Virus record (IMG/VR): IMGVR_UViG_3300028327_000658
DNA from: an uncultured virus (IMG/VR IMGVR_UViG_3300028327_000658)
Lineage: Duplodnaviria; Heunggongvirae; Uroviricota; Caudoviricetes
Direction: 5' to 3' (one strand)
DNA: 20,000 nucleotides
The translations under genes and the position numbers were made by a program. This document shows, piece by piece, positions 1 through 20,000 of the stretch (the first letter of the stretch is position 1; each line of letters starts with the position of its first letter). The notes beneath the pieces were generated by a model that was not told the DNA's origin, ran no database searches, and was given only the letters and a program-made list of their open reading frames with translations.

Positions 1-3000
1 GATCTAACATATCACGAGACGTGCTGTTATAATCTACCGTGCTATCCGAGGGAAGTTGTTGCAAAGGTTTAAATTTCTTAGCTTCATATTCCTGATTTTT
101 TGCAGAAACGATAGTCGCAAGTCTATCCGCATCTTTAATTAATAATTCATTCGCATCCTTACAATCCCCATATATTTCGGTTTCAAGTTCACAATAAACA
201 TCGTTATCTACCATAAGTTTTACGTACAAATCTACAGCGGATTCATGCCCGGCTATATCATTATCTAACGCGAGAATCAACGGCTGTACCGGCTGCCTGT
301 TATGAACCATATCCACGAATCTATCAATATTGCCGACGCTGCCCAAAGCCACCGCTTCGCCGCCGACAGACATTATACTCAGAGCGTCAATTTCGCCTTC
401 AACAACAAATATCGGCTTATCCGACGTATATAACGCATTGCGGTTAAATACCTGAACTGTCCCAAACTTCCGGTAACGATCAGCCGGAGAAGCGTCAGCC
501 GCAACATTTCGGGCAACAAACGAATCATTCCCCGTAGGAACAACCAATGTTTGCCACATCTTGCTGCCCGTCCCATACTTGAAATAAGGGTCATATCCGA
601 CGTTAAACCGACGTAAAACATCTATGTTAAGACTGCGGGTCTGCGGATAATCCGTATCGCCAAGCCGCTCGGCACACTTCTCAAAATACTTAGCCATCCG
701 TGGAGTAGGCTGAATATTAAACCGGATGCCGTTGTTTTTTGTCGGTAGGGTAGGGGAGACATCCGGCTCCGGTGTCGGTTTTTCTGCCATTTGTTTGCCC
801 GAAAGCAAATCTTTGGCCGCATTTTGCGCTAATTCATCAAAAGTCATATCCCGTACCTGTTCTGGCGCCAATTCATGCACCATAGCTTTACGTTCCTTAT
901 CAAAAAGACGCTCCGAAATCCACTGCCATAGGTCATTAAGACACGCTTTCACCCGCTCGCCGAACGTCTGCCACCGCTCGCCGTCGAATATCGCCTCGCC
1001 ATTGTTGCCTATCGCAAACGCCGCCGCTTCCTCCGCTAATTGTACGTCGTTTAAGTCTTTGTACGCCTCATTATTACGTAAACTTCTGTAAACGTCCGAA
1101 TCCTGCGCGGCCTCTACAAATCTATCGTATAACGGCTTATTATCTCGTTTAACCATATCTAACCACAAATGCCCGTATTCGTGGATCGGCGTATTTGCGT
1201 TCATTTTGTTCGGGTCGAGGTAAATTTTGCTGTCCTCGGTGGCGAAACCGTATACCTCGCCCTTCGGCGTGGACATAAGACGTACGTGCTCCGCAATCTC
1301 TATCGCAGCATCGTCGAAGACCACGTAGTTGCAGCTGCCATCGTGACTGCCATTAGACAGATAGCCGGTCGGGTACTGAATGCCGTCGATACCGGCACGG
1401 AGAAGGAATGCGGAAGCAGCTTTTGGAGAGCCAAGAACCATTGATAATTCATGTTTATAAAGCCACTCGCCGTCCCGCATACCACCGGGGAACATCAGTT
1501 CTCCCGTGGATTCATCACGATAAAACAAACGCTCAAGGCTTTCTTTTGCGGCTTGTTTCATGATTTGCTGAAGCTGACTGGCTGTCGGCGGCTCGTCCCA
1601 CCTGATAAAGTTTAGCTCATCCGCTGTCTTATCACCGTGGATTTTGACTTCATAAAGATTATGAGCAGACGGAGGCATTTCAACCTGGAGGGTCTTGTTA
1701 TCTATAAGCGCAAGCCAATCTTCGTTATTCTCGGAAACAATATAATCTCTTGCCTGTTTAATATCCCCGCTATAAAAACGAATAATATTTGCAAGCTCTC
1801 GTTTAAGAGTACCGCTACTATTATCCACCTCTTCCCCGTCAATAAACACTTGAATAGGTAGAGTAGTACGACTCAATGTCTTCGCGTACCCCTCCGCAAT
1901 CCCTCGCAAATCCGTAAAATATAACCCGAACCCATAAACCAGCGTCCCTTCCCCCGTTCCTATGTGGGCCGTCGAGAATCTGTCAAAAGCATGCGGGCTG
2001 CCATGCCAGACGTTCATGTACCGGGCGGCCGGCTCCTCGCCGAACTCCTCCTCCAGCCGCTTCCGCATCGCCTCCGCGTCCGTGATCACGTCCTTAGCCA
2101 GCCCGGTCTTGCCCAGCCGGTCCAGCAGCTGGCCGAACTCTTTGGGCGGGATCGGGGTAGGGGAGTAGTCTCCAGAAAAAAAATTATTTTTTTTCTTGCT
2201 TTTTTCAGGAAAATTTAGTATATTATTATTAGAGTTTGGCTCTGTTGACACTTTCATTTGATCATGAAAGGTGGACATTGTGGGCCTTTGGTCGAAGCGA
2301 ATATCATCGGATACGGTGATCATAACTTCAGGAGTCAGACTCTTTTTTATTGTTTTTTCTTTACTCCAAGTATAAGCAGTCCATACTTCTAAAGCATTAT
2401 TTTTAATTATCGCATCCACCACATGAAGTGTTCCATCCGCATATTGTTTTGATATGACCAAAGTATCATAACCACCTCGTTTAGTTTTACTTCCTTTCCT
2501 GATATAGTCAGGATGTGCCAAAACATCAGGTATAAGCCCAATATTTTCTAGTGTCATAGGGATTTGACCATCGTTTAACTCCTTTGTAATATCAGATCCA
2601 TGCGTATCATATATGTGCTTTAAACCTTTTAACGTAATTATTTGTTTCGAAATAGATTTACCATAAAATGCGTTAACAGCATCTCTCACCTTGTTAGAAA
2701 TCGGCCCTAGTTCTATCTCATTCTTACCATTTATATTCCGATGAGTTTTCTTTATTATTGTATTCCAAATATTAGATAACCAATTTTTGATTACCTCTGG
2801 TACAGTTGCTCTCGCTTCCTCCATAGTTAATAGGTTCTTTGCATCCGTAGACGTTCCATCACGTCGTGCAAACCTAATATTCTGGCGTTCTACTGCCGAA
2901 ACGTCATAATCAGCACTCGGTGCCCACACAAACCCCGCCCCGGCACGTTTAAGAGACTCTAACTTTGATTTAATATATCGATTAGATGAAGCATTCAACC

Positions 3001-4801
3001 CCCCCTCAAACCATAAATGACCCTTCTCACGGGCCGACACGTAAGACACCTCCCCTTTTCCGGTATCTTTAAACCAAACATTATCCAATACACATAATTT
3101 ATGGCCAGAATGTACCCCGTCCCTTGCTACATCCAACGTTTTATCGTACATCTTTATATCGTTAGTCACAAACGCCACGGCTTCACCTCCATACTCCCGC
3201 ATCTTTTGATAAACATTTTGATAATGCAGTTGAGACTCCGTAAGCGGAACCCAGCCCAAAATGTCGTTAGTCATCGACAATACCAACATTGCGGTTTTCT
3301 TTTCGTTATGAATATATGCCGCACCTAGCTTCGCTATCTCTTGCGGACCGTGCGTACTAACACGAGGATGATTCAAATATAAAGAATTTCCACCGTCATA
3401 ACTCATTTCCTCAACATCCAAATTCGGATGTATAAAAGAAAACTTGTCATGGTCTAATATTATATGTCCCATAAATCTCGTCCATAAATTACCTAAATCT
3501 TGAGCTAATACCGATGTCGCGTGTTTATCCGCATCTGACGGCGTAACATCACCTGACGGATGATTATGCATCACGCAAAATCCTTTTGCATTTAACCTAT
3601 TCATTCGGTCACGTATATTATAAACTCCTCGCGCCGGTGTCTCCGCATCATACACCAAACTTATCCCTGTCAAACCGACTGAAACCATGTTATGACCCGC
3701 TATTGCGGTACATTCCTTGTCCGCAAAGTATATATGATGCGTCTGCTCCAAATGCGGATGACGATACACCGAAAACAACGCCGCTAAATCTTCCGGCGTT
3801 TCAACTATCTGGCCCCTCATATCTATACGCTTGCTAAGCCGCCATTCATCGGCTAAACGGGGCGATAACGAATATATTTCACGATTAACTTCTTCATCTA
3901 TCAATTTTACTCGGTCTGCGCCGCCGAATTTAATATCCATTGCCGCAGCGGACAATCCCATATCTTCTAAAGGCCGACGTTGGTAACGGTCAATATGTTC
4001 TAACGTTTCGTCTACGCTATGACTCGCTAAATAAACCTCATTCTCGCGCCGACCCCAATTTACACGTATTCCTCCTAAATTACGCTCTATCTGAAGCAAA
4101 CGGCTGCGGGCATCCGACGCGGAAACATCCAGCCCGCATAATTGAAATGGATTAGAGCGATCCGCTAAAAACTCATCAATATCAGAATGTCCAGGCATTC
4201 TATATACATTTTTCGGAGCATGGAAGTACGTGTCTATCCCGTAAAGCAGCACTCCGTCCTCCACGTCCACAACATCACGGTACAATCCCGTCAAACGCTC
4301 CTTCGCATCCTCTTTATCTTCTTTCATTACTTTTATAAAACCTATATCCGAAAACGGCGGAACGCTGACCAACTTGCTCAAATTCTGAAACATCATCTCG
4401 CTGTTCACATAACGCTCGCCGTCCGTTTTCAACCGCTGTTTTACATCATTCACGTCAAAACGCTGACACAGCGGCAACCGCGTCAACGCCCAGTTCGCCA
4501 GCCGGTTATTATACGCAAGATTCATCGCCATCATACCGGCGCATAACGGACGATGCGGCCCGCCATGCCGATTAACCCAGTCACACAAACCCGTAACCCC
4601 GCCTTGATCATATATTAGTCCCAAATCTTTGAAAAACAGCTTAAAATTCTTATCCGAATAAAATTTCTGAAACTCCTTCCATGCTTTATCGCCCCAACTG
4701 GAGCCAAAACGACGTGATAACAAGAAAAAATGATCAAACTCCGGCATAGACGGTATGTTTTTGCCGCGATTAAATTCATTCAAACCACGTGTAGCGTCCA
4801 T
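1..4801 (-). CDS. Giant polyvalent protein (at least 1600 aa, 3' end beyond the window): DUF4007-like, RadC/JAB, PBECR3-like RNase, ADP-ribosyltransferase, zincin metallopeptidase and Toprim primase domains
   Basis: Not in the ORF track because there is no stop in the window. ATG at 4801 lies 7 nt after AGGAG (4813-4809) and just after the TGA of the upstream gene. Hand translation is open for 1600 codons (MDATRGLNEF...SRDMLD). The frame was checked at HNHPSG (3568), HIYDTHG (2617), HGSP (2005), HEYGH (1183) and EGEID (400). Confidence 0.93.
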   Translation of the reverse strand, partial: MDATRGLNEFNRGKNIPSMPEFDHFFLLSRRFGSSWGDKAWKEFQKFYSDKNFKLFFKDLGLIYDQGGVTGLCDWVNRHGGPHRPLCAGMMAMNLAYNNRLANWALTRLPLCQRFDVNDVKQRLKTDGERYVNSEMMFQNLSKLVSVPPFSDIGFIKVMKEDKEDAKERLTGLYRDVVDVEDGVLLYGIDTYFHAPKNVYRMPGHSDIDEFLADRSNPFQLCGLDVSASDARSRLLQIERNLGGIRVNWGRRENEVYLASHSVDETLEHIDRYQRRPLEDMGLSAAAMDIKFGGADRVKLIDEEVNREIYSLSPRLADEWRLSKRIDMRGQIVETPEDLAALFSVYRHPHLEQTHHIYFADKECTAIAGHNMVSVGLTGISLVYDAETPARGVYNIRDRMNRLNAKGFCVMHNHPSGDVTPSDADKHATSVLAQDLGNLWTRFMGHIILDHDKFSFIHPNLDVEEMSYDGGNSLYLNHPRVSTHGPQEIAKLGAAYIHNEKKTAMLVLSMTNDILGWVPLTESQLHYQNVYQKMREYGGEAVAFVTNDIKMYDKTLDVARDGVHSGHKLCVLDNVWFKDTGKGEVSYVSAREKGHLWFEGGLNASSNRYIKSKLESLKRAGAGFVWAPSADYDVSAVERQNIRFARRDGTSTDAKNLLTMEEARATVPEVIKNWLSNIWNTIIKKTHRNINGKNEIELGPISNKVRDAVNAFYGKSISKQIITLKGLKHIYDTHGSDITKELNDGQIPMTLENIGLIPDVLAHPDYIRKGSKTKRGGYDTLVISKQYADGTLHVVDAIIKNNALEVWTAYTWSKEKTIKKSLTPEVMITVSDDIRFDQRPTMSTFHDQMKVSTEPNSNNNILNFPEKSKKKNNFFSGDYSPTPIPPKEFGQLLDRLGKTGLAKDVITDAEAMRKRLEEEFGEEPAARYMNVWHGSPHAFDRFSTAHIGTGEGTLVYGFGLYFTDLRGIAEGYAKTLSRTTLPIQVFIDGEEVDNSSGTLKRELANIIRFYSGDIKQARDYIVSENNEDWLALIDNKTLQVEMPPSAHNLYEVKIHGDKTADELNFIRWDEPPTASQLQQIMKQAAKESLERLFYRDESTGELMFPGGMRDGEWLYKHELSMVLGSPKAASAFLLRAGIDGIQYPTGYLSNGSHDGSCNYVVFDDAAIEIAEHVRLMSTPKGEVYGFATEDSKIYLDPNKMNANTPIHEYGHLWLDMVKRDNKPLYDRFVEAAQDSDVYRSLRNNEAYKDLNDVQLAEEAAAFAIGNNGEAIFDGERWQTFGERVKACLNDLWQWISERLFDKERKAMVHELAPEQVRDMTFDELAQNAAKDLLSGKQMAEKPTPEPDVSPTLPTKNNGIRFNIQPTPRMAKYFEKCAERLGDTDYPQTRSLNIDVLRRFNVGYDPYFKYGTGSKMWQTLVVPTGNDSFVARNVAADASPADRYRKFGTVQVFNRNALYTSDKPIFVVEGEIDALSIMSVGGEAVALGSVGNIDRFVDMVHNRQPVQPLILALDNDIAGHESAVDLYVKLMVDNDVYCELETEIYGDCKDANELLIKDADRLATIVSAKNQEYEAKKFKPLQQLPSDSTVDYNSTSRDMLD
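120..700 (-). other. DnaG-like Toprim primase domain of the polyvalent protein
   Basis: RSLNIDVLRRFNVGYD...IFVVEGEIDALSI...LILALDNDIAG...KDANELL carries the Toprim E, DxD and KDxN motifs. Confidence 0.88.
800..1285 (-). other. Zincin-like metallopeptidase domain (polyvalent MPTase type)
   Basis: GEVYGFATEDSKIYLDPNKMNANTPIHEYGHLW...LAEEAAAFAIG: HExxH at 1183-1169 plus downstream EE. Confidence 0.82.
1290..2015 (-). other. ADP-ribosyltransferase-like domain (ART-PolyVal type)
   Basis: VWHGSPHAFDRFSTAHIGTGEGTLVYGFGLYFT...NLYEVKI...ASAFLLRAGIDGIQY...NYVVFDD matches the HGS / GLYF / G.DGI / YVVF pattern of phage polyvalent ARTs. Confidence 0.8.
2196..2224 (+). promoter_or_regulatory. Sigma70-type antisense promoter embedded in the polyvalent CDS
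   Basis: TTGCTT (2196-2201), 17 bp, TATATT (2219-2224), preceded by an A/T-tract UP-like element (2176-2194). Hexamers and spacing are identical to the three intergenic promoters at 12692, 12780 and 12869. Confidence 0.8.
2231..2348 (+). ncRNA. Putative ~113-nt structured antisense RNA inside the polyvalent gene
   Basis: Starts 7 nt after the -10 box. AGAGTTTGGCTC (2231-2242) pairs with GAGTCAGACTCT (2332-2343): 12 bp with 2 G-U, followed by a T-run. Internal hairpins are CTTTCAT-ttgatc-ATGAAAG (2251-2270, extendable) and ATCATCG-GATA-CGGTGAT (2303-2320, GNRA loop), with a weaker GGCC-ttt-GGTC between them. Confidence 0.68.
2365..2745 (-). other. PBECR3-like (phage Barnase/EndoU/Colicin/RelE fold) RNase domain
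   Basis: IELGPIS...IITLKGLKHIYDTHGSDITKELNDGQIPMTLENIGLIPDVLAHPDYI...LVISKQYADGTLHVVDAI...LEVWTAY fits the HI..xHG...E..GQ.p...IP.vl..PD signature. Confidence 0.78.
3060..3860 (-). other. RadC-like JAB/MPN domain followed by a probable degenerate second copy
   Basis: ETPEDLAALFSVYRHPHLEQ...VMHNHPSGDVTPSDAD...FMGHIILD has an intact E...HNHPSG.x.PS.xD metal site (3568). The next segment (GPQEIAKLG...LVLSMTNDILGW) echoes the fold start but lacks HxH. Confidence 0.85.
3990..4801 (-). other. N-terminal DUF4007/SspB-like domain (tentative)
   Basis: NFKLFFKDLGLI...T...GMMAMNLAYN...W...PPFSDIG...VLLYGI...NPFQLCGL...IRVNW...VYL...SVDETL resembles, from memory, the DUF4007 region fused to PAPS-reductase in Ssp/BREX-4 loci. 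Confidence 0.55.
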
Positions 4802-4814
4802 TCCATATCTCCTA

Positions 4815-7800
4815 TCAATTAAACGATATATCGTTATTATTTGACACGCGCTGACTCGGTTTCGCCGCTTCATTGCTATAACTTAGTGTCAGTTCCTTCA
4901 TTCCAAGTTCAAGTTCCCGATTCAACGCATACACCTCAACCCGCGCCTTTACCTCCGCTTCCGGTACAGACAGCTTAACAACTCCGGTCATCTTATCCTC
5001 GCCGTCGCAACGATACACTCCATATATAGGGTTCCCCTTACCCGAACCGTCTCCGCTGTTCAAAATCTTAACACCGTAATCATTAACCTCCAAATCTCCC
5101 AAATCCATATTAATTTCGTTTGTGCCGCAGCCTCTACCTATCAAATTTATATTATCTTTGTCCGCAACCCTCGTTCCTCCATGCATACGGCGGTACTCCA
5201 TAGCATATTCCCCGGTACAATTCATGTTCCAGTCGTACCTCGGCGACCGCTCCAAATGATTAGCCGCGCCGTCATAAACCCGTATCGGCGGAACCCCGGA
5301 TTCCACAGCTTTCGACATCGCCGACTTGCAACTTTCGCTTAAACGTACATTATATACCCCCTCAATCGCTTGAATTGCCTCTCCCGCGTTCCGTACCGCC
5401 TCTTGCGAGCTGACAAACCGCTCGTACAATATGCCGCGCATCATCCCCTTGTCATAATCCAATCGGTCACTCCAAACCCGAACCGTCTGATGGTTTTGGC
5501 ATTCTTCCGTCACATATTCGTCCAAAACATCACACGCCGTCTCGAATTTCTTTGCCACGGCGGTATTATGTTTTCCGGCCAACTCCAGCGCATAGCCCTT
5601 TACCTCATTATATAAATCACCTATCCGCTCCGCTTCTGCCATGTATCCAGGAAAACTAAAACCTTTATGTTCCGACCGAATGTCTTTAACTTCTCCTTCG
5701 TGCCCGGCCAACCCGAACTTTCGTTCAAAATCTCTATACTTCTTAAATTCCTTCTCGCAATCGCAAATAACAGGTTTTACAATATGACGGTTTAATCCGG
5801 CATCTTTACACACCAAGCTGACCATTGCATCATCCACTACCGCGCGTTCATACACAATATCCGACAATCGGCCATAAACCGCCCCACGGCCTTTTAACGT
5901 CAATTCCGCGCTATCAGTTTCTTCCGCAAAAGCCAAATAGCCGCGATCCGCCAACGACTCCAGCATCTCTACAGTTTTATCAATGCTCGCGTAACGCAAT
6001 ACCGTACATGTCCCTTTACCTTCCAGCTCTACTAATACCGCTAACTCCATATCTGACAACGGGTTATCTACGTTAACCTCGATATTATCGCTATCGTCAA
6101 CATCGATACTATCCGCATCTACATCACGTTTTTCGGCAGACGTTTCTAATATCTGTCCAACTTTTTTGTTATCCAAAACAAAAACATCTTTGGCCTCCAC
6201 CCCGTTCATCTCTTTCTCAATACTGTCCCCTAAATCATCCTCAAAGCGGCCGTGTTCCTTAAAATACTCAAAACGGGCATAAAAACGTTGTTCAGCCGCT
6301 TGAATCTCTTCCCGCGTCATATCACGCAAACCGTCCCACGGAAATTCATACTCCGCTCCGTTAAACTTTTTGCCTACATCCCCGCCCAACAATTTCAATA
6401 CCTCTCCTAACTTCACCCGTTTCTCCTGCAATTCCGTTTCTTTCGAAAATCCGCCGCTAAACGACTTACAAAAATCAAGCTCTTTCTGATATTCCTGCAC
6501 ACGTTTCTTGAACACATTTAACGTAGTGTCCGTCCGATCATAAACCATATTATGTATTCGCCGACAAAGCCCGACTTCGTCCGTATCGAGAGCCAGCGGG
6601 TCAGAGTGTACTTCGTGCCCCAACCCGTTGCTTCCCACAGATTTAAAATAATATGAACGATAATAGCTCCCGCCGCTGGCGGCGACCGACTCTAACGAGA
6701 TCCGTGCATTGCCGTATGTGCCCAACTCTATGCTGTTGCTTTCCCGCGACATACTGAATTTTTTCAGCGCATCCTTTATTAACGTCCCGGCTTCCTTGCG
6801 GGCTGACTCCGTCCCCGCGACAACCTTGCCGTCCGCGTCCTTTTTTATCGCGAATTCCTTTCCTAATAGCTTAATATGAAAATTATCGCCGCTCAACGTC
6901 TCCTCGGCCGGACGCAACGAAACATCCGAAGTCAATCTATCCAGTACCGTTTGAGCCTTCTTTATATCATCAGGCAAATTACGCATTCTATCCATAACGC
7001 GAACGCCGTTCTCACGGTGGGTCTTAGCCTGTATCTCCAATTTCCGAACGTCGTCTTTCAACATCACGGAATCCCGCAAAAGCGGATTATTTGTCGATAA
7101 CTCCATCAAAGAGTTATAACGATCCTCGCCGTCGCTTATTTCGTCACCCATATTGTTCAAGTCCATCGTCATTATCTCGGAAATAAAATGCTGCTTCGCT
7201 TTCAACCGCTCCAATAATCCGGTCTCAACAGTATCTTGCGCGATAGCGTGAACTATATTAATGAAATTATTTTCATTGCCGCTACGGATTCCACGGCCGT
7301 TACGTTGCGTCAACTCCGCTGGTTTCCACGGCAAATCCATATGTATGATATTATTCATCCGCTTTTGCGCGTTCACCCCCTCGCCCATAACGGGCGTATT
7401 GCCGACCATTATACGTATCTTTCCTCGATTCAGCTCATCAAACCGCGTCTGGCGGTCCTCCGTCTTTTCGTCCCGGATAAGGCATATCGCTTCGGGCGGC
7501 ACACCCAGCCCCGCCAATCGGCTGCGCAGCTCAGCCAAACCGTCAAAAATCACCTCTTTCTTCATATTAGTGTACTCGCCGGTTTCTTCGTCCCACTTAG
7601 ATTTCTCCGTCAGAACTTCTTTTGTCGCGCAAGGTTGATCCCAAAACACCAATGATGTCAAACGCTTCTCCATTGCTTCAGGCTTAAAATACTCCTCGGC
7701 AAGATACTTCGCAACCAAACCGATCTTTGTATTGTCGCCGACAGACAGGTTTTCATTGATCAATCGAGGGTCAACCGCCATCTTACGGCCGTCGCCGATT

Positions 7801-10800
7801 ATCGTCAGCACGTTATCCATACCCTTTTGAGGAGCACCCTTATTCTTCTTCAAATGTTCCTCACGTGCTACCAAATATCCTAAATATGATTCCAAAATCG
7901 GTGTAGGCTTCACTAACAGCGTCTTATCATTCACTATCGGCAGATCGCCGGAAATCACGTTCCCGTCATTATCAAGCGTTTTTGTCGCTATTATACCGCT
8001 CTCCTCTAACATCTCAGGCGTTACGACAGACCACGTCTCGCGTAACGCCGAAAACAAAGCGCGAGGGTTCAATATCGACGATGCCCGCGAAGTGATTTTA
8101 TAGCCGGAGGCCGTATTATTTTGCTCTATTGACTGTTCCACCTTCACAAATTGACGCAGCCAAGCGTCAAACACACGGACACCCATCTTATCCAAATCGT
8201 CAGGCTGCAACAAATTCATCATTGTATATGTCTCTACGATGCTGTTCGATACCGGCGTACCCGTCGCAAACGTAACCCCGCCTCCGTAACGCCGCGTCAT
8301 ACCGATTTTCATTGCCATATCCAATGCCCGATTGCTGCTCTCCGCACTGCCTAATCCCTTAATCTTACTGTTACCCCCGGACGCGCCGTCATTCTTGTAC
8401 GCATGGGCTTCATCCACAAACAACTGGACGCGGCCCTCGCGACCCGCAAAAAAATCATCAAAACACATCGCGTTCTTAAATCCGGCCCCCTGCGCCTTAT
8501 CCAGCGAATCAACCATCTTGCCCAACTGCGTTTCCAGCCTCTTTATCTGACGTTCGATCTGTTTGACAGACGCATCATCTTTTTTCGTTGCGGACGCATT
8601 AAAGCCGCGCTTATAACTCGCGTTCTCAATCTGATTTATCTTATCACGCAAAATGTTTATCTTGTCACGCATAAAACTTTCTACATAACTCTTGGAACAC
8701 GGTATGCGCTCAAAGACGGAACGCCGGAATATCACCATATCATAGTCGTTATTCACCGCTTGCGCCACAAATTGACGCTGTTGAACCGCGTCTTTGCCCC
8801 ACGAATCCTCATCCGCGATAAGGATATTCGCCTCCGGGTAAGCCAGCTTCACCTGACCGGCAAACTGCGTCATCAGCGGATTGGGAACCACCGCCAATAT
8901 CCGATCCCGCAAACCTAACCGCCGTAACTCCATCGCCGCGCAAATCATCGATAACGACTTCCCGGAACCGACGCTATGCGCCAATAACGTCGAATCGCTC
9001 TGCAAAACCCGATAAACCGCGTCCGCCTGATGCGGACGCAACGGACTGGGGAAGGCGCAACCGTCCATACGAACGCCGCGCTCGCGTAACTTACGCAAAT
9101 CCTCCGCCGCCTGACCGCGCTCTTCCTCCGACGCGCCGGCATTGTCCGCTATCCCGGACAGACGGGCCTCCTCGCGCATATATAAATCACGCTCTGGATG
9201 AATATACTTTCGCGGGACAACGCTGTTAAACACATCGTTATAACGCTTCTCCAAATCCTCACGCCTGTTCGTCATCACCTCAAGCTTCTCCCGCATACCG
9301 TCTTTCGCCCAATCCGGCGTATCTGGGTCATCTATCACGTTCATGCACTCTTGTATCTGCTCTACATCACCCCATACCCAACGCGCCCAAGCCTCGTTTA
9401 AACGCTCCGCCTTAGTCTGCATATCCAAAGACACTTCCTCGTTAAACTTACGTTCCGTATTATCCCCCGTCTTCCTGGTCTCCATATATGTCATCGCGGA
9501 ACCGTTCAAAATATTCTCTACCACCTTCTTCGCTGAAAGCCGCAACGAATCGCCGCTGTTAAACACGCTCGCCCCCACAGCGTCATACTTTGAGGGCATT
9601 CTGCTCGGATACTCCGTTATCTCCCACCTCTCCGTAACATCCGAATGCATAACCCCGACCCGCTCTCGCGGCCATACGTGCTCCGACAGAAACTGCTCCA
9701 CATACTCCGTTTTCACTAACGGCGAATTCATCTGTATACGAATCTCAGATGCAGACAAATACTTCGGCACAGTCTCATTTAAACGAGCGATATTACCCAA
9801 AATATCCTTATACCCGCTACCCTCCGCAACCTCGAAATCACCCGCAAAACGCTCCGCTTCGGCCAGTTTCTTACGCACATTCCCAGACAAATACTCGTCC
9901 GCGACCACATACACGTCGCTCTGTCTGCCCGTACCGTCCGCAACCGCCCGCAACCGCTCTGGATCGCGGAATATATAACCGTCCGAAACCAGCTTATCGG
10001 CCAAATCCTTATCCGTAGAACCGTTACCCAATAACTTCGACATATAAGGCAAGTCTATCTTGCCATGCTTCACTAACGACAGCACTAACGCCTCATACGG
10101 CGTATTAACCTTATCCGCGTACTGCTTCACCTCGAACATCTTGCCGGAAAACACATCCGACTTCTCATATTTCACCTCCACCTCGCCGTCCGGCAGCTCT
10201 ATCTCTTTTGCGACTTCTAAACCCAATACATAATGCAGACTTGGATCGCCGACGAAAAAACGACGGCCGACATCGTTCAATGCCCCAAAACGCTCACGAA
10301 AACCATCATATAAACCGTTTAATCTCTCCAAAAGCACCGTCCGCTTCTCAGTGTCTCCATCACGGTGAGACTTATACATCTCGCGGCACGTATCCCGCAT
10401 CTGTAACATCAAACCTATTCCGGCCTTGATTGCACCTGGCGTATACGTTCTGCTGTCCAACCCTTTCTTCTTATTGCCGCGAATCCTGATTTCAGGCAAC
10501 TCCGCTAATTTTATTATCTCGGCACCTTCGACACGGCGGTGTAACTTGCCGTCTTTATCCAAAATATAACTGCCGATACCCAACGCCCCGTATTTTTCCT
10601 CCAAAACCGCCTGTTTTCTCGCCTCCGCCTCGTCCAGTTCGTCTCTATCGATATCTATTTTCACTATATTTTTCGGCAGCCGCGACACCGCCGCGTCCAA
10701 CAACTGCTCTAACGAACGGCTGTTGTTCACAAAATCGACCGTGTATTCATTATCGCCATACAAACCACGCCCCAACCGCTCTTGACCCAACACCATTTCG

Positions 10801-12302
10801 GGATGATTCACAAAATAACTGCTCATAAATACTGTCCCGCCGTAATTTTGATCGTCCGCATCCCCAACCTCTATATACTTTTCCGCAACAGGTATAAACT
10901 CGTCCCGCGTCATACTCGACATCGGAACGCCATGATCCCGCCTCTGCATAAACACTATATCCGTTACGACTTCCGTATTCGCGATCTGACGAAACGTATT
11001 ATTCGGCAAACGGATCGCCCCGACAAAATCGCAACGCCTAGCCAACTCCTCTCGAACAGATGGATCACGCTTATCCAATGTCCCGTGACTTGTTACAAAC
11101 GCCACCAAACCGCCCGCGCGAATACCCGCCATAGACTTCAAAAAGAAAAAATCATGTATCAAACAATCGCCGTTTTTGACCATATCTGGCAACCCGAGAC
11201 GCGACATATAACCGGATTGATCGCGTAGCTTATAATCTCCGAAAGGAACGTTCGATATCGCCAAATTGTAGGAATTGCGAATAACTGAAGTAGCTTCAAA
11301 TCCACCCTCTTCCACACGCATGCCCGGATACAGCTTCTTCGATATCCGCGCCGTTATGCTGTCCAACTCCACTCCGTCCATCTTTATATCCATATCCTTT
11401 GGCCGCGTGGCGTAAAAAATACCGCTGCCCATCGACGGGTCAAGTACCGGGCCGCCGCCGAAACCCATACGTCCCACAGCTTTCCACACCGCACGAGCGA
11501 CGGTCGGCTCCGTATAATGCGCATTCAGCACAGACCCGCGAGCGCTTATATACTCCTCCTCCGTCAATAAATTACGCAAACGCTCATAACGTGATTGCGC
11601 CGCCGTATCATCGCTCGGTCTGAACACTTCCGGCAAACCGCCCCAACCCACATAACCCATCAATACACGCTGTTCTTCTTGCGTCGCCAGCTTATCCTCG
11701 GCTTCCAACTTCTTCAGCAACGTAATCGCCGCCGCATTCGCCTCATATTTCGACACCGACCGAAATCCATTGCCGAGACTGCCGCCGCCAACCCCGCTGT
11801 TTCCAAGATGATAATCGTGTTTACGCAAATCCTCTGCTACTCGTTCTCCATCCCCGGCTCCGGCTCCACGTATATCCACCTCGGCAGCAACAGCTCCTCG
11901 ATCTCGTTCTGGTACATCGTCCGAGAATCCATCATCGCGTGGAACTCCTCCCAATACTGACCCACCCGGTAATCCAGCACTTCGTCCAGTTTGCCCACTT
12001 TCGTCAATTTCGCGTACTCCAGCGGACGATACCGGCGCAGGTGACACTCCGCTTGATCCCACAGCGGCGGCTTCTTTGCCAGCCTCAACATCTCCTCCGT
12101 AACCACCCGGCCCGTCAGCGGATCGATGTCGCCCACCGCCCAACCCGGCTTCTGCATCAGGTCTTCCACCCAATGATCGATTTCTTCCTTCAAAGTCTCC
12201 GGTTTCATCATAACCTCCCTCTATATTATATACTGGCGACAGATCGTCCGGCGACTCGACATCAAACGTCCCGAACAAATCCAGTTGTTCACATTCAGCC
12301 AT
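4815..12302 (-). CDS. DarB-like N6-adenine DNA methyltransferase / SNF2-family helicase fusion (2495 aa)
   Basis: MTase motifs YVGWGG, NAHYT, VLDPSMGSGIF and ISNVPFG. SF2 motifs LLAHSVGSGKS, FVDEAH, ATGTPVSN, MGEGVNAQ and QRNGRGIRSGN, plus the family motif EYLSGNVRKKL. Purine-rich RBS (AGGAAGGGG) upstream. Confidence 0.93.
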   Translation of the reverse strand: MAECEQLDLFGTFDVESPDDLSPVYNIEGGYDETGDFEGRNRSLGGRPDAEAGLGGGRHRSADGPGGYGGDVEAGKEAAAVGSSGVSPAPVSSAGVREIDESGQTGRSAGLPGGSVLGGVPRDDGFSDDVPERDRGAVAAEVDIRGAGAGDGERVAEDLRKHDYHLGNSGVGGGSLGNGFRSVSKYEANAAAITLLKKLEAEDKLATQEEQRVLMGYVGWGGLPEVFRPSDDTAAQSRYERLRNLLTEEEYISARGSVLNAHYTEPTVARAVWKAVGRMGFGGGPVLDPSMGSGIFYATRPKDMDIKMDGVELDSITARISKKLYPGMRVEEGGFEATSVIRNSYNLAISNVPFGDYKLRDQSGYMSRLGLPDMVKNGDCLIHDFFFLKSMAGIRAGGLVAFVTSHGTLDKRDPSVREELARRCDFVGAIRLPNNTFRQIANTEVVTDIVFMQRRDHGVPMSSMTRDEFIPVAEKYIEVGDADDQNYGGTVFMSSYFVNHPEMVLGQERLGRGLYGDNEYTVDFVNNSRSLEQLLDAAVSRLPKNIVKIDIDRDELDEAEARKQAVLEEKYGALGIGSYILDKDGKLHRRVEGAEIIKLAELPEIRIRGNKKKGLDSRTYTPGAIKAGIGLMLQMRDTCREMYKSHRDGDTEKRTVLLERLNGLYDGFRERFGALNDVGRRFFVGDPSLHYVLGLEVAKEIELPDGEVEVKYEKSDVFSGKMFEVKQYADKVNTPYEALVLSLVKHGKIDLPYMSKLLGNGSTDKDLADKLVSDGYIFRDPERLRAVADGTGRQSDVYVVADEYLSGNVRKKLAEAERFAGDFEVAEGSGYKDILGNIARLNETVPKYLSASEIRIQMNSPLVKTEYVEQFLSEHVWPRERVGVMHSDVTERWEITEYPSRMPSKYDAVGASVFNSGDSLRLSAKKVVENILNGSAMTYMETRKTGDNTERKFNEEVSLDMQTKAERLNEAWARWVWGDVEQIQECMNVIDDPDTPDWAKDGMREKLEVMTNRREDLEKRYNDVFNSVVPRKYIHPERDLYMREEARLSGIADNAGASEEERGQAAEDLRKLRERGVRMDGCAFPSPLRPHQADAVYRVLQSDSTLLAHSVGSGKSLSMICAAMELRRLGLRDRILAVVPNPLMTQFAGQVKLAYPEANILIADEDSWGKDAVQQRQFVAQAVNNDYDMVIFRRSVFERIPCSKSYVESFMRDKINILRDKINQIENASYKRGFNASATKKDDASVKQIERQIKRLETQLGKMVDSLDKAQGAGFKNAMCFDDFFAGREGRVQLFVDEAHAYKNDGASGGNSKIKGLGSAESSNRALDMAMKIGMTRRYGGGVTFATGTPVSNSIVETYTMMNLLQPDDLDKMGVRVFDAWLRQFVKVEQSIEQNNTASGYKITSRASSILNPRALFSALRETWSVVTPEMLEESGIIATKTLDNDGNVISGDLPIVNDKTLLVKPTPILESYLGYLVAREEHLKKNKGAPQKGMDNVLTIIGDGRKMAVDPRLINENLSVGDNTKIGLVAKYLAEEYFKPEAMEKRLTSLVFWDQPCATKEVLTEKSKWDEETGEYTNMKKEVIFDGLAELRSRLAGLGVPPEAICLIRDEKTEDRQTRFDELNRGKIRIMVGNTPVMGEGVNAQKRMNNIIHMDLPWKPAELTQRNGRGIRSGNENNFINIVHAIAQDTVETGLLERLKAKQHFISEIMTMDLNNMGDEISDGEDRYNSLMELSTNNPLLRDSVMLKDDVRKLEIQAKTHRENGVRVMDRMRNLPDDIKKAQTVLDRLTSDVSLRPAEETLSGDNFHIKLLGKEFAIKKDADGKVVAGTESARKEAGTLIKDALKKFSMSRESNSIELGTYGNARISLESVAASGGSYYRSYYFKSVGSNGLGHEVHSDPLALDTDEVGLCRRIHNMVYDRTDTTLNVFKKRVQEYQKELDFCKSFSGGFSKETELQEKRVKLGEVLKLLGGDVGKKFNGAEYEFPWDGLRDMTREEIQAAEQRFYARFEYFKEHGRFEDDLGDSIEKEMNGVEAKDVFVLDNKKVGQILETSAEKRDVDADSIDVDDSDNIEVNVDNPLSDMELAVLVELEGKGTCTVLRYASIDKTVEMLESLADRGYLAFAEETDSAELTLKGRGAVYGRLSDIVYERAVVDDAMVSLVCKDAGLNRHIVKPVICDCEKEFKKYRDFERKFGLAGHEGEVKDIRSEHKGFSFPGYMAEAERIGDLYNEVKGYALELAGKHNTAVAKKFETACDVLDEYVTEECQNHQTVRVWSDRLDYDKGMMRGILYERFVSSQEAVRNAGEAIQAIEGVYNVRLSESCKSAMSKAVESGVPPIRVYDGAANHLERSPRYDWNMNCTGEYAMEYRRMHGGTRVADKDNINLIGRGCGTNEINMDLGDLEVNDYGVKILNSGDGSGKGNPIYGVYRCDGEDKMTGVVKLSVPEAEVKARVEVYALNRELELGMKELTLSYSNEAAKPSQRVSNNNDISFN
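11837..12211 (-). CDS. Overprinted 124-aa protein (TnpV-like) in an alternative frame of the helicase-methylase N-terminus
   Basis: AGGGAGG RBS just before ATGATG and a TATAAT upstream. The sequence is globular-looking: HLRRYRPLEYAKLTKVGKLDEVL...EELLLPRWIYVEPE recalls the TnpV pattern. The host frame here is G/A/D/R-rich low complexity. Confidence 0.62.
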   Translation of the reverse strand: MMKPETLKEEIDHWVEDLMQKPGWAVGDIDPLTGRVVTEEMLRLAKKPPLWDQAECHLRRYRPLEYAKLTKVGKLDEVLDYRVGQYWEEFHAMMDSRTMYQNEIEELLLPRWIYVEPEPGMENE

Positions 12303-12358
12303 AGTTACCCCTTCCTACAAGCGTAATTCATCTAATTTTAACTGCGGATAACCGTAGC

Positions 12359-12391
12359 CGTTGCAAAAACGTTGCAAAAACGTTGCAAAAA
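12359..12391. repeat. Three perfect tandem 11-bp repeats (CGTTGCAAAAA), probable operator
   Basis: Copies at 12359, 12370 and 12381, overlapping the predicted start site of the leftward promoter. Confidence 0.85.
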
Positions 12392-12393
12392 TA

Positions 12394-12422
12394 AATATAC
12401 CATAAATTATACGAAAATGCAA
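12394..12422 (-). promoter_or_regulatory. Leftward sigma70-type promoter for the helicase-methylase / polyvalent operon
   Basis: Minus strand TTGCAT (12422-12417), 17 bp, TATATT (12399-12394) with an extended -10 TG. Confidence 0.75.
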
Positions 12423-12664
12423 ATCTTTTTTGTTTTTTCGGGAACGGGGGCATTCCTGTCCCCGTAACGCCCATAGGGTAGGCATCGCCTGCGGCGATGC
12501 AATCGGGCATTTGATTAATACTCCGAAGCTCAAAACATGAGCGTCAACATAAACACGTTGACGCAAAAAGCCGGGCATCAAAAGAAAACCGTCTGGTTTT
12601 GGCGGCGGGGTTGCGGGGGCGAGTAAAATTATATTATATTGTATATCGGGGAGGGCAGGAACCA

Positions 12665-12925
12665 AAGCAAACAAAATAAATTAAAAAATTGTTGCTTTTT
12701 TAACAAAAATATATTATATTATATATAGTAGGGTTAAGCGCAGAAAAAGCAAATAAAAGCAAAAATAAATAAAAAATTGTTGCTTGTTTAATAAAAATAT
12801 ATTATATTATATGTAGTAGGGTTAAGCGCAGAAAAAGCAAATAAAAGCAAAAATAAATAAAAAAATATTTGCTTTTTTAACAAAAATATATTATATTATA
12901 TATAGAGGGGCAAAGCGAAGAAAAG
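12665..12925 (+). repeat. Three tandem 88-89 bp direct repeats, each containing a rightward sigma70-type promoter
   Basis: TTGCTT-N17-TATATT at 12692/12715, 12780/12803 and 12869/12892. Each has upstream A-tracts and a downstream TAG(T)AGGG...AAGCG segment. Confidence 0.9.
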
Positions 12926-12980
12926 ACGGTAAAAACAATAAAAACACAAAACCGCAGTTTGCGGGGAAAGAAGGGGAGTT

Positions 12981-14006
12981 ATGAGTCACAACCTTGAAAC
13001 CATGTTCGCCGTCGGTGACAGAAGGAATCTCTGGCACGGTCTGGGCAAATGCGTCAGCGAGGCGTTGACCAGCGGCGAGGCTTTGATCGCGGCGGGGCTT
13101 GACTGGAAAGTTGAAGCCCGCGATGTCTTCCTGCAGGGGTCGGCGGAACCCGTGTCCGGCTACAAGGCTAATATCAGGGTCGGCGCGCGAAAAATCGATC
13201 TCGAAACCGGCGAGGCCGAGATCGACAGCGACGGGCTGCCCGTGTACAGAGACGAAAACGCGTTGGCCATCATGAGCGACAAATACCAAATCGTTCAAAA
13301 CACTGAGGCCTTTGCTTTTGTGGACGAGCTCATCGGGGCCGCCGATGCCCATTACGACACTGCCGGCAGCTTGCGCGACGGAAAGGTCGTATGGCTGTTA
13401 GCCAAAATGCCCGCCGTCGATGTCATGGGCGACGAAGTCGATCCGTATATTTGTTTTTCAAATTCGCACGACGGGTCGAGCGGCGTAAGGGTGTGCATGA
13501 CGCCCGTTCGCGTTGTATGCAACAACACGCTTAACCTTGCCATGTCGGGCGCGAACCGTTCTTGGACGGGTAAGCATACCGGCAACATCTCCGACAAACT
13601 CGAGGAGGCCAGAATAACCCTGCGGCTCGCCGACAGGTACATGGAAAGGTTCGCCGAACGCGCGGAATTCTACAGCAAACAGAAAATCGACGACAGGCAA
13701 TACCAGGAGATCATCGAGCAGATTTTCCCGATGCCCGACGGTGACCCGGAGGCGAAGGAAAACCGCCGCCGAGCCAACAACACGCGATTTTTCTGGTCAG
13801 CTTGCTTGTTTTGCTACAATCAACCGGACATCGCCAGGTTCCGGGGCACAAAATGGGGTGTGCTCAACGCGATCAGCGACACCGTCTACCACGGCGAGCC
13901 GCTCCGCAAAACCGACAACTACCGCGAAAACCTGTGGGGCAAAAGCATGGGCGGCAACCCCATACTCGATAAGGCGGTGGCCGTGTTGGATAAGGCGGCC
14001 GTATAA
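12981..14006 (+). CDS. DUF932 / TIGR03299-type phage-plasmid protein (341 aa)
   Basis: WHGLG, AGLDWKV, YQIVQNTEAF, TAGSLRDGKVVW, NSHDGS, TPVRVVCNNTL, HTGN and GTKWGVLNA motifs; RBS AAGGGGAG. Confidence 0.92.
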   Translation: MSHNLETMFAVGDRRNLWHGLGKCVSEALTSGEALIAAGLDWKVEARDVFLQGSAEPVSGYKANIRVGARKIDLETGEAEIDSDGLPVYRDENALAIMSDKYQIVQNTEAFAFVDELIGAADAHYDTAGSLRDGKVVWLLAKMPAVDVMGDEVDPYICFSNSHDGSSGVRVCMTPVRVVCNNTLNLAMSGANRSWTGKHTGNISDKLEEARITLRLADRYMERFAERAEFYSKQKIDDRQYQEIIEQIFPMPDGDPEAKENRRRANNTRFFWSACLFCYNQPDIARFRGTKWGVLNAISDTVYHGEPLRKTDNYRENLWGKSMGGNPILDKAVAVLDKAAV

Positions 14007-14027
14007 CCGTCCTAACCGCGTCTCTTT

Positions 14028-14051
14028 CGGGCGGGGTGTTTGCCCCGCCCG
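14028..14051. terminator. GC-rich hairpin after the DUF932 gene
   Basis: CGGGCGGGGT-gttt-GCCCCGCCCG with no U-tract, so terminator function is uncertain. Confidence 0.45.
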
Positions 14052-14082
14052 GCAACTTAAAACCAATAAAAAGGAGCAAAAA

Positions 14083-14253
14083 GTGACAAAAAAAGAAAAA
14101 AAAGCCATCAAAACGATGCAAAAGGACTGGTTGAAGTCGTTTAATGCGTGGGTAGCCGGCGGCCAAAAAGATGAGGCGTTGGCCGTTAAAATGGATGTAT
14201 TGTGGGTAACGCTACAGGCGGCGTACAAGATTTCGCAAACTAAAACGGCGTGA
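14083..14253 (+). CDS. Small basic hypothetical protein (56 aa)
   Basis: GTG start after AAGGAG (14071-14076). This is the 3' part of track ORF 13741-14253. Confidence 0.7.
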   Translation: MTKKEKKAIKTMQKDWLKSFNAWVAGGQKDEALAVKMDVLWVTLQAAYKISQTKTA

Positions 14254-14311
14254 TATATCCGGGCGGAGAAATCCGCCCATCCATACTCTAAAACAGATAA
14301 AGAGGCATATA

Positions 14312-14530
14312 ATGGACGAAAAAACTAACTTCTGTACGCCGATGCTGGTGTTTTTTTGCGGGTGTGAGGGCGGTGACGATTGTATCCGCTTTGTGCCCGT
14401 CGAAAAAGGCGAGGGTGTATGTAAATATTTTTACGTGGGTGCCGATGCCCGAAGGTATTGCGGCTCAGAAAAGGCCGGAAGCGACGCGCTACCGGGCGAG
14501 ACCGTGGACGTGGAAGTCTACGTACCATAA
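14312..14530 (+). CDS. Small Cys-rich hypothetical protein (72 aa)
   Basis: AGAGG RBS, flanked by hairpins, 6 Cys. Confidence 0.6.
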   Translation: MDEKTNFCTPMLVFFCGCEGGDDCIRFVPVEKGEGVCKYFYVGADARRYCGSEKAGSDALPGETVDVEVYVP

Positions 14531-14576
14531 AACAACGATAGGGCAGGGGAATACCTGCCGGAAAGGGGTTTTTGGA

Positions 14577-14909
14577 ATGAAAACGGTCAGAGAACAGATT
14601 TTAAGGGCGGTTTACCAGGGCATAATCGACGGCGGTTATGCTATAACCGTCAACTACGGCGACGTTGATTATGATGATTACGCCGTAAAAGAATCAAAAA
14701 ACGTTGACGAAATTATGGCCGCGCTGTATAACGGCAACGGCGACCCCAACGTAGACGAAGAAGACATCGAGGTAACCAAAGACGGCAAACACGCAGGTTT
14801 TGTGAGGCTTAACTACTGTAACGAGGACGACGAAATGATCCACGATCACAGCGCAAGCCTCGAACCGTGCCTTCAAAAGGCGGAAACGCTCATAGGGCTG
14901 TACGCTTAG
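14577..14909 (+). CDS. Acidic hypothetical phage early-type protein (110 aa)
   Basis: ATG at 14577 after AAAGGGG (MKTVREQIL...). D/E-rich and followed by a hairpin. Confidence 0.78.
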   Translation: MKTVREQILRAVYQGIIDGGYAITVNYGDVDYDDYAVKESKNVDEIMAALYNGNGDPNVDEEDIEVTKDGKHAGFVRLNYCNEDDEMIHDHSASLEPCLQKAETLIGLYA

Positions 14910-15087
14910 GCGGGGGAAACCCCGCCAAATATAATAAATTAATCTATTTTAGGCGTACAAAATTTTATAGAAAATAATCTTAATTTATCTAATTTGCGTC
15001 AAAAATTATCTTGTTTAAAAATATCTCAAAAAAACAGAAAAAAAAGCAAAAAATCTATAAAAAACGGCGAAAAAAGCAAAAAAACCG

Positions 15088-15116
15088 TTGACATTTTCAC
15101 AGTAATATATTATATT
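15088..15116 (+). promoter_or_regulatory. Sigma70-type promoter
   Basis: TTGACA (15088-15093), 17 bp, TATATT (15111-15116). It shares the AATATATTATATTAT...TAGGGT context with the triple promoters and has phased A-tracts upstream. Confidence 0.85.
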
Positions 15117-15175
15117 ATCAATATAGGGTAACAAAATTACCCAAAACTCATCACAAACGGAAAGGATTTTTGCCA

Positions 15176-15538
15176 ATGGCCACGTATAATTTCGCCGCAA
15201 AGCTCAATGCGGCATCCAAAAAATGGCTCTCCGTCTCAACGGAATGCCACGAAAAAAACTGGGATTACAACGCTTTCCGGCCCGACGCTTTCGACCAAAT
15301 CGAAAACCTATACAATGACCTGATGGACTTTGAGCTCGAAGGAGCCGATTTGGACGCGATCCGCGATCAGGTTGAGGCCGAAGAACCCTTTGTCGGCCAA
15401 ACCCCCGATTACGCCGTGCCGAAGAGCGAGGCCAATTTCATAGCGTTCTTCAACCGCACATCGAAGCTCATCAACCGCTTCAAGGAGGCTCTCGATACGG
15501 TGGATTTTGCAAGCTATATCACCAATAACGGTAACTGA
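15176..15538 (+). CDS. Acidic hypothetical protein (120 aa)
   Basis: ATG after GAAAGGA; first gene behind its own promoter. Confidence 0.8.
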   Translation: MATYNFAAKLNAASKKWLSVSTECHEKNWDYNAFRPDAFDQIENLYNDLMDFELEGADLDAIRDQVEAEEPFVGQTPDYAVPKSEANFIAFFNRTSKLINRFKEALDTVDFASYITNNGN

Positions 15539-15552
15539 ATGGAGGCCGTAAC

Positions 15553-15828
15553 ATGGTCGCATTGTTGAGGAAAGTGCTGGAAGAGTTAGGGGAGCTGTTA
15601 GATGATTATGGGTATTTTGTTAATCGGTATCGGTATACGGTCGCTTTTATCGCCATGTGTATATCAATTTGTCTTATTGCCGCATTAGTGCATAGGGCAG
15701 GGTGGTGGGACGGCGGGTTGCTGGTGGCGGTTTTTGTGCTCTTCTCGATGCCGGGCGTTACGTTTCTGATAGGCGTATTGGAATACTATGAACGATTAGC
15801 CGATGATAGAAAGGAAAAGAGACGTTGA
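15553..15828 (+). CDS. Small membrane protein with two hydrophobic helices (91 aa)
   Basis: GGAGG RBS; hydrophobic stretches VAFIAMCISICLIAALV and LLVAVFVLFSMPGVTFLIGVL. Confidence 0.75.
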   Translation: MVALLRKVLEELGELLDDYGYFVNRYRYTVAFIAMCISICLIAALVHRAGWWDGGLLVAVFVLFSMPGVTFLIGVLEYYERLADDRKEKRR

Positions 15829-16022
15829 GATACAAAGACACGCATACAATTAAAACATTAAAGGCCAATCCAAAATGCCATTATTGTCATAAAACAATAA
15901 AGTATAACGAAAAAACCGTTAAAAACGCCGTGGTACGGAACAAAGACATGGTATTTTGCAATGACGATTGCTATACCGCAGAATGGTTCGATCTTCACGG
16001 CCGATATGTACTTGGAGATTAG
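15825..16022 (+). CDS. Small putative zinc-finger protein (TRASH/FCS-like)
   Basis: CHYC...FCNDDC; TTGA start/stop overlap with the upstream gene. Confidence 0.68.
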   Translation: MRYKDTHTIKTLKANPKCHYCHKTIKYNEKTVKNAVVRNKDMVFCNDDCYTAEWFDLHGRYVLGD

Positions 16023-16031
16023 GATAAGATT

Positions 16032-16346
16032 ATGAGGAGACTATATAACGAAGACAAAACGCATGGAATAGAAGTCAAGCGCATATCAAACGACTGGGGT
16101 AACAAATTTGCGGTATGGCCAATAGTTCGTGGTGATAGCGGGGAGTGGGTTAAAAAGGCGGTCTTGGGTACGTTTCATACCCAATATGAGGCTATGGAGT
16201 GGGGGATCGAAACTATGGCAAGACGCGGGGTGGTGATTAATGAGCCGAATAGCATGAGGAGGCCGCCGCAGTACCCAGGGTACAAACCATTACGCGGCCC
16301 TGGCAGCTATTGGTCTCCATTCAACACATTAGAAGAAAAACGGTAA
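16032..16346 (+). CDS. Hypothetical protein (104 aa)
   Basis: AGGA RBS; packed tightly in the operon. Confidence 0.7.
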   Translation: MRRLYNEDKTHGIEVKRISNDWGNKFAVWPIVRGDSGEWVKKAVLGTFHTQYEAMEWGIETMARRGVVINEPNSMRRPPQYPGYKPLRGPGSYWSPFNTLEEKR

Positions 16347-16351
16347 TAAAT

Positions 16352-16759
16352 ATGAAATTATTAGAATCACATATTACAAGCGCAAATCAGCTAAATGCCG
16401 TGTTTATGTGCGAACACTGCGGATGGAAGATTGTAGCGCAAGATTACAAGTATAGCCATTCGCCGATAAAATGTATAAATTGTGGACACGTTGACGAGAA
16501 AATCGAGGAAATAATATTAATGACGACCCAAGCGTGTCGATGTGAACGGGATGGGAGAGAGTTGAAATATAGGTGTTATATGCATCGGAGGGACGGTATT
16601 ACGTGGGAACTCATTACGCCGGCAATGTGTGAGTATTATGAGAAGTGGGATGGACATGAGGCTGTTATAGACTGTCGTTGGAAAAAAAGTGGGTATTGTA
16701 CAAACAAATCGGCCATAGTAGCGGTAAAAAAAACGATAGAAAAAGCGAAAACTAAATGA
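16352..16759 (+). CDS. Cys-rich hypothetical protein with a zinc ribbon
   Basis: Likely start MKLLESH at 16352; CEHC...CINC plus further Cys; ATGA overlap with the next gene. Confidence 0.65.
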   Translation: MKLLESHITSANQLNAVFMCEHCGWKIVAQDYKYSHSPIKCINCGHVDEKIEEIILMTTQACRCERDGRELKYRCYMHRRDGITWELITPAMCEYYEKWDGHEAVIDCRWKKSGYCTNKSAIVAVKKTIEKAKTK

Positions 16760-17334
16760 ACACAGAATGTTTTACCGATGAACGCGACGGCCAAACCTAC
16801 CGGACGGTCGAAATCGGCGGAGTCGTGTGGCTTGCCCAAAACTTAGATTACAAGGTAGCCCGCTACTCATGGGTATACATGAACGGGCGGCACCCGACCG
16901 GTATAGACTACGGTAGGCTGTACACGTGGAGAGCCGCCCAGGAAGCCGTACCGGATGGATGGCGGCTGCCTACCCCGAAAGACTACTTTGCGCTTGCCGA
17001 AAGTCTGAACCTAACCGTAAACACTATGCACACAAAAGGATTCAAAGATGCCTGGACGCTTCAAGCTCCAGGAGGATGGACGCACGGTCATGCCACGAAC
17101 GAATCAGGCTTTTCAGCCCTCCCAGGAGGTATAAGACACTACAACAACCGTCCCCTATTTACCGGCAGGGGAGAACGGGCAAGGTGGTGGATGTCAGAAG
17201 AGATCGGGAGGGATAGCGCAGAAGCCATAGAACTTACGGCAGGTGGATGGACTGATATAACTTACCAGCGTAAAAGCGATGGTTATTCTGTCCGTTGCAT
17301 TAAAAATGAAAAGGAGGCATTAAACAATGAATAA
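16756..17334 (+). CDS. FISUMP (Fib_succ_major) domain protein (192 aa)
   Basis: FTDERDGQTYRTVEIG, WLAQNLDY, YGRLYTW, PDGWRLPT, NESGFSALPGG, WW and GYSVRCIK motifs. Confidence 0.92.
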   Translation: MNTECFTDERDGQTYRTVEIGGVVWLAQNLDYKVARYSWVYMNGRHPTGIDYGRLYTWRAAQEAVPDGWRLPTPKDYFALAESLNLTVNTMHTKGFKDAWTLQAPGGWTHGHATNESGFSALPGGIRHYNNRPLFTGRGERARWWMSEEIGRDSAEAIELTAGGWTDITYQRKSDGYSVRCIKNEKEALNNE

Positions 17335-17512
17335 CTTTGAGCTATGGAGAAAAAACATAACAGTGGATAATCTTGTCGAACTGTTAAGCCCCAAACAACC
17401 ATTTGGCAGGTGTCATTATTGCCCTGCACCTTCGACAATTTGCGATAGCCCTGATGAAAACAAAAAATGTGAAAAGATAATTAAAAAATGGGGAGCCCGA
17501 ACAGCGCCTTAA
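17327..17512 (+). CDS. Small Cys-rich phage protein (61 aa)
   Basis: AAGGAGG RBS; CHYCP...C...C...W pattern. Confidence 0.7.
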   Translation: MNNFELWRKNITVDNLVELLSPKQPFGRCHYCPAPSTICDSPDENKKCEKIIKKWGARTAP

Positions 17513-17549
17513 ATGGTTGTCGTAACTCCTTTAAAATCAACAACTTACG

Positions 17550-17577
17550 ATGTCGTATAATAGTTCTTATGTAAACT
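17550..17577 (+). other. dif-like XerC/XerD recombination site
   Basis: ATGTCGTATAA-TAGTTC-TTATGTAAACT has the 11-6-11 layout with the ATAA/TTAT core and a XerD arm resembling TTATGTTAAAT. It is intergenic. Confidence 0.75.
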
Positions 17578-17642
17578 TAAATAACAAACTTGTCAAGTCA
17601 CGGCCGCAAAAACAGGCCGAAAACGCCAAAAAAGGCCTTTTT

Positions 17643-17921
17643 ATGAAAAAAGTATACACATATCAATGTAAAAAATGTACGCATTGCAACGGCTACAAAC
17701 GAAACAAGCGCGGAGCGGTGACCGGCTCTGCAATGCCGGGCTACGTGTCAGGCTATGACATCAGCCACGATGATTGGTGGCACTGCAAGCTACATAACAC
17801 ATTTAGTTCCGGCGACCGCCGACTTGCCGATCATCAACCGCCATGCAAAGACTTCGCGGCCAAACTGCACGAGCAAGATGTTTGCCGAGAGCTGCTGAAA
17901 CAGCATAGAGCGAAGCCATGA
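17643..17921 (+). CDS. Cys/His-rich hypothetical protein (92 aa)
   Basis: Likely start MKKVYTYQCKKCTHC at 17643, because the track start at 17550 overlaps the dif-like site. ATGA overlap with the next gene. Confidence 0.68.
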   Translation: MKKVYTYQCKKCTHCNGYKRNKRGAVTGSAMPGYVSGYDISHDDWWHCKLHNTFSSGDRRLADHQPPCKDFAAKLHEQDVCRELLKQHRAKP

Positions 17922-18712
17922 ATAAAACAAAAATAGAATGGACGGATTACACCTGGAACCCCGTAACCGGATGCCTCCACGGATGCGTGTATTGCTACGC
18001 CCGCAGCATTGCGCGGCGATTCGGCGGAGCCGTGTGGGAAGATTGGTCGGTAAGCGAAAACGGCCGCGAGTGCAACGCTTGCGGAGAATACGAAGCCTCC
18101 GGCGAGTTACACGTCTTAGACGAGCCGTTCTTTAAAGACAACGGGATGATCGCCCCGTACCCGTTCTACTTCGATCCCACCTTACACCGCTACCGCCTTA
18201 ACAACCCGCTGAAGAAGAAACCGGGGCCGGTATTCGTGTGTTCGATGGCCGACCTCTTCGGAAACTGGGTTCCCGACACATGGATTGAATTCGTCTTCGA
18301 CGCTTGCCGGAAGGCCCCGCAGCACAAATACCTGTTTTTGACCAAAAATCCGGCAAGGTACGCTCCCCTATCCGATGCCGGCCTCCTGCCGCGTGAGGAT
18401 AACTTTTGGTACGGAACCACGGTAAACACCCAAGCGGATGCCGACAGGAGACTTGCAGACCTGCCGAACCGCGCGAATAAGTTTATAAGCGTCGAGCCGA
18501 TGATGGAGCGCATAAGCCTGACGGAGACCGTTGATTGGGTGATCGCGGGGATCGAATCCGGCAACCGGAAAGGACGGGCGGTCCCGAACCGCGAATGGAT
18601 TTTAGACCTTATGCGCCAATGCCGTACGCTGGGCATCCCGTTTTTTATGAAGAACAGTCTTGTTAAGATATGGGGCGAACCGCTTATTCAAGAATATCCG
18701 AAAGGACTCTAA
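17918..18712 (+). CDS. DUF5131 / phage Gp37-Gp68 family radical-SAM-like protein (264 aa)
   Basis: TKIEWTDYTWNPVTGCLHGCVYCYA (CxxxCxxC), VFVCSMADLF, LFLTKNP, FISVEP, WVIAGIESG and IPFFMK motifs. Confidence 0.93.
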   Translation: MNKTKIEWTDYTWNPVTGCLHGCVYCYARSIARRFGGAVWEDWSVSENGRECNACGEYEASGELHVLDEPFFKDNGMIAPYPFYFDPTLHRYRLNNPLKKKPGPVFVCSMADLFGNWVPDTWIEFVFDACRKAPQHKYLFLTKNPARYAPLSDAGLLPREDNFWYGTTVNTQADADRRLADLPNRANKFISVEPMMERISLTETVDWVIAGIESGNRKGRAVPNREWILDLMRQCRTLGIPFFMKNSLVKIWGEPLIQEYPKGL

Positions 18713-18714
18713 AT

Positions 18715-19446
18715 ATGTACATACCGAGACGAAAAGGGATTTTGTTTTCGACGTTGATGATCCGTGCGCTGCTTGAAAACCGAAAAAACATGACGCGCAG
18801 GATCGCCAAAGGGCCGCACATAAGCGACGGAGTGCGCGGCTGGTGGTACGGCAATCTTTTTTTCACGGATTTCGCCGAAATACCCGATAAACATAAAGCC
18901 GGATATTCGCCGTACAAGCCGGGCGATAAAATATGGGTGAAGGAAACGCATTACGCTTACGGGCACTGGAAACGCCGCGACAACCCGATTAAAGGCACAA
19001 GCAAATTAGTATTCGTCCGCAACCCGTTTAAAGACGTTTATTTTGCGGACACGCTCCCCAAAGACATAATATTATGCGGAAAACGGACGGAAACAGGCTA
19101 TTTTAAACGGAACTCCTTGTTTATGCCGTATGCCCTTTCGCGGCTGTCGTACACGGTCACGACCGTGCGGGCGGAACGGTTGCAGGACATAACGGAAGAG
19201 GACGCTTTGGCCGAGGGAGCCGATCCCCCGCTATACGCCGACGAATCCTGCGGCGGGCACGTCATCGAGACGGCGGTGGATCATTTCAGCTGGATATGGG
19301 ACGGCCTGAACGCCGGAGACGGGCACGGATGGGACGTAAATCCGTATGTTTTTGCTATCAAATTCCAAAAACCGCCCGAACCGAAGCCGCTGTTTTCCGA
19401 AACAGATCGAGACATGTTCATCCATCTCTTAAAAACTCAATTTTAG
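18715..19446 (+). CDS. Phage ASCH/PUA-like protein (243 aa)
   Basis: ILFSTLMIRALLENRKNMTRR, PYKPGDKIWVKET, SLFMP..SR, VRAERLQDITEEDALAEG and WDVNPYVF motifs; ATG at 18715 after AAGGA. Confidence 0.85.
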   Translation: MYIPRRKGILFSTLMIRALLENRKNMTRRIAKGPHISDGVRGWWYGNLFFTDFAEIPDKHKAGYSPYKPGDKIWVKETHYAYGHWKRRDNPIKGTSKLVFVRNPFKDVYFADTLPKDIILCGKRTETGYFKRNSLFMPYALSRLSYTVTTVRAERLQDITEEDALAEGADPPLYADESCGGHVIETAVDHFSWIWDGLNAGDGHGWDVNPYVFAIKFQKPPEPKPLFSETDRDMFIHLLKTQF

Positions 19447-19597
19447 GGGCGGTCTGAATATTTTTAAAAAATATTGCACATATCTTGACACAATTATTAT
19501 ATTAATCTTAATTATACTTGGGCTCGTGAGCACTTTTATTCAATTATGTTTACTACCAGGACTGTGACACGAGCCTCTACAACTAATAGGAGGCTGT

Positions 19598-20000
19598 ATG
19601 GCTGTAAAAAAATCAACGAAGAAGGCGGCGAAAAAAACCTATACGTCCGCGAAGAAAACCACCGTTCCGAAACTGAAAAATAAGCTGGAAAAGCCGTTAA
19701 CGGTTGAAGAGTTAGCCCGTGTTATGGCCGAAAACCACGCCAAAACGGAGGCGTCTATCCGAAAGCTATCTGCCGAAAACGCGAAGTCCCGCGAAGAAAC
19801 GGATAAGGCGATCCGGATGTCCCGCGAAGAAACGGATAAGGCTCTCCAAAAACTGACAGCAGATGTCCGGGAACTGTCTCGAAATCTCGGTCACGTGAGT
19901 AAAGACCTCGGCGAACTTATGGAATTCATCGTTATCCCCAAAATACGCCTCGCCATGAACGCTACCGGGAAGCATTCGTTTGACAGCATGCTGGCGGGCA
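19598..20000 (+). CDS. Lys-rich / coiled-coil protein, 3' truncated; resembles the N-terminus of DUF3782/DUF1626-type PD-(D/E)XK proteins
   Basis: Not in the ORF track. AGGAGG RBS, ATG at 19598, open to the window end: MAVKKSTKKAAKK...SREETDKAIRMSREETDKALQK...LGHVSKDLGELMEFIVIP. Confidence 0.8.
   Translation, partial: MAVKKSTKKAAKKTYTSAKKTTVPKLKNKLEKPLTVEELARVMAENHAKTEASIRKLSAENAKSREETDKAIRMSREETDKALQKLTADVRELSRNLGHVSKDLGELMEFIVIPKIRLAMNATGKHSFDSMLAG
19786..19842 (+). repeat. 24-bp direct repeat with 33-bp period (11-aa coiled-coil unit)
   Basis: GTCCCGCGAAGAAACGGATAAGGC at 19786 and 19819. Confidence 0.85.

Follow-up and report, generated by a model that had tools for sequence, protein, structure and literature searches.

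Toxin systems close to the PBECR3 locus

BECR-fold RNases, among them colicins, CDI toxins and RelE-type toxins, belong to the best-studied bacterial weapons, and to our knowledge every known member is restrained by a protein. The closest structural neighbours of the PBECR3 domain considered here are RNase toxins, all of which have dedicated inhibitors. Antisense antitoxins that overlap the 3' end of the toxin gene are found in the type I pairs bsrG/SR4 and txpA/RatA. The hallmark of type III systems is a tandem array of RNA repeats that precedes the toxin gene on its own strand. In-frame palindromic mobile elements are represented by Rickettsia palindromic elements and MITEs. A further type I antitoxin, Bacillus subtilis SR6, is a 100-nt RNA overlapping the 3' end of yonT (PMC5848175). 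In the type III systems ToxIN, CptIN and TenpIN, which occur in mobile and defence contexts, a folded RNA binds and restrains an endoribonuclease (PMC8860590, PMC5086642), and colicin E5 is inhibited by ImmE5, a protein that mimics the tRNA anticodon loop (PMC1669751). PBECR modules in polyvalent proteins, together with solo versions, were described by Iyer et al. in 2017; that paper contains none of the terms "antisense", "noncoding" and "immunity protein" and describes no RNA partner (PMC5512222). Our literature search returned nothing on how PBECR effectors in polyvalent proteins spare their producer.

Here we analysed a 20,000-nt stretch of DNA from an uncultured virus (IMG/VR IMGVR_UViG_3300028327_000658), referred to as the window, in which a polyvalent protein that is a textbook example of one with a PBECR3 module (as outlined in PMC5512222) is accompanied by the predicted gene of a small structured RNA on the opposite strand. 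The arrangement resembles type I systems in having a convergent RNA of ~100 nt with its own promoter and a 3' overlap within a compact mobile module (PMC5848175, PMC6563280), and its sequence layout suggests the defining type I relationship, namely an antisense RNA with its own promoter that is complementary to the toxin mRNA. It differs from type I in that the toxin would be a BECR-fold RNase domain of ~180 aa rather than a small hydrophobic peptide, that the RNA, which ends where the domain does, combines a conserved sequence core with a conserved multi-helix fold, and that a giant protein can carry the entire pair in frame. With type III systems it would share an endoribonuclease restrained by a bound folded RNA, which is a proposal in the present case; however, the PBECR3 RNA lies downstream, on the opposite strand and under a promoter of its own, the toxin belongs to an unrelated family, and TRF detected no tandem-repeat array around PBECR3, either in the window or at the related locus L003. 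The colicin E5/D and CdiA-CT tRNases, which the structural comparison tentatively places in the same nuclease fold class, are delivered toxins that need an inhibitor on the producer side, but here the proposed inhibitor is the RNA itself instead of an RNA-imitating protein, and there is no immunity ORF. Like palindromic elements, the RNA gene is a ~100-nt segment with terminal inverted repeats that is translated as an extra peptide; unlike them, it is not dispersed, comes with a promoter and T-run, and has diverged in step with the neighbouring domain. The sequence-only reading had considered the arrangement undescribed, and neither a paper nor a family describing it emerged from the literature search and Rfam.

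A predicted structured RNA gene embedded in a polyvalent protein

The ORF in the window (Table 1) is part of a 2015-aa polyvalent protein (represented by P0002, 2015 aa and 100% identical) with RadC/JAB, PBECR3 and C-terminal Toprim domains, an HExxH segment and a weak match to ART-PolyVal. Its PBECR3 domain matches Pfam PF18812 with 38.8 bits (cut-off 30; 42-50 bits in relatives) and is predicted to be a BECR-fold RNase, the toxin candidate being a folded domain of ~110-180 aa. The AF2 model has a pLDDT above 90 over residues 1-157, and a wide VIA-align search placed a RelE-like toxin (7vd7, Z 6.3), BrnT (5.9), colicin D (5.1) and CdiA-CT chains (4.5-5.1) at the top, all below a Z of 8. The best neighbours span Z 4-6.3, colicin E5 falling with colicin D and the CdiA-CT chains in the range 4.4-5.1, and Foldseek found no match in the PDB at E <= 0.001. 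His64 and His69, which form an H.Y..HG motif, and Asp100 are conserved at 90% or more in 37 sequences, and a bioRxiv classification groups the active-site His of PBECR3 with that of colicin D.

Table 1. Positions of the features of the PBECR3-RNA locus in the window
Feature	Position	Strand	Basis or remark
Polyvalent protein ORF	2..4873	-	runs off window edge
Low-GC cassette	2176..2840	-	composition profile; alignment with stand-alone PBECR3 proteins
PBECR3 domain, residues 733-841	2351..2677	-	Pfam PF18812
Linker peptide, ~residues 844-900	2174..2343	-	encoded by RNA gene and its promoter
A/T-rich tract A8-TTA-T8, UP-element-like	2176..2195	+	sequence; like tracts 5' of -35 in related loci
-35 box TTGCTT	2196..2201	+	pattern search, repeat search, locus alignment
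-10 box TATATT	2219..2224	+	pattern search, locus alignment
Structured RNA body, 113 nt	2231..2343	+	fold; 9-sequence covariation; covariance model R1, 63.8 bits
Hairpin 1	2244-2276	+	fold
Hairpin 2	2283-2293	+	fold
Hairpin 3	2294-2329	+	fold; GNRA loop GAUA at 2310-2313
T-run U6, presumed terminator tail	2344..2349	+	immediately 3' of closing stem

A composition profile delimits a cassette with a GC content of ~0.30-0.37 between flanks of 0.45-0.69, joined to them in frame. This cassette corresponds to a complete stand-alone PBECR3 gene together with the RNA gene and its promoter; the stand-alone proteins with which it was aligned begin at the '..TMEEA..' motif. The whole RNA gene lies within the minus-strand ORF directly after the PBECR3 domain, and the linker peptide begins, as noted previously, at the end of the domain, where the Pfam match stops (residue 841, base 2351); the linker is predicted to be disordered (AF2 pLDDT below 50, model residues 161-206).

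A promoter, a structured RNA and a T-run had been read from the plus strand of this region, and all three are present at the positions in Table 1. The two promoter hexamers are separated by 17 nt, and the same pattern indeed recurs in intergenic promoters of the window: TTGCTT-N17-TATATT occurs at 2196, 12692, 12780 and 12869 (four copies, 0.01 expected), at least four copies were found in 0 of 200 shuffles of the window, and a repeat search aligned 2167-2236 with the three intergenic promoter copies and with 15059-15128. The closing stem comprises 13 bp (2231-2243 with 2331-2343), one more than the 12 bp originally proposed, and the GNRA loop was confirmed. The plus-strand fold of 2231-2350 has an energy of -43.9 kcal/mol (z -4.94), matched by none of 200 shuffles, and, corrected for G and C content, ranks 14th among 3978 overlapping 115-nt windows and fourth among the distinct regions in that ranking. 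On the minus strand, the T-run encodes the Lys codons that end the PBECR3 domain. The suggestion that the RNA might be cloverleaf-like gained no support, with ARAGORN finding 0 tRNA or tmRNA genes in the window, and a search of the window against Rfam 15 gave no match at E <= 1. Two other candidate explanations were rejected: for a small ORF inside the RNA, comparison by eye showed that the ATG-started frame of the window lacks a counterpart in L003-type RNAs, and for a single-strand promoter hairpin of the kind generally known from conjugative leading regions, the hexamers fall outside the stem.

The structure had also been called strand-specific, which holds for its G.U pairs and fails for composition-corrected fold stability, equal on both strands. 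The closing stem of the window has 10 Watson-Crick, 3 G.U and 0 A.C pairs on the plus strand, and the minus-strand fold of the same stretch reaches -26.2 kcal/mol (z -3.11). In 25 of 26 family members the antisense strand has the lower raw folding energy, but the composition-corrected z does not differ between the strands (means -3.19 and -3.24; Wilcoxon p = 1.0); because these z-scores are equal, folding energy alone cannot assign the strand and would agree equally with a role of the inverted repeat in the DNA or on the sense strand. The assignment rests on the promoter, the T-run and the excess of G.U pairs rather than on fold stability. Fifteen closing stems, which were delimited on the antisense strand, contain 24 G.U against 5 A.C pairs, and a separate G.U to A.C count of 15:0 is biased in that the detector accepts G.U only.

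Searches of annotated phage and plasmid collections with positions 1900-3000 (blastn) and with the 211-aa module, P0017 and P0023 (tblastn) gave no match, and searches of the viral contig collection with the polyvalent protein, an exact RNA stretch, alignment A2, P0013 and P0015 found no relatives. The seven sequencing runs listed for this DNA are all termite-gut DNA and include no RNA run; four of them, compared with the window, gave only identical low-depth contigs and low-complexity 31-mers on the A/T tract, apart from one contig. That contig has the same promoter with other sequence downstream; no joints were seen in the four sets.

Conservation and covariation among PBECR3 loci

Checking other PBECR3 domains for an antisense promoter and stem had been proposed as a way to assess the pair, and a survey of 31 loci confirmed that a conserved antisense RNA gene partners the PBECR3 domain. 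Besides the window, they include two contigs from metagenomes and 28 places distributed over 18 genomes of Fibrobacterota, and all come from Fibrobacterota or termite-gut DNA; L053 and L081 run to contig edges, and the Pfam place G096:C41 gave no locus. An automatic detector for a -10 box, a closing stem and a T-run in combination recognized this triad in 21 of the 31; in sense orientation it recognized none of the 31, and 30 of the 930 shuffles (3.2%) contained it. Beyond these matches, three loci passed at looser, uncontrolled thresholds, a fourth has a measured 11-bp stem, and six (L014, L017, L054, L056, L062 and L068) show partial features by eye only; RNA boundaries are approximate in L014, L054, L056, L062 and L068. 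A T-rich tail follows the stem in all 21 detector matches, and the family RNAs are predicted to measure ~60-130 nt with a start 6-8 nt past the -10 box.

The -10 box reads TATATT in 13 and TAAATT in 2 of the 15 first-set loci, and a TTG-type -35 at ~17 nt spacing is seen in 13/15 aligned loci (rows read by eye) at a peak of information. Both hexamers form information peaks around a variable spacer, and A/T tracts similar to that of the window also precede the -35 box in related loci. The hexamers are kept both in non-coding DNA and in differing reading frames, and the stop codon may fall within the RNA, in the stretch that separates it from the -35 box, or be absent; in several stand-alone PBECR3 genes it lies 7-40 nt into the RNA footprint. 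Where the ORF reads through, the T-run is translated as Lys codons and the -10 box as 'NI' or 'NL' within the recurring peptide ..NIxNS..; P0003 is the closest relative with such a tail.

Covarying stems, named in advance as a further check, were also found. In a nine-sequence alignment, compensatory changes occur at 16 of 22 pairs, paired cells reach 90.2% against 76.5% in shuffles, and the observed covariation was attained by 0/500 shuffles on any of five measures, with slid controls at 34-56%. A second, more distant group has 10/27 pairs compensated among 4 sequences, and the RNA 3' end lies -6 to +4 nt from the Pfam domain end in 11 of its loci. Most of 13 second-group RNAs have a core of approximately CGUUUYGGACGU (consensus AGnCGTTTnGGACGTT), whether the DNA is coding or non-coding. 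A purely cis-antisense RNA does not need such a core, which thus points to a sequence-specific partner.

The cassette as a probable mobile unit

Stand-alone loci have in common a block of ~650 bp from the CDS start to ~25 nt past the -35 box, which consists solely of the CDS and of the RNA with its promoter. It leaves no room for a protein immunity gene, in agreement with the absence of an immunity ORF noted earlier, and the view of RNA and PBECR3 as a self-contained unit is borne out by its occurrence both free-standing and in frame within polyvalent proteins. Neighbourhoods of the cassette are unrelated (YhcG nuclease, GH5 cellulase, cas1-cas2, nucleotidyltransferase), and in L003 and L004 it is flanked by another repeat of ~55-100 nt. 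At three loci (L002, L082 and L083) the RNA is kept without an intact nuclease, while the examined loci include no clear case of PBECR3 without the RNA. That the RNA outlives the nuclease and never clearly the reverse fits a toxin and its antidote.

Covariance model R1 gave 3 strong matches in 151 genomes, all at PBECR3 loci, and model R2 gave 8 in 10 whole genomes, corresponding to 6 PBECR3 loci and 2 remnants. Dispersed palindromic repeats (MITE-, REP- or RPE-like) were rejected on the grounds that R1 and R2 match PBECR3 loci or remnants only, and an integron attC site, an imperfect palindrome that has conserved inverse-core and core sites at its ends and lacks a promoter, is made unlikely by the conserved promoter and T-run, on a comparison by eye with the attC consensus. 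A 9+9-nt stem pattern returned 30 loci, a chance-like number by a rough estimate from an approximate collection size, and only one of them gave a score, of 23.6 bits. For 15 related loci, Rfam 15 gave two sub-threshold matches, both outside the RNA gene.

Proposed function and alternative explanations

We propose, with a probability of roughly 40%, that PBECR3 and the RNA form a cassette in which the folded RNA is the antidote of the RNase, most likely by binding and blocking the protein. A sigma-70-type promoter opposite PBECR3 would drive a small structured non-coding RNA with a start 6-8 nt downstream of the -10 box and an end at the T-run over the last codons of the nuclease domain, and the two parts would travel as one mobile cassette of ~650 bp. 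In the window, the entire cassette appears to have been spliced in frame into a polyvalent protein of the conjugative-element type, so that the RNA gene and its promoter would also be translated, as a disordered linker. The folded RNA may then bind PBECR3 and block its RNase activity, in principle much as in type III systems and possibly by mimicking a substrate that cannot be cleaved; this would protect the producer cell, and the delivered protein would reach a new cell without the RNA. Whether this amounts to a new toxin-immunity class, with a backward-encoded structured RNA after a BECR RNase domain serving as a direct substrate-like decoy, is a more doubtful step, which we think somewhat unlikely.

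A purely cis-antisense regulator that pairs with the PBECR3 or polyvalent mRNA at its 3' end, type I-like and without protein contact, would keep toxin synthesis low through RNase III-type cleavage or blocked completion of translation. Complementarity is built in, the genes are convergent with a 3' overlap and, in several stand-alone genes, a stop codon 7-40 nt into the RNA, which lacks tandem repeats and has a promoter of its own, predicted to be strong, and the layout is that of Bacillus type I pairs such as yonT/SR6 (PMC5848175). However, the RNA stops at the domain end and so hardly overlaps the sequence coding for the domain, and both the sequence core and the multi-helix fold would be superfluous for pairing in cis. 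Silencing would also stop production of a protein presumably meant for delivery, orphan RNA genes have no cis target left, and the toxin candidate is not a small hydrophobic peptide. We regard such a regulator as conceivable, though on the unlikely side. The RNA could also be real without being an antidote, as a cofactor or guide of the nuclease or as a hitch-hiking regulator of other functions of the element. Tight linkage and the core motif fit any specific RNA-protein partnership, but orphan RNAs persist without a nuclease and not clearly the reverse, which suits an antidote better than a cofactor, and complementarity to potential trans targets in the window is not above chance (one 10-mer against 4.05 expected); this makes a cofactor or regulator improbable.

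An inverted repeat acting at the DNA level, in recombination or as a cassette boundary, or a promoter acting by transcriptional interference with the RNA itself irrelevant, would agree with a location of the element at the margin of both a mobile cassette and a GC mosaic, with the equal z-scores of the two strands and with the module shuffling known for polyvalent proteins (PMC5512222). Against this, the conserved -35 and -10 boxes at correct spacing, the start 6-8 nt past the -10 box and the immediate T-run are the signature of a transcription unit, the loops have conserved sequence including the GNRA loop, and the separate flanking repeat in L003 and L004 is a better boundary candidate, leaving a DNA-level role only a slim chance. 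That there is no functional element, the pattern reflecting conservation of the linker peptide or chance in A/T-rich DNA, is close to refuted, for although the tail is translated and aligns as protein in the window, L002 and P0003 and protein constraint could contribute at the 'NI' of read-through ORFs, the same DNA features are kept where they are non-coding or in another frame, the pairs covary, the triad far exceeds its frequency in shuffles and the encoded peptide is predicted to be disordered.

If the RNA is indeed an antidote, one DNA stretch would be a protein linker on one strand and an antidote RNA on the other, orphan chromosomal copies would be RNA "immunity genes" against incoming effectors, and such cassettes would sit even inside proteins injected into new hosts by mobile elements. 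With a conserved RNA partner, it would become clear how producers escape their own PBECR effectors, and an RNA-based principle of immunity would be added for delivered toxins. The locus would also provide a testable case of one DNA stretch selected as promoter, structured RNA and ORF at once, and ~30 natural sequence variants and the short cassette make the family experimentally tractable. Predicted RNA genes also adjoin free-standing PBECR3 copies in many termite-gut bacteria, and two to three tandem RNA units were seen by eye in L010, L058 and L062 only.

A predicted antisense promoter and structured RNA beside the PBECR3 domain

The polyvalent ORF encodes a product that matches a 2015-aa representative at 100% identity and contains several Pfam domains including PBECR3 (PF18812). 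Adjoining genes in the window include those for DUF932, DUF5131, and an SNF2-type helicase protein of 2495 aa; under the definition of Iyer et al. 2017 (PMC5512222), such gene content is that of a conjugative-element-type polyvalent protein locus. An 'IRF'-type motif occurs three times, at domain borders of the protein.

On the opposite strand, a predicted promoter and RNA gene directly adjoin the last PBECR3 codons (see the table). The window contains four copies of the hexamer pattern, where 0.01 would be expected; the other three sit in the tandem array of the main intergenic region. The fold (z -4.94) ranks fourth among distinct + strand regions by stability. Thus, the promoter and fold noticed in the sequence-only reading are correct. 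No Rfam family matches the RNA, and the parts of the PBECR3, PBECR/polyvalent-protein, and RNA-antitoxin-with-BECR literature available to us yielded no account of this arrangement, in agreement with the first impression that it was undescribed; the word 'antisense' is absent from the founding polyvalent-protein paper (PMC5512222) and the 2026 BECR classification. In another termite-gut sample, a 157-nt contig agrees with the promoter stretch at 2188-2228 but for eight differences, and beyond that stretch its sequence is unrelated; in that community, promoters of this type appear to drive other units as well.

Positions of features in the window and at related loci
Locus	Feature	Position	Strand	Basis or remark
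Window	A8-TTA-T8 tract	upstream of -35 box	+	sequence
Window	TTGCTT (-35)	2196-2201	+	sequence
Window	17-nt spacer	between TTGCTT and TATATT	+	sequence
Window	TATATT (-10)	2219-2224	+	sequence; six bases, then fold
Window	113-nt fold	2231-2343	+	13-bp closing stem enclosing three hairpins, one with GAUA loop
Window	T6	directly after fold	+	sequence
Window	Polyvalent open frame	4873 to window edge	-
Window	RadC/JAB	polyvalent ORF	-	Pfam
Window	PBECR3	residues 733-841	-	Pfam, 38.8 bits (cut-off 30)
Window	ART-PolyVal	polyvalent ORF	-	Pfam, weak match
Window	Toprim	C-terminal	-	Pfam
Window	Main intergenic region	12303-12980		possibly control or origin region of the element
Window	11-bp x3 repeat	12359-12391		main intergenic region
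Window	Most stable fold, both strands	about 12396-12580		main intergenic region
Window	88-bp x2.8 tandem array	12673-12924		TTGCTT-N17-TATATT in every unit, directed toward DUF932 operon
L003	Direct repeats	2651-2751, 3634-3859, 5031-5085
L004	Direct repeats	1375-1426, 1771-1822, 2868-2919, 3711-3762
L010	Tandem RNA-like units	about 2080-2300		by eye
L058	Tandem RNA-like units	1346-1498		by eye
L013	Stand-alone PBECR3-RNA cassette immediately downstream of cas1 and cas2	87-2127
L082	Orphan RNA gene adjoining frameshifted gene	937-1507		gene Abi-like by eye

Conservation of the predicted RNA gene across PBECR3 loci

A full HMMER scan detected 211 proteins at E <= 0.001; the 'linker' encoded opposite the RNA is shared as protein by two relatives (P0003 and P0009), and many stand-alone proteins of 150-190 aa terminate ahead of it. 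DNA of relatives was retrieved for P0009 (locus L002), for one additional metagenome contig, and from three genomes of Fibrobacterota. Across 296 genomes of this phylum, a profile search located 13 places, spread over 10 genomes. With PF18812 the number was 31 in 18 genomes, 27 of them over the cut-off, with none in 14 control genomes; this set includes a second, more distant PBECR3 group. Removing two places at contig ends and one without a locus, and adding the window, L001, and L002, left 31 loci, all from Fibrobacterota or termite-gut DNA; no relatives were found in the phage, plasmid, and viral collections searched.

In L002, TTGCTT-N17-TATATT is again present on the antisense strand, together with a T-run, a GAAA loop, and a 12-bp closing stem that differs in sequence yet pairs perfectly; the promoter is read in a different frame from that of the window. 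The stop codon falls within the RNA footprint, leaving the promoter intergenic, in six stand-alone loci (L001, L003, L004, L009, L011, and L012), near the promoter in L013, and between the RNA and the -35 box in others, and polyvalent frames of 391-2624 aa have no stop there. A detector demanding a -10 box (5/6 matches or more), a closing stem of 7 bp or longer that begins 3-13 nt farther on, and a T-rich tail at a distance of 60-140 nt was positive on the antisense strand of 21/31 loci, on the sense strand of 0/31, and in 30/930 shuffled regions. Two of the 21 (L057 and L073) were initially called at an upstream site, and their domain-abutting RNAs were placed with looser thresholds, which also add L013, L065, and L071; these thresholds give spurious calls too and do not amount to a controlled test. 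The stem of L016 is 11 bp long and its tail weak, and six loci (L014, L017, L054, L056, L062, and L068) were recognized by eye only or by weak model matches (L054, L062). The 3' end of the RNA falls within -6 to +4 nt of the end of the Pfam domain at 11 loci of the second group.

Two or three tandem RNA-like units, some with their own -10 box, were also seen by eye in L010, L058, L062 (three units), and L014, and L002 and the upstream L058 unit are identical in promoter sequence. In the read-through ORFs of the window, L005, L010, L015, L016, L058, L060, and L065, the -10 box is read as 'NI' or 'NL' in a recurring peptide (..NIxNS..); linker peptides of polyvalent proteins may partly be shadows of antisense signals.

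Covariation, strand, and specificity

Covarying stems were present in both groups: 16 of 22 consensus pairs show compensatory changes among nine first-group RNAs, and 10 of 27 among four second-group RNAs. Paired cells make up 90.2% of the first-group alignment versus 76.5% in shuffles and 34-56% in slid controls, and 0/500 shuffles attained the observed value on any of five measures. Most of the 13 second-group RNAs contain a core close to CGUUUYGGACGU (alignment consensus AGnCGTTTnGGACGTT). The antisense strand is favored by information peaks at the -35 and -10 boxes around a variable spacer, a correctly placed start and T-run, GNRA loops in the window and L002, and 24 G.U versus 5 A.C in 15 closing stems, counts partly biased by stem delimitation. 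Raw fold energy also favors it in 25/26 cases, but composition-corrected z is equal (mean -3.19 vs -3.24), so that the earlier claim of strand-specific structure holds for G.U pairs and not for corrected stability.

In 151 genomes, covariance model R1 gave three strong matches, all at training loci, and one at 26 bits; no copies outside known PBECR3 loci appeared. Model R2 gave eight matches in 10 whole genomes: four at loci used for training, two at other PBECR3 loci (L054 and the upstream unit in L062), and two at loci without PBECR3 (L082 and L083). At these last two, a -10-like box and closing stem are kept, and what tblastn detects is confined to the tail encoded by the RNA gene, in some cases with ~14 residues from the end of the domain. 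L002 likewise retains RNA and promoter, but its domain is missing the catalytic half (Pfam match to profile positions 58-112 only, 26 bits). Thus, three RNA genes are without an intact nuclease, and the RNA is not clearly absent from any of the 31 nuclease loci. Considering that promoter, fold, and T-run are kept across coding, non-coding, and frame-shifted contexts, that the stems covary, and that linkage is exclusive to one toxin-like domain, comparative sequence evidence makes a real antisense RNA gene very likely (probability about 0.9).

A compact cassette in varied surroundings

Within one ORF and in frame, GC content drops from 0.65-0.69 (1951-2175) to 0.30-0.37 (2176-2850) and rises again beyond; this sharp mosaic suggests recent module exchange from donors of different composition. 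The low-GC block begins at the motif that opens stand-alone PBECR3 proteins, and its other end lies a short way upstream of the antisense -35 box. In stand-alone loci, the common block spans roughly 650 bp, beginning with the CDS and reaching about 25 nt past the -35 box, and its neighbors vary (YhcG nuclease, GH5 cellulase with CBM30, cas1-cas2, nucleotidyltransferase, and FGE-sulfatase). The L013 cassette adjoins cas1 and cas2, and others adjoin a YhcG PDDEXK nuclease or a nucleotidyltransferase; all these surroundings are defence-island-like. In L003 and L004, direct repeats of ~55-100 nt with a short GC hairpin bracket single-gene units spaced about 1-1.4 kb, one of which is the PBECR3-RNA cassette, a layout resembling a cassette array.

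In an AlphaFold model of the 211-aa block, confidence is high over residues 1-157 and pLDDT is <50 at 161-206; the stretch encoded by the RNA gene and promoter is thus a predicted disordered tail. The folded part shows modest but consistent resemblance (Z 4-6.3) to RelE-like, BrnT, colicin D, colicin E5, and CdiA-CT RNase toxins. Foldseek gave no match at E <= 0.001. The histidines of H.Y..HG are nearly invariant in 37 sequences.

Possible role of the RNA

The sequence-only reading envisaged a self-contained toxin/RNA-antitoxin module. The compact two-part cassette agrees with this; that the RNA acts as antidote of PBECR3 we infer because the cassette is promiscuous and leaves no room for a protein inhibitor, RNAs persist as orphans and nucleases do not, the RNA is retained even when translated as linker, and every structural relative of the domain is a toxin that is neutralised.

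How such an antidote might work is more tentative. Pure antisense control of PBECR3 would recall type I systems with 3'-overlapping antitoxins, which have the same layout but small peptides as toxins (PMC5848175, PMC6563280). It seems somewhat less likely than direct binding to the protein, since the RNA avoids the domain-coding sequence, conserves a sequence core not needed for pairing in cis, and survives as orphans, and since an effector destined for delivery would have to be made in the producer yet kept harmless there. These points lead us to prefer, as a possibility, direct binding, in which the RNA would hold the PBECR3 protein harmless in the producer. An RNA decoy of this kind would be a direct version of the strategy of the colicin E5 immunity protein, whose inhibition depends on its resemblance to the anticodon loop of tRNA (PMC1669751). 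The proposed principle is that of type III systems (PMC8860590), with a different architecture.
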